From positions 1 through 45,623 of the forward strand of contig DXJF01000137.1 in NCBI GenBank assembly GCA_019057375.1: 45,623 bases of DNA, written 5' to 3'. Of the stretch, positions 1 to 45,623 are shown piece after piece. The notes under the pieces are model-generated. The model was not told the origin of the DNA. It did not search any database and was given only the letters and a program-made list of their open reading frames with translations. Each line of letters begins with the position of its first letter. Position 1 is the first letter of the stretch. Source of the stretch: Candidatus Heimdallarchaeota archaeon. GTDB lineage: Archaea > Asgardarchaeota > Heimdallarchaeia > Heimdallarchaeales > Heimdallarchaeaceae. Made by a program: the position numbers and the translations under genes.

Positions 1-450
1 GGAATTGCTACTATTCTCTTGAAAGAAGCTGATGACAACGACCTTTATTCTTGTTTCTATGATTCCTTTAGTGAAAGCGGAGATAGGAATTTTCTTTCAG
101 AAACAGACGAAGAAAGAAAAGAATATTTCAAAGAACATTTTGATAAGGAAGACGAAATGATAGATGAAGCTTCAATAGTGCTTGTTGAAGGAACCAAATT
201 CATAGGTTTTACTCTCGTTAAACCTACCCATGGTGAAGATAATGGTCACTTGTGGATTATGGGTGTTATTCCCGAATATAGAGAACGCAAGCTTGGATCT
301 AAACTACTAAACCACGCAATTGTTACAGTCATGAAACAGGGATACAAAACTATGAGTCTTGTAGTAGATAGCGCTAACGAAGCTGCTCTAAAGCTATATG
401 AAAAATACAATTTTGTCAAAGGGTGGAGACGTATAACTCATGCTTGGAAA
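1..450 (+). repeat. Dispersed duplication, copy 1 (matches 18141..18590)
   Basis: Colinear DNA match at a constant offset of 18140, e.g. gaatatttcaaagaacattttgataaggaagacgaaatgatagatga is identical in both. Differences are mostly third-position. Confidence 0.95.
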
Positions 451-480
451 AAGAAAAAAATTGAAGGTGATGTGATTTGA
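1..480 (+). CDS. GNAT-family N-acetyltransferase, C-terminal domain (5' end outside window)
   Basis: Frame is open from base 1 (GIATILLKEA...). GNAT motifs HLWIMGVIPEYRERKLGSKLL and NEAALKLYEKYNF. Close paralog of 17622..18611. Confidence 0.9.
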   Translation, partial: GIATILLKEADDNDLYSCFYDSFSESGDRNFLSETDEERKEYFKEHFDKEDEMIDEASIVLVEGTKFIGFTLVKPTHGEDNGHLWIMGVIPEYRERKLGSKLLNHAIVTVMKQGYKTMSLVVDSANEAALKLYEKYNFVKGWRRITHAWKKKKIEGDVI

Positions 481-508
481 TGTTCTTTTGTTCTTCATTT
501 TTTCTTAA

Positions 509-2599
509 CTACTTTTTAGTAGTGAAGTAATAAGCTGCAATATACTCTATTCCAATGAATATTGGATGATTCAAACCCATCTCTTGTGTTTCTGCTAGAC
601 CAGTTTGAGGAACTAGTAAAGCTATAATACTTAAACACAATAATCCTCCTACCGATAAATATGCAGCTACATCTGCTGGAAAATAACTTAAGAAGTTTCT
701 ATTGATAAACCTGTTATATCTATCTAAAACATCTTGCTGGAATTTTCTCATTTCTATTTCTGCTCTTTTAAACGGATTGTTTTCTATTATCTTGTCAATT
801 ACAGTATTTGCTTTTTGGAAGATATTTTCAATAGTCTTAGTTTCGAGTATTTCTAAGCTAGTGTCAACTTCTGCTAAAATATTTGAAACTGGTTGAAAAA
901 TCGATTCTACTGCACTTTCTGATTCAGTGGTCAGGAACTCAATCCATCTCCTTATATCTTCAGCAAAGCTATTAGTCTCTGCTTTAAACATGTTGATTTC
1001 TCTGAAAGACTTGTTAAAAGTATTCTTTGATTTCTTCTGAAGAGTATTGAAAACTAGTTCTTGAACAGTAACTCCTGTTGCGACTACTATTGCAGAAAAC
1101 GACAATGTAATAGCTATACTGATTCCAGTAAGAGGATCATCTATCTCGGAGATATATAACAGATTCAATATTCCTATTGAGAGGAGAAGTACTAACAAAG
1201 CGGAAAGCTCTACTGGATGCTTAGGCTTAGTTCTAAACTTTGTTGACAAGAATGATATTGTATTTGTGTTATTATTTACTCCTTTCTCTAAAACTACAAG
1301 TTTGTTTGAAAATTCTCTAAGTGTTCCATTGATGTCTTTTTGTTCTTGACTTGTATAAGAATTGACTACATTCCTTGCGGTTAACGATATGTTTTTGATT
1401 ACTTTATCTATCGCAGATTTCACTAGTTCAGTTTTATCTTTAGAACTCAACACTACTTTTTGAGCCTCATTTATTGCTGCTTGAAGATTCTTTTTCACAT
1501 CAGCAAGAATAGTCGAAATTTTCTTAAAGAGATCTTCATATTTTTCATCCATTTCTTCAATAATTTTACTAATACTATCCATTATATCTGAAAATTTGTC
1601 TTCGACAAGTGTTACAGATTTTTTCAGAGCTGGCAGATTGTCAATTAATTTTTTTGTTGTTCCTACTACAGCTTTATCATCAATTGAGCTCTCTTTTGTA
1701 TCTTCTTCAGGAAGAACTGCATCTATAACTAGCTGTTGTGGAAGTATTGCGCTTGGTTTGAAACCATAATATACCAAGACTAGATTTAGAACTACAATCA
1801 AATGAATTGGAACTTCTAATCCGTTGTAGCTCTTTGCAACAAAAAATCCAACAAGAACAATTAGGATTATTATAATACATCCTCTGACTAATCCTTCCCA
1901 GAGACCTATTGAACTGAAACCATTTTTTATCTTATTTTCGCGTATTTCTTCTGCAGCAAAAACTTCAGAGAAATATTTTCCTTTTAAAGCATTGATTTCA
2001 ATTTGTTTCTTTTTCTTCCGTATAGAAGATACACTATATGAAAAAACACATAAAATTAGAGCTGAAAGACATAAAGCTATACTCAATCCTATTCCGGACC
2101 ATATATCCCAAATCAAACCCTGACGAAGGAAGTATGATGCTATAAAACCTCCTCCAATTGATATTAATAAGAAAAAAACAAACAAAGGAATGTTTCCCCT
2201 TTTAGATACAATTCTAGGACGAATTGTCTTTTCTAGAAAATTACTCATATCCTGATGTTGAGAAATTTTCCTAGTTATTTCTCTTTGTGTTTTAATTTTC
2301 TTCTTAGTATCAAATTTATCCAAGCTTTTTGTTAGTAATTTCTGGTATGATTGATATTTTTTGACTAGTAATTTTCCCTCTCTTTTTTCTTCGTTGAAAC
2401 TTAGATGTCCAAAAGATTCCTTTTTTTCCATTTCTATGTTATCTTCATCAAGTTTTGATGCTATCGCATCATATTTGTTCTGAATTTCTTTTTTAACTGC
2501 GTTTAAGATTTTATCAGTTCTGTTTCTGTTCTTTTTTCTTGAATCCCTTAAACTGATCTTGAATTTCTTCTTTGGTTGCTGCAAAATCAATATTTTCAC
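509..2599 (-). CDS. Hypothetical membrane protein with about 8 TM segments in 4 pairs separated by long helical/coiled-coil regions
   Basis: 696-aa ORF. Hydrophobic pairs near aa 137-190, 235-282, 463-515 and 642-692 alternate with K/E-rich heptad-like stretches. No family recognised. Confidence 0.8.
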   Translation of the reverse strand: MKILILQQPKKKFKISLRDSRKKNRNRTDKILNAVKKEIQNKYDAIASKLDEDNIEMEKKESFGHLSFNEEKREGKLLVKKYQSYQKLLTKSLDKFDTKKKIKTQREITRKISQHQDMSNFLEKTIRPRIVSKRGNIPLFVFFLLISIGGGFIASYFLRQGLIWDIWSGIGLSIALCLSALILCVFSYSVSSIRKKKKQIEINALKGKYFSEVFAAEEIRENKIKNGFSSIGLWEGLVRGCIIIILIVLVGFFVAKSYNGLEVPIHLIVVLNLVLVYYGFKPSAILPQQLVIDAVLPEEDTKESSIDDKAVVGTTKKLIDNLPALKKSVTLVEDKFSDIMDSISKIIEEMDEKYEDLFKKISTILADVKKNLQAAINEAQKVVLSSKDKTELVKSAIDKVIKNISLTARNVVNSYTSQEQKDINGTLREFSNKLVVLEKGVNNNTNTISFLSTKFRTKPKHPVELSALLVLLLSIGILNLLYISEIDDPLTGISIAITLSFSAIVVATGVTVQELVFNTLQKKSKNTFNKSFREINMFKAETNSFAEDIRRWIEFLTTESESAVESIFQPVSNILAEVDTSLEILETKTIENIFQKANTVIDKIIENNPFKRAEIEMRKFQQDVLDRYNRFINRNFLSYFPADVAAYLSVGGLLCLSIIALLVPQTGLAETQEMGLNHPIFIGIEYIAAYYFTTKK

Positions 2600-2671
2600 C
2601 TACTACTATTATTCAATCATAAGTATGAATAAAACTCAACTCCTTCTCAAACTCTAACTTTGAGATTCAGA

Positions 2672-2687
2672 ATATTTAAATGTTTAG
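2672..2687 (-). promoter_or_regulatory. Archaeal BRE+TATA promoter for 509..2599
   Basis: Minus strand reads ctaaacaTTTAAATAt. The identical 16-mer occurs at 8433..8448 upstream of another minus-strand gene. Confidence 0.55.
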
Positions 2688-2865
2688 TGAATCAATGAGC
2701 TATTTCGTGATTTTAATAATTCAAATTATGGACTTACAAAGAACTTTCTGATTTTTAAGTTGTTTTTAGAATGAATAATCATTCAGAATTGAAAAAAAAA
2801 TTAATTACAGGTAATTTGGTTAATAGATACTATTCTTCCAATTTCTTTATAAATATTATTTTGAA

Positions 2866-3537
2866 TTGATCATTGTGATAAGAAGTAAAATAGCAATTAG
2901 TACTAAAAAATATTATTCTTGTGAGATTACAAAGAAAATTCCTGTTAAAATATCCATTCTAGCAATCAATGGTCCAGAAGGACTTGGTTTTATTGAAGCA
3001 TTAGACAATAAAAAAGAGACTCTTGAAGAATATGTAAAACAGATGAAACGATCTGATCAGATTATTGATATTAGCATCACTCACAAAACACCTTCAATGT
3101 ATTGGAATAAAGTAAAACACAAGTTAGATTATCCATCTATTCATGATTCCATCCTTGAAAGTGGAAGTATGACAATTTTACCTATAACAATTGAAAATGG
3201 AATTCAATATCACAATATCCTCTCTCCTAGCTCAGATAGTTTTAGAAATCTATTAGCAAAATTAAAAGAGAGATTTACTGATATAGACATTCGAGCATTG
3301 TCTTCTAAACCTACTGAAACATTACAGGATTTCTTAACAGATAAACAATTTGAAGCCATTATGCTTGCTCATAGAAAAGGATATTATGAAATTCCTAGGA
3401 AATGTACTCTTTTAGAAATTGGAAAAGAATTAGGTATTAAAAGAGTCGCTTGTCAAGAGAGAATACGTAGAGCTGAGTTAAGAATAATAGATTTTTATGT
3501 AAAAACTAATTTATTTAGTAGTTATGGATTTTATTAA
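2866..3537 (+). CDS. HTH_10 (bacterio-opsin activator-like) transcriptional regulator
   Basis: C-terminal LTDKQFEAIMLAHRKGYYEIPRKCTLLEIGKELGI...ERIRRAE matches the archaeal HTH_10 signature. Confidence 0.85.
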   Translation: MIIVIRSKIAISTKKYYSCEITKKIPVKISILAINGPEGLGFIEALDNKKETLEEYVKQMKRSDQIIDISITHKTPSMYWNKVKHKLDYPSIHDSILESGSMTILPITIENGIQYHNILSPSSDSFRNLLAKLKERFTDIDIRALSSKPTETLQDFLTDKQFEAIMLAHRKGYYEIPRKCTLLEIGKELGIKRVACQERIRRAELRIIDFYVKTNLFSSYGFY

Positions 3538-3554
3538 GATTAGTTAAGAGAGTT

Positions 3555-3737
3555 TTAGTAATAACCATAGAACATTGCATTATATAGTGCGTTCTTTTGA
3601 ATCTTTCTGTATTTCTTATTTTTCTTCAGATTATTTTTTCCTGTTGTTCTTTTTTCTTCTCTCTTAGATTCAGATTTCTGTAACAAGAAACTAGAAATCC
3701 ATTCTATATTTGAACTATATTTTTGAATATTCTTCAT
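3555..3737 (-). CDS. Possible small basic protein or gene remnant (60 aa)
   Basis: ATG is preceded by GGTGAG. K/R-rich, no family recognised. Confidence 0.25.
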   Translation of the reverse strand: MKNIQKYSSNIEWISSFLLQKSESKREEKRTTGKNNLKKNKKYRKIQKNALYNAMFYGYY

Positions 3738-3751
3738 TTTCTCACCAACTA

Positions 3752-3842
3752 AATAATCTCACAAAAGCGTATTAATTTTCGCACGTCTTAAGACGCGTTC
3801 TCTTTAATAATAAGTAATTTGTCCTGATACTTTCCTTCTAAT
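3752..3842. repeat. 91-bp dispersed intergenic repeat with hairpin, copy A
   Basis: First 38 nt (aataatctcacaaaagcgtattaattttcgcacgtctt) are identical to 20187..20224 and the rest is similar. Hairpin at 3782..3797. Confidence 0.9.
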
Positions 3843-3916
3843 AGGAATTTTCTTTAAAAACTGTGAATTGTTGGTTCATAGAAAGATTTAACTCTCAGCT
3901 CAGAGCAATTTCATTC

Positions 3917-4453
3917 ATGGCTGTTTTTATTACACTGCTTCGTGGAATTAATGTAAGTGGTCAAAGAAAGATTAAAATGGAGGACTTAAGAAAACTCTAT
4001 GAATCTTTGAATTTTGAACAAGTACAAACATACATTCAAAGCGGAAATGTAATTTTCAAAGCATTTGCAATAGATTCTAATGAAATAGTTTACAAGATTA
4101 AGGATAAAATCAATCAAAAATTTGGATATGAAGTTACTGTGGTAATAAGGACTCGAGATGAAATAGAGAAAATAGTAAAAAATAATCCCTATTCAGATAA
4201 AGATTTGAGCAAAGTGCATGTCACATTTCTAATAAACGCTCACAATGATTATTCAATTGAAGAACTGCTTAAAGTGAAAGTAGAACAAGAAGAATTCCAA
4301 ATTATGGGAAATGAAATCTATCTCTTCTTACCTCATGGTTCAGGTAGAACCAAATTAACCAATAATTTTTTTGAAAAGAAACTTGGAGTCAAAGCAACTA
4401 CTAGAAATTGGAACACTACCACAAAGATACTTAACATCTCCAATTCAATGTAG
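3917..4453 (+). CDS. DUF1697-family protein
   Basis: LLRGINVSGQRKIKM, VQTYIQSGNVIF and ATTRNWNT are family motifs. ATG at 3917 is preferred over the track start at 3863. Confidence 0.85.
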   Translation: MAVFITLLRGINVSGQRKIKMEDLRKLYESLNFEQVQTYIQSGNVIFKAFAIDSNEIVYKIKDKINQKFGYEVTVVIRTRDEIEKIVKNNPYSDKDLSKVHVTFLINAHNDYSIEELLKVKVEQEEFQIMGNEIYLFLPHGSGRTKLTNNFFEKKLGVKATTRNWNTTTKILNISNSM

Positions 4454-4525
4454 AATTTAATCAGATTCAATTTTCTGCTAATATATTTATACTATTCCTG
4501 TTTTCACCAACAATTTAACATTACA

Positions 4526-5116
4526 TCAAATTATTTCGAATAATTCTATTTGTTTTGTTATTAGATGTAATCTTTCTTTTCTCAATGATTTTCGGAAATT
4601 TTCTACTTCTTCCTTGACTTTTTTCAGATTTTTGCTGGATTTTGCTGCTTCACTTGCTTTTGAGGAAAGTTCGGATAGAATTGTTTGTATAGTAAAAGCA
4701 AGCTCTCCCTCAGTTGCTAAAACATTGTCGATGAAATTTATTAGTTGGTTCCAATCATTAACCATATGCCTATCAATAGATTGACCAAGTTTGTTAACTT
4801 CTGATCTTAATTCTCTTAAATTTGAGCACATTCTCAAATCTCTCTCTATTTGCTGCCATTCATTCCAGTTATCTAATCTGTATAATTCATCAATAAACAA
4901 CTGGTCATTATCTCTAGCATCTCCTACTAATAAATCTCCTAATCTGAAAATAATCATGTTTAACGTAGATTCAAACATTAAGAATGTTTCATCTAATGCT
5001 TCACGATATCTTTTTCTAGTCCTCTTAGGCATATTTGCTAATCTTGTTATTGTTTTTCCTACCTTCTCCAATAATTCTATTGCATCTCTAATTATTTCTA
5101 TACCCATTTTTTTCAC
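4526..5116 (-). CDS. Hypothetical all-helical protein, coupled to the upstream EEP gene
   Basis: 196 aa, amphipathic/coiled-coil composition. GTG start overlaps the TGA of 5113..6156 (GTGA) with AAGGAG upstream. Confidence 0.75.
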   Translation of the reverse strand: MKKMGIEIIRDAIELLEKVGKTITRLANMPKRTRKRYREALDETFLMFESTLNMIIFRLGDLLVGDARDNDQLFIDELYRLDNWNEWQQIERDLRMCSNLRELRSEVNKLGQSIDRHMVNDWNQLINFIDNVLATEGELAFTIQTILSELSSKASEAAKSSKNLKKVKEEVENFRKSLRKERLHLITKQIELFEII

Positions 5117-6156
5117 TCCTTTGATTTTAATGATTTTAAGTAATCCTCAGTAAAATCTATTTCTAACTCAATCCACATTGGTAAATGGTCAGACATTTGC
5201 CATGTTCTCCATCCTTTTGAATAATTCCTTCTTTTAGCATCAATTGTTTGAATTCTCTCGAAATCTTTCGGATATTTATTAATGTAAATATCTGCTTCAT
5301 CAACACGAAAAACTGAGTCATAATAGTTGATTACTCCTCCTTTTCCAGTGAATTTTAGTTTTCCTTCCTTTTCTCCGAATGCTATCTGATCATAGTGTTT
5401 AGCTGTGAAAGGAGTACTTGGGATACCCCATAGTTCTTTTGGAATGAAAAACCCATTAGACTTTAAGGCATCCATAGTTTTGCCTTTAGCCTTAGGTATA
5501 TTGAAATCTCCTAGAACTATGTAGCAAATTTTATCTCTTCTAGATTTATCTGCTAGGAAACCTGTTATCGCTTTAATTTCTTTCACTCTCTCATCTATCC
5601 CTATAGCTGTATCATCTGCAAAATAGATGTGAACTGTACACATATTGAATCTTAACCAGCCTGATTGAAATGATACGAGAAATGGTGTTCTTGCAAATTG
5701 ACGCTCTCTATCTATCAATTTAACGTCCTGTAAGACCATTTCACCTGCTATGTCCATGAATTGCACTTTGGATGTATCATAAATGAAGACCAGTCTCTCT
5801 TGATTTCCTTTTCTCCCTTCTGTTGTGTCAGTACTGATACATTTCCATTGATTTCCTAGGATATACAAAAGCTCCCTGAATTGTCTCATATTTCTATTTA
5901 CTTCTTGAATTGCTACTACATCGAAGTTCGAAATAATTTCAGCCATATAGAGGTATGATTCAGCTAATCTACTTCTTGGATTAAACCTTCTAGCACCAAA
6001 ATCTCTTATGTTCCATGTTGCAATTCGCAGTTTGTTAGTGGTTTTGCGATCAGGAATACAATCCTTAAGTTGTTTCCTTAATTTCAAAAGATTATCTATA
6101 ACACGGTCTCTCCACTCCTTTGGATCAATATCTTTTATTTCATAATACCTTGGCAA
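5113..6156 (-). CDS. Endonuclease/exonuclease/phosphatase (EEP, DNase I-like) protein
   Basis: Catalytic motifs ATWNIR, IQEV, GDFN, YDQI and SDHLP. No signal peptide. Confidence 0.92.
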   Translation of the reverse strand: MPRYYEIKDIDPKEWRDRVIDNLLKLRKQLKDCIPDRKTTNKLRIATWNIRDFGARRFNPRSRLAESYLYMAEIISNFDVVAIQEVNRNMRQFRELLYILGNQWKCISTDTTEGRKGNQERLVFIYDTSKVQFMDIAGEMVLQDVKLIDRERQFARTPFLVSFQSGWLRFNMCTVHIYFADDTAIGIDERVKEIKAITGFLADKSRRDKICYIVLGDFNIPKAKGKTMDALKSNGFFIPKELWGIPSTPFTAKHYDQIAFGEKEGKLKFTGKGGVINYYDSVFRVDEADIYINKYPKDFERIQTIDAKRRNYSKGWRTWQMSDHLPMWIELEIDFTEDYLKSLKSKE

Positions 6157-6272
6157 ACTAAATCTTCCACCCTTAGTATACTAGATTAATATGCAAGTGC
6201 GGATTATTAAATATTATGGGGGAACGTAACAAAATGTTTGTTTATTACATTTCTCTTGGAATTAAGAAAAGA

Positions 6273-6665
6273 TCACATTCTAGTTGTTGTCTCCTCAAAT
6301 GCCAATTCCTGGATTGACTGACTTAATATTTCATAATCAAATGGTTTCTGAACAAATTTTGATACTCCCATCTCCAATGCTGAATGCTGTAGATGAGTAA
6401 ATCCTGTAACAAGCAAAACCTTGGTGTTCTTAATATAATTTAATTTTTGTAAGTCGTGTAACACTTCTAAGCCATTCTTTCCTGGCATCGAATAATCTAG
6501 AATTATTAAATCTGGTGGATTCTCTTTATGGTTGAAATATAAATCAACTAAAGCCTCTATCCCATTAAATGATTGTCCTATTATTTCATGTCCCATTCTT
6601 GATACATACATTACATACAATTCTTGCACTAATCTGTCGTCCTCAATAATATATACTCTTACCAT
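6273..6665 (-). CDS. Stand-alone response regulator receiver domain (CheY-like)
   Basis: IIEDD acidic pocket, LIILDYSMPGKNG phospho-Asp, LVTG and QKP motifs. Confidence 0.93.
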   Translation of the reverse strand: MVRVYIIEDDRLVQELYVMYVSRMGHEIIGQSFNGIEALVDLYFNHKENPPDLIILDYSMPGKNGLEVLHDLQKLNYIKNTKVLLVTGFTHLQHSALEMGVSKFVQKPFDYEILSQSIQELAFEETTTRM

Positions 6666-6675
6666 TTCTTGTCCT

Positions 6676-7899
6676 CTACGTTTGTACTGTTCTGTATTCT
6701 CTTTTCGCTAGTTTTTCTTCAATGCTTTTAGTGACCCCTGTTACCATCCACTCCTCATCTTGCCTCCATTCTTTATTATTAATGTCGTAATTACCAACAT
6801 AAAATCTATATTTCAATGCATTATATTCAAAGCTATCCAACAAGAAAGCTGAAAATTTTTCATACCTCTCTTTCATTAAGTAAGCAAGTTTAGTTTGATA
6901 GTAAGGAGGTAGAGATAATGAAAGAAACAAATTCCTATCTAAATCTTCGACATATATGTTAAATGGTGGCCTTTCATTCTTTAATAAACTGAATAGTCTT
7001 GATTTTTCTTCTCTAGAGATGTTGCGTATAACGTATCCAAATCTGATAAACATCTCGAAATGTTTTCTATTTATTTCCAACCAATAGCTTTCTACATGCT
7101 TTTCTATAAGTGCATGATATCTTTTTTTGAAATCCATGTATATTGCATTTTCAGTTCTTTCTTCGTGAAAGAATTCTTCAAGATGTGGTCGAAATGTTTC
7201 AGGAAAGATGTAATCTTCCAATTCTCCTTTTTTTGATTTTAGGTATTTTCGATACTTTTTTATTAATTGGCTCATTGGTGTTCTAAAGTCAAGAGTAATG
7301 TCTCTTAGTATCAACAGTTCTATGGGATGCAACTCTAAAGAGGATAAAGAGGACTCCCTCCCTTCCTTACCGGTGTACAAAGGAGTGGTATTTTGTACTA
7401 GATAAGCTTCAAGATCGAATTCATCAAGATCAATAATATTGTTGTAAAAAGGTTGTGGATAAACTATTCTTTTTCCTTTAGATTTATAGGTATAATATTT
7501 GACACAATATTTCTTTGCTAGCAAATTTTCAAGAAAGATCTTTAAGTTATGGAACGATCCTTTAGGTATATCAAAAATTGCAAATAATCCATAATTAGAG
7601 CCATAGATTCTATTTCTTGAAGAAGTGTAAGGATGAACATCACACGCAAGCTCTAGAATTTTGATTCCTTCGATCGATTTTGTTAAGAATATTATAATGT
7701 GTCTTTCTAACAGTAAACTTTCAGGATTGAGAGAGGAATGAACTTCCCAGATAACCTCTTGAGCTCTTAATTCCTCTACTCTTCTAATGAAAGTCTGGGG
7801 TGAAAGATTAATTTTCTGAGCTAGTTCGCTGTACGATTTCAATGGATAATTTTCTAATAAACGCAGTATTTCCATCAAATCTCGAGCGAATCCCTTCAT
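6676..7899 (-). CDS. Transcriptional regulator with two tandem Lrp/AsnC-like wHTH-effector units
   Basis: N-terminal LENYPLKSYSELAQKINLSPQTFIRRVEEL HTH. Second unit starts at LHPIELLILRDITLDFRTPMSQL. Confidence 0.7.
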   Translation of the reverse strand: MKGFARDLMEILRLLENYPLKSYSELAQKINLSPQTFIRRVEELRAQEVIWEVHSSLNPESLLLERHIIIFLTKSIEGIKILELACDVHPYTSSRNRIYGSNYGLFAIFDIPKGSFHNLKIFLENLLAKKYCVKYYTYKSKGKRIVYPQPFYNNIIDLDEFDLEAYLVQNTTPLYTGKEGRESSLSSLELHPIELLILRDITLDFRTPMSQLIKKYRKYLKSKKGELEDYIFPETFRPHLEEFFHEERTENAIYMDFKKRYHALIEKHVESYWLEINRKHFEMFIRFGYVIRNISREEKSRLFSLLKNERPPFNIYVEDLDRNLFLSLSLPPYYQTKLAYLMKERYEKFSAFLLDSFEYNALKYRFYVGNYDINNKEWRQDEEWMVTGVTKSIEEKLAKREYRTVQT

Positions 7900-7946
7900 T
7901 ACTAATCCCAGATAATTGGTTTTTCCTATCAGTGAGTTCTTTCAAG

Positions 7947-8405
7947 CTAAGGTCCTGGCATTACTCCTCCTCCTGGAGGATAATTTGGATCTCCTTCTGG
8001 TGGGTCGAATGGTTGAGCATCACTCACGTGTCTTATTTGATCATCGTTCTCAATATCGAACCAGACTTTGAAGATGTATATTCCGCTTTGAAAAGCTATA
8101 TTGATGAAGTAGAATTTGTACAACATTTCAGTTTCAGTTCTCACATGATTATCTCTATAAATTGTATAGAGTATTTCTCCATTGAATTTAACTGAAGCTT
8201 CAAACTCCAGGTAATTTACTCCTGGTAACATTGTAAGAAAAACTTCCGCATACACATCATCGGCTACACCATCGCCATCAAAATCACAATAGCTGACATA
8301 CTGTATGTCTACTTTAGGACCGAGAGCACTCACATTGAAATTTAGTGTAAAAAGTGCTAAAGTTACTATTACTAACAGAAATTTTAGTGTTTTGTTCAGA
8401 TTCAT
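7947..8405 (-). CDS. Secreted hypothetical protein with a DxDxDG loop and Pro/Gly-rich C-tail
   Basis: Signal peptide MNLNKTLKFLLVIVTLALFTLNFNVSA, then DFDGDGVADD. C-terminus PFDPPEGDPNYPPGGGVMPGP. Confidence 0.8.
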   Translation of the reverse strand: MNLNKTLKFLLVIVTLALFTLNFNVSALGPKVDIQYVSYCDFDGDGVADDVYAEVFLTMLPGVNYLEFEASVKFNGEILYTIYRDNHVRTETEMLYKFYFINIAFQSGIYIFKVWFDIENDDQIRHVSDAQPFDPPEGDPNYPPGGGVMPGP

Positions 8406-8432
8406 TTATATCTGAACTATAATTTCCAAAGT

Positions 8433-8448
8433 ATATTTAAATGTTTAG
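8433..8448 (-). promoter_or_regulatory. BRE+TATA promoter for 7947..8405, likely a leaderless transcript
   Basis: ctaaacaTTTAAATAt on the minus strand. TATA ends about 29 nt before the ATG at 8405, with no RBS. Confidence 0.6.
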
Positions 8449-8635
8449 AATGTTTGGTCTGATTTGAATCTTCATTTGAAAAATGCTGAAGTGCAGAATT
8501 GTTGAGCTATAGCCTTTAGAAATAGATTCTTCTTTTTCTTATAGTGCCGCTGGTTAAAAGAAAGATTTAAAGAAAATTTTTATACTTAAAGAAGTAAAGT
8601 GAAGTTTGATACTATTTACGGAGGTGAATTTGTAT

Positions 8636-9208
8636 ATGGGTATTAAGAAATCTAAATTAAAGAAGTTAACTAATTGTTTTGTTCTCCTAATTACACTCTT
8701 GATTTCCTTAAACATAAATCATAAGTTAATTGGAGTAAATGCAGATGTGTGTGATGATATTACTGTTTCTGCACCAGAATGGATCTGTTATAACGAAGGA
8801 ACTACAGGAAACGAAATTCAATGGGATATTACTGTTCCTGATAATTGCAGTTTGTATTTGAACTGTTCATCATATGTCATAACTAGAGATGGCGTTCTAA
8901 TCGATTCTTCGATAGGAATCATAAGCTCATTAACAGTGATTACGAATATTGATGGATTGAGTCCTAAGCTACCGGATTTTGACGACTACCTTTACACCTG
9001 TACTGTCACTTATCATACTTTGACTAGTTCGGTTGGAATAGCAGATCATACTGTCCGAGTAAAAGTCTGTCCTTCAAATGAAACATGTATTACCACTGGA
9101 AACACATGTGATTGTCCAGGATTTACTTGGTTATCAGGTATAGCAATGTTTGCATTTATCGGAGTAGCAGTTACTATGAAGAAAAGAACAACATGTAAAA
9201 ATTTATGA
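8636..9208 (+). CDS. Cys-rich surface protein with PGF-type C-terminal sorting signal
   Basis: GGAGGTGA at 8620..8627 supports the ATG at 8636. N-terminal signal segment. C-terminus CPGF + hydrophobic helix + KKR. Confidence 0.8.
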   Translation: MGIKKSKLKKLTNCFVLLITLLISLNINHKLIGVNADVCDDITVSAPEWICYNEGTTGNEIQWDITVPDNCSLYLNCSSYVITRDGVLIDSSIGIISSLTVITNIDGLSPKLPDFDDYLYTCTVTYHTLTSSVGIADHTVRVKVCPSNETCITTGNTCDCPGFTWLSGIAMFAFIGVAVTMKKRTTCKNL

Positions 9209-9400
9209 AAGAGATATGGATTCTATAAGAAATCTGTTTTCTAGTGAGACGGATTCCATATACCCTTTTATTCTATTGTTAATAAATCTTCTAAGTTAAG
9301 TATGTTCATTATTATTTAAAACAAAAGCTAATAATATTAACAAAGCTGCACTATAGCTTTTTACTAGATGTCCTTTAAAAATCTCTTTTTTGTTTTATTA

Positions 9401-9499
9401 CTATTTAACAAAAAATGGCAAATCTATTGCTAAAGCTTCCTCAGGACAATCGTCTTCACAAACTCCACAGTACCAAAATTTATCATATTTTTTGTATAA
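9401..9499 (-). pseudogene. Orphan 3' half of a ferredoxin gene (paralog of 11066..11260)
   Basis: My translation is LYKKYDKFWYCGVCEDDCPEEALAIDLPFFVK*, versus PYKKYDECWYCGVCEEDCPENALIIDLPFQVK* in the intact gene. No start codon and the first Cys is replaced by Phe. Not in the ORF track. Confidence 0.9.
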
Positions 9500-9504
9500 A
9501 ATTC

Positions 9505-10059
9505 TTAAGTTTCTGCTTCAATCTTAGTTCTACTATCTTCATATATAGGTAGTAAACTTCCTCCTATTAATTCATATAATCTTATTATGACTGAACTCCC
9601 ATCATCTGTTATTTTATAGAGAACTTTGCTTGGTTTTTCTGCTAGATAATAAGTAGTTACTAGTAGATTATCTGATAATCTTTGTAAGTGCCTATATGCA
9701 GAAGCTAATGGGATTTTGAGTGATTTCTGTATTGCTCGAACTGAAGCTATAGCTGGTTGTTGTTGAATCAAGAACATCAAACAGAGTAATCCATCAATTC
9801 CTATAATTCTAGTTGTTTTAATCAATTCCTCATTTTCTTCAAAGAAATTACCATTGACTTGTTTCTCTGAAAGAATAACTGTGGAAATTTCTTCACTCTT
9901 AAGCTCAATTGCCGTATCTAATAGAATCTTGCTTTCCGATAGAACCTGAGTCAGTTGATTACGTAATTCTTTCCAATCAGTAATTTTTTTCTCAGGTTGA
10001 TCTTTTGCTCGTTTCTTTAATAAGATAATAGTAAATCTTAGACTTAATGCAGTTGCCAA
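9505..10059 (-). CDS. Membrane-anchored winged-helix regulator with a disrupted 5' end
   Basis: C-terminal wHTH ASVRAIQKSLKIPLASAYRHLQRL. The frame extends upstream to a TGA at 10090..10092 as a TM helix (VSTVFICLILATALSLRFTIILLKKR) with no ATG. Confidence 0.7.
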   Translation of the reverse strand: MATALSLRFTIILLKKRAKDQPEKKITDWKELRNQLTQVLSESKILLDTAIELKSEEISTVILSEKQVNGNFFEENEELIKTTRIIGIDGLLCLMFLIQQQPAIASVRAIQKSLKIPLASAYRHLQRLSDNLLVTTYYLAEKPSKVLYKITDDGSSVIIRLYELIGGSLLPIYEDSRTKIEAET

Positions 10060-10131
10060 GATAAGGCATATAAATACTGTAGATACTTCTCATCTGAATG
10101 GTTTTAATTTTAGATGAAAACTGCTTGAAAT

Positions 10132-11016
10132 TCATATTTCTTCTCCTCCTCTGAAATATCTCAATTCAAAGTCTAAATTATAATTCCAGTAGCTGGTACT
10201 TGGTATTCCCAAATAGTGTGTAATGTTGGAATCAAAGTGTGCGTATCCGATTAGAGTTTCCGTACCTTCAAAATATGCATGTACTTCTTGCAGATTATTA
10301 GATCTAGTACTTAATTTGTAAGTTATAGAGGAAAAGTACTCCTGATTGTAATAGATAGTGGTAAATGTATCTCTATCATTTCTAGCAAAATCGAATATGG
10401 TGGGGAAAGAATTTTTGCTATACCAGTTCAGTGCTTCTCTTGACCTCTTGGTTGAGAACAGAAAGATACTCCTCCAATGAATATAACTTGTTGTCGTATT
10501 ACCATCATCTGTAGTAAACGTTAAACCAACCGCTAGTGAAGGATTAAAAAATGGAGTAGGACCAATTCCATAGAGTCGACTCAACTGAAACCTACTACTT
10601 GTATTCAAAAATGTTATATCTGCCCATGTTCCTGATTCATAAATTTCATTGATTTGAAAATCAAATTGCAACTGGGATGTTGTATTTCCTTCAAATAACT
10701 TGATATTAATTACGAATGTTAATATCTCTTCAAATTCATAGGTTTTTCCTTCTTCTATTTCATCACAATCTAGAATAGGATTCAAATAAATACCTGCGGT
10801 AACATTATAATTTTCAAAAGAAGAAAGATTATAATCAAATGAATAATTTTTTATTGTTAATTGAATAACATCTCCTTCTTTCAAACCTATTTTTGGCGGT
10901 CTGGAGTTAATACTTAATGGAGTAGAGTAGAAAATAATAGGTGTTAATATTATTCCAACTAATAGTATAAGTTCAAAGTATCTCAGAGCTTTTCTAATTT
11001 TCATTTCAATAAACAT
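10132..11016 (-). CDS. Secreted or N-anchored hypothetical protein
   Basis: N-terminal hydrophobic segment after MKIRKALR, followed by an S/T/N/aromatic-rich domain typical of extracellular beta proteins. Confidence 0.75.
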   Translation of the reverse strand: MFIEMKIRKALRYFELILLVGIILTPIIFYSTPLSINSRPPKIGLKEGDVIQLTIKNYSFDYNLSSFENYNVTAGIYLNPILDCDEIEEGKTYEFEEILTFVINIKLFEGNTTSQLQFDFQINEIYESGTWADITFLNTSSRFQLSRLYGIGPTPFFNPSLAVGLTFTTDDGNTTTSYIHWRSIFLFSTKRSREALNWYSKNSFPTIFDFARNDRDTFTTIYYNQEYFSSITYKLSTRSNNLQEVHAYFEGTETLIGYAHFDSNITHYLGIPSTSYWNYNLDFELRYFRGGEEI

Positions 11017-11065
11017 AATCTCTGATACATTTTTAAATCATTTTCAGATTCTCAAATTGATAAAT

Positions 11066-11260
11066 TCACTTTACTTGAAATGGTAAATCAATAATTAGTG
11101 CATTCTCAGGGCAATCTTCCTCACATACGCCACAATACCAGCATTCGTCATATTTCTTGTACGGAAATCCATCATCATTCAATCTTATGATATCCATTGT
11201 ACAACGATCTACACACACTCCACAACTAGTACATAGATCTTCATCAACAATAAGGGGCAT
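11066..11260 (-). CDS. 2x[4Fe-4S] ferredoxin (AprB-like small subunit)
   Basis: CTSCGVCVDRC and CWYCGVCEEDCP. Start overlaps the flavoprotein stop (TAATG). Confidence 0.95.
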   Translation of the reverse strand: MPLIVDEDLCTSCGVCVDRCTMDIIRLNDDGFPYKKYDECWYCGVCEEDCPENALIIDLPFQVK

Positions 11261-12906
11261 TAATGTTCTCCTCCATTTTCAATATCAACTAGAAGCGTTT
11301 GTACTTCTCCTGATTTCAATCCTTTTTCAAGAACAACATGCTTTAACCAATTCGCATCATCTTTTTCAGGATAATCAGTTCTATGATGGAACCATCCCCA
11401 ACGACTTTCTTCACGTGCAAGTGATGCGTGTACAGAAAGTTCTGCACTATCTAGAATAAACTGTATTTCTTCGTATCTACTTAGTTCATGATGATCTGTA
11501 ACCTGAATATCTTTCATATCATCTCTAAACCTTGGAAGCCACCACAAGAATCGCTTCAGTTTTATTTCGTTCTTAGGAGGTATTGCATAATCACTTATTG
11601 TTCTTCTAACTTTGTATTCAAAATCTTGAACAGATATTGAACCGCTTTTGTTATTATCCATAACATTGAGAAGACGCTGCTCTTCATTTTTGATTAGATT
11701 TTGGTCAACTTCACCAAGATCATTATTACTAGCAAATTTTACTGCTTCTTCTGCTGCCACTTCACCAAAAACAAATGCTCCAGTAAGATGTTGTAATGGT
11801 ACGCAAGCAACATCACCTGCTGCATAGAGTCCCTTAAGTGTAGTTTCAGTTTTCTCATTGACTACGATGCCAGTTAAACCATGACCACCACAGAGTTGAT
11901 ACTCTGTTTCTCCCAACTCAATCAGACCTTCTCTGAAATCAATTCCACGATTTTCCCAGAATTTCTTCTGTATAGGTCGTTCAACTGTGAATAGTATACG
12001 CTCGATTTCTTGAATTCGTTCCTCAGGAAGATGATTCATCTTAATAAAAATTGGTCCTCTTCCTTCTCGTAGCTCTTTTAACATATTTTGAGTAGAAACA
12101 TATTCTAGGTCAATAGTTTCTCCAAGTGCATTAACAACCTCAGCACCACGTGTCAAAGTGATGTAAAGTAAAGGGCAATTGATATCTTTTATGAGAGGGG
12201 AACAATTAGTATATTCAAATCCAGTTAATTGAGCTCCAGCTTGATAAGCCAAGGAATATCCATCACCAGCATTTCCTGGATAATCAAATGTTCCATAAAG
12301 ATAGCCTGAATTTGGAAGAGAAAATCTTGCACAACCTCCATTTGCAAGAATAGTTGCTTTTGCTTTACAAACCACAAACTCTCCTGTTCTGAGATTAAAA
12401 CCCATAGCTCCATTTACTTGTCCTCTATCCACCAGAAGTTTTGTAACAATTGTTCGATTTATTACTCTCACTCCAGCTTCTTTGACTTTTTCAGCTAAGA
12501 CTAATTTCAATTCTGGAGAATCCATCTCTATTAGAAAACTGCCTTTAGCATGAACTTGTAAAGAGATATATTTGTTCTCATCATCTCTTGGAAAACGAAT
12601 ACCCCAGCCCTCTAGTCGTTTTAGCATAGAATAGCTCCTCTCAGCCATTACAAAACTAGGTTTGTAATCTAGAATTCCTTCAGTAGCTATACGGGCTGAA
12701 TTCATATAGAGTTCAGGTGTAGTAATCCCTGGTTGCACAACAATGTTAAGGGCATCCATACCCATTGCAATAGATCCACTTCGATTGATTTCTCCCTTTT
12801 CGATAATAACAACATCGCTATCTGGATTCTGTTCTTTAGCAACTATTGCTGCCATTGTACCTGCACTACCACCACCAATAACAAGAATATCTGTTTCCAA
12901 ATTCAT
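11260..12906 (-). CDS. FAD-dependent oxidoreductase of the SdhA/FrdA/AprA superfamily (AprA-like subgroup)
   Basis: LVIGGGSAG FAD motif, RSGSIAMGMDALN, GLYAAGD and ESRWGWFHHRTDYPE. ATG at 12906 with GGTGA upstream is preferred over 13035. Confidence 0.9.
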   Translation of the reverse strand: MNLETDILVIGGGSAGTMAAIVAKEQNPDSDVVIIEKGEINRSGSIAMGMDALNIVVQPGITTPELYMNSARIATEGILDYKPSFVMAERSYSMLKRLEGWGIRFPRDDENKYISLQVHAKGSFLIEMDSPELKLVLAEKVKEAGVRVINRTIVTKLLVDRGQVNGAMGFNLRTGEFVVCKAKATILANGGCARFSLPNSGYLYGTFDYPGNAGDGYSLAYQAGAQLTGFEYTNCSPLIKDINCPLLYITLTRGAEVVNALGETIDLEYVSTQNMLKELREGRGPIFIKMNHLPEERIQEIERILFTVERPIQKKFWENRGIDFREGLIELGETEYQLCGGHGLTGIVVNEKTETTLKGLYAAGDVACVPLQHLTGAFVFGEVAAEEAVKFASNNDLGEVDQNLIKNEEQRLLNVMDNNKSGSISVQDFEYKVRRTISDYAIPPKNEIKLKRFLWWLPRFRDDMKDIQVTDHHELSRYEEIQFILDSAELSVHASLAREESRWGWFHHRTDYPEKDDANWLKHVVLEKGLKSGEVQTLLVDIENGGEH

Positions 12907-13080
12907 TAATTCACCCACTTTAGTTTTAGTCTCTATAAAGGACATAATTTGAAGATTGATATTAAGATACAAATTTTTAGTTATAAATTTTGTTAGTTTT
13001 ATTTTAATAATTATAACAATCATTAGATTGTCCAAAATAGAATTGAAAAAGAAATAAACTGTGATTAAGAGTGTTTGGTT

Positions 13081-14151
13081 TCACAGTCTTTTCCTTTTTC
13101 TACGAATAAAAATTACAATACTTGTGCAAATTGTAATAAGTATCAAAGAAGCACCAATTGAAGTAAATGCAATTGTTACATTGTATAGTCTCTTATATTT
13201 CAGATACAAATCCACACCGTTTTCTACTGTTTCTTGAGAAAAGAGTTCTGACAGTTTTATCGCCTGTTCTCCCTTTGTTAGCTCTTCGGTTATATTGAAA
13301 CTTGCCATTTCCTTAAATTGTGAAGCAAAATAAATGTACATCATATTGTTTTTTGGATCACAAATATTGGAGTATGCCGTATATCCTCCTATTTTTTCAA
13401 TATGAACTGCATCTAGAACCCTTTCAAAGTAGTTAATTGTTATATTGTTTTCTGATTCTATTGGACTGAGTAAGCTGACAGCTTCTTCATATCTTGGGCA
13501 TGGATATTTTCCATAATAACTACTAGGATTCACTCTATTGAAGTTGGTTTGAGCAAGATATCCATTTTCATTTATTAGTTGAGTTACCTCAATCTCTCCA
13601 GATAATCCTGGGCTTAGAATAACTGAGTCTCCATTCGCATCAGTAAGAAATAATTGAAACCATAAGCTTTCGAATTCGAATTTATTAACTAGTTCTATAG
13701 CTTCGCTAACATTCGAACATTCTCTAAGTATCTTTCCCGATAACCAATCCTCTCCCATTTTATATGGTCTTTCGGGATGCGGGTTCATGAGCATATCAGG
13801 AACAGCAGTAGAATCATAGCACAAACCTACTTCATTCATTCCTCCTTGAACACTAACATGTGTATCTTGCCAATACCAGCCTAAAAAGACACATCCATAC
13901 CCTGCAGAAGAATTAGGATAAACAAAGACATAGCTACCTTCCGGACCCTCAAACAGAGGATGATCCCCTGAAGCATCTTCACTATTCCCAAACAAGACTA
14001 CCTCTCCAAATCTTGCTGAGAAATTTGTGCAGCTTGTTCCTTGAAATTCAGGTGCATTATCAGCCTGTATGTGATTCATTGGAATTGTTATAAAAGATAT
14101 AATTAGAAGTAATAATATTGCAGTTTCTCTTTTGATTTTTTTCTTTTTCAT
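13081..14151 (-). CDS. Membrane-anchored extracellular Ntn-hydrolase (peptidase C45/choloylglycine hydrolase-like)
   Basis: Signal peptide, S-CTNF...FGNSED N-terminal nucleophile Cys, GGMNEVGL and QTNF. C-terminal TM + basic tail. Start at 14151 fits the promoter at 14201. Confidence 0.85.
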   Translation of the reverse strand: MKKKKIKRETAILLLLIISFITIPMNHIQADNAPEFQGTSCTNFSARFGEVVLFGNSEDASGDHPLFEGPEGSYVFVYPNSSAGYGCVFLGWYWQDTHVSVQGGMNEVGLCYDSTAVPDMLMNPHPERPYKMGEDWLSGKILRECSNVSEAIELVNKFEFESLWFQLFLTDANGDSVILSPGLSGEIEVTQLINENGYLAQTNFNRVNPSSYYGKYPCPRYEEAVSLLSPIESENNITINYFERVLDAVHIEKIGGYTAYSNICDPKNNMMYIYFASQFKEMASFNITEELTKGEQAIKLSELFSQETVENGVDLYLKYKRLYNVTIAFTSIGASLILITICTSIVIFIRRKRKRL

Positions 14152-14200
14152 GTTATCACGCTTAATATTCTCATGTAGTGAGAACATAAACAGGTTTTTT

Positions 14201-14215
14201 TATATAAATGTTTCG
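14201..14215 (-). promoter_or_regulatory. BRE+TATA promoter for 13081..14151
   Basis: Minus strand cgaaacaTTTATATA, a canonical archaeal arrangement. Confidence 0.65.
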
Positions 14216-14283
14216 ATTTAAAATATGTTATTAATTGTAATTTTGTCAAAAGGTTTAAATGTTTTTATTTCTAATCAATCCTG

Positions 14284-14967
14284 ATGAAGCGAAATTCAAA
14301 CAATAGTCATGAATTTATCACTTTTAAGCAACCAATAGTAAAAATACTTAGAGAAAAAGAAGAACTTGAGCTCTACTATAATTCTAAGTGTGAACCAATA
14401 ATACGCGTATTAAGAGACAGTCCTTTAACTGTTTCTGAAATTACTGAAAGATATAATGTAATCTCTGAAAAGAAGAGAAAAGAAGGAACGATTTATCTAT
14501 TTCTCAAAAAACTGGAGAAAGGTGGGCTCATTGTTCAATCAGGTCAGCATGTATCTCTTAGAAAGAAAGAAGGAAAGACAGTCTACTCTAGAACTCTCTA
14601 TTCCAGATCTGCTAAGCTTATTTTTCCTTCAGTATTACAATCAGAATACTGGAAAACCAAAAAGCGATTAAGAATTCTTGAAAATGTTAGTGATTTGTTT
14701 ACTCTCTATACTAAAGGCCAACAAATTTCCGTCGAGTGTCTCGGTGAACTTGTATATGAAATTTATACAAACGCTGATATAAAGGTTGCAGAATTCTTTG
14801 AGGAATTCTCTGAGGATGTTTTTGAAATAATTGGCGATAAACCCTTCCAAGAACTCAATAGTATAATGACTATTCTTAGACTGTTAATGATCATTTTAGA
14901 CCCATCTGTTTATGAAAAACAATTGAAAAAATGTCAAGAAAACGATTCAAAAAATAAAAAGGATTAA
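14284..14967 (+). CDS. Winged-helix (ArsR-like) transcriptional regulator
   Basis: EPIIRVLRDSPLTVSEI...GTIYLFLKKLEKGGLI...LYSRSAKL. Paralog of 28637..29323. Confidence 0.8.
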   Translation: MKRNSNNSHEFITFKQPIVKILREKEELELYYNSKCEPIIRVLRDSPLTVSEITERYNVISEKKRKEGTIYLFLKKLEKGGLIVQSGQHVSLRKKEGKTVYSRTLYSRSAKLIFPSVLQSEYWKTKKRLRILENVSDLFTLYTKGQQISVECLGELVYEIYTNADIKVAEFFEEFSEDVFEIIGDKPFQELNSIMTILRLLMIILDPSVYEKQLKKCQENDSKNKKD

Positions 14968-16082
14968 TGATTAAAATGAAACGAAATAGAAACCTTAAAA
15001 CAACTGTATTTTCCATTCTTTCTATTCTTCTTATTACTTGTACTTTTATCTCATTTTTATCTTACTCAGTTGCAATAAACTACGATGTATCAGATGTTAA
15101 TAATCAAATTACATCCTCTTGTACTATTTTTACTGCAGCAATTGGTGAAACAGTTTTATTTGGTAATAATGAGGACTACAAGTTGAATAATGCCTATAGA
15201 TGGTATGTTCCTGCACAGAATGTCTCTACAACTTATTTTGGTGATAAAGAAATTTATGGAGCAGTATTCTTCGGATTTGATAACAATGATTACCCAGATG
15301 TTGATACTTGGGAGATGGGAGGAATGAATGAGTTTGGCTTATGCTTTGATGCTAATGGTCTCCCAGATGTAGAATTGAATCTTAATCCTCTTTCATTGTA
15401 CCCTTATACTTCACATGCTTTTGCTCAAGTATTATGGGATTGCAGAGATGTTGAAGAAGTAATTGCTTGGTTTCAAAATCATAAATGGAAAGGTTATTTG
15501 GGTGCACAATTCCATTATGCAGATAGCACTGGAGATGCTGTAGTTGTAGGTCTTAATTCAACAGGACAATGGATTTTTACTAAAATTGATTCCACTTATC
15601 TTGTTTCGACTAATTTCAATGTAGCTGATACTTCACATGGTTCTTATCCTTGTTCTAGATATGATACAGCTACCCAAATGCTTGGAGAAATATCTGCTGA
15701 AGAAAATCTGAATGTTTCTGCATGTGCTGAAATACTTTATTCAGTTCATCAAGAGGGGACTCATGCTACTAAATATAGTAACATCTGTGATCCAGTTAAT
15801 CTTGAGTTTTATTTTAACTCAGGTGAAGAATTCTCTACAAGTACTAAATTTAATCTGACTGAAGAGCTTTCTGAAACTGAATCGTTTGAACAAAAGAGCA
15901 GTTTCATGAATGTTACTGGTATTCATGGGGGAGATGTTTTAGTAAAAACTGAACAGATAGATATTCAATTCCCAACTAATACTAATACAAGTGAAACTAC
16001 TGGAATAACTCTATTTATTAGTATGTTAGGTATGTCATTGAGTGTTTTAGTATATGATATACTTAGAAGAAGGAAGAAATGA
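14967..16082 (+). CDS. Second membrane-anchored extracellular Ntn-hydrolase (C45-like)
   Basis: S-CTIF...FGNNED, GGMNEFGL, STNFN and YPCSRY. Signal peptide and C-terminal TM. TAATG overlap with the regulator. Confidence 0.85.
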   Translation: MIKMKRNRNLKTTVFSILSILLITCTFISFLSYSVAINYDVSDVNNQITSSCTIFTAAIGETVLFGNNEDYKLNNAYRWYVPAQNVSTTYFGDKEIYGAVFFGFDNNDYPDVDTWEMGGMNEFGLCFDANGLPDVELNLNPLSLYPYTSHAFAQVLWDCRDVEEVIAWFQNHKWKGYLGAQFHYADSTGDAVVVGLNSTGQWIFTKIDSTYLVSTNFNVADTSHGSYPCSRYDTATQMLGEISAEENLNVSACAEILYSVHQEGTHATKYSNICDPVNLEFYFNSGEEFSTSTKFNLTEELSETESFEQKSSFMNVTGIHGGDVLVKTEQIDIQFPTNTNTSETTGITLFISMLGMSLSVLVYDILRRRKK

Positions 16083-16189
16083 TAAGGGAACAAATTATTC
16101 CTCCTTGAAAGTGGGAGTATCTTTCTCCTTATGCCTGTTAAACATTATTAGCAGACAGATTTATTAGATACTTCCTCATAATCATAGAA

Positions 16190-17554
16190 TTGCAATTCAA
16201 ATGGAAAAGAATAACAAAAAGAACTTTACTCATGCTTTTGGCATGTTTATTTATAATATCTTTAACTCAATCCTCAACAATACTGATTGCTCAGACTGAT
16301 ACTTCTCAAAATGTTTCAAATACTATTAGTTACGTTGACAGAGGTCCTATTATCATTAATAATGATGCAGATCTTCTTGCAATTCAAACTGGAGGTGATG
16401 GATCTGAAGGTAATCCTTATCTTATCAGCAATTTTAACATCACATCTTTAAATAATGATGGAATTTACGTAACTGGTACAACAGAATACTTCAGAATAGA
16501 GAATAACTTGATTGAAGTTTCTGATACTGGAATAGAGATTGATGCTGTACCCGCAGGAACTGTTGTCGTTACACAAAATATCGTAGTCTCTTCAGATATT
16601 GGTATTCAGATTCTATCCACTCCTAATATACTAATCTCTCTTAACAATTGTACAGCCAATTCTAATCAAGGAATATATCTAGATGATTCTCCTAATTGTG
16701 AAGTGCTTGACAATACTTGTAAGAACAATTGGTGGGGAATAGGTATCTATAATTCGAACAATTGTACTGTAAGCTATAACACAGCTTCAAGCAATAACTA
16801 TGGAATGGAATTCGATACATCTGAATCTGCCTGGATTGAGGAAAATACTGTTACTTCAAATATCAATGAAGGTATTTACCTCAATAATCCATGTCATTAT
16901 ACAACCTTTTTGAACAATTATTGTTCAAACAACTTCATTGGAATATCTGTTGATGATTCTAACGAAGTAGTGGTAATTCGAAATGATTGTACTTTAAATG
17001 GTGGAGAAGGATTATACGTTATTCGATCAGATTATGCATTAGTTACTCACAATAACTTATCTTTTTGTGATACAGGATTATTTCTAGCGTTTGCTAATAA
17101 TGGAACATTCTCAAACAATATTATCACCAACAATAATCTAGGAATATACGCACAAGCTACTGAGTCAAATGAATTTCACAATAATCTTTTTCAAGATAAC
17201 ATTGGGTATGGACTACAATTAGATTTGCACTGTTTCTACATCAGTGTTCATCATAATGCTTTCATAGACAATGGCGGTTCTTCCTCTCAAGCCTATGATG
17301 ATGGATGGAGGAATAATTTCTATAACACAGATTTACTAGAAGGCAACTACTGGAGTGACTTCGTTTCAGGTACTTACTCAATAGATGGTATGGGCGGAAA
17401 CGACGATCTATATCCATTAGGATCTATTCCTGAGATTTCAGAATTTCTTAAAACTAGTTCTATTACTATACTCATACTGCTGTTTTCATCTATCGCAGTT
17501 ATTAGCATTTTCCGTAAGAAGCAAACCTTACTTCTTTTTCTTTTTCTGATATAA
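16190..17554 (+). CDS. Surface protein with right-handed parallel beta-helix (NosD/CASH) repeats
   Basis: Repeated N...GI.L..S.N..I..N units, GDGSEGNPYLI and GNYWSD motifs, signal peptide, C-terminal TM + RKK. Confidence 0.88.
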   Translation: MQFKWKRITKRTLLMLLACLFIISLTQSSTILIAQTDTSQNVSNTISYVDRGPIIINNDADLLAIQTGGDGSEGNPYLISNFNITSLNNDGIYVTGTTEYFRIENNLIEVSDTGIEIDAVPAGTVVVTQNIVVSSDIGIQILSTPNILISLNNCTANSNQGIYLDDSPNCEVLDNTCKNNWWGIGIYNSNNCTVSYNTASSNNYGMEFDTSESAWIEENTVTSNINEGIYLNNPCHYTTFLNNYCSNNFIGISVDDSNEVVVIRNDCTLNGGEGLYVIRSDYALVTHNNLSFCDTGLFLAFANNGTFSNNIITNNNLGIYAQATESNEFHNNLFQDNIGYGLQLDLHCFYISVHHNAFIDNGGSSSQAYDDGWRNNFYNTDLLEGNYWSDFVSGTYSIDGMGGNDDLYPLGSIPEISEFLKTSSITILILLFSSIAVISIFRKKQTLLLFLFLI

Positions 17555-17621
17555 AATTGATTTCGTTTTTTTTGCTACTTACACTTAAATAATTGGATAT
17601 TCAGAGAAAAGTATCATTCAT

Positions 17622-18611
17622 ATGAATAGCATACAAATTCAAACTCAAATGTTAGATGACCAATTAGATGTTCAAGAGCTAGCACATTTAACATTCGAAC
17701 TATGGAAAATTACTAGACCTGAAGCTAGTGCATCTATTGAAGGAATAGGAAATTGGATAAAAAATCTTGTTTTTGATGAAGTTCCTGTTATAGTGAAGGC
17801 TTACAAAGTGGAGAAATTAGTCGGATGGATTCTTCTCTTTGTACATGATTCCAAAAAGTTAGAGATTAATCCGTGGGCACTAGGGGGTCATCCCCATATT
17901 CTTCCAGAAGAACCTAAAAGATTGGAAATTGTACAACTCTTACTTAAAGAATGTATAAACTACGCATTACAAACTGATCACACAAGAATAGAATTATGTT
18001 TCGAGAAAATGGATTCTATTGAGAAATATCCCGTTGATTCTTCTGTATATCCGAAGTGTAATCTTATAGAGGAAGATGAAATTGTTTTCATGTCTCTTAA
18101 TTTAGCAGATCAAAAACTTCCTGAAGTAGAATTTCCTAAAGGAATAGAAACTATTCTCTTGAAAAATGCTGCAGATAATGACCTGTATACTTGTTTCTAC
18201 GATTCCTTTAGCGAAAGTGGAGACAGGAATTTTCTTTCTGAAACAGATGAAGAAAGAGAAGAATATTTCAAAGAACATTTTGATAAGGAAGACGAAATGA
18301 TAGATGATGCTTCAATAGTATTTGTTAAAGGAACCAAATTCTTAGGTTTTACTCTCGTTAAACCTACCCATGGTGAAGGTAATGGTCATTTGTGGATCAT
18401 GGGTGTTATTCCAGAATATAGAGGACGACAGCTTGGATCTAAACTACTCAACCACGCGATTGTTACACTAAAGAAACAAGGATACAAAACTATGAGTCTT
18501 GTCGTAGATAGTGCTAACGAAGCTGCTCTAAAGTTATATGAGAAATACAATTTTATCAAAGGATGGAGACGTATTACTTATGCTTGGAAGAAAGAGCATT
18601 TTGCAGTTTAA
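17622..18611 (+). CDS. Tandem-domain GNAT N-acetyltransferase
   Basis: C-terminal GNAT motif A (VIPEYRGRQLGSKLL) and NEAALKLYEKYNF. Degenerate N-terminal GNAT domain. Confidence 0.9.
   Translation: MNSIQIQTQMLDDQLDVQELAHLTFELWKITRPEASASIEGIGNWIKNLVFDEVPVIVKAYKVEKLVGWILLFVHDSKKLEINPWALGGHPHILPEEPKRLEIVQLLLKECINYALQTDHTRIELCFEKMDSIEKYPVDSSVYPKCNLIEEDEIVFMSLNLADQKLPEVEFPKGIETILLKNAADNDLYTCFYDSFSESGDRNFLSETDEEREEYFKEHFDKEDEMIDDASIVFVKGTKFLGFTLVKPTHGEGNGHLWIMGVIPEYRGRQLGSKLLNHAIVTLKKQGYKTMSLVVDSANEAALKLYEKYNFIKGWRRITYAWKKEHFAV
18141..18590 (+). repeat. Dispersed duplication, copy 2 (matches 1..450)
   Basis: Colinear high DNA identity to the window start. Confidence 0.95.
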
Positions 18612-18667
18612 TGAAACAGAAGATTTAACTCACTGCCTAGTTGTTCAATGTTTATTTAACAAAATCA

Positions 18668-18919
18668 TTATGTAATTTTGAATACTTCATCCCTAGGACG
18701 AACTCTTTTTGGTGTTTTAATACCCACTTGATGGCCTTTCTTTACTGTTTCTACTTCTTTTCCTTCTATTTGCATTGATGTTACTTTCATCGTGAAATCA
18801 GTTGTAGCACCATGAAAATGTAGTACATCTCCTATGTTTATCTCTCCCTCCACTTCTAAAGCAGCAACACTAGGTTGTACAAAGAATTTGAATACAGAAC
18901 CAACCTTTTTTTGACTCAT
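18668..18919 (-). CDS. Translation elongation factor-like small beta-barrel protein (EF-Tu domain II-like)
   Basis: GDVLHFHGATTDF...SMQIEGKEV...GHQVGIK pattern typical of this stand-alone family. Confidence 0.75.
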   Translation of the reverse strand: MSQKKVGSVFKFFVQPSVAALEVEGEINIGDVLHFHGATTDFTMKVTSMQIEGKEVETVKKGHQVGIKTPKRVRPRDEVFKIT

Positions 18920-19183
18920 ATAATCACCAACATCATATAGTTTTTATTATTTTTTAATGTTTCCCGAAGAGAATTTCTTAATACTTTTTTTATATTTTAT
19001 AGCTAATAGAGAAAATATTAGTAAAGCAAGAACAAACGAAAGGAACTCATAGGATGTATATGCGTGAAATGGTGCCATCTTTTGGAATTTTAGATGATGG
19101 AAAAATGTCTTAGTCATATTATTGGTATTTAATGTATAAGAGTAATCATATTGGAGCCAATCAAGAATCCATGAGTTTATAGT

Positions 19184-19735
19184 TTACATCTCTTCAAGAA
19201 TTGTTCTTTTGATTGTTTGTGTGAACTCAAATACACCTGGTTTTGTATGACAGTAATCATAAGCTGGTACATCTATTATCTCACTGTTTGGTATTAATTC
19301 ATGAACAATTTGAATTTCATCAGATTCATGATATTTATCATAAGGTGTTCTAATAATGAAAACAGGAATCTTTATTTTCTTAAAATCCTCTGTTGCATCC
19401 CAAATATGTATATCTCTACACTGTTTCCATCTTCTTACATCAACATTATTGATCCTGTCATAGAAGACTTGTTTTTGAACCCCATCAGCTACTTTATTCC
19501 TCAAATATATTCTGGCAACCAGCTTTCCTAGAGTATTCATCACAAAAGCAGGAAAAAAGAAAAAGAAGGTTAATAATTTATTTGGAGCTCGTGGTTTTCT
19601 TGCAGGACCTGTCAAGAAACAACCTTTTGGTGTAATCATGTTTTGTCCAACTAAGTGTGCAACATAACTTGCACCAATACTTGAACCAAAAAGAACTAAT
19701 TCCTTTTCATCAAGCTTTAAAAATCTAATAAGATT
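19184..19735 (-). pseudogene. 5'-truncated alpha/beta-hydrolase
   Basis: The frame upstream of the track start reads NLIRFLKLDEKELVLFGSSIGASYVAHL, which contains the GxSxG elbow. Candidate Asp (YDKYH) and His (YCHT) follow. It begins at a TAG with no start codon. Confidence 0.8.
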
Positions 19736-19874
19736 CTACAAAATCAAGAGCAATTAACTCTTTTAGGTCTTGATCATCAAGAAAAACTTTGCTCTCAAGA
19801 ATTCCAATATTTTCCTTTTTTGCAAATTCTTGAGGAATACCTGATGTTGAATCAGTAACAATTTTAATTTTCAT
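19725..19874 (-). pseudogene. DegV 5' fragment (49 aa)
   Basis: Translates MKIKIVTDSTSGIPQEFAKKENIGILESKVFLDDQDLKELIALDFVESY*, near-identical to the start of 29423..30286. Confidence 0.92.
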
Positions 19875-20113
19875 AACCCGAACCTTTTACACTTTTTTAA
19901 AAACATTTGGAGATTGGTTGTTCTACAGAAGTATAATCTCTCTTATAGAAATATGAAATTTATTTCACTTCAAAAGATTAAGAGGGCATTATTATGATTT
20001 CTGCGATTGAATCTTGTTATTCTTAAACCTCAACTATAGCAAGGAGAAAAAGAAAGGAAGAGGAAGTATTTTCTTTCTTTAGTTTGCTTCCACTTCTTTA
20101 GTTTTGTATAATT
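19743..20113. repeat. Duplication of the DegV 5' end plus upstream intergenic DNA (matches about 30154..30525)
   Basis: Shared blocks such as attttaattttcataacccgaaccttttacacttttttaaaaacatttg and aaagaaaggaagaggaagtat. The middle is more diverged. Confidence 0.92.
20045..20097 (-). terminator. Hairpin + U-rich tract, duplicated copy of 30455..30508
   Basis: Minus strand GAAGTGGAAG...CTTCCTCTTC followed by CTTTCTTTTT. Confidence 0.35.
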
Positions 20114-20186
20114 ACAGTTTCATGATTTATAATTATAAAAGAATCACTATCTGAAAAATTAATTAAAGAATCCTGAAAATCATTAG

Positions 20187-20277
20187 AATAATCTCACAAA
20201 AGCGTATTAATTTTCGCACGTCTTCAGACGTGTTCTCAAAATAAGAAGTAATTTGTCCTAGCCACTTTCCTTCTAAT
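20187..20277. repeat. 91-bp dispersed repeat with hairpin, copy B
   Basis: Matches 3752..3842. Perfect 7-bp stem cacgtct-tc-agacgtg at 20217..20232. Confidence 0.9.
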
Positions 20278-20432
20278 TTATCTAAAAAATTCCAATAATC
20301 ATCTTTGTCAGTAATAGTATTTGCATTTGAAGGAATTAGAAAGAGAAAAAAGAAAGTAAAAATTGTTTATTCTTCTTGTTTTATCTTCTGATAGCTAAAT
20401 GTTTTAATAAATCTAAAAGACTTATACTCTGA

Positions 20433-21809
20433 ATGATGTTTGGCGATTTAAGTTTTGAAGAAGCTCCTTTGATTAAGACTAAACTTCCTGGAATAAGATC
20501 AAAAGAATTTTTGAATTTACAGCAGAAACTAGAGGGAAATCCTGTTTCTTATCCAAAAGGTTCACCTATAGCCATCAAACAAGGATTTGGTGCAACAATA
20601 AAAGATGTTGATGATAATATCTTTATAGATTTTTTTGGAGGAGCGGGTGTTTTGGCTTTAGGACACTGTAATCCCTATATTGATGAAAGAATCCGAAAGG
20701 TTCAGAAAGAAATTACTCACACTCTTGATTTTCCTACTGAAATTCGTTTGGAACTTGTCGAAAAAATCCAGAATATTTTACCTAGCGATTTGAGAAACAA
20801 CTCAAAAGTAATCTTTGGGGGTCCTACTGGATCTGATGCTGTAGAAAGTGCAATAAAGCTCTCAAAAATAATTACTAAGAGACACGGAATTATTGCTTTT
20901 GAAGGAGCATATCATGGAATGACATCTGGAGCTCTTGCTTTAACTTCAGGTAAATTCTGGAAAGAAAAATATATGCCTTTGATTCCAGAAGTTCATTTTG
21001 TTCCTTATGCCTATTCTTATAGATGTCCATTCAAAACAAACACTGCTGCAGCTTGTGCAGAAGCTACTGCTAATTACTTTGAACATGTTCTAGAAGATCC
21101 TCATTCAGGTGTTGTGGATCCAGCGATGACTATTATAGAACCTATTCAAGGAGAAGGTGGATCAATAGTTCCTCACAATACTTTTGTAAAGAAAATTACC
21201 GAAATTAGCAAAAAATATGAAATCCCTATGGTTTTTGATGAGATTCAAGCAGGATTCTGCAGAACAGGTAAATTCTTCTCTTCAGAACATTCAGGAGCAT
21301 CTCCTGATATTATGACAATTTCAAAAGCATTAGGAGGAGGTTTTCCTCTATCAGCAATTGCATATAGAGAAGATTTAGATGTGTGGTCCAAAGCTGCTCA
21401 TATTGGTACATTCAGAGGGAATGTAACAGCTATGGCTGCAGGGTCCGCATCTATCGATTTTATGTTAGAAAACAATCTTGCGAATTATGTTGAAGAACTT
21501 GGAAATTATATGTTGCTAAAATTAGAAAAGTGTGAGAAGAATTCATCTATAATGGGAGAAGTAAGAGGAAAAGGGTTGATGATTGGAATCGAGATTGTTG
21601 AAGACAAAGAAACTAAGAAACCTTCACCAGATTTATGTTCAAAAATTAGAGATGAGATGTTTCGAAAAGGAGTTATAATAGAAATTGGTGGGCATTACGA
21701 TAATGTTCTGCGATTCCTTCCTCCTTTGATAATAACTAAAAAATTAGCAGAAACTGGAATAGATATCTGCACTGAATCAATAGAAAAGATAGAATCTGAA
21801 ATAGTTTGA
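20433..21809 (+). CDS. Class III PLP aminotransferase, diaminobutyrate/4-aminobutyrate transaminase-like
   Basis: GPTGSDAVESAIK, FEGAYHGMT, EPIQGEGG, DEIQAGFCRTG, SKALGGG and HIGTFRGN. Confidence 0.9.
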   Translation: MMFGDLSFEEAPLIKTKLPGIRSKEFLNLQQKLEGNPVSYPKGSPIAIKQGFGATIKDVDDNIFIDFFGGAGVLALGHCNPYIDERIRKVQKEITHTLDFPTEIRLELVEKIQNILPSDLRNNSKVIFGGPTGSDAVESAIKLSKIITKRHGIIAFEGAYHGMTSGALALTSGKFWKEKYMPLIPEVHFVPYAYSYRCPFKTNTAAACAEATANYFEHVLEDPHSGVVDPAMTIIEPIQGEGGSIVPHNTFVKKITEISKKYEIPMVFDEIQAGFCRTGKFFSSEHSGASPDIMTISKALGGGFPLSAIAYREDLDVWSKAAHIGTFRGNVTAMAAGSASIDFMLENNLANYVEELGNYMLLKLEKCEKNSSIMGEVRGKGLMIGIEIVEDKETKKPSPDLCSKIRDEMFRKGVIIEIGGHYDNVLRFLPPLIITKKLAETGIDICTESIEKIESEIV

Positions 21810-21816
21810 AGTGTCT

Positions 21817-22488
21817 CTATGAAGATTTATATCTTCTAATTTTGCTTGTTGAGACTTGATATTTCACTAATCCTATTAGAATGATAAGAGCACATACAAC
21901 TCCATCTAGAACTGGAACTCCAAGTTTCTTTTCCAATCTTTTGTCCAAACCAGTCATTCCTGCACACCCCAAAACAATCACTTCAGCTTTATCTTCCTTA
22001 ATAGCTTGTTTAGCTGTTTCCAAATATTTCTCTTCATCACTTAGGTTCTTGTATTCAACCTCAGGAGCTCTCACTGAAGCCAGAACATCCTGCAGATGAT
22101 ATTTTCTAATTAATGCTTCTTTATTTGGTATAGACTGCTCAGTCATTGAAATGACTGAGAAACTATGGCCTAGCATCGAAGCTATTTTCATAGATGCTTC
22201 TCCTATACCTACGACAGGTTTGTCAGTTATTTCTTTCATTACATCGAGATATGGATCACAATGACATGCAATAATATAACCATCAAATTCATCTTCATTA
22301 TCTCTAACTAATTGCATCATTCCTGATGCTGCTTTAACTTGATCTTCATAGGTTTCAATGAAGTTTGGTGCTCCATGTGTTGGTTTGCAAAAAACCTTTA
22401 GATCAGTATCTACAAAAGCATCTGCGGTTTCTTGAATAGCTTTTGTCATATTCAAATCACTATTCGGATTAATAATCAATATTTTCAA
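21817..22488 (-). CDS. Asp/Glu/hydantoin racemase family (allantoin/hydantoin racemase-like)
   Basis: ILIINPNS start and two catalytic Cys in IACHCDP and VLGCAGM. 4-bp overlap with the decarboxylase. Confidence 0.92.
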   Translation of the reverse strand: MKILIINPNSDLNMTKAIQETADAFVDTDLKVFCKPTHGAPNFIETYEDQVKAASGMMQLVRDNEDEFDGYIIACHCDPYLDVMKEITDKPVVGIGEASMKIASMLGHSFSVISMTEQSIPNKEALIRKYHLQDVLASVRAPEVEYKNLSDEEKYLETAKQAIKEDKAEVIVLGCAGMTGLDKRLEKKLGVPVLDGVVCALIILIGLVKYQVSTSKIRRYKSS

Positions 22489-23870
22489 TATAGCATTCCT
22501 CCATTAGCAATCACTCTAGCTTTCTCCTTGACATAAGTGATAGTTTTCATTAATGTTTCTGGTGTAGTTGGTGCAATTGCTACTAGTCTTAAAACAGCTT
22601 TGTCTCCAAGTTTTGTAAAAGATATTGAATGTTCTCCTCCTGAAATAACCTCCTCATGGACTAGTTTTAGATATTGATTAATCTGAATATCAGGAATTTG
22701 ATTGTTTTTAACTTGGAAACATAGTATACCTGTTTCGGGTTTGTTGCACAGTTCAATTTCTGTATCTGTTTTAAGAGATTCATAAATTGTGTCGATAGCT
22801 CGAATTGGAGATCTAAGTCTTTCATGAATTTTTGTAATTCCTTGATATCTAATTGAAGTAACCAACGGTAATGCTGAAAAAGGTCTTGTTGAAGGAGGTG
22901 ATTTCAATCCTGGACTTGGTACATCTTCACTTTCTCGATAAATATAGTCACTACGCAATGCCATACGATTGAAATCCTCTTTACGACGAACAAAAAGAAT
23001 GGAATTTGGGATTGGGGTTCCAAATTGTTTATGTGGATCCCAAGAAACTGAATCAGCAAATTCAATACCATAAAATCTCTCTCTGTATTCAGGAACCAAA
23101 GAATAGGCTAGACCATATGCACCATCTACATGCAACCACACTCCTATTCGTCTACATATTTTTGAAATTTCAAGTACATTATCTATTGATCCTGTAGATG
23201 TAGTTCCTGTTGTTGCAATAATGCAAAAGATATCGTAATTCTCAAGCAACTTATCTACTGTTTTTTGCATTTTCAGAATATCTATTCTTCTATTTACATC
23301 TACTTCTAAAGTTAGAAGGTTCTTATCTCCTAACCCCAACATTCTAACTGCGTGCTTGATTGAAAAATGTGCATCCGCTGAGGTTAACACAATAAGATTT
23401 TCTGGATTTTCAAATCCTTTTAATCCTTCTTGTGCAAAATCAAATCCTTCTTGTTCAGCTTTCCAATGAATTGCAAGATATAATGCTTCTTGATTGGCAT
23501 AAGTTCCTGAATACATAAAAGTACCATCTGAACCTGGTTCTAACTTGAAAAGAGAACAGAGAGCTTTAATGCAAAGTTCTTCTAACATAGCTCCACCAGG
23601 TGATACATACCAATCTGTTACTCCTTGATTATATTCTAGAGCAAGTTCTGCACCAATTTTTGCACCTTCTTCTAGAAAATTATTGAACATAGATAGAAAT
23701 CCTGGATGATTGTAGTTCATTAAATGGGGAAGTAATCTCTCTTCAAGCATCTGTTTGAGCTTTTCAGCTGAAATTCCTTCTTCTTGGAAATTAACAAGTG
23801 GTCGTAAATCCTCCATAACTTCAGCTGGAGTCGCTCCAGAAGAAATGGGCTTACTATCTTTATTTTGCAT
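22485..23870 (-). CDS. Group II PLP-dependent decarboxylase (Ddc/GAD-like)
   Basis: AHFSIK, ATTGTTSTGSID, WLHVDGAYG and DSVSWDPHK (PLP Lys). Confidence 0.92.
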   Translation of the reverse strand: MQNKDSKPISSGATPAEVMEDLRPLVNFQEEGISAEKLKQMLEERLLPHLMNYNHPGFLSMFNNFLEEGAKIGAELALEYNQGVTDWYVSPGGAMLEELCIKALCSLFKLEPGSDGTFMYSGTYANQEALYLAIHWKAEQEGFDFAQEGLKGFENPENLIVLTSADAHFSIKHAVRMLGLGDKNLLTLEVDVNRRIDILKMQKTVDKLLENYDIFCIIATTGTTSTGSIDNVLEISKICRRIGVWLHVDGAYGLAYSLVPEYRERFYGIEFADSVSWDPHKQFGTPIPNSILFVRRKEDFNRMALRSDYIYRESEDVPSPGLKSPPSTRPFSALPLVTSIRYQGITKIHERLRSPIRAIDTIYESLKTDTEIELCNKPETGILCFQVKNNQIPDIQINQYLKLVHEEVISGGEHSISFTKLGDKAVLRLVAIAPTTPETLMKTITYVKEKARVIANGGMLY

Positions 23871-23943
23871 AATTTATTCACTCCTCACGAAGATTTAAGA
23901 TATATTATTCTACTGTAAAATAAAAGTACTGCAAAAAAAACAA

Positions 23944-25341
23944 TTGGATAGATGGAACATGGTGGACCTGAATATCATTAATGGAAAAGTTTTCGTAAAA
24001 AATGAACTGATTGAAACAGGATTAAGCATAGATAAAGGAAAAATTGTTTCAATTGGTCAGATAAACACTCTTCCTACAGCTGATAAAACTATTAATGCAG
24101 AAAATCGTTTGATACTCCCAGGTGGAATAGATGTTCATACTCATATTTTGGATTTAGAGTTTTCTTATAGAGAAGATTTCTATACAGGAACACAAGCAGC
24201 TTCATCGGGGGGAATAACTACAATTTTAGAAATGCCAATGGGAATCAAAGGAAAATCAGTAATCGAAGCTTTTGATATGCAATTGAATGCAATGAAAGAT
24301 AGAAGTTTGGTTGATTTTGGACTTATCGGTTCTGCAGGTTACAATAATATCGATTCAATTGATGAGCTTGTTTCAAAAGGAGCGATAGCTTTCAAAACGT
24401 TCATGTTAGATGCTCCAGAAGAAATGTATGAACTCAAAGATCTCTCTGCAAAAAACGATTCTTTTCTCTTGAAGATATTTTCAAAAATAGCAGAAATAGG
24501 TTCAGTTAGCTGTATTCATGCAGAAAATGATTCTATAATAAGTGATGAAATTAATAGATTGACATCAATGGGTAAATGTAATTTTCAAGCTCATACTGAT
24601 TCTCGACCAGCTATAGCAGAAGATGAAGCTTGTCTGCGAGCTATGACGCTAGCAAATCATGCTAAAGCAAAATTAAATCTAGTACATATGAGTTCAAAAA
24701 ATGCTTTTGCTTTTATTAAATTAGCTAAACAGAGAGGATGGAATGTAACCTGTGAAGTTACTCCTCATCATCTATTCTTGACTTCAGATGATACAGCAGA
24801 ATTAGGTTCATGGGCAAAATCTGATCCCCCTATAAGGTCTAAGGATCATATGGAAGCTGCCTGGATAGCATTAAATGAGGGTACTATAGATATGGTAGCT
24901 TCTGATCATTCACCTTACAGTGTAGATGAAAAGGATATTAGAAATAAGGAGAATGGAATTTTTGGTGTTGGATCAGGTACTCCAGGCTTGGAAACAATGA
25001 TTCCTTTGTTATTAGATGCTGTTAATAAGAGGAGGTTATCTTTGAAAAGATATGTAGAAGTAACTTCATCAAATCCTGCAAAAAGATTTGGATTATACCC
25101 TAAAAAAGGAACAATTTCCTTAAATGCAGATGCTGATTTAAAAGTCGTTGATATGAAAAGAGAATATACTCTGAAAAATGAAAACATGTTCACAAAACAA
25201 AAAATAACAATTTTCGATGGGTGGAAACTACAAGGAAAAATAGAAAAGACAATTATCAGAGGAAAAATTGTTTATGAAGAGGGAGATTTCCTTACTAGAA
25301 GCGGGAGCGGGATTTTTATAACTCCTCATTATGTCAAATAG
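23944..25341 (+). CDS. Cyclic amidohydrolase (allantoinase/hydantoinase/dihydroorotase family)
   Basis: PGGIDVHTH, FKTFM, HAEN, CEVTPHH and ASDHSP. The start may be the ATG at 23959. Confidence 0.92.
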   Translation: MDRWNMVDLNIINGKVFVKNELIETGLSIDKGKIVSIGQINTLPTADKTINAENRLILPGGIDVHTHILDLEFSYREDFYTGTQAASSGGITTILEMPMGIKGKSVIEAFDMQLNAMKDRSLVDFGLIGSAGYNNIDSIDELVSKGAIAFKTFMLDAPEEMYELKDLSAKNDSFLLKIFSKIAEIGSVSCIHAENDSIISDEINRLTSMGKCNFQAHTDSRPAIAEDEACLRAMTLANHAKAKLNLVHMSSKNAFAFIKLAKQRGWNVTCEVTPHHLFLTSDDTAELGSWAKSDPPIRSKDHMEAAWIALNEGTIDMVASDHSPYSVDEKDIRNKENGIFGVGSGTPGLETMIPLLLDAVNKRRLSLKRYVEVTSSNPAKRFGLYPKKGTISLNADADLKVVDMKREYTLKNENMFTKQKITIFDGWKLQGKIEKTIIRGKIVYEEGDFLTRSGSGIFITPHYVK

Positions 25342-25431
25342 AAATAATAATTCATATTTTCTTTCCTTAAGAGGAAACTATACTTGAATTGCTCGATTAG
25401 TTTTTATACAAGCTAAAAGAGGATAATATTT

Positions 25432-27450
25432 ATGATTAATATCAAAACTCTTATCAAGAACAATTATTCAGAACTCATCCTGTTCAGCATAATTTTCCTG
25501 TTTTTCATGCAAATGCTTTCGGATTTAGCTGAAAGAATTTATGACTATGCTTTACTCGGATTGAAACCTACTTTGCATATTCTTGCATTATTATTCTTGT
25601 TTTCCTCTATAGCACTGCTCTTCTTTAGAAAGCCAATTTCAGATATAACTTTGTTTATTTTAGGAGAGCTAATTATTGTAACTAGATTAATTGAGCCATT
25701 ACTCAAAGGAGAAGGCCTACTTATATTAGCTGGAATATCTGTTAGTGGTTTCCTTATTTTCTTTCCAGCAATTTTCACAAGAAGTAAGAACAAAGAACAA
25801 CAAACTGGGATAACATTAGGAGTCTCATTAGCAATAGCTGTTGCATTATCTGTATTATTCAGAACAGTTAACTCCACACTAGATGTTTCAGTGTACAGGT
25901 GGTATCAAATTATTGGTTGGGTATTAGGAATACTAGCATCACTTATGCTAGTTGGAATGCTATTAAGAAGTGAAAAGCCAGCTCAGATAAAATCAAAAGA
26001 TGAAGAAAGCCCTGTAAAATTCGGTAGGATTCTTCTTTTAACTCTTGGTTTGTCGAGTGTTTTCATAATAATATGGTTTACATTTATAAGTCCAACAGTG
26101 ATTTCGAGATGGACTGAAGGTAACTATATTGGTATTGTTATTGGTGTTTTAGTGATGTTAACTTTGTTTATCGTGGGAATGATTTTAAAACCAGATTTAA
26201 TGAACTTAATCAAATCGTGGATGCTTTGGTCTTGGAATGGACTTTTCGCACTCTCTCTTACTTTTACTGTTATGATGCATCAAATAATACCCACATATGG
26301 TTTGTTCTTCCCTGATAATCCCGCTGCATACCCAATTGTTGCATTTCCAACGGCCTGGTTTTATCATATCCCTTTAGTCATGATGATTCTACTTTCTCCT
26401 ATAATTTACATAGATTTTATTCTTTTATCAAGAGAATTACTAAAAATGAAGCCAAAACCAGCAAAAATAGGAGGAGGTTTTACTTTAGGTGCAGGTTTGT
26501 ATATTCTAATAATGATTTTTATGCAAGTATTACCCAACGTCTGGGGATATCTTAGACCAATTAGCACTGGTTTCAGAGATTTATACTGGTTAGCATTTCT
26601 AATTCCAGGATTATTCATTACTATACCTATCATCCTATTCAAGAAAGATACTATGAAATTTGTAAAAACAGCTAGAGAACTTAAATCGAAATCCATAATT
26701 CTTACTATTTTAGGATTGATATTTCTAGGGACAGTTGTAGGAGCTCTTGTTACAAGTCCTCATCCAGGCACACCAGATGAAGAGAAAACTTCTCTAATAA
26801 TCATGACTTTCAATATTAGGGAAGGTGTAAACAACACTGGTGAAAAGAACTATGATGGACAACTGGAACTGATAAGAAGTGTTAATCCTGATATTATTGC
26901 TTTACAAGAATGCGATCCTGCAAGAATTGGTGGAGGTAATTCAGATGTTGTTAGATATTTTGCGAATAAATTAAATATGTACTCTTACCGAGGGCCTAAA
27001 ACAGTTGCAAATACATATGGTACGGCTATCCTGTCCAAATATCCAATTACTAGTGTTGCAGCTTTCTTTATGTTTAGTACTCATCAACAGATAGGAACAA
27101 CACAAGCACAGATTAGATTCAATTCAACTCTATCCTTCAATGTCTTCTCAAACCATCCTGCTGCTAGAACTCCAGAAGCAAAAGTTTACCAAATTGAACA
27201 AATACTAAGCCGAACAGTAGGTCTAGATAACGTTTTACTCATGGGTGATTTCAATTTTAGACCTTACTCAGAATCATATAACATAACTGTAGCTACATTA
27301 GACGATTCTTGGGAGCAAAAATGGTTATCTCCAGCGGCAACAAGAATTGATCATATATTCCTGAGTCCAGGATTGACTGTTCTTGATGCTGTTTATATTG
27401 AAAAGGGCCAATCTGATCATCCTGCATATTGGGTTGAAATTCAATTGTGA
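25432..27450 (+). CDS. Polytopic membrane protein with C-terminal EEP domain (CWH43/PGAP2IP-like architecture)
   Basis: More than 12 hydrophobic segments in the first ~445 aa, then MTFNIRE, LQECD, GDFN, IDHIF and SDHP. Confidence 0.85.
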   Translation: MINIKTLIKNNYSELILFSIIFLFFMQMLSDLAERIYDYALLGLKPTLHILALLFLFSSIALLFFRKPISDITLFILGELIIVTRLIEPLLKGEGLLILAGISVSGFLIFFPAIFTRSKNKEQQTGITLGVSLAIAVALSVLFRTVNSTLDVSVYRWYQIIGWVLGILASLMLVGMLLRSEKPAQIKSKDEESPVKFGRILLLTLGLSSVFIIIWFTFISPTVISRWTEGNYIGIVIGVLVMLTLFIVGMILKPDLMNLIKSWMLWSWNGLFALSLTFTVMMHQIIPTYGLFFPDNPAAYPIVAFPTAWFYHIPLVMMILLSPIIYIDFILLSRELLKMKPKPAKIGGGFTLGAGLYILIMIFMQVLPNVWGYLRPISTGFRDLYWLAFLIPGLFITIPIILFKKDTMKFVKTARELKSKSIILTILGLIFLGTVVGALVTSPHPGTPDEEKTSLIIMTFNIREGVNNTGEKNYDGQLELIRSVNPDIIALQECDPARIGGGNSDVVRYFANKLNMYSYRGPKTVANTYGTAILSKYPITSVAAFFMFSTHQQIGTTQAQIRFNSTLSFNVFSNHPAARTPEAKVYQIEQILSRTVGLDNVLLMGDFNFRPYSESYNITVATLDDSWEQKWLSPAATRIDHIFLSPGLTVLDAVYIEKGQSDHPAYWVEIQL

Positions 27451-27592
27451 AAGTTCTCTTTCCTCTTTTTTTCTTTTATTAAATGTTAGCAGACATATTC
27501 TGATATATTGCGGATACATTGAAAAAATACATAATTCATAAAAATGTAAAGAAGAAATAAAAAGAAATAAAAAAAAGAGCGTGTTTTATAAA

Positions 27593-28492
27593 CTAGTCTA
27601 GCTTCAATTCATATCTATAGGATGGTGTGAATTCTATACCCATTTCTTTATACAGATCTTCTTTATCTGCATCAACTAACTGATGATAAATCTCTTCATA
27701 TCCTGTTTCTTTTGCTTTATTGGTCATGAAGTCAACCATGTCCTTCAAGACATATTGATGTTTTTCATCAAAAATAGGAATTGAAGACATGAATGATCTT
27801 TTGGGTTGTTCTGCTTTGTATAGTAATCCATATGAGAGGACTTCATCTTTTTTAGCAATCACACAAGAAATAGTAAGATTTCTATCTTGAAAGGTTTTCA
27901 TAGTTTCATCGAAGTTTTCCTCTTTGACCTCTTTTCGAGCTTTGAGATAAACTTTCTTAAATTTACTCAAACCCTTCTCTTCGTTTAGATTGATCTCCTT
28001 AATGTAATCTGGTTGAGTATATTTGGGGTCAGCTAATTTACTTGCTGAGAGAATAACTCTTTTACCTGTTTCTTCTTTCTGCTCAAATCCCCATTTTTTC
28101 AGTAAATCAGGAATGTACCCATTTTCTGGTCTGGAATTGGCATAGATAGCTTGTGCTCCTTTGGATTTGAGGAGTCCAATGGTTTTGTCACGTAATTTTT
28201 CTTCTACTTTCTCATATCCCTTTCGTATGAACGGCATATGTATAGACCCCCATTGAACACCGTCAACTTCAGTTTCCAAAGCACTACTAAGAAAAGCAAC
28301 TAATTTATTGTCATCATATAGGAAATGACGGGTTTCTGGAGTGAAATTCTCATTGTTATCATAAGCTTGTTTTAATTGTTCCATTGTTGGATACCATGGA
28401 TCTTGAGGCCAGTCACTTACTACTTCTTTTACTAATTCTCCAAGGTCTTCCAACCTTGATTCTTCATATGTTTTAAATTCCATTATTAACAC
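27593..28492 (-). CDS. Divergent tandem GNAT-like protein
   Basis: Two alpha/beta units ending in LLKKWGFEQK and LYKEMGIEF, resembling GNAT C-terminal motifs. Confidence 0.55.
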   Translation of the reverse strand: MLIMEFKTYEESRLEDLGELVKEVVSDWPQDPWYPTMEQLKQAYDNNENFTPETRHFLYDDNKLVAFLSSALETEVDGVQWGSIHMPFIRKGYEKVEEKLRDKTIGLLKSKGAQAIYANSRPENGYIPDLLKKWGFEQKEETGKRVILSASKLADPKYTQPDYIKEINLNEEKGLSKFKKVYLKARKEVKEENFDETMKTFQDRNLTISCVIAKKDEVLSYGLLYKAEQPKRSFMSSIPIFDEKHQYVLKDMVDFMTNKAKETGYEEIYHQLVDADKEDLYKEMGIEFTPSYRYELKLD

Positions 28493-28590
28493 CTAAATGA
28501 TTCCCTTGTGTTTGCTTTCTCAAGCAATGAGAAAAGTTCTAATAGACACTTATAAGTGTTCTTGTCTTTTGAGAATGTTTATAAATGCGC

Positions 28591-28608
28591 GGGAAAGATT
28601 TAATATAT
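28591..28608 (+). promoter_or_regulatory. BRE+TATA promoter for 28637..29323
   Basis: gggaaagaTTTAATATat about 30 nt upstream of the ATG. Confidence 0.5.
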
Positions 28609-28636
28609 CAACATAAAAGCGATAAGTGAGAAACTA

Positions 28637-29323
28637 ATGGAAACTGTACACGATCCTAATTTTAAACAAAAACCAATCATTTTAATCAAAGAAGAATCCA
28701 AGCTTGAGATTATGTCCAATCCGATTTATTATCCAATTTTGATGTCTTTACGAGAGGGTCCTAAAACTGTCAAAGAGATAGAAGAAGATTATTTGATATT
28801 CATAGAGAAAGAAGCAAAAAAGCAAGGTATTAAGGATAAAAAGAAGATTAAGGAGTATGTAGCCAAGAAAAAACGTTCTGACAAATCTCTCTATAGATAC
28901 ATTCAACATCTTATTGAGCTAGACTTTGTCGCTTTGTATGGTAAGCGTGTAGCTATGGATAAACCCATAACAGAGAAACTTTTTGCACGAACAGCTAAAT
29001 TCTTCTTTGTTGATTCCTATTATGATAAGATAGTTTGTGAAGAACCCAATTGTATTAAAAGTATGATTGAGCTATTAGGTCTCATCTATGATGTTACTAC
29101 TCCTGAAGAAAAACATCTAGAAGAATTCACTGCTCTTTTAAAAGACAGTTTTAAGAAAGTAACGAAGATACTATTCAAAGAAAAACCTAACGAATTCGTT
29201 CAAAAAGTTGAAAATCTGTCTTTAAAGGAAATAACTGACGTTATACAAACTCTTAGTATTATTGAATTAGTAAGAAATTCTAGAAAATACTCTAAATTAC
29301 TTGCAAGTCTAGAGAAGAAGTAA
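28637..29323 (+). CDS. Winged-helix (ArsR-like) transcriptional regulator
   Basis: YPILMSLREGPKTVKEI...SLYRYIQHLIELDFV...LFARTAKF. Paralog of 14284..14967. Confidence 0.8.
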   Translation: METVHDPNFKQKPIILIKEESKLEIMSNPIYYPILMSLREGPKTVKEIEEDYLIFIEKEAKKQGIKDKKKIKEYVAKKKRSDKSLYRYIQHLIELDFVALYGKRVAMDKPITEKLFARTAKFFFVDSYYDKIVCEEPNCIKSMIELLGLIYDVTTPEEKHLEEFTALLKDSFKKVTKILFKEKPNEFVQKVENLSLKEITDVIQTLSIIELVRNSRKYSKLLASLEKK

Positions 29324-29372
29324 AATTTCTCTAGAGCATTTTCATTAAAGGCTGATTCTAAAAAGAATCTTA

Positions 29373-29408
29373 AAGAAGAAATAATCTTCTTCTTCTCTTT
29401 TTATTTTA
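29373..29408 (+). terminator. Hairpin + T-tract between convergent genes
   Basis: aagaaga-aataa-tcttctt perfect 7-bp stem followed by cttctctttttatttt. Confidence 0.4.
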
Positions 29409-29422
29409 ATTAGTGCAGTGTT

Positions 29423-30286
29423 CTAGTCTATATGTGGAACCAAAGTAGCTTGAAAACTCTTAACTCCTGTGGATAACATTACACAAGGAGGAATTTCCCA
29501 ATTCAAGACTTCTTCTATATTTATTACTTTTTTAACTTCATTTTCAAATAGACTAAAATATTTGGTATTATATGCATCACTTAAGATAAGATCATATTCT
29601 ACACCATTGGATTGCAATTCTGAAAATTTCTCAGCAGCTTTCTTTATAGCTCCTTTAAATCCCATACCTGCACCACATCCTTGAGCTCCTTTATCAAGTA
29701 CCACTTCATATAGAGGTTTTAATTTTAATAGAGACGCCATAACATTTAGAGAAGCCTTTTTCTGTACTTTTCCTGTTTTAAATAGTACTTCGAAAGAAGG
29801 TGACATTCCTATAGTGAAAGTTTGAGTTCTCATCACATCTAAAATTGAAATCATCTCATCAACATTATTCCCTTGTTTCACAAATTTAACAGCATTATAA
29901 ACCAGAGCTCCTTGACTAGATGTGCTTAGACCACATTCATAGAGCGTTACCTTAATCTTATCGTCAATTTTCTTAGCAGCAATTTTAGCAGAGTTGAATT
30001 GATTTGATATTGTAGGAGAAAGTCCAATGTATAAGATTTCATCATATTTTTCATCTAGTGCTTGATTAAATATATCAAGAGCTTCTTGAGGACTAGCCAT
30101 TGTTGTTGTTGGGTAGGGATTAAGTTTTGGAATAGAGTTAGCTAAATCCTTACGATCCAACTCTGTTATCTCTTTTAGGTCTTGACCATCAAGAAAAACT
30201 TTGCTCTCAAGAATTCCAATATTTTCCTTTTCTGCGAATTCTTGAGGAATACCAGATGTTGAATCTGTTACAATTTTAATTTTCAT
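29423..30286 (-). CDS. DegV/EDD-family fatty-acid-binding protein
   Basis: KIVTDSTSGIP start, PTTTMASP, LSPTISNQFNSA and LKLKPL. Confidence 0.92.
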   Translation of the reverse strand: MKIKIVTDSTSGIPQEFAEKENIGILESKVFLDGQDLKEITELDRKDLANSIPKLNPYPTTTMASPQEALDIFNQALDEKYDEILYIGLSPTISNQFNSAKIAAKKIDDKIKVTLYECGLSTSSQGALVYNAVKFVKQGNNVDEMISILDVMRTQTFTIGMSPSFEVLFKTGKVQKKASLNVMASLLKLKPLYEVVLDKGAQGCGAGMGFKGAIKKAAEKFSELQSNGVEYDLILSDAYNTKYFSLFENEVKKVINIEEVLNWEIPPCVMLSTGVKSFQATLVPHID

Positions 30287-30454
30287 AACCCGAACCTTTT
30301 ACACTTTTTTAAAAACATTTGTAATTTGTTTATTCCAATTAAATGTAATTCCTCTTTTAGAAAGATGAAATCTTATTTCACTTTGAAGCTTTGTAGGCTA
30401 TCATTAATGTAATTTCTATAAATGATTTTTTCATTCCTAACCTTAACTACTAGT

Positions 30455-30508
30455 AAGAAAAAGAAAGGAAGAGGAAGTATCTTTCTTTCTTTAATTCGCT
30501 TCCACTTC
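30455..30508 (-). terminator. Hairpin + U-rich tract downstream of 30566..31207
   Basis: Minus strand GAAGTGGAAG...CTTCCTCTTC then CTTTCTTTTTCTT. Conserved in the duplicate at 20045. Confidence 0.4.
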
Positions 30509-30565
30509 TCTAGTTTTGTATAATTTGTGCGGTTTTTCTGTATAATTTGACTTTTCTGATGTTCA

Positions 30566-31207
30566 TCAGTGCCAACATGCGTTGATTTCAAATTCAATAT
30601 CAAAAGCCCAAGGCCAAGGAAACCATCCTTCAATTATTACAGTTAACGAGTGAATTCCGACTGATAACGCTCCAGGTTTAAAGACCAAACCCTCTTGAAA
30701 CCACCAAATTGATGAATCTACATATCCTGCTGGAATCCAAACTCCAGGGAGTATTTCAACTGGTTCTTCAACAATGTATTCTTGGAACCGAGCAGGTAAT
30801 AGAGGTGTTTTAATTCCTTCGTAGAAATCTCCGTCTAGGATATAATCTATATTAATTATATCCCATGCAATGTAGAAATCCTTGAAACTACCACCTAGAA
30901 AGTCTATATCTGATTGCCAGAATGAAACTCCAACACTGATGTAATGTGCATCTTCAACGCAATAATCCCAAGGTGGTTCCCACCAAACTTCTATCTTTTG
31001 AGTAGTGGTTACAACAGCTGGTAAGTTTGCCATATAGTCGAGACCAAGTCCTCGAAATTCAACTCCATATGCTCCATTAGCAAGAAAACCTGACATTGCA
31101 TCACCATATGTGTGGTGTTTATAAGGTTGTACAGCAGATACTCCATTAACTATTATAATACCAACAAAGCAAAAGATTAGTAGAGATATTATTCTTCTTT
31201 TGTTCAT
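30566..31207 (-). CDS. Secreted hypothetical protein
   Basis: GGTGGTG RBS before the ATG at 31207. Signal peptide MNKRRIISLLIFCFVGIIIVNGVSA. Aromatic-rich mature part. Confidence 0.8.
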   Translation of the reverse strand: MNKRRIISLLIFCFVGIIIVNGVSAVQPYKHHTYGDAMSGFLANGAYGVEFRGLGLDYMANLPAVVTTTQKIEVWWEPPWDYCVEDAHYISVGVSFWQSDIDFLGGSFKDFYIAWDIINIDYILDGDFYEGIKTPLLPARFQEYIVEEPVEILPGVWIPAGYVDSSIWWFQEGLVFKPGALSVGIHSLTVIIEGWFPWPWAFDIEFEINACWH

Positions 31208-31397
31208 TTTTCGCACCACCAAAGTTTACTATAAACTTTAGTAATGACTACTAATGACATAAAATATAAAAATCTTTCTCAAACAGAATTAAAGAAATTA
31301 CTAGTTCTAGTTTATCAAATTAGTATTGTAAATAAAAAGGAGTCTCCCCGATTTTGTAGAAAAATATATATCCTCAAGATTTCAGTTTATTGATATT

Positions 31398-32516
31398 ATG
31401 AGTAGATCAGATTTAAAACCTAAACCAAAACTTGTTTTTTTTCTTAAGAATATTGGACTACTTTGGAAGCTTAAACGAGCGAATAGAAGAAGTGGAGAAA
31501 AGTTTGTCAATAGTAACGTAAAACTTCTGGAACCTCTGTATCCTCAATCTGAGGGTAACAAAGAGCCTATGGAAGAAGGAATGATCTATGTCATGTTCAA
31601 TTCTGAAGGAAAAAACGAACCTGATAAGATAGATACTGTTTTCAGATTTTTCTGGGTAGATGCTCCTGTTCTTCGTTTATCTGTCTTGGATTCATTTATT
31701 GTTTCTGAAAAACTCCAAACTAGAAAATGGGATGAAGTCTATCCAAAAGGAGTCTTGTTCAATAAAGCCAAAGATCGATATCATCAAGAGGTTTCTGAAC
31801 CTGAAGTAGACTTTCTTATAGATGGTACTTGGGAAGAAGGTTATTCCTTTGAGTTTAATGATAAAAAATTGGACATTACTGCAAAATTGAACTATACTGC
31901 AATTAACGATAAAGGAATCTTAGTCTACTATAATGGAAGAATGGCTATTACCCCCTCTATGGCTCAGAAATTCTATGATAGTTTTGCTTTCAAAGTTACT
32001 GGAGAAATAGTTGTAAAAGGTAAGAAGATAGAAATCAACAATGGTCGTGGGATAATTGAGCATGGTACAGGTATTTTTTCTAGCTTACACATTTATGATT
32101 GGAGATGGTTAAATTTACAATTCTCAGAAGGGGCAATTCATTTGTTTTATCATTCTCTAGATATAGAGGAAGAAGGAATCTTTGAAGCTGGAGAAGGAGC
32201 TCTGGTTTTAGATGATGAATGGTTTCATTTTCAGCCTTATGACTTCAATATAGAAGAAACTGCTTTTGCAGAGGATGAAAGCCTACACACAAAAGTTCCG
32301 ACAGCATGGAGGGTAACTGGAGGAAAGGATGTAACAGGGAAACATCTCTTAGAATTGAATGTTACCTCAACAGCAAAAATATCTTGGCTGGGAGTTCTTG
32401 GAAAAGAGAATCAATACATAACAAACTATGTCCTAGAATCTGAAGGGACTTGGAAAGGTAAAAGGATTAAAGGAAAGGGAACATTGGAGAATATGATGCA
32501 TAGGATAATTGAGTAG
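31398..32516 (+). CDS. AttH/CrtC/tocopherol-cyclase-like beta-barrel protein
   Basis: GRGIIEHGTG, YDWRWLNLQFSEG and KVPTAWRV resemble AttH-like lipocalin-type folds. Weak call. Confidence 0.5.
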   Translation: MSRSDLKPKPKLVFFLKNIGLLWKLKRANRRSGEKFVNSNVKLLEPLYPQSEGNKEPMEEGMIYVMFNSEGKNEPDKIDTVFRFFWVDAPVLRLSVLDSFIVSEKLQTRKWDEVYPKGVLFNKAKDRYHQEVSEPEVDFLIDGTWEEGYSFEFNDKKLDITAKLNYTAINDKGILVYYNGRMAITPSMAQKFYDSFAFKVTGEIVVKGKKIEINNGRGIIEHGTGIFSSLHIYDWRWLNLQFSEGAIHLFYHSLDIEEEGIFEAGEGALVLDDEWFHFQPYDFNIEETAFAEDESLHTKVPTAWRVTGGKDVTGKHLLELNVTSTAKISWLGVLGKENQYITNYVLESEGTWKGKRIKGKGTLENMMHRIIE

Positions 32517-32625
32517 ATTTGCATTCTAAAGTATATGTGTCAATTTCTCTTTTGTTCAGAAAAAATTAACAATTGAATGTTGCTCATTATCATTTTGAAT
32601 AATTCATTGAAGACCCAATGAGCAA

Positions 32626-33462
32626 TTAATTTTCTTCTATTCCTTCATAGAGTTTTCTAATGGTTTTTTCAATTGGCTTGACATACTCTTTAAGATCAAA
32701 GCTATCGTCCTTTTCAAATTCAAAATCAGCCATCTCTCCTCCAAATAAGTGATAATAAACTTTTATTCTATCTTCTTCTTTGATCCCTTCTTCATCCATT
32801 TCTTTCTCAGACATCTGCTTCAGTTTCACAAGATTTGCAAAAAACTCAGACATCATCATAGCTATTTCAAAACTGTGTCTGGTTTTAGAAACTTTCAAGT
32901 CTAACCCTATTTGAGTACTTGCACCAAAGGGATACTGTAAATTCTTAGGTTTTAGTCCTTCCTTAAGAGCTTTTTCTGCACGTTCAAAACTATTGACGAT
33001 AAAATCCTCTATATTATGATAATAAGAAATAGATCTCTTGATACTCTTTGTTAGTTTACCAAAATCCTTCTGATTTATGACTCTAAACATCATGACCTTA
33101 GCCATTTCTTCATCAGAAAGTTGCATCGCTCTTTCCATTATTGTGTGAATTTCTTCTTCAAATACGGTCTCTTTATCTTTTGGATATCTTTCTTTAGTAA
33201 TATCTGATAGAGTGTAATAAATCCCCCTAGATGCAGTTGTTTCTTTATTATCTATCACTATCACTTCAGGTCCTTTTGTCATCTCACTAATGTGATGGTG
33301 AATAGTACTTACTGTTTTTCCCATGATTCTTGACAAAAGTTTGATGTTCATTGAACCAAATGTACGAATAGCCATTACTATTCCATATCTTGTTTCATTT
33401 TCGAGAAGTTTCTCGAATCTTTCATCTATCTCTTCTTTACCGTACTTGCTCTTTTCAGTCAT
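32626..33462 (-). CDS. ArsR-like HTH transcriptional regulator (own start likely MTEKS at 33462)
   Basis: LLENETRYGIVMAIRTFGSMNIKLLSRIMGKTVSTIHHHISEM. The 30 codons upstream are TnpB-derived. Confidence 0.8.
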   Translation of the reverse strand: MTEKSKYGKEEIDERFEKLLENETRYGIVMAIRTFGSMNIKLLSRIMGKTVSTIHHHISEMTKGPEVIVIDNKETTASRGIYYTLSDITKERYPKDKETVFEEEIHTIMERAMQLSDEEMAKVMMFRVINQKDFGKLTKSIKRSISYYHNIEDFIVNSFERAEKALKEGLKPKNLQYPFGASTQIGLDLKVSKTRHSFEIAMMMSEFFANLVKLKQMSEKEMDEEGIKEEDRIKVYYHLFGGEMADFEFEKDDSFDLKEYVKPIEKTIRKLYEGIEEN

Positions 33463-33469
33463 TATCTGT

Positions 33470-33767
33470 TGACCTTGTTCTAAATCTCGCAATGCTTCTT
33501 GTGGTGCACACTTGGAAACATCATACATCCAAGGAAAAACTGTTTTCTTCATTGCATTGAGTTCTCGATGCTGTTGTATGGCTGATGTATATCGTTCCTT
33601 TCCTTGCTTTGTTCTGTATATTTTTTTCTCTCAGCTAATCCCCAATTCCATACAAATCTTGCTAACCCCGCGTGTTTAACCAAATTTGTCCTCTGGATAT
33701 TATTTGGTTGTAATTCATACTTATATGCGCGGGTGAACTTTGATTCTGACCTATTGTGATTACTCAC
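33470..33767 (-). mobile_element. tnpB: IS200/IS605-family tnpB 5' remnant (frameshifted, no RuvC)
   Basis: RAYKYELQPNNIQRTNLVKHAGLARFVWNWGLAERKK, then after a -1 shift at the A7 run (33621..33627) IYRTKQGKERYTSAIQQHRELNAMKKTVFPWMYDVSKCAPQEALRDLE. Both are typical TnpB N-terminal motifs. Confidence 0.9.
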
Positions 33768-33924
33768 TCAGTCTACTCATATTTCCTTATAAAAACCCGT
33801 GTACGACCATCTTTTCCCCTCTCTTCTCCCATTTTGCACCATGTTCAAGTTTGTTCCAATTTGATGAAATAGATAAACACCCCACCACCCTTTTTTATCC
33901 ACATCATACATGAAAAAAATCTAT

Positions 33925-34719
33925 CTATTCAAGCATCCGCTTATAATATGCTTCAATCCCCATAACCGTCCATTTTTCCGGATCATCTTCAAAGTAGGTG
34001 GGGCAATGTTCATGAGATAGTACCTGCTCAACAGATAGTTTTTCTGAGGTAGAACGCTCAAGGAAAAGCACCAGTTCTTCAAAGAACTCTCTTACTCTAG
34101 TTATATGATCCTTCTTTACAACATCTCCATGACCAACGACAACCCAATCAATATCCATTTTCTCCCATTCTTGTAAACCGATAATCCAATCATCAAGATT
34201 GGTATTGGAAAAAGGAAAATATTGGGGCATCTTGCTGAGCAAATTGTCCCCTGCAATTAGTACCTTGTCTTTTGGAAAGTATCCATATATCGATTCAGGG
34301 CTGTGACCACCCATCTGTTTGAAAATAATATAGTTATCTTCATCACCAATAATCTTCTGATTTGTAAGTACATCAAAATCCAGCAAATTATAGTATTTTT
34401 TTCGTTTTTCTCCCCAGTTATATCGTTTCATATTCTCATTCAATGAGCCATGAAAATATTTTGAAACTATTATTGGACAGTTCTCAAATGGTTTTATCCC
34501 ACCTATATGATCTCCATGGGCATGGGTTAAAACCAGTTTTATATTCTTCATATCAGTTCTGTTTTTCATTTCGCGGACGAATTTCTTTGCAGTGTTATTA
34601 TTCAAGCCTGTATCAATGAATATTAGCTCTGAATCCAGAATTACACAACAGCTATTCACTAAGTAATAGTTGTCATCTTGACAAATAAAAATTGAGGGGG
34701 TGAGTTTTATTATGTCCAT
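33925..34719 (-). CDS. Metallo-beta-lactamase-fold hydrolase
   Basis: FIDTG, THAHGDHIGG, GGHSPES, AGDNL and VGHG. Confidence 0.92.
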   Translation of the reverse strand: MDIIKLTPSIFICQDDNYYLVNSCCVILDSELIFIDTGLNNNTAKKFVREMKNRTDMKNIKLVLTHAHGDHIGGIKPFENCPIIVSKYFHGSLNENMKRYNWGEKRKKYYNLLDFDVLTNQKIIGDEDNYIIFKQMGGHSPESIYGYFPKDKVLIAGDNLLSKMPQYFPFSNTNLDDWIIGLQEWEKMDIDWVVVGHGDVVKKDHITRVREFFEELVLFLERSTSEKLSVEQVLSHEHCPTYFEDDPEKWTVMGIEAYYKRMLE

Positions 34720-34728
34720 ATGCCATCA

Positions 34729-35391
34729 TCATCCTTTTCTTAGTGTTTTTCCTTGTTCATTTTCATTTCTTCTGTACTGTATAATCAAATGATGATTCTC
34801 TAAACGTTTCTCATCTATACACATTTCGAATTGTATCTTATCCCTATAGACAAGTTCTGTACCCTTAAGAATCTCTTCTACCTCTTCCTCAGTAAAGAAT
34901 GAGTGTACTGTTTCTTCTCCACCCTCCATATTCCAGAACTCTCCTGGGACCCGTTCTTCACCTAAGGAAGGATGAACATTTTTATACCACAAAAAATTGA
35001 TACAAAGCAAGCCCCCTTTCTTTAACACTCTTAACATCTCATCTACAGCTTTTTTGGTATCAGCTTTTGTTAGATGAATGCTTGCATTATAAGAATAAAC
35101 ACATCCAAAAAACTCATCATCAAAAGGTAAATCACGCATATCTGCCTTGGATAATTTAATTTCTAGATCATATCTTTTTGCATAATTTCTCGCTTCATCA
35201 AGCGCATTATCAGAAATATCTATCCCATAAGCCTCATAACCATGCTTACTGAAAAGTGCCAAAGGAGGATTATTACCCCCCGCTCCACAGTCTAAAACTT
35301 TCTTCTCAACGTCTTTCCATCTTGCCATACGAAGAAATTTGTATATAGAGGGGCGAAAAATTGCTAACCCAAAATCATTTTCTGATACCAT
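34729..35391 (-). CDS. Class I SAM-dependent methyltransferase
   Basis: VLDCGAGG, GIDIS, ADMRDLPF and VLKKGG. Confidence 0.92.
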   Translation of the reverse strand: MVSENDFGLAIFRPSIYKFLRMARWKDVEKKVLDCGAGGNNPPLALFSKHGYEAYGIDISDNALDEARNYAKRYDLEIKLSKADMRDLPFDDEFFGCVYSYNASIHLTKADTKKAVDEMLRVLKKGGLLCINFLWYKNVHPSLGEERVPGEFWNMEGGEETVHSFFTEEEVEEILKGTELVYRDKIQFEMCIDEKRLENHHLIIQYRRNENEQGKTLRKG

Positions 35392-35528
35392 TATAATTTT
35401 TTAAGTAATCAAACATTTATGTATATTTCTGACTTTTACTGGTTCTTTCAAACTATTGTCTCAATCTTTTGATGTATTTGGAAATCCATCTTGATAAGAA
35501 TCCATAAATAAATTCAATCAAATTTTAA

Positions 35529-36125
35529 TCTGTTGACCTTGAAGAGTGTCACAACAAAACAATCAAACTCTCAGTGAATAGAACAACTGATGCAGCTATT
35601 CATCTTTATGAAAAATATGGTTTTCAAGAAGATTATTCAATTAAAGAGTATTTCCAAGAGATTCCTCTAGAGGTTGATTCACCTCCTAATGTTTTTATTG
35701 TAAGACTTGCTATCAAAGAAGATTTGGATAATCTCAACAGAATTGTTACAGAAGTACCGGAAATGAAAGATTTACCAAAAAAATACAAAAAAGCTATGAA
35801 CAAAACAGAGAAAAAGAAATTTAGGCTGCAAAACCAATTACCAGCTGTTTTGGTTAAGAATGATGAAATAATGGGAATTGGAAGAGCTTTGTGGTCAAAA
35901 GCGGTCCCAGAGACAGCTCAAATTGCTGCTGTTGCTTTTCTTCCAGAATCAAAAGAAGCTTATCCTTATTTCATAAGTTTTCTCACAAAACAGATTGAAC
36001 AGTTTGGTGTTAAGAAATTCTCTTGGACAAACAATAGAAAGACTGAGCAGTTTGCAGAATTCTTAGATCCATTTCTAAAGGAACCCGCCAGAACAGGTTT
36101 AGTAATGAGTAGATTTTTTGAATAA
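35529..36125 (+). pseudogene. 5'-truncated tandem GNAT
   Basis: The frame opens after a TAA at 35526..35528 directly into KTIKLSVNRTTDAAIHLYEKYGF, the end of a first GNAT domain. No suitable start. Confidence 0.65.
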
Positions 36126-36230
36126 CAATTGACTTCTCAAATCTAGACACTCATTTTTTTTTTCAATAAACTTGATTTAGTCACTTCTTTTTATCATTAG
36201 ATTTAGAGGATTAATTTAGTAGTTTTTCGA

Positions 36231-37736
36231 TTAATTCAAATCGTATATTTTTGAAAACTTCTCTTCATAATAATCGATTAAATATTTTGAAGAAACCTCC
36301 TCTCCTGTAACTTCTTTAACTAGATCGAATGGATCATAAATATTCCCTTTTTCTAGCACATTTTCTTTAAGCCAGTTTATCATAATTTTCAAGTTTCCTT
36401 TTTCCAATTCTTCTTGCCAATTTGGTGAATCTTTCTTAAATTTAGCAAATAACTGAGCACCAAAGATGTTTCCGAGTGTATAATTCGGGAAATATCCCAT
36501 TAATTCTCCTGACCAATGAATGTCTTGAAGTACTCCTTCAGCATCGTTTTTAACTTCATAACCTATTAGTTCTTTCATTTTTCTATTCCATATTTGAGGT
36601 AAATCTTTTGCTTCTATTTTTCCACTTAACAGTTCTCTTTCTAGTTCATAACGTAAAATTATATGTAAATTGTAAGTTAGCTCATCAGCTTCAGTTCTTA
36701 CAGCTGAACGTTTGATATTGTTAACTGCTAGAATAAGATCATCCAAAGAAATATCCGCAAAAATATCTTTTGTTAATTCCTTGAATCTCTTAAAATATGA
36801 TTTCCAAAATTCAGAGCTCCTTCCTATAAAATTCTCGTAGAAACGTGCAATGCCTTCATGCATACCCTCAGAACAAAACGTTCCTACAGGTTGATAGCTG
36901 CCCTCTTTCCTGATATTTTGTTCATAACTCCCGTGCCCTCCTTCATGGATCGTGCTTAATATAGCACTAAGGAACTCTTTTTCTGTGTATTTTGTTGTTA
37001 TTCTAACATCATCATATGTCCCAATTGTAAAAGGATGAACATACTCATCTAATCTCCCTCTTTCTAGATCGAATTCTATTAATTCTAAGACTTCTTCGTT
37101 AATTTTCTTCTGAATATCTATTGAACATGAACGATTTAAAATGCTCATATCAGGTTTTTTTGAAGAGGATAAACATTTTTCTATTAGTGGAATTGATGTT
37201 TTCTTAAGTGAATTGAACATCTGATCACATTTTTCTATTGTCATCCCGGGTTCGTTGTAATCAAGGAGAACTTCAAAAGGGTCAACAATAGGATTAAGGA
37301 ATTGAGCATATTTCTTGTTATATTCAATCATCTTTTCAAACTCAGGAAGAAAAATAGAGAAATTATCTTCTTCCTTAGCTTTCTCCCATGCTTCAGTAGA
37401 TATAACACATTGTTTTTGGAATTTCCCGACAAATTCAGGGGGAACTTTGATTAGTTTGGTATATTCTCTTTGAATGAGGTATACATTGCGTTTCTCTACG
37501 TCTGATAGATTTTCGTAATCAGGATGTTCTTGAATTTGTTTGATAAGATCCCCTTTTCTCGGATTGATCTTTTTTTTATGTCCCAATTCCGCTATAAATG
37601 CTATCTGTTCTGCTCTCTGTTTTAGTCCTCCAGAAGGCATTGTCACATCTTTATCCCAGTATAATAGCATAGCAATTTCTTCAACTAAAAAAGATTCTTT
37701 ATATAACTTGAGCAATTCCTCATATTCCTTTCGCAT
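36231..37736 (-). CDS. Carboxypeptidase Taq, peptidase family M32
   Basis: LLYWD, HPF, HEGGH (HExxH), HEGIARF, LHIILRYELE, QDIHW and GYFPNY. Confidence 0.96.
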   Translation of the reverse strand: MRKEYEELLKLYKESFLVEEIAMLLYWDKDVTMPSGGLKQRAEQIAFIAELGHKKKINPRKGDLIKQIQEHPDYENLSDVEKRNVYLIQREYTKLIKVPPEFVGKFQKQCVISTEAWEKAKEEDNFSIFLPEFEKMIEYNKKYAQFLNPIVDPFEVLLDYNEPGMTIEKCDQMFNSLKKTSIPLIEKCLSSSKKPDMSILNRSCSIDIQKKINEEVLELIEFDLERGRLDEYVHPFTIGTYDDVRITTKYTEKEFLSAILSTIHEGGHGSYEQNIRKEGSYQPVGTFCSEGMHEGIARFYENFIGRSSEFWKSYFKRFKELTKDIFADISLDDLILAVNNIKRSAVRTEADELTYNLHIILRYELERELLSGKIEAKDLPQIWNRKMKELIGYEVKNDAEGVLQDIHWSGELMGYFPNYTLGNIFGAQLFAKFKKDSPNWQEELEKGNLKIMINWLKENVLEKGNIYDPFDLVKEVTGEEVSSKYLIDYYEEKFSKIYDLN

Positions 37737-37873
37737 AGAATAATTTAAAGTTCAATAACTCATAAATATTCTGCTGTATTGCCATATGTATAAAATTTCT
37801 TAATTTTTCTCTAATCAACTCTTTCTTTTTTCTCCTTGAAAGTTTTTACACAGTGGGCACTGCTTTTTATCAT

Positions 37874-38242
37874 TTAGAAAGCATAAATTATATTTAGTGT
37901 TACCAGTATAATAGAAGCACACAGAATAATTCCAAACATGATTACAAAAAACCATTCTTTCTTTTCACTGTAATATCCAGCAGAATTTATTACAGCATAA
38001 ATCACTAATCCCATTGCTAGAATAAAGAGATAAGGAGCCCATGGAAGTTCAATAAGTAAAAAAATTCCACTAAGTAAAGAGAGTGCTCCCATAACACTTT
38101 CAGCTGTTATATGGAAAGCAATTGCAACAGGTTCAGTTTCTAATTCAGGTACTTGTTTTGTTACTAACAGCATCATCCAAAGACCAATAATCCCAATACC
38201 AATTATCACAGCATATATTCCACTAATCACTGTTAAAATCAT
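37874..38242 (-). CDS. Small 4-TM membrane protein
   Basis: Four hydrophobic segments. FHITAE and YAVINSAGYY. Confidence 0.75.
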   Translation of the reverse strand: MILTVISGIYAVIIGIGIIGLWMMLLVTKQVPELETEPVAIAFHITAESVMGALSLLSGIFLLIELPWAPYLFILAMGLVIYAVINSAGYYSEKKEWFFVIMFGIILCASIILVTLNIIYAF

Positions 38243-38330
38243 AATATCACATTGTTTTACAAGACTTGTAAGAGTTAGAAGAAGTACTATATAAATTTTG
38301 GAAAAGACTTTTCGAATGCCTTTTCTGAAT

Positions 38331-39161
38331 TCAAAGATTCCTATACAAATTTAGAACACTAAAATTGTAAGCTGGTTTTCTAACTGCGTCTTCAGACCAA
38401 TATCCTTCATCGAGCAGAGCCATTTTCACTAAGTCCTCTTCAGTCACTCCTTCACTTTTGAATTTGGCTAATTCTTCAATTAGTTTTTCAAAGAAAATTC
38501 TTACTTTAGGAATATAGTTCTTTGTGAGAACTCCTCCATGTCCAGGTAAAATAAATTGAAAATCTTCCGCTTCCCATTCTTTGAGAGCTCCTATCCATTT
38601 GCTCATGTCAGTGTCTGGTTCGCCAAAATAGGGATAAACATCAGCCTGAATCAAATCACCAACAATTAGGATTTTATCTGGAGCATAGTAGATGGTTGAT
38701 GAACAGCTGGAATGTCCTCCAATTATTTGAAAAACCAGCTCTTGATTTTTTCCATAAGTCTTTCTCTCCTTAATCCATAAGTTAGGCATTGAAAGCTTCG
38801 CTGTAGCTACTGCAACTTTAATTGATGGAAAGACTCTGCTCATGTTGTCAAGAATTTCCTCTGTGAATTCCAGATTGACAAACCTTTCAAATCTTGGTTT
38901 TCCAGATTCTGCAGCAATTATTCTACAATCAGAAAAAGCACTCATCCCTAAGAAATGATCAATATGACCATGAGTTAAAATGAGCATGCTTGTTTTTCTT
39001 TCGTATTTCTTTTCCATCTCTCTCCTAAAATCTCTAGCTATTATAGTATTCAAACCAGAATCTATGAAAACGAGTTCATTATCTAAAGCAATACAGACTA
39101 TATTAGATCCTTGATTAAGCCTAAGAAAAGTTACATTTTCAGTAACTTGGTCATATCTCAT
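38331..39161 (-). CDS. Metallo-beta-lactamase-fold hydrolase, paralog of 33925..34719
   Basis: FIDSG, THGHIDHFLG, GGHSS, VGDL and PGHG. ATG at 39161 (MRYDQ) is preferred. Confidence 0.92.
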   Translation of the reverse strand: MRYDQVTENVTFLRLNQGSNIVCIALDNELVFIDSGLNTIIARDFRREMEKKYERKTSMLILTHGHIDHFLGMSAFSDCRIIAAESGKPRFERFVNLEFTEEILDNMSRVFPSIKVAVATAKLSMPNLWIKERKTYGKNQELVFQIIGGHSSCSSTIYYAPDKILIVGDLIQADVYPYFGEPDTDMSKWIGALKEWEAEDFQFILPGHGGVLTKNYIPKVRIFFEKLIEELAKFKSEGVTEEDLVKMALLDEGYWSEDAVRKPAYNFSVLNLYRNL

Positions 39162-39367
39162 GAAGCAAGAATTGATAAGACTATTATTAATCTTGCTAGT
39201 TCCCTGTTTGCATTTTTGAAAATTCAAGAGTAAATTTCACCTCAGAATCTGTATAATTGATGACAAAACCATCATTAATCTTAATAACAAGAAAGATAAG
39301 ATACTATCGTAATTTACTTCAGCATTGAACAAATTTCAATAAACAGAAAATATACCGGAGTACTAAA

Positions 39368-39934
39368 ATGAGCTTTATGTCTTCTTTTTCCAAATGGTTA
39401 ATGAAAAAGCTAAGAGCGGAAAAGAAGGCCAAAATTCTTATTTTGGGACTTGATGCTGCAGGCAAAACTACATTGACTAAATTTGTTAATACAGGAGTTT
39501 TCCTAGAAGGACTCACTCCAACAATTGGTCAGAATATTGACACGATAAATTTTGAAGGGTGGGATATTACCACTATTGATGTTGCTGGACAAGAGCATTT
39601 TCGCTTTCTCTGGGAAATTCATTACCCTGGTTGCTCTGCTGCTATTTTCGTCATTGACTCAGCTGATATTGAACGTCTGCCAGAGGCACGTGATATTCTT
39701 CGAATTCATCTTTTTAATAATCCTGTTCTTGAAAAAGTTCCTGCTCTGATTTTAGCTAACAAACAAGATCTTCCTAGTGCAATTCAAGCCCCAATGATGA
39801 TTCAGCTTCTGAATTTACACTTGGATATGAAAGATCGTACGTTTGCTGTTTTTGATTGTAGTGCTTTAACAGGTAAAGGGGTAGTTGAAGCATTTGCTTG
39901 GTTGGTAAATCAGCTAGAAATGAGTAAATTGTAA
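39368..39934 (+). CDS. Arf/Arl-like small GTPase
   Basis: G1 GLDAAGKT, G2 PTIG, G3 DVAGQ, RFLWEIHY, G4 NKQD and G5 CSA. N-terminal amphipathic extension. Confidence 0.93.
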   Translation: MSFMSSFSKWLMKKLRAEKKAKILILGLDAAGKTTLTKFVNTGVFLEGLTPTIGQNIDTINFEGWDITTIDVAGQEHFRFLWEIHYPGCSAAIFVIDSADIERLPEARDILRIHLFNNPVLEKVPALILANKQDLPSAIQAPMMIQLLNLHLDMKDRTFAVFDCSALTGKGVVEAFAWLVNQLEMSKL

Positions 39935-39959
39935 CTTGCAGGACTGATTTCACTAATTT

Positions 39960-40253
39960 TTATTCCCATTCTCCTAGGAATGCAATGGAAGTTTTCAAAC
40001 TGGAACATTTAGGACATTCAATTTTTTCTGTGTCATTATCAGGTTTAATAATTCCATTTTTTGGAACTTGTAAGGTTTTTTCATTTTCTTGACCACAATC
40101 TCTACAGGTTTTCAGAAAAGTAATTTTTTCACATACTTTACAATAGTAGTTTTGGAGTAGGTTTTTAGAGTTCTTTCCAACTTCGTGGTATAATATTAGT
40201 TTTAGGTCACAACCACGACAATAGAAGCAATATCGCTTTCCCATTAGTTCCAC
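39960..40253 (-). CDS. Small protein with four CxxC pairs (double zinc ribbon)
   Basis: CRGC, CKVC, CRDC and CPKC. Confidence 0.75.
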   Translation of the reverse strand: MELMGKRYCFYCRGCDLKLILYHEVGKNSKNLLQNYYCKVCEKITFLKTCRDCGQENEKTLQVPKNGIIKPDNDTEKIECPKCSSLKTSIAFLGEWE

Positions 40254-40352
40254 ATCTTGGAATCATTAAGGAAATGAAATATAATAAAAAGTATGTATGC
40301 AGTTCAATGCAACTGTATTGCAACTATTTTCCTCATATTCGTTAAAAAAGTA

Positions 40353-40871
40353 TTAAACCTTGAGTTTTTTCAGAAATTGATCTACATCATGATTTGTAAC
40401 TAAATTATATGTATCTTTTAAGTCACTAAATTTACTCATTAGCTCTATTACAAATGATCTATATTCATTTTGAAATTTCTCAATTACATCATTTTGCTCT
40501 TTTACGAATTCTAATGGATATTTGCATCCTTCAGTAACATAAGGATTAGGTCTAATTAGGTCCTCTTTCATGCGTTTCAAAGCTCTTTCTCTACAAATCT
40601 CTAACGGAGTATCAAGATAGATAATTGTATCAGCTGTAGCAAACCTTTTTTCAATTGTTGATCTATATGCAACTCCATCAATTATCCAACTTGCTTTAGC
40701 TAAAATTTCATCATGCTTTGATGTAAATTCCTCTTCTGGAGTTCGTTCCCAGTCTACTTTCCATAGTATCTTGTCTAAATGATAGACAGGAATTGAAGTA
40801 AGATCATTGATTTTCATTGATAATGTTGATTTTCCTGATGCGGAATTACCAATTACAACTATTCTTTTCAT
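40353..40871 (-). CDS. P-loop nucleotide kinase-like protein (topology modulation protein/FlaR-like)
   Basis: IVVIGNSASGKST, YHLDKILW, WIIDG and ADTIIYLD. Confidence 0.85.
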   Translation of the reverse strand: MKRIVVIGNSASGKSTLSMKINDLTSIPVYHLDKILWKVDWERTPEEEFTSKHDEILAKASWIIDGVAYRSTIEKRFATADTIIYLDTPLEICRERALKRMKEDLIRPNPYVTEGCKYPLEFVKEQNDVIEKFQNEYRSFVIELMSKFSDLKDTYNLVTNHDVDQFLKKLKV

Positions 40872-40971
40872 TAGATGTCGACCTGGATAAATTCGCAGAT
40901 GATGATGCTATCTTTTTAATATTCTCCCAATAAACATTCTTATCCAAGTTATTTCAAAATCATTTTTTATT

Positions 40972-41214
40972 TTAGCCCCCTCCTACCGCAGGGAATAAAG
41001 AAATTATACTATCCTCTTCATTGATTATATCTTCCACTGATGCTCTGAGTCCATTAACCAAAATGATTTTTACTTCTTCTTGGTCAAATTTCAACATTGC
41101 AATTAATTGAGCAAGTGTTGTTCCTTTATCAATTTCCATCTCTAAAGGATTTAAATCTGAAATATTAGGATATTTTTTCCTCAGAGATGCAAATACTTTA
41201 ACATATATTTTCAT
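40972..41214 (-). CDS. moaD: MoaD/ThiS ubiquitin-like sulfur carrier
   Basis: VKVFASLR start and C-terminal FPAVGGG. Directly downstream of aor. Confidence 0.88.
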   Translation of the reverse strand: MKIYVKVFASLRKKYPNISDLNPLEMEIDKGTTLAQLIAMLKFDQEEVKIILVNGLRASVEDIINEEDSIISLFPAVGGG

Positions 41215-41261
41215 GTATTTCCCAGCTAGAAAATAATAAAAAAAGAAGAATAAAGGTTTAT

Positions 41262-43094
41262 CTATTTTAACCCTAGTTCTATTATTTTTTCTTCAGAAGG
41301 GATTCCATTAACCCATCCTCTTAGTTCGTAATATTCTTCTTTCATTGTATCTAAATCTACAGTTTGACCTTTTGAAGGACCTTCAGGCATTTTTTCTTCT
41401 AGCAATCTCTTCGGCAATGTATCATCTTTTCCTGTTATTCCAAATTTGTTAATGATCATCCTCTCAAGATTAGTTATTCTTTCTCCTATTGTTAGAAGCT
41501 CATCTGAATCAACATCCCATCCTGTTATTGGACCGATCATCTCTGCATATTCATCTAATCCTAAAGCAAATGTAAGGAATAAACAGTTAACGGAAGAATT
41601 AACGAGACTAGTGAAATCTTGGAATATTTTGGTCAATTCAGCTTTACCATCAATTGTAAATCTGTCTACATCTCCTAGTATTTCTGCTGCAATTGTGTAA
41701 CCTGTAACATGACACCCTCCTCTATTTCCTGTTGCATAATTGAGTCCTATTCCTTTAGCACCGCGAGGGTCATAAGCTGGCATTTCTAATCCTTTAACAG
41801 ACATTGATAGATCTGGAGAACCATAATGTAGACACATTTTTCTAGACCCTTCTCCTATCCAAAAACCAAGTCCCTGTCGAAAAGCTGTCATCCATGTTAG
41901 TTCAACAACAGCATCAGCATTACCAAATCGCAGATCTATACCTTGAAGATCATCCTCAGGTATCATACCTTTTTCATTCAATTCCATAGCTGCTGCAATA
42001 GAAGAGCCAACGCTTATAGGATCCATACCAAATATATCACAATAGTGATTTGCTTTGATAACAGCTCCCATATTATTAATTGCTGTAGAACCACCTAAAG
42101 CCCAAATAGATTCATATTCAGGACCTTCTGTATATGTTATCTTATAATTTCCTTTGTCAACCTTAGTTTTTCTTCCACATGCAACAACACATCCCCAACA
42201 GGGGTGCTTATTTATTAGGTACTCTTCTGTTAAGGTTTCTCCTGAGATTTTCTCTGCTTCTGGATTAACACCTGTCTGCCAATTTTTAGTTGGAAGCATA
42301 CCATTTTGATTGATAATGTTGACTAAAACAGCTGTACCATAAGTAGGTAATCCTTCTCCAGTCACACCATTTTCTTTAAGTTTCTCAACATGTTCTTTAA
42401 CTTTGAGATCAAACTCATCTGGCTTTGCTATATTTGGTTTATCATTACCCTCAACAATAATTGCTTTCAAGTTTTTGGAGGCCATAACAGCTCCAAGTCC
42501 TGTTCTTCCAGCAGCTCTGTGTTCTTCATTCATAATTACTGCCATTGGAACTAGATTCTCTCCTGCAGGACCTATACAAGAAACTCCTGCTCTCTTTTTA
42601 TCATGTTTGTTCCTTAGATGACTTGAGGTCTCAATTGAATTCTTACCCCAAAGTTCTGTTGCATCATGAATTTCTACAAATCCATCTATAATAGAGATAT
42701 ATACAGGATCTTCAGCTTTACCTATAACTACGATACCATCATAACCTGCAAATTTGAGTTTAGCTCCCCATCGTCCTCCAGTATTTCCGGAACCTATTGA
42801 ACCTGTCAAAGGGGATTTTAATGCCATAACATGATGACGTCCACTATTTGGAGATCTTGTTCCAGTAACTGGTCCTGTTGCAAAAATAAGCATGTTTTCA
42901 GAAGATAATGCATTAAAATCTTTGACATTAATGCCTTTTTCCTCAAGTTTACTAACATATTTCCATAAAAGATGAACTGCTATTCCTTTACCTCCCACAA
43001 ATTGACGAAGTATATCTTCAGAAATCGAAAAATCTTTGAATTCTTTAAGAGTTAAATTAACTTTTAACCATTTATTCATGTATCCAAATTCCAT
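41262..43094 (-). CDS. aor: Tungsten-containing aldehyde:ferredoxin oxidoreductase
   Basis: GGKG, ATGP, KSPLTG, AAGRTGLGAVMASKNLKAI, CWGCVVAC, GPEYE, MDPIS, RGGCH and YYELRGW. Confidence 0.96.
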   Translation of the reverse strand: MEFGYMNKWLKVNLTLKEFKDFSISEDILRQFVGGKGIAVHLLWKYVSKLEEKGINVKDFNALSSENMLIFATGPVTGTRSPNSGRHHVMALKSPLTGSIGSGNTGGRWGAKLKFAGYDGIVVIGKAEDPVYISIIDGFVEIHDATELWGKNSIETSSHLRNKHDKKRAGVSCIGPAGENLVPMAVIMNEEHRAAGRTGLGAVMASKNLKAIIVEGNDKPNIAKPDEFDLKVKEHVEKLKENGVTGEGLPTYGTAVLVNIINQNGMLPTKNWQTGVNPEAEKISGETLTEEYLINKHPCWGCVVACGRKTKVDKGNYKITYTEGPEYESIWALGGSTAINNMGAVIKANHYCDIFGMDPISVGSSIAAAMELNEKGMIPEDDLQGIDLRFGNADAVVELTWMTAFRQGLGFWIGEGSRKMCLHYGSPDLSMSVKGLEMPAYDPRGAKGIGLNYATGNRGGCHVTGYTIAAEILGDVDRFTIDGKAELTKIFQDFTSLVNSSVNCLFLTFALGLDEYAEMIGPITGWDVDSDELLTIGERITNLERMIINKFGITGKDDTLPKRLLEEKMPEGPSKGQTVDLDTMKEEYYELRGWVNGIPSEEKIIELGLK

Positions 43095-43221
43095 TTTAAA
43101 ACACCTAGACTATGAATTATGACAAAAATAACCTTTAACAGATATAAATCTATCTACCAAAATTAAATATTTCTACTAATAGTTATACTTTTTAAATTAA
43201 AACCTAAAAGCAGAATGGTTA

Positions 43222-44547
43222 ATGTTGTCAGAATATCCGAAGCTTTTACAAGTTGAACCAACAAACAAATGTAATTATTCATGTTCAATGTGTCTTAATG
43301 CATCAGAAAATTCTGAGAACTTTTTTCTTTCTTTAGATAATTTTCAGTTGCTAGCTGAAGAAGTTTTTCCAAATCTAGAGAAGCTTGTACTATATGGATT
43401 TGGAGAACCTCTAACACATCCTGATTTCATAGAAATGCTAGAAATATCTAGAAAATATTTACCCCCAGAAAGTAGGGTCTCAATTACGACTAATGGGTCA
43501 CTACTCAATAAGAACAAAATTGATGCTATAATTGATAGACAACTAGCAGATGAGATTGTTTTTTCCTGCGACATGTTATTGAATGACAAAATAAAACCTG
43601 AGCTTCATTCCTTAGAAGATAAGAATGTAGAAACAAATCTAAGATATCTACTTGAAAGAAACGCAAGCAAGAAAATTCGAATAGGAATCCAATCTGTTCT
43701 GATGAAATCCAATATTAATCAGATTGAGGGTATTATTTCCAAATTTGGATTAATGGGAATTGATTTCATAGCTTTAAGTCATCTTTTTCCTTTCTTTGAA
43801 AATTTACAGGAAGAAGTTCTATTTACTATGATCTCACAAGAAGCTCTATCAGTTTTGAAAGAAAATAATATTCAGTGGAAAGAGATAATTCTTGGTGTAT
43901 CTAAAGAAAAATTTGCAGAGAAGATGCAAGAAACATATAAACAATTATACAAAAATAAAGAGCATATCAAACCTAAGACTAGACCTTTTTCTGAAATCTA
44001 TAGAAAAGCTCAAGTAAAAGCAAAAGAAAAAAATGTCCATCTTAATGTATCATTATATCTCAAGGAAAAAGATAAACTCAAAGCCCTACATGAACTAGAG
44101 AAACTTTTCAAAAAATTTAGTGATATAGCAGAAGAAAGGAATATTGAGTTGATTTTACCTGCAATTTTTCCAAAATTTTCCGATAGAAAATGCCCATTTC
44201 AAACAGCAAATGCTTCTGTCATTAGATCAGATGGAAATGTTGTCCCTTGCTTCAATTACTTATGGGATCATGAATCATATTTAAATAGTCATGTGAGAAA
44301 AAACTCCTCATTTACATTCGGAAATATACATCAGAAGCCTTTTCTAGAAATATGGAAAAGTGATCAATATCTTAAATTTCGCTTAAAAGTAGATGAAATG
44401 AATGAAAATATCCCTTATTGTTGTGACTGTAGTTTATCAAGCAATAACTGTTTTTATGCAATAGAAGATACATCTGATTGCTGGGGAAATATACCTTTCT
44501 GTTCTGAATGTCCTTATAGCTTAAATCTCACTAAATGTATAATATAG
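43222..44547 (+). CDS. Radical SAM/SPASM protein, tungsten-cofactor oxidoreductase maturase-like
   Basis: CNYSCSMC, GFGEPL and a C-terminal Cys-rich SPASM (CPF, PC, CCDC...C...DC...C..C). Divergent from aor. Confidence 0.88.
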   Translation: MLSEYPKLLQVEPTNKCNYSCSMCLNASENSENFFLSLDNFQLLAEEVFPNLEKLVLYGFGEPLTHPDFIEMLEISRKYLPPESRVSITTNGSLLNKNKIDAIIDRQLADEIVFSCDMLLNDKIKPELHSLEDKNVETNLRYLLERNASKKIRIGIQSVLMKSNINQIEGIISKFGLMGIDFIALSHLFPFFENLQEEVLFTMISQEALSVLKENNIQWKEIILGVSKEKFAEKMQETYKQLYKNKEHIKPKTRPFSEIYRKAQVKAKEKNVHLNVSLYLKEKDKLKALHELEKLFKKFSDIAEERNIELILPAIFPKFSDRKCPFQTANASVIRSDGNVVPCFNYLWDHESYLNSHVRKNSSFTFGNIHQKPFLEIWKSDQYLKFRLKVDEMNENIPYCCDCSLSSNNCFYAIEDTSDCWGNIPFCSECPYSLNLTKCII

Positions 44548-44660
44548 TTCTTAATAAAATTTTGAATAAGACGGGATTCTTGCTAGAAAAATTCAAGTTA
44601 TTCCTTTAAACAAGGATAAATTTTTATTGATTAATTTTCAAGTTATCTACAAGTGATTAA

Positions 44661-45059
44661 ATGACAGAGAAAAAAGAAGACAGTAAGATCAAATATTCAT
44701 ATCCCAAATCTGCTTTAGTAACATTACATGTAAATGATATGGACAGAGCTATCAAGTTTTATCAAGATGTGTTTGGTTTTCAAGTAAGCTGGACAGATGC
44801 ACGCCAGTTAGGTTGGGTAGAGATGACTACACATCTAGATGGATTATTCATAGGTTTAAATGAAAGTGTTCATGGGTTAGCAGAAAACCAAACAGCTTTC
44901 ACAATTAATGTTTCTAACCTAGAAGAAACTAGGGAATATCTAATTAGTAAAGGAGTAGACACAACAAAAATAGAAGAATTTGCAGGGATGATCGCTATGT
45001 TTTTCTTTGTCGACTCGGAAGGAAACAGAATAGCTGTGGCAAGTTCTTCACGTAAATAA
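44661..45059 (+). CDS. VOC/glyoxalase-family protein
   Basis: LHVNDMDRAIKFYQDVFG and FVDSEGNRI. Confidence 0.88.
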   Translation: MTEKKEDSKIKYSYPKSALVTLHVNDMDRAIKFYQDVFGFQVSWTDARQLGWVEMTTHLDGLFIGLNESVHGLAENQTAFTINVSNLEETREYLISKGVDTTKIEEFAGMIAMFFFVDSEGNRIAVASSSRK

Positions 45060-45074
45060 AAACAGAAGATGTTT

Positions 45075-45623
45075 TTAGTTGAAATATTCTAATGTCTTCT
45101 TACGTGCGTCATTTATTACCTCTTCTGGGAATTCCTCGAATACGAAATCAAGTACTTTGATGGCTTTAGAATCCAATTCAATGGCTTGATCTTTTTCTTC
45201 TTTCGTTCTGAATTGAGCCCTTGTAGTCATTTTCATAAGAGCCAAGAACATATTCTCCAAAAAACCAAAAAAAGTTGTATTTCCTTCAACAGAAGGTCTG
45301 GAAAATTCTAGAAAGAATCCTAAAACTTGAGGATTAAGATCTAAAGTATTAGGTTCATCAAAAACATGAAAAGGAAAGGCATTTCCTAGCCCCCCATCAA
45401 CGATATAATTCACTGGGTGTTCTTTATTGAGGATTGACTTAAACTCTCCATCAACAATACTCATGCTAACTGGCTTGAAGATTATAGGAATGCTAATGGA
45501 CATTCGAATAGCATCTGCAACACACAAATCTTGCCAACGTTCATTATTTCTGAAGTAATAGGTTTCATTCGTAGCAACATCGTATCCTGTGATTACCAAA
45601 TCAATCTGAAACTCTTCTTGAAA
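45075..45623 (-). CDS. Patatin-like phospholipase, C-terminal part (5' end outside window)
   Basis: Frame is open to the window edge. VITGYDV, ADAIRMSISIPIIFKP and catalytic DGG. Confidence 0.85.
   Translation of the reverse strand, partial: FQEEFQIDLVITGYDVATNETYYFRNNERWQDLCVADAIRMSISIPIIFKPVSMSIVDGEFKSILNKEHPVNYIVDGGLGNAFPFHVFDEPNTLDLNPQVLGFFLEFSRPSVEGNTTFFGFLENMFLALMKMTTRAQFRTKEEKDQAIELDSKAIKVLDFVFEEFPEEVINDARKKTLEYFN

Follow-up and report, generated by a model that had tools for sequence, protein, structure and literature searches.

What kind of protein results when a large polytopic membrane region is joined to a phosphodiesterase-type domain in an Asgard archaeon, and how close does it stand to the eukaryotic factors Cwh43 and PGAP2IP? 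The question arises from a single gene in the window, by which we mean the whole analysed stretch of 45,623 nucleotides (contig DXJF01000137.1 of the Candidatus Heimdallarchaeota archaeon assembly GCA_019057375.1). Its uninterrupted reading frame encodes 672 amino acids, the closest genome record (Candidatus Heimdallarchaeota CSMAG_2326) is 98% identical, in line with a Heimdallarchaeal source, and full-length homologues at 41-94% identity occur in Heimdall, Hod, Loki, Thor, Odin and Hermod metagenome-assembled genomes; given this full-length conservation, the gene is no chance reading frame. The original prediction described a polytopic transmembrane (TM) region followed by a C-terminal EEP domain, and hydropathy, AlphaFold2 and Pfam all agree with that description (Table 1). 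Thirteen TM helices were recognised by hydropathy and in two AlphaFold2 models, one of the full-length protein (pLDDT 82.9, pTM 0.87) and one of the TM region alone (pLDDT 83.5, pTM 0.88), with a disordered cytoplasmic linker separating helices 6 and 7. Lysines and arginines number 20 on the predicted inner loops versus 7 on the outer ones, which places the N-terminus in the cytoplasm and the EEP domain outside it, on the side that corresponds in topology to the lumenal face of eukaryotic membranes. The AlphaFold2 helices and the positive-inside count together give a predicted topology of six plus six TM helices, a linker helix and a non-cytoplasmic EEP domain.

Table 1. Position of the gene and its parts in the window, with residue numbers of the protein.
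Feature	Position	Strand	Residues	Remarks
Whole gene: MFS-fold 12-TM domain, linker TM13 and extracytoplasmic EEP phosphodiesterase	25432..27450	+		
TM1-TM6, N-half of the MFS-like fold	25471..25968	+	14-179	Homologous to the PF23022 (6TM_1st_PGAP2IP) region of Asgard family B
K/E-rich linker joining the 6-TM halves, cytoplasmic, low confidence	25969..26019	+	180-196	pLDDT <50 at 182-191; 4 K/R
TM7-TM12, C-half of the MFS-like fold	26020..26637	+	197-402	Homologous to PF23021 (6TM_2nd_PGAP2IP) by hhalign, family-member matches and BLASTP
SPTVISRWTEGNY, top-conserved motif of the TM region	26089..26127	+	220-232	Short outer-face helix, TM7/TM8
VWGY...FRD, conserved TM11/TM12 outer loop	26539..26580	+	370-383	
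TM13, linker helix taking the chain to the outer face	26680..26751	+	417-440	
EEP phosphodiesterase domain	26803..27447	+	458-672	Pfam, invariant columns, motif positions, Foldseek

The C-terminal domain belongs to the EEP superfamily both by its match to the generic model PF03372 (residues 458-663, 8.4e-23, 81.7 bits, profile positions 1-225) and by its catalytic N, E, H, D/N, D/H and D-H residues. It also passes PF23226, the PGAP2IP-specific EEP model (residues 458-620, E 1.2e-15, 57.9 bits against a cut-off of 27), which the generic model outscores in this protein and which all 21 family members tested matched as well. The segment that had been likened to yeast Cwh43 (residues 491-539) lies inside this match. 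The canonical GDFN, DH and SDH motifs on which a catalytic role had been predicted are indeed retained, as GDFN at 605-608, IDH at 639-641 and SDH at 661-663. Furthermore, residues N461, E493, D495, H575, D606, N608, D640, D662 and H663 are invariant in the alignment of 21 Asgard members, and the catalytic set also includes the D640/H641 pair. Judging from these residues, the domain is an apparently active, metal-dependent phosphodiesterase domain with an intact active site.

EEP is also the fold of DNase I, exonuclease III and TDP2, and a membrane-anchored extracellular nuclease that degrades DNA or RNA, or serves their uptake, has to be weighed, with the TM domain as an anchor only. The shared fold speaks for such an enzyme, as do Foldseek matches to EEP structures whose top entries include TDP2 and the LINE-1 endonuclease, and a weak NCBIfam match to TIGR00633 (xth). 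The latter, however, reaches only 21 bits, far below its cut-off of 99, and the conserved 12-TM bundle of the major facilitator superfamily (MFS) type, whose outer loops are conserved too, goes far beyond what an anchor requires. A search of the PDB with the single window-protein sequence gave no match, and the mannosyl-6-phosphatase 4c1r was among the best PDB sequence matches obtained. We rejected the nuclease as highly improbable, since the nearest sequences are EEP domains of the PGAP2IP type, as captured by the PGAP2IP-specific model, and those acting on sugar phosphates.

This neighbourhood of the EEP domain was already on record. In their study of soluble GlcNAc-6-phosphocholine and GlcNAc-6-phosphoethanolamine phosphodiesterases, Fossa et al. 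2023 (PMC10704324) presented a CLANS map of EEP proteins in which Cwh43 of S. cerevisiae (P25618) and S. pombe (Q9HDZ2), mouse PGAP2IP (Q91YL7) and the GlcNAc-PDases cluster with an Asgardarchaeota/Chloroflexota sub-cluster, which differs in size and domain organisation. The Asgard/Chloroflexota EEP cluster as such is therefore known from the literature (PMC10704324).

Does the kinship to PGAP2IP extend to the membrane region, as the original prediction held? Pfam describes PGAP2IP by three models, PF23022, PF23021 and PF23226, each with a match cut-off of 27 bits, and only the last of these is matched by the window protein. PF23022 found no match in the window protein, its 21 Asgard homologues or the locus, and neither did PF23021 at E<=10 in the protein and the same homologues, or at the locus. 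Nevertheless, among 70 diverse members of the gene's own family (family A), nine matched PF23021 below threshold just before the EEP domain (best E 4.4e-7); in one example (P0212), residues 175-365 matched profile positions 6-174. A PF23021 scan of 251 Asgard genomes then led to reading frames of 627-658 amino acids in all three genomes of one genus, from the same order as the Heimdallarchaeal source. These define family B, a separate Asgard clade that passes all three PGAP2IP models (29-42 bits for PF23022, 64-87 for PF23021 and 98-109 for PF23226); seven further relatives of it were found, under names including Kariarchaeaceae, Hodarchaeota and Promethearchaeota. Fungal clusters named "Protein cwh43" in the ESM Atlas carry exactly the same three domains, with or without Frag1, and appear among the feature-neighbours of family B, which we take as a lead only.

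Family B serves as a bridge between the window protein and PGAP2IP. BLASTP of the window protein (P0001) against a family B protein gave one collinear segment (157-613 against 149-559, E 1e-18) that spans TM7-13 together with the loop motifs P..RW and Y..FR[DE]. By hhalign, the full-length profiles of families A and B aligned over 587 columns with an E-value of 2.7e-40, and with the EEP domain removed the alignment still comprised 318 collinear columns (138 versus 11 sequences) at a probability of 99.3% and an E-value of 1.5e-20. Each half of the TM region also aligned with its counterpart (E 1.2e-11 for the first and 8.7e-13 for the second), whereas the cross-paired controls of first against second half gave E-values of 0.15-0.44. 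The proposed homology of the TM region to CWH43/PGAP2IP is thus borne out by profile-profile comparison by way of family B. By the same comparison, the window protein is genuinely related to PGAP2IP/Cwh43 along its full length, though distantly.

At the level of fold, the TM domain is a 12-helix, six plus six MFS-type bundle, and Pfam MFS families found no match either in the window protein (E<=1) or among the 21 homologues (E<=10). Its conservation is concentrated at the outer face. The motif SPTVISRW(T)EG is invariant in the 21 Asgard members; P221, T222, V223, R226, W227 and T228 are invariant in the A1 alignment of family A, with P221 and W227 conserved to at least 90% in 149 sequences. 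The P..RW core of SPTVISRWTEGNY is common to family B, where it aligns to IIPRW, and so are Y373, F381 and R382 of the TM11/TM12 loop (VYDYVP..FRE in family B). Hence the best-conserved bundle residues that are also common to family B sit in outer-face loops, and from the topology we infer that these loops (P..RW and Y...FR[DE]) adjoin the EEP active site. Within the membrane, a conserved acidic residue of TM1, D31, aligns to E29 of family B, and arginines are found in TM3 (R85) and TM5 (R144).

On balance we lean towards a membrane enzyme of a PGAP2IP-like "MFS-fold + EEP" superfamily, of which family A would be a side branch, that presents a lipid head group to its EEP domain. In this mechanism, helices 1-12 would form the major-facilitator-type bundle, and helix 13 would take the chain to the outer face, where the EEP domain would adjoin the P..RW and Y...FR[DE] loops. 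The bundle may bind the lipid moiety of a phospholipid or glycophospholipid from the membrane, or admit it laterally, and present the head-group phosphodiester to the EEP site, which would either hydrolyse this bond or pass the group on to a different acceptor. Among candidate substrates, inositol- or sugar-phosphate-linked lipids of archaea rank first. Such lipid presentation coupled to head-group cleavage or transfer is inferred by analogy, from the genetics of GPI-lipid exchange by Cwh43 and the sugar-phosphate specificity of the nearest EEP domains. Cwh43 is genetically tied to the exchange and remodelling of GPI lipids, and we know of no established reaction for Cwh43 or PGAP2IP itself. 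The nearest characterised EEP domains act on sugar-phosphate esters (4c1r and the GlcNAc-6-phosphocholine/-ethanolamine phosphodiesterase), which argues for this mechanism; against it, an MFS fold would suit transport equally well, and no conserved neighbours hint at a substrate in 81 loci.

Its main rival is indeed a transport function, namely a scavenging ecto-enzyme combined with an importer, in which the outward EEP domain would strip phospho-substituents and the MFS domain would import the product. The groups removed would be phosphocholine, phosphoethanolamine or sugar-6-phosphate, and they would come from glycans, glycolipids or environmental phosphodiesters. The MFS transporter fold of the TM domain fits this proposal, D31, R85 and R144 resemble cavity residues, and the nearest characterised EEP relatives are soluble phosphodiesterases and phosphatases specific for sugars. 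However, the sequence matches no Pfam MFS family, most of the positions that families A and B have in common are found in outer loops next to the EEP domain and do not line a central transport path, the eukaryotic relatives are tied genetically to lipid remodelling and not to uptake, and the neighbourhood holds no conserved genes for uptake or catabolism. We therefore consider scavenging and import unlikely, and the nuclease and a true role in GPI remodelling less likely still.

The family of the window gene is widespread but patchy, with members in most of the major Asgard lineages, a Promethearchaeum metagenome-assembled genome (L062) among them. Its profile matches 109 of the 251 sampled Asgard genomes (E<=1e-30), including 23 of 25 genomes of the family to which the window genome belongs and none in many small families, and family B was seen in three of the 251. 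A search of representative proteins with the full-length profile returned 13154 proteins at E<=1e-3, of which 395 also passed E<=1e-30; the 150 top-ranking ones among the 13154 were all family members, mostly at full length and with E<1e-98. Named bacterial members of family A come from Anaerolineae and Hydrogenedentes (phyla Chloroflexota and Hydrogenedentota), and the ESM Atlas points to clusters of Chloroflexota and Thermoplasmatota. In further searches, the C-terminal alignment, used to look for longer proteins (fungal Cwh43 has about 950 amino acids), retrieved a single unrelated match of 2595 amino acids, the family B alignment matched Asgard family B and weak EEP domains only, and a metagenome scan with family B returned members of families A and B along with EEP-only bacterial genes. 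Apparent "intron" cases in that scan were tandem EEP genes or high-GC bacterial reading frames, and were discarded.

In a maximum-likelihood tree of prokaryotic sequences from both families, rooted on family B, family A forms a separate clade (SH-aLRT 100). Anaerolineae-type sequences are basal within it, the window family groups with Chloroflexota membrane EEP proteins, and Hydrogenedentes form a long branch that falls inside the Asgard sequences, at a position of which we are unsure. The source genome carries two family A copies, the window gene and a copy on another contig (C115) that is 57% identical. The window gene falls into a Heimdallarchaeaceae-specific clade that adjoins the clade of its paralogue, pointing to a duplication within Heimdallarchaeaceae. 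Clustering of the neighbourhoods of 81 loci revealed no neighbour in more than 11 of them, so the gene has no conserved context; a linkage to DegV, found near the window gene and near one bacterial homologue, was rejected for want of recurrence.

Models for PIG-M, GWT1 and PigN, which were built on eukaryotes and may miss distant homologues, gave no match in the source genome, which is 89% complete, and Peptidase_C13 gave one partial match of 27.8 bits. Two genes for inositol-1-phosphate synthase and four of the PIG-L family make inositol-containing lipids plausible substrates, but both kinds of gene occur widely. A GPI role in this genome thus finds no support in its pathway context.

These observations bear on the boldest part of the original prediction, that the gene is a candidate ancestor of eukaryotic anchor-lipid remodelling, which found no support for this gene: family B is nearer to the eukaryote-type models, and PIG-M, GWT1 and PigN were not found. 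With Pfam scores as a proxy for the eukaryotic sequences, the family of the window gene is not the closest Asgard relative of PGAP2IP/Cwh43, and family B is closer. Family B outscores family A on all three eukaryote-type models, and we therefore read family A as a side branch, a position supported by this proxy and by the tree rooted on family B. In the simplest view, eukaryotic PGAP2IP/Cwh43-C would have in family A a distant paralogue on a branch of its own, and would stand nearer to family B of the Heimdallarchaeia or to some bacterial lineage. One could still propose direct orthology to PGAP2IP/Cwh43, or an ancestral position, with the window protein remodelling the lipids of GPI-like protein anchors in Asgard cells. 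The architecture is the same, the homology covers the whole length, the genome can make inositol and has its four PIG-L-family genes, and a 2026 Nature paper (PMC12872458), in whose text we saw CWH43/PGAP2IP named nowhere, reports an Asgard origin for GPI-anchor synthesis in general. Yet the fit to the eukaryote-type models is far better for family B, family A clusters with proteins from Chloroflexota (in our tree and in PMC10704324), the Frag1/PGAP2-like domain is absent, the three GPI-pathway proteins were not found in the 89% complete genome and its C13 peptidase match is weak and partial, and the PIG-L family, being widespread, has other roles as well. We give direct orthology or ancestry a very small chance.

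Slightly less remote, but still a long shot, is the more general idea that MFS-EEP enzymes (family A, and family B in Kari- and Hodarchaeal lineages) act at the cell surface, where they would swap or trim the lipid moiety of archaeal glycolipids or protein anchors linked through inositol phosphate. If true, this surface lipid exchange would be the precursor, in prokaryotes, of GPI lipid remodelling in eukaryotes, and the enzymes would offer a tractable route to the reaction of Cwh43/PGAP2IP. The compact prokaryotic MFS+EEP homologues could be expressed and assayed, and may in this way bear on Cwh43/PGAP2IP chemistry. Likewise, the finding that within Heimdallarchaeia family A is common, and the more eukaryote-like family B rare, bears on recent claims of an Asgard-derived GPI system. 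The value of the window gene itself is modest, as family A counts hundreds of members and the gene lies on a side branch, in an uninformative context.

Spns1 and LtaA are lipid-handling members of the major facilitator superfamily; unlike these and other MFS transporters, the window protein lacks a sequence-level MFS match and possesses an extra TM13 and a fused catalytic ectodomain. With the GlcNAc-PDase group (PMC10704324) and the mannosyl-6-phosphatase BT3783 (4c1r) it shares the EEP sub-cluster only, as these are soluble, secreted, single-domain proteins of 219-357 amino acids, whereas the window protein is a 13-TM fusion. In contrast to full-length fungal Cwh43, it has no N-terminal Frag1/PGAP2-like domain (PF10277, without a match in the protein or at the locus). 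Family B (Kariarchaeaceae/Hod; L091-L093 and P0278-P0287) displays the same architecture, the P..RW and Y..FR[DE] loops and the EEP catalytic set, but is only about 22% identical to the window protein and passes three PGAP2IP models where the latter passes one. Finally, the TM region differs from that of PGAP2IP/CWH43-C, which comprises mammalian PGAP2IP (gene CWH43) and the last two-thirds of fungal Cwh43, in being too diverged for the Pfam TM models, and the family is mainly prokaryotic, common to Asgard archaea and Chloroflexota; nonetheless, both proteins are built from two 6-TM halves, a linker TM helix and a C-terminal, non-cytoplasmic EEP domain that passes PF23226, and at about 700 amino acids human PGAP2IP is similar in length to the window protein.

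A second family A copy is present in the window's own genome, a duplication that the Heimdallarchaeaceae have in common. The same genome also carries an adjacent pair of myo-inositol-1-phosphate synthase genes (contig C78, 17982-19377; 110.9 and 73.4 bits). Upstream of the EEP gene lies a group of four genes encoding a class III aminotransferase, an Asp/Glu/hydantoin racemase, a PLP decarboxylase and an amidohydrolase (window 20433-25341); in other genomes this group shows no linkage with the EEP gene. A gene for the fatty-acid-binding protein DegV is located about 2 kb downstream (window 29423-30286), and another (locus L090, 697-1542) lies close to a bacterial family member with GT21/GT2 and YdjC genes in its vicinity as well. 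As DegV near the EEP gene does not recur across loci, this proximity is probably a coincidence.

Locus L052 (contig DATKTP010000097.1), from a MAG labelled as the bacterium Candidatus Deferrimicrobium sp., carries an Asgard-type copy with 44% identity to the window protein, which suggests mis-binning or recent transfer. In the tree, the Hydrogenedentes proteins P0273 and P0275 occupy a very long branch (2.2) nested among the Asgard sequences of family A, a placement that may reflect either transfer or a long-branch artefact. Genes for a PMT_2 glycosyltransferase, phosphomannomutase and mannose-1-phosphate guanylyltransferase are found near the bacterial member P0214 (L088/L089, 1-4679), a possible glycoconjugate context.

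Genome scans uncovered split forms in other Asgard families, in which the gene of a TM protein (~400-444 aa, matching PF23021) directly adjoins that of an EEP protein (~190-390 aa). Furthermore, one genus of the window genome's class possesses tandem pairs of a family A gene and an adjoining, much more divergent paralogue, whose profile match is limited to the last TM helices and the EEP domain; the frame of this paralogue spans 642-647 aa in three of the pairs and 448 aa in genome G241. In the metagenomic protein P0277 (2595 aa), a PGAP2IP-type EEP domain occurs together with PF09479.

Locations of the family A copy, split forms, tandem pairs and family B genes (G, genome, G000 being the window's own; C, contig; L, locus)
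Feature	Location	Strand	Remarks
Second family A copy	G000:C115:37191-39203	-	L001; 671 aa; 57% identity to window protein
Split form	G131:C22:38035-39410		Asgard genome scans
Split form	G236:C7:110461-111836		Asgard genome scans
Split form	G239:C1:1016149-1017518		Asgard genome scans
Split form	G176:C21:43884-45277		Asgard genome scans
Split form	G027:C7:46151-47241		Asgard genome scans
Split form	G106:C26:6754-8153		Asgard genome scans
Tandem pair	G136:C13:15006-19043		family A profile scan
Tandem pair	G217:C1:185559-189621		family A profile scan
Tandem pair	G214:C17:18240-22339		family A profile scan
Tandem pair	G241:C1:2239114-2243134		family A profile scan
Family B gene	L091:664-2547	-	further members P0278-P0287
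Family B gene	L092:949-2841	+	further members P0278-P0287
Family B gene	L093:907-2883	+	further members P0278-P0287

Family B is a rarer Asgard clade, with names including Kariarchaeaceae, Hodarchaeota and Promethearchaeota among its members, and its proteins are 600-658 aa long. Nearly every one of them passed all three eukaryote-type PGAP2IP Pfam models. As the closest Asgard relative of PGAP2IP/Cwh43, family B is a far better candidate than the window gene.
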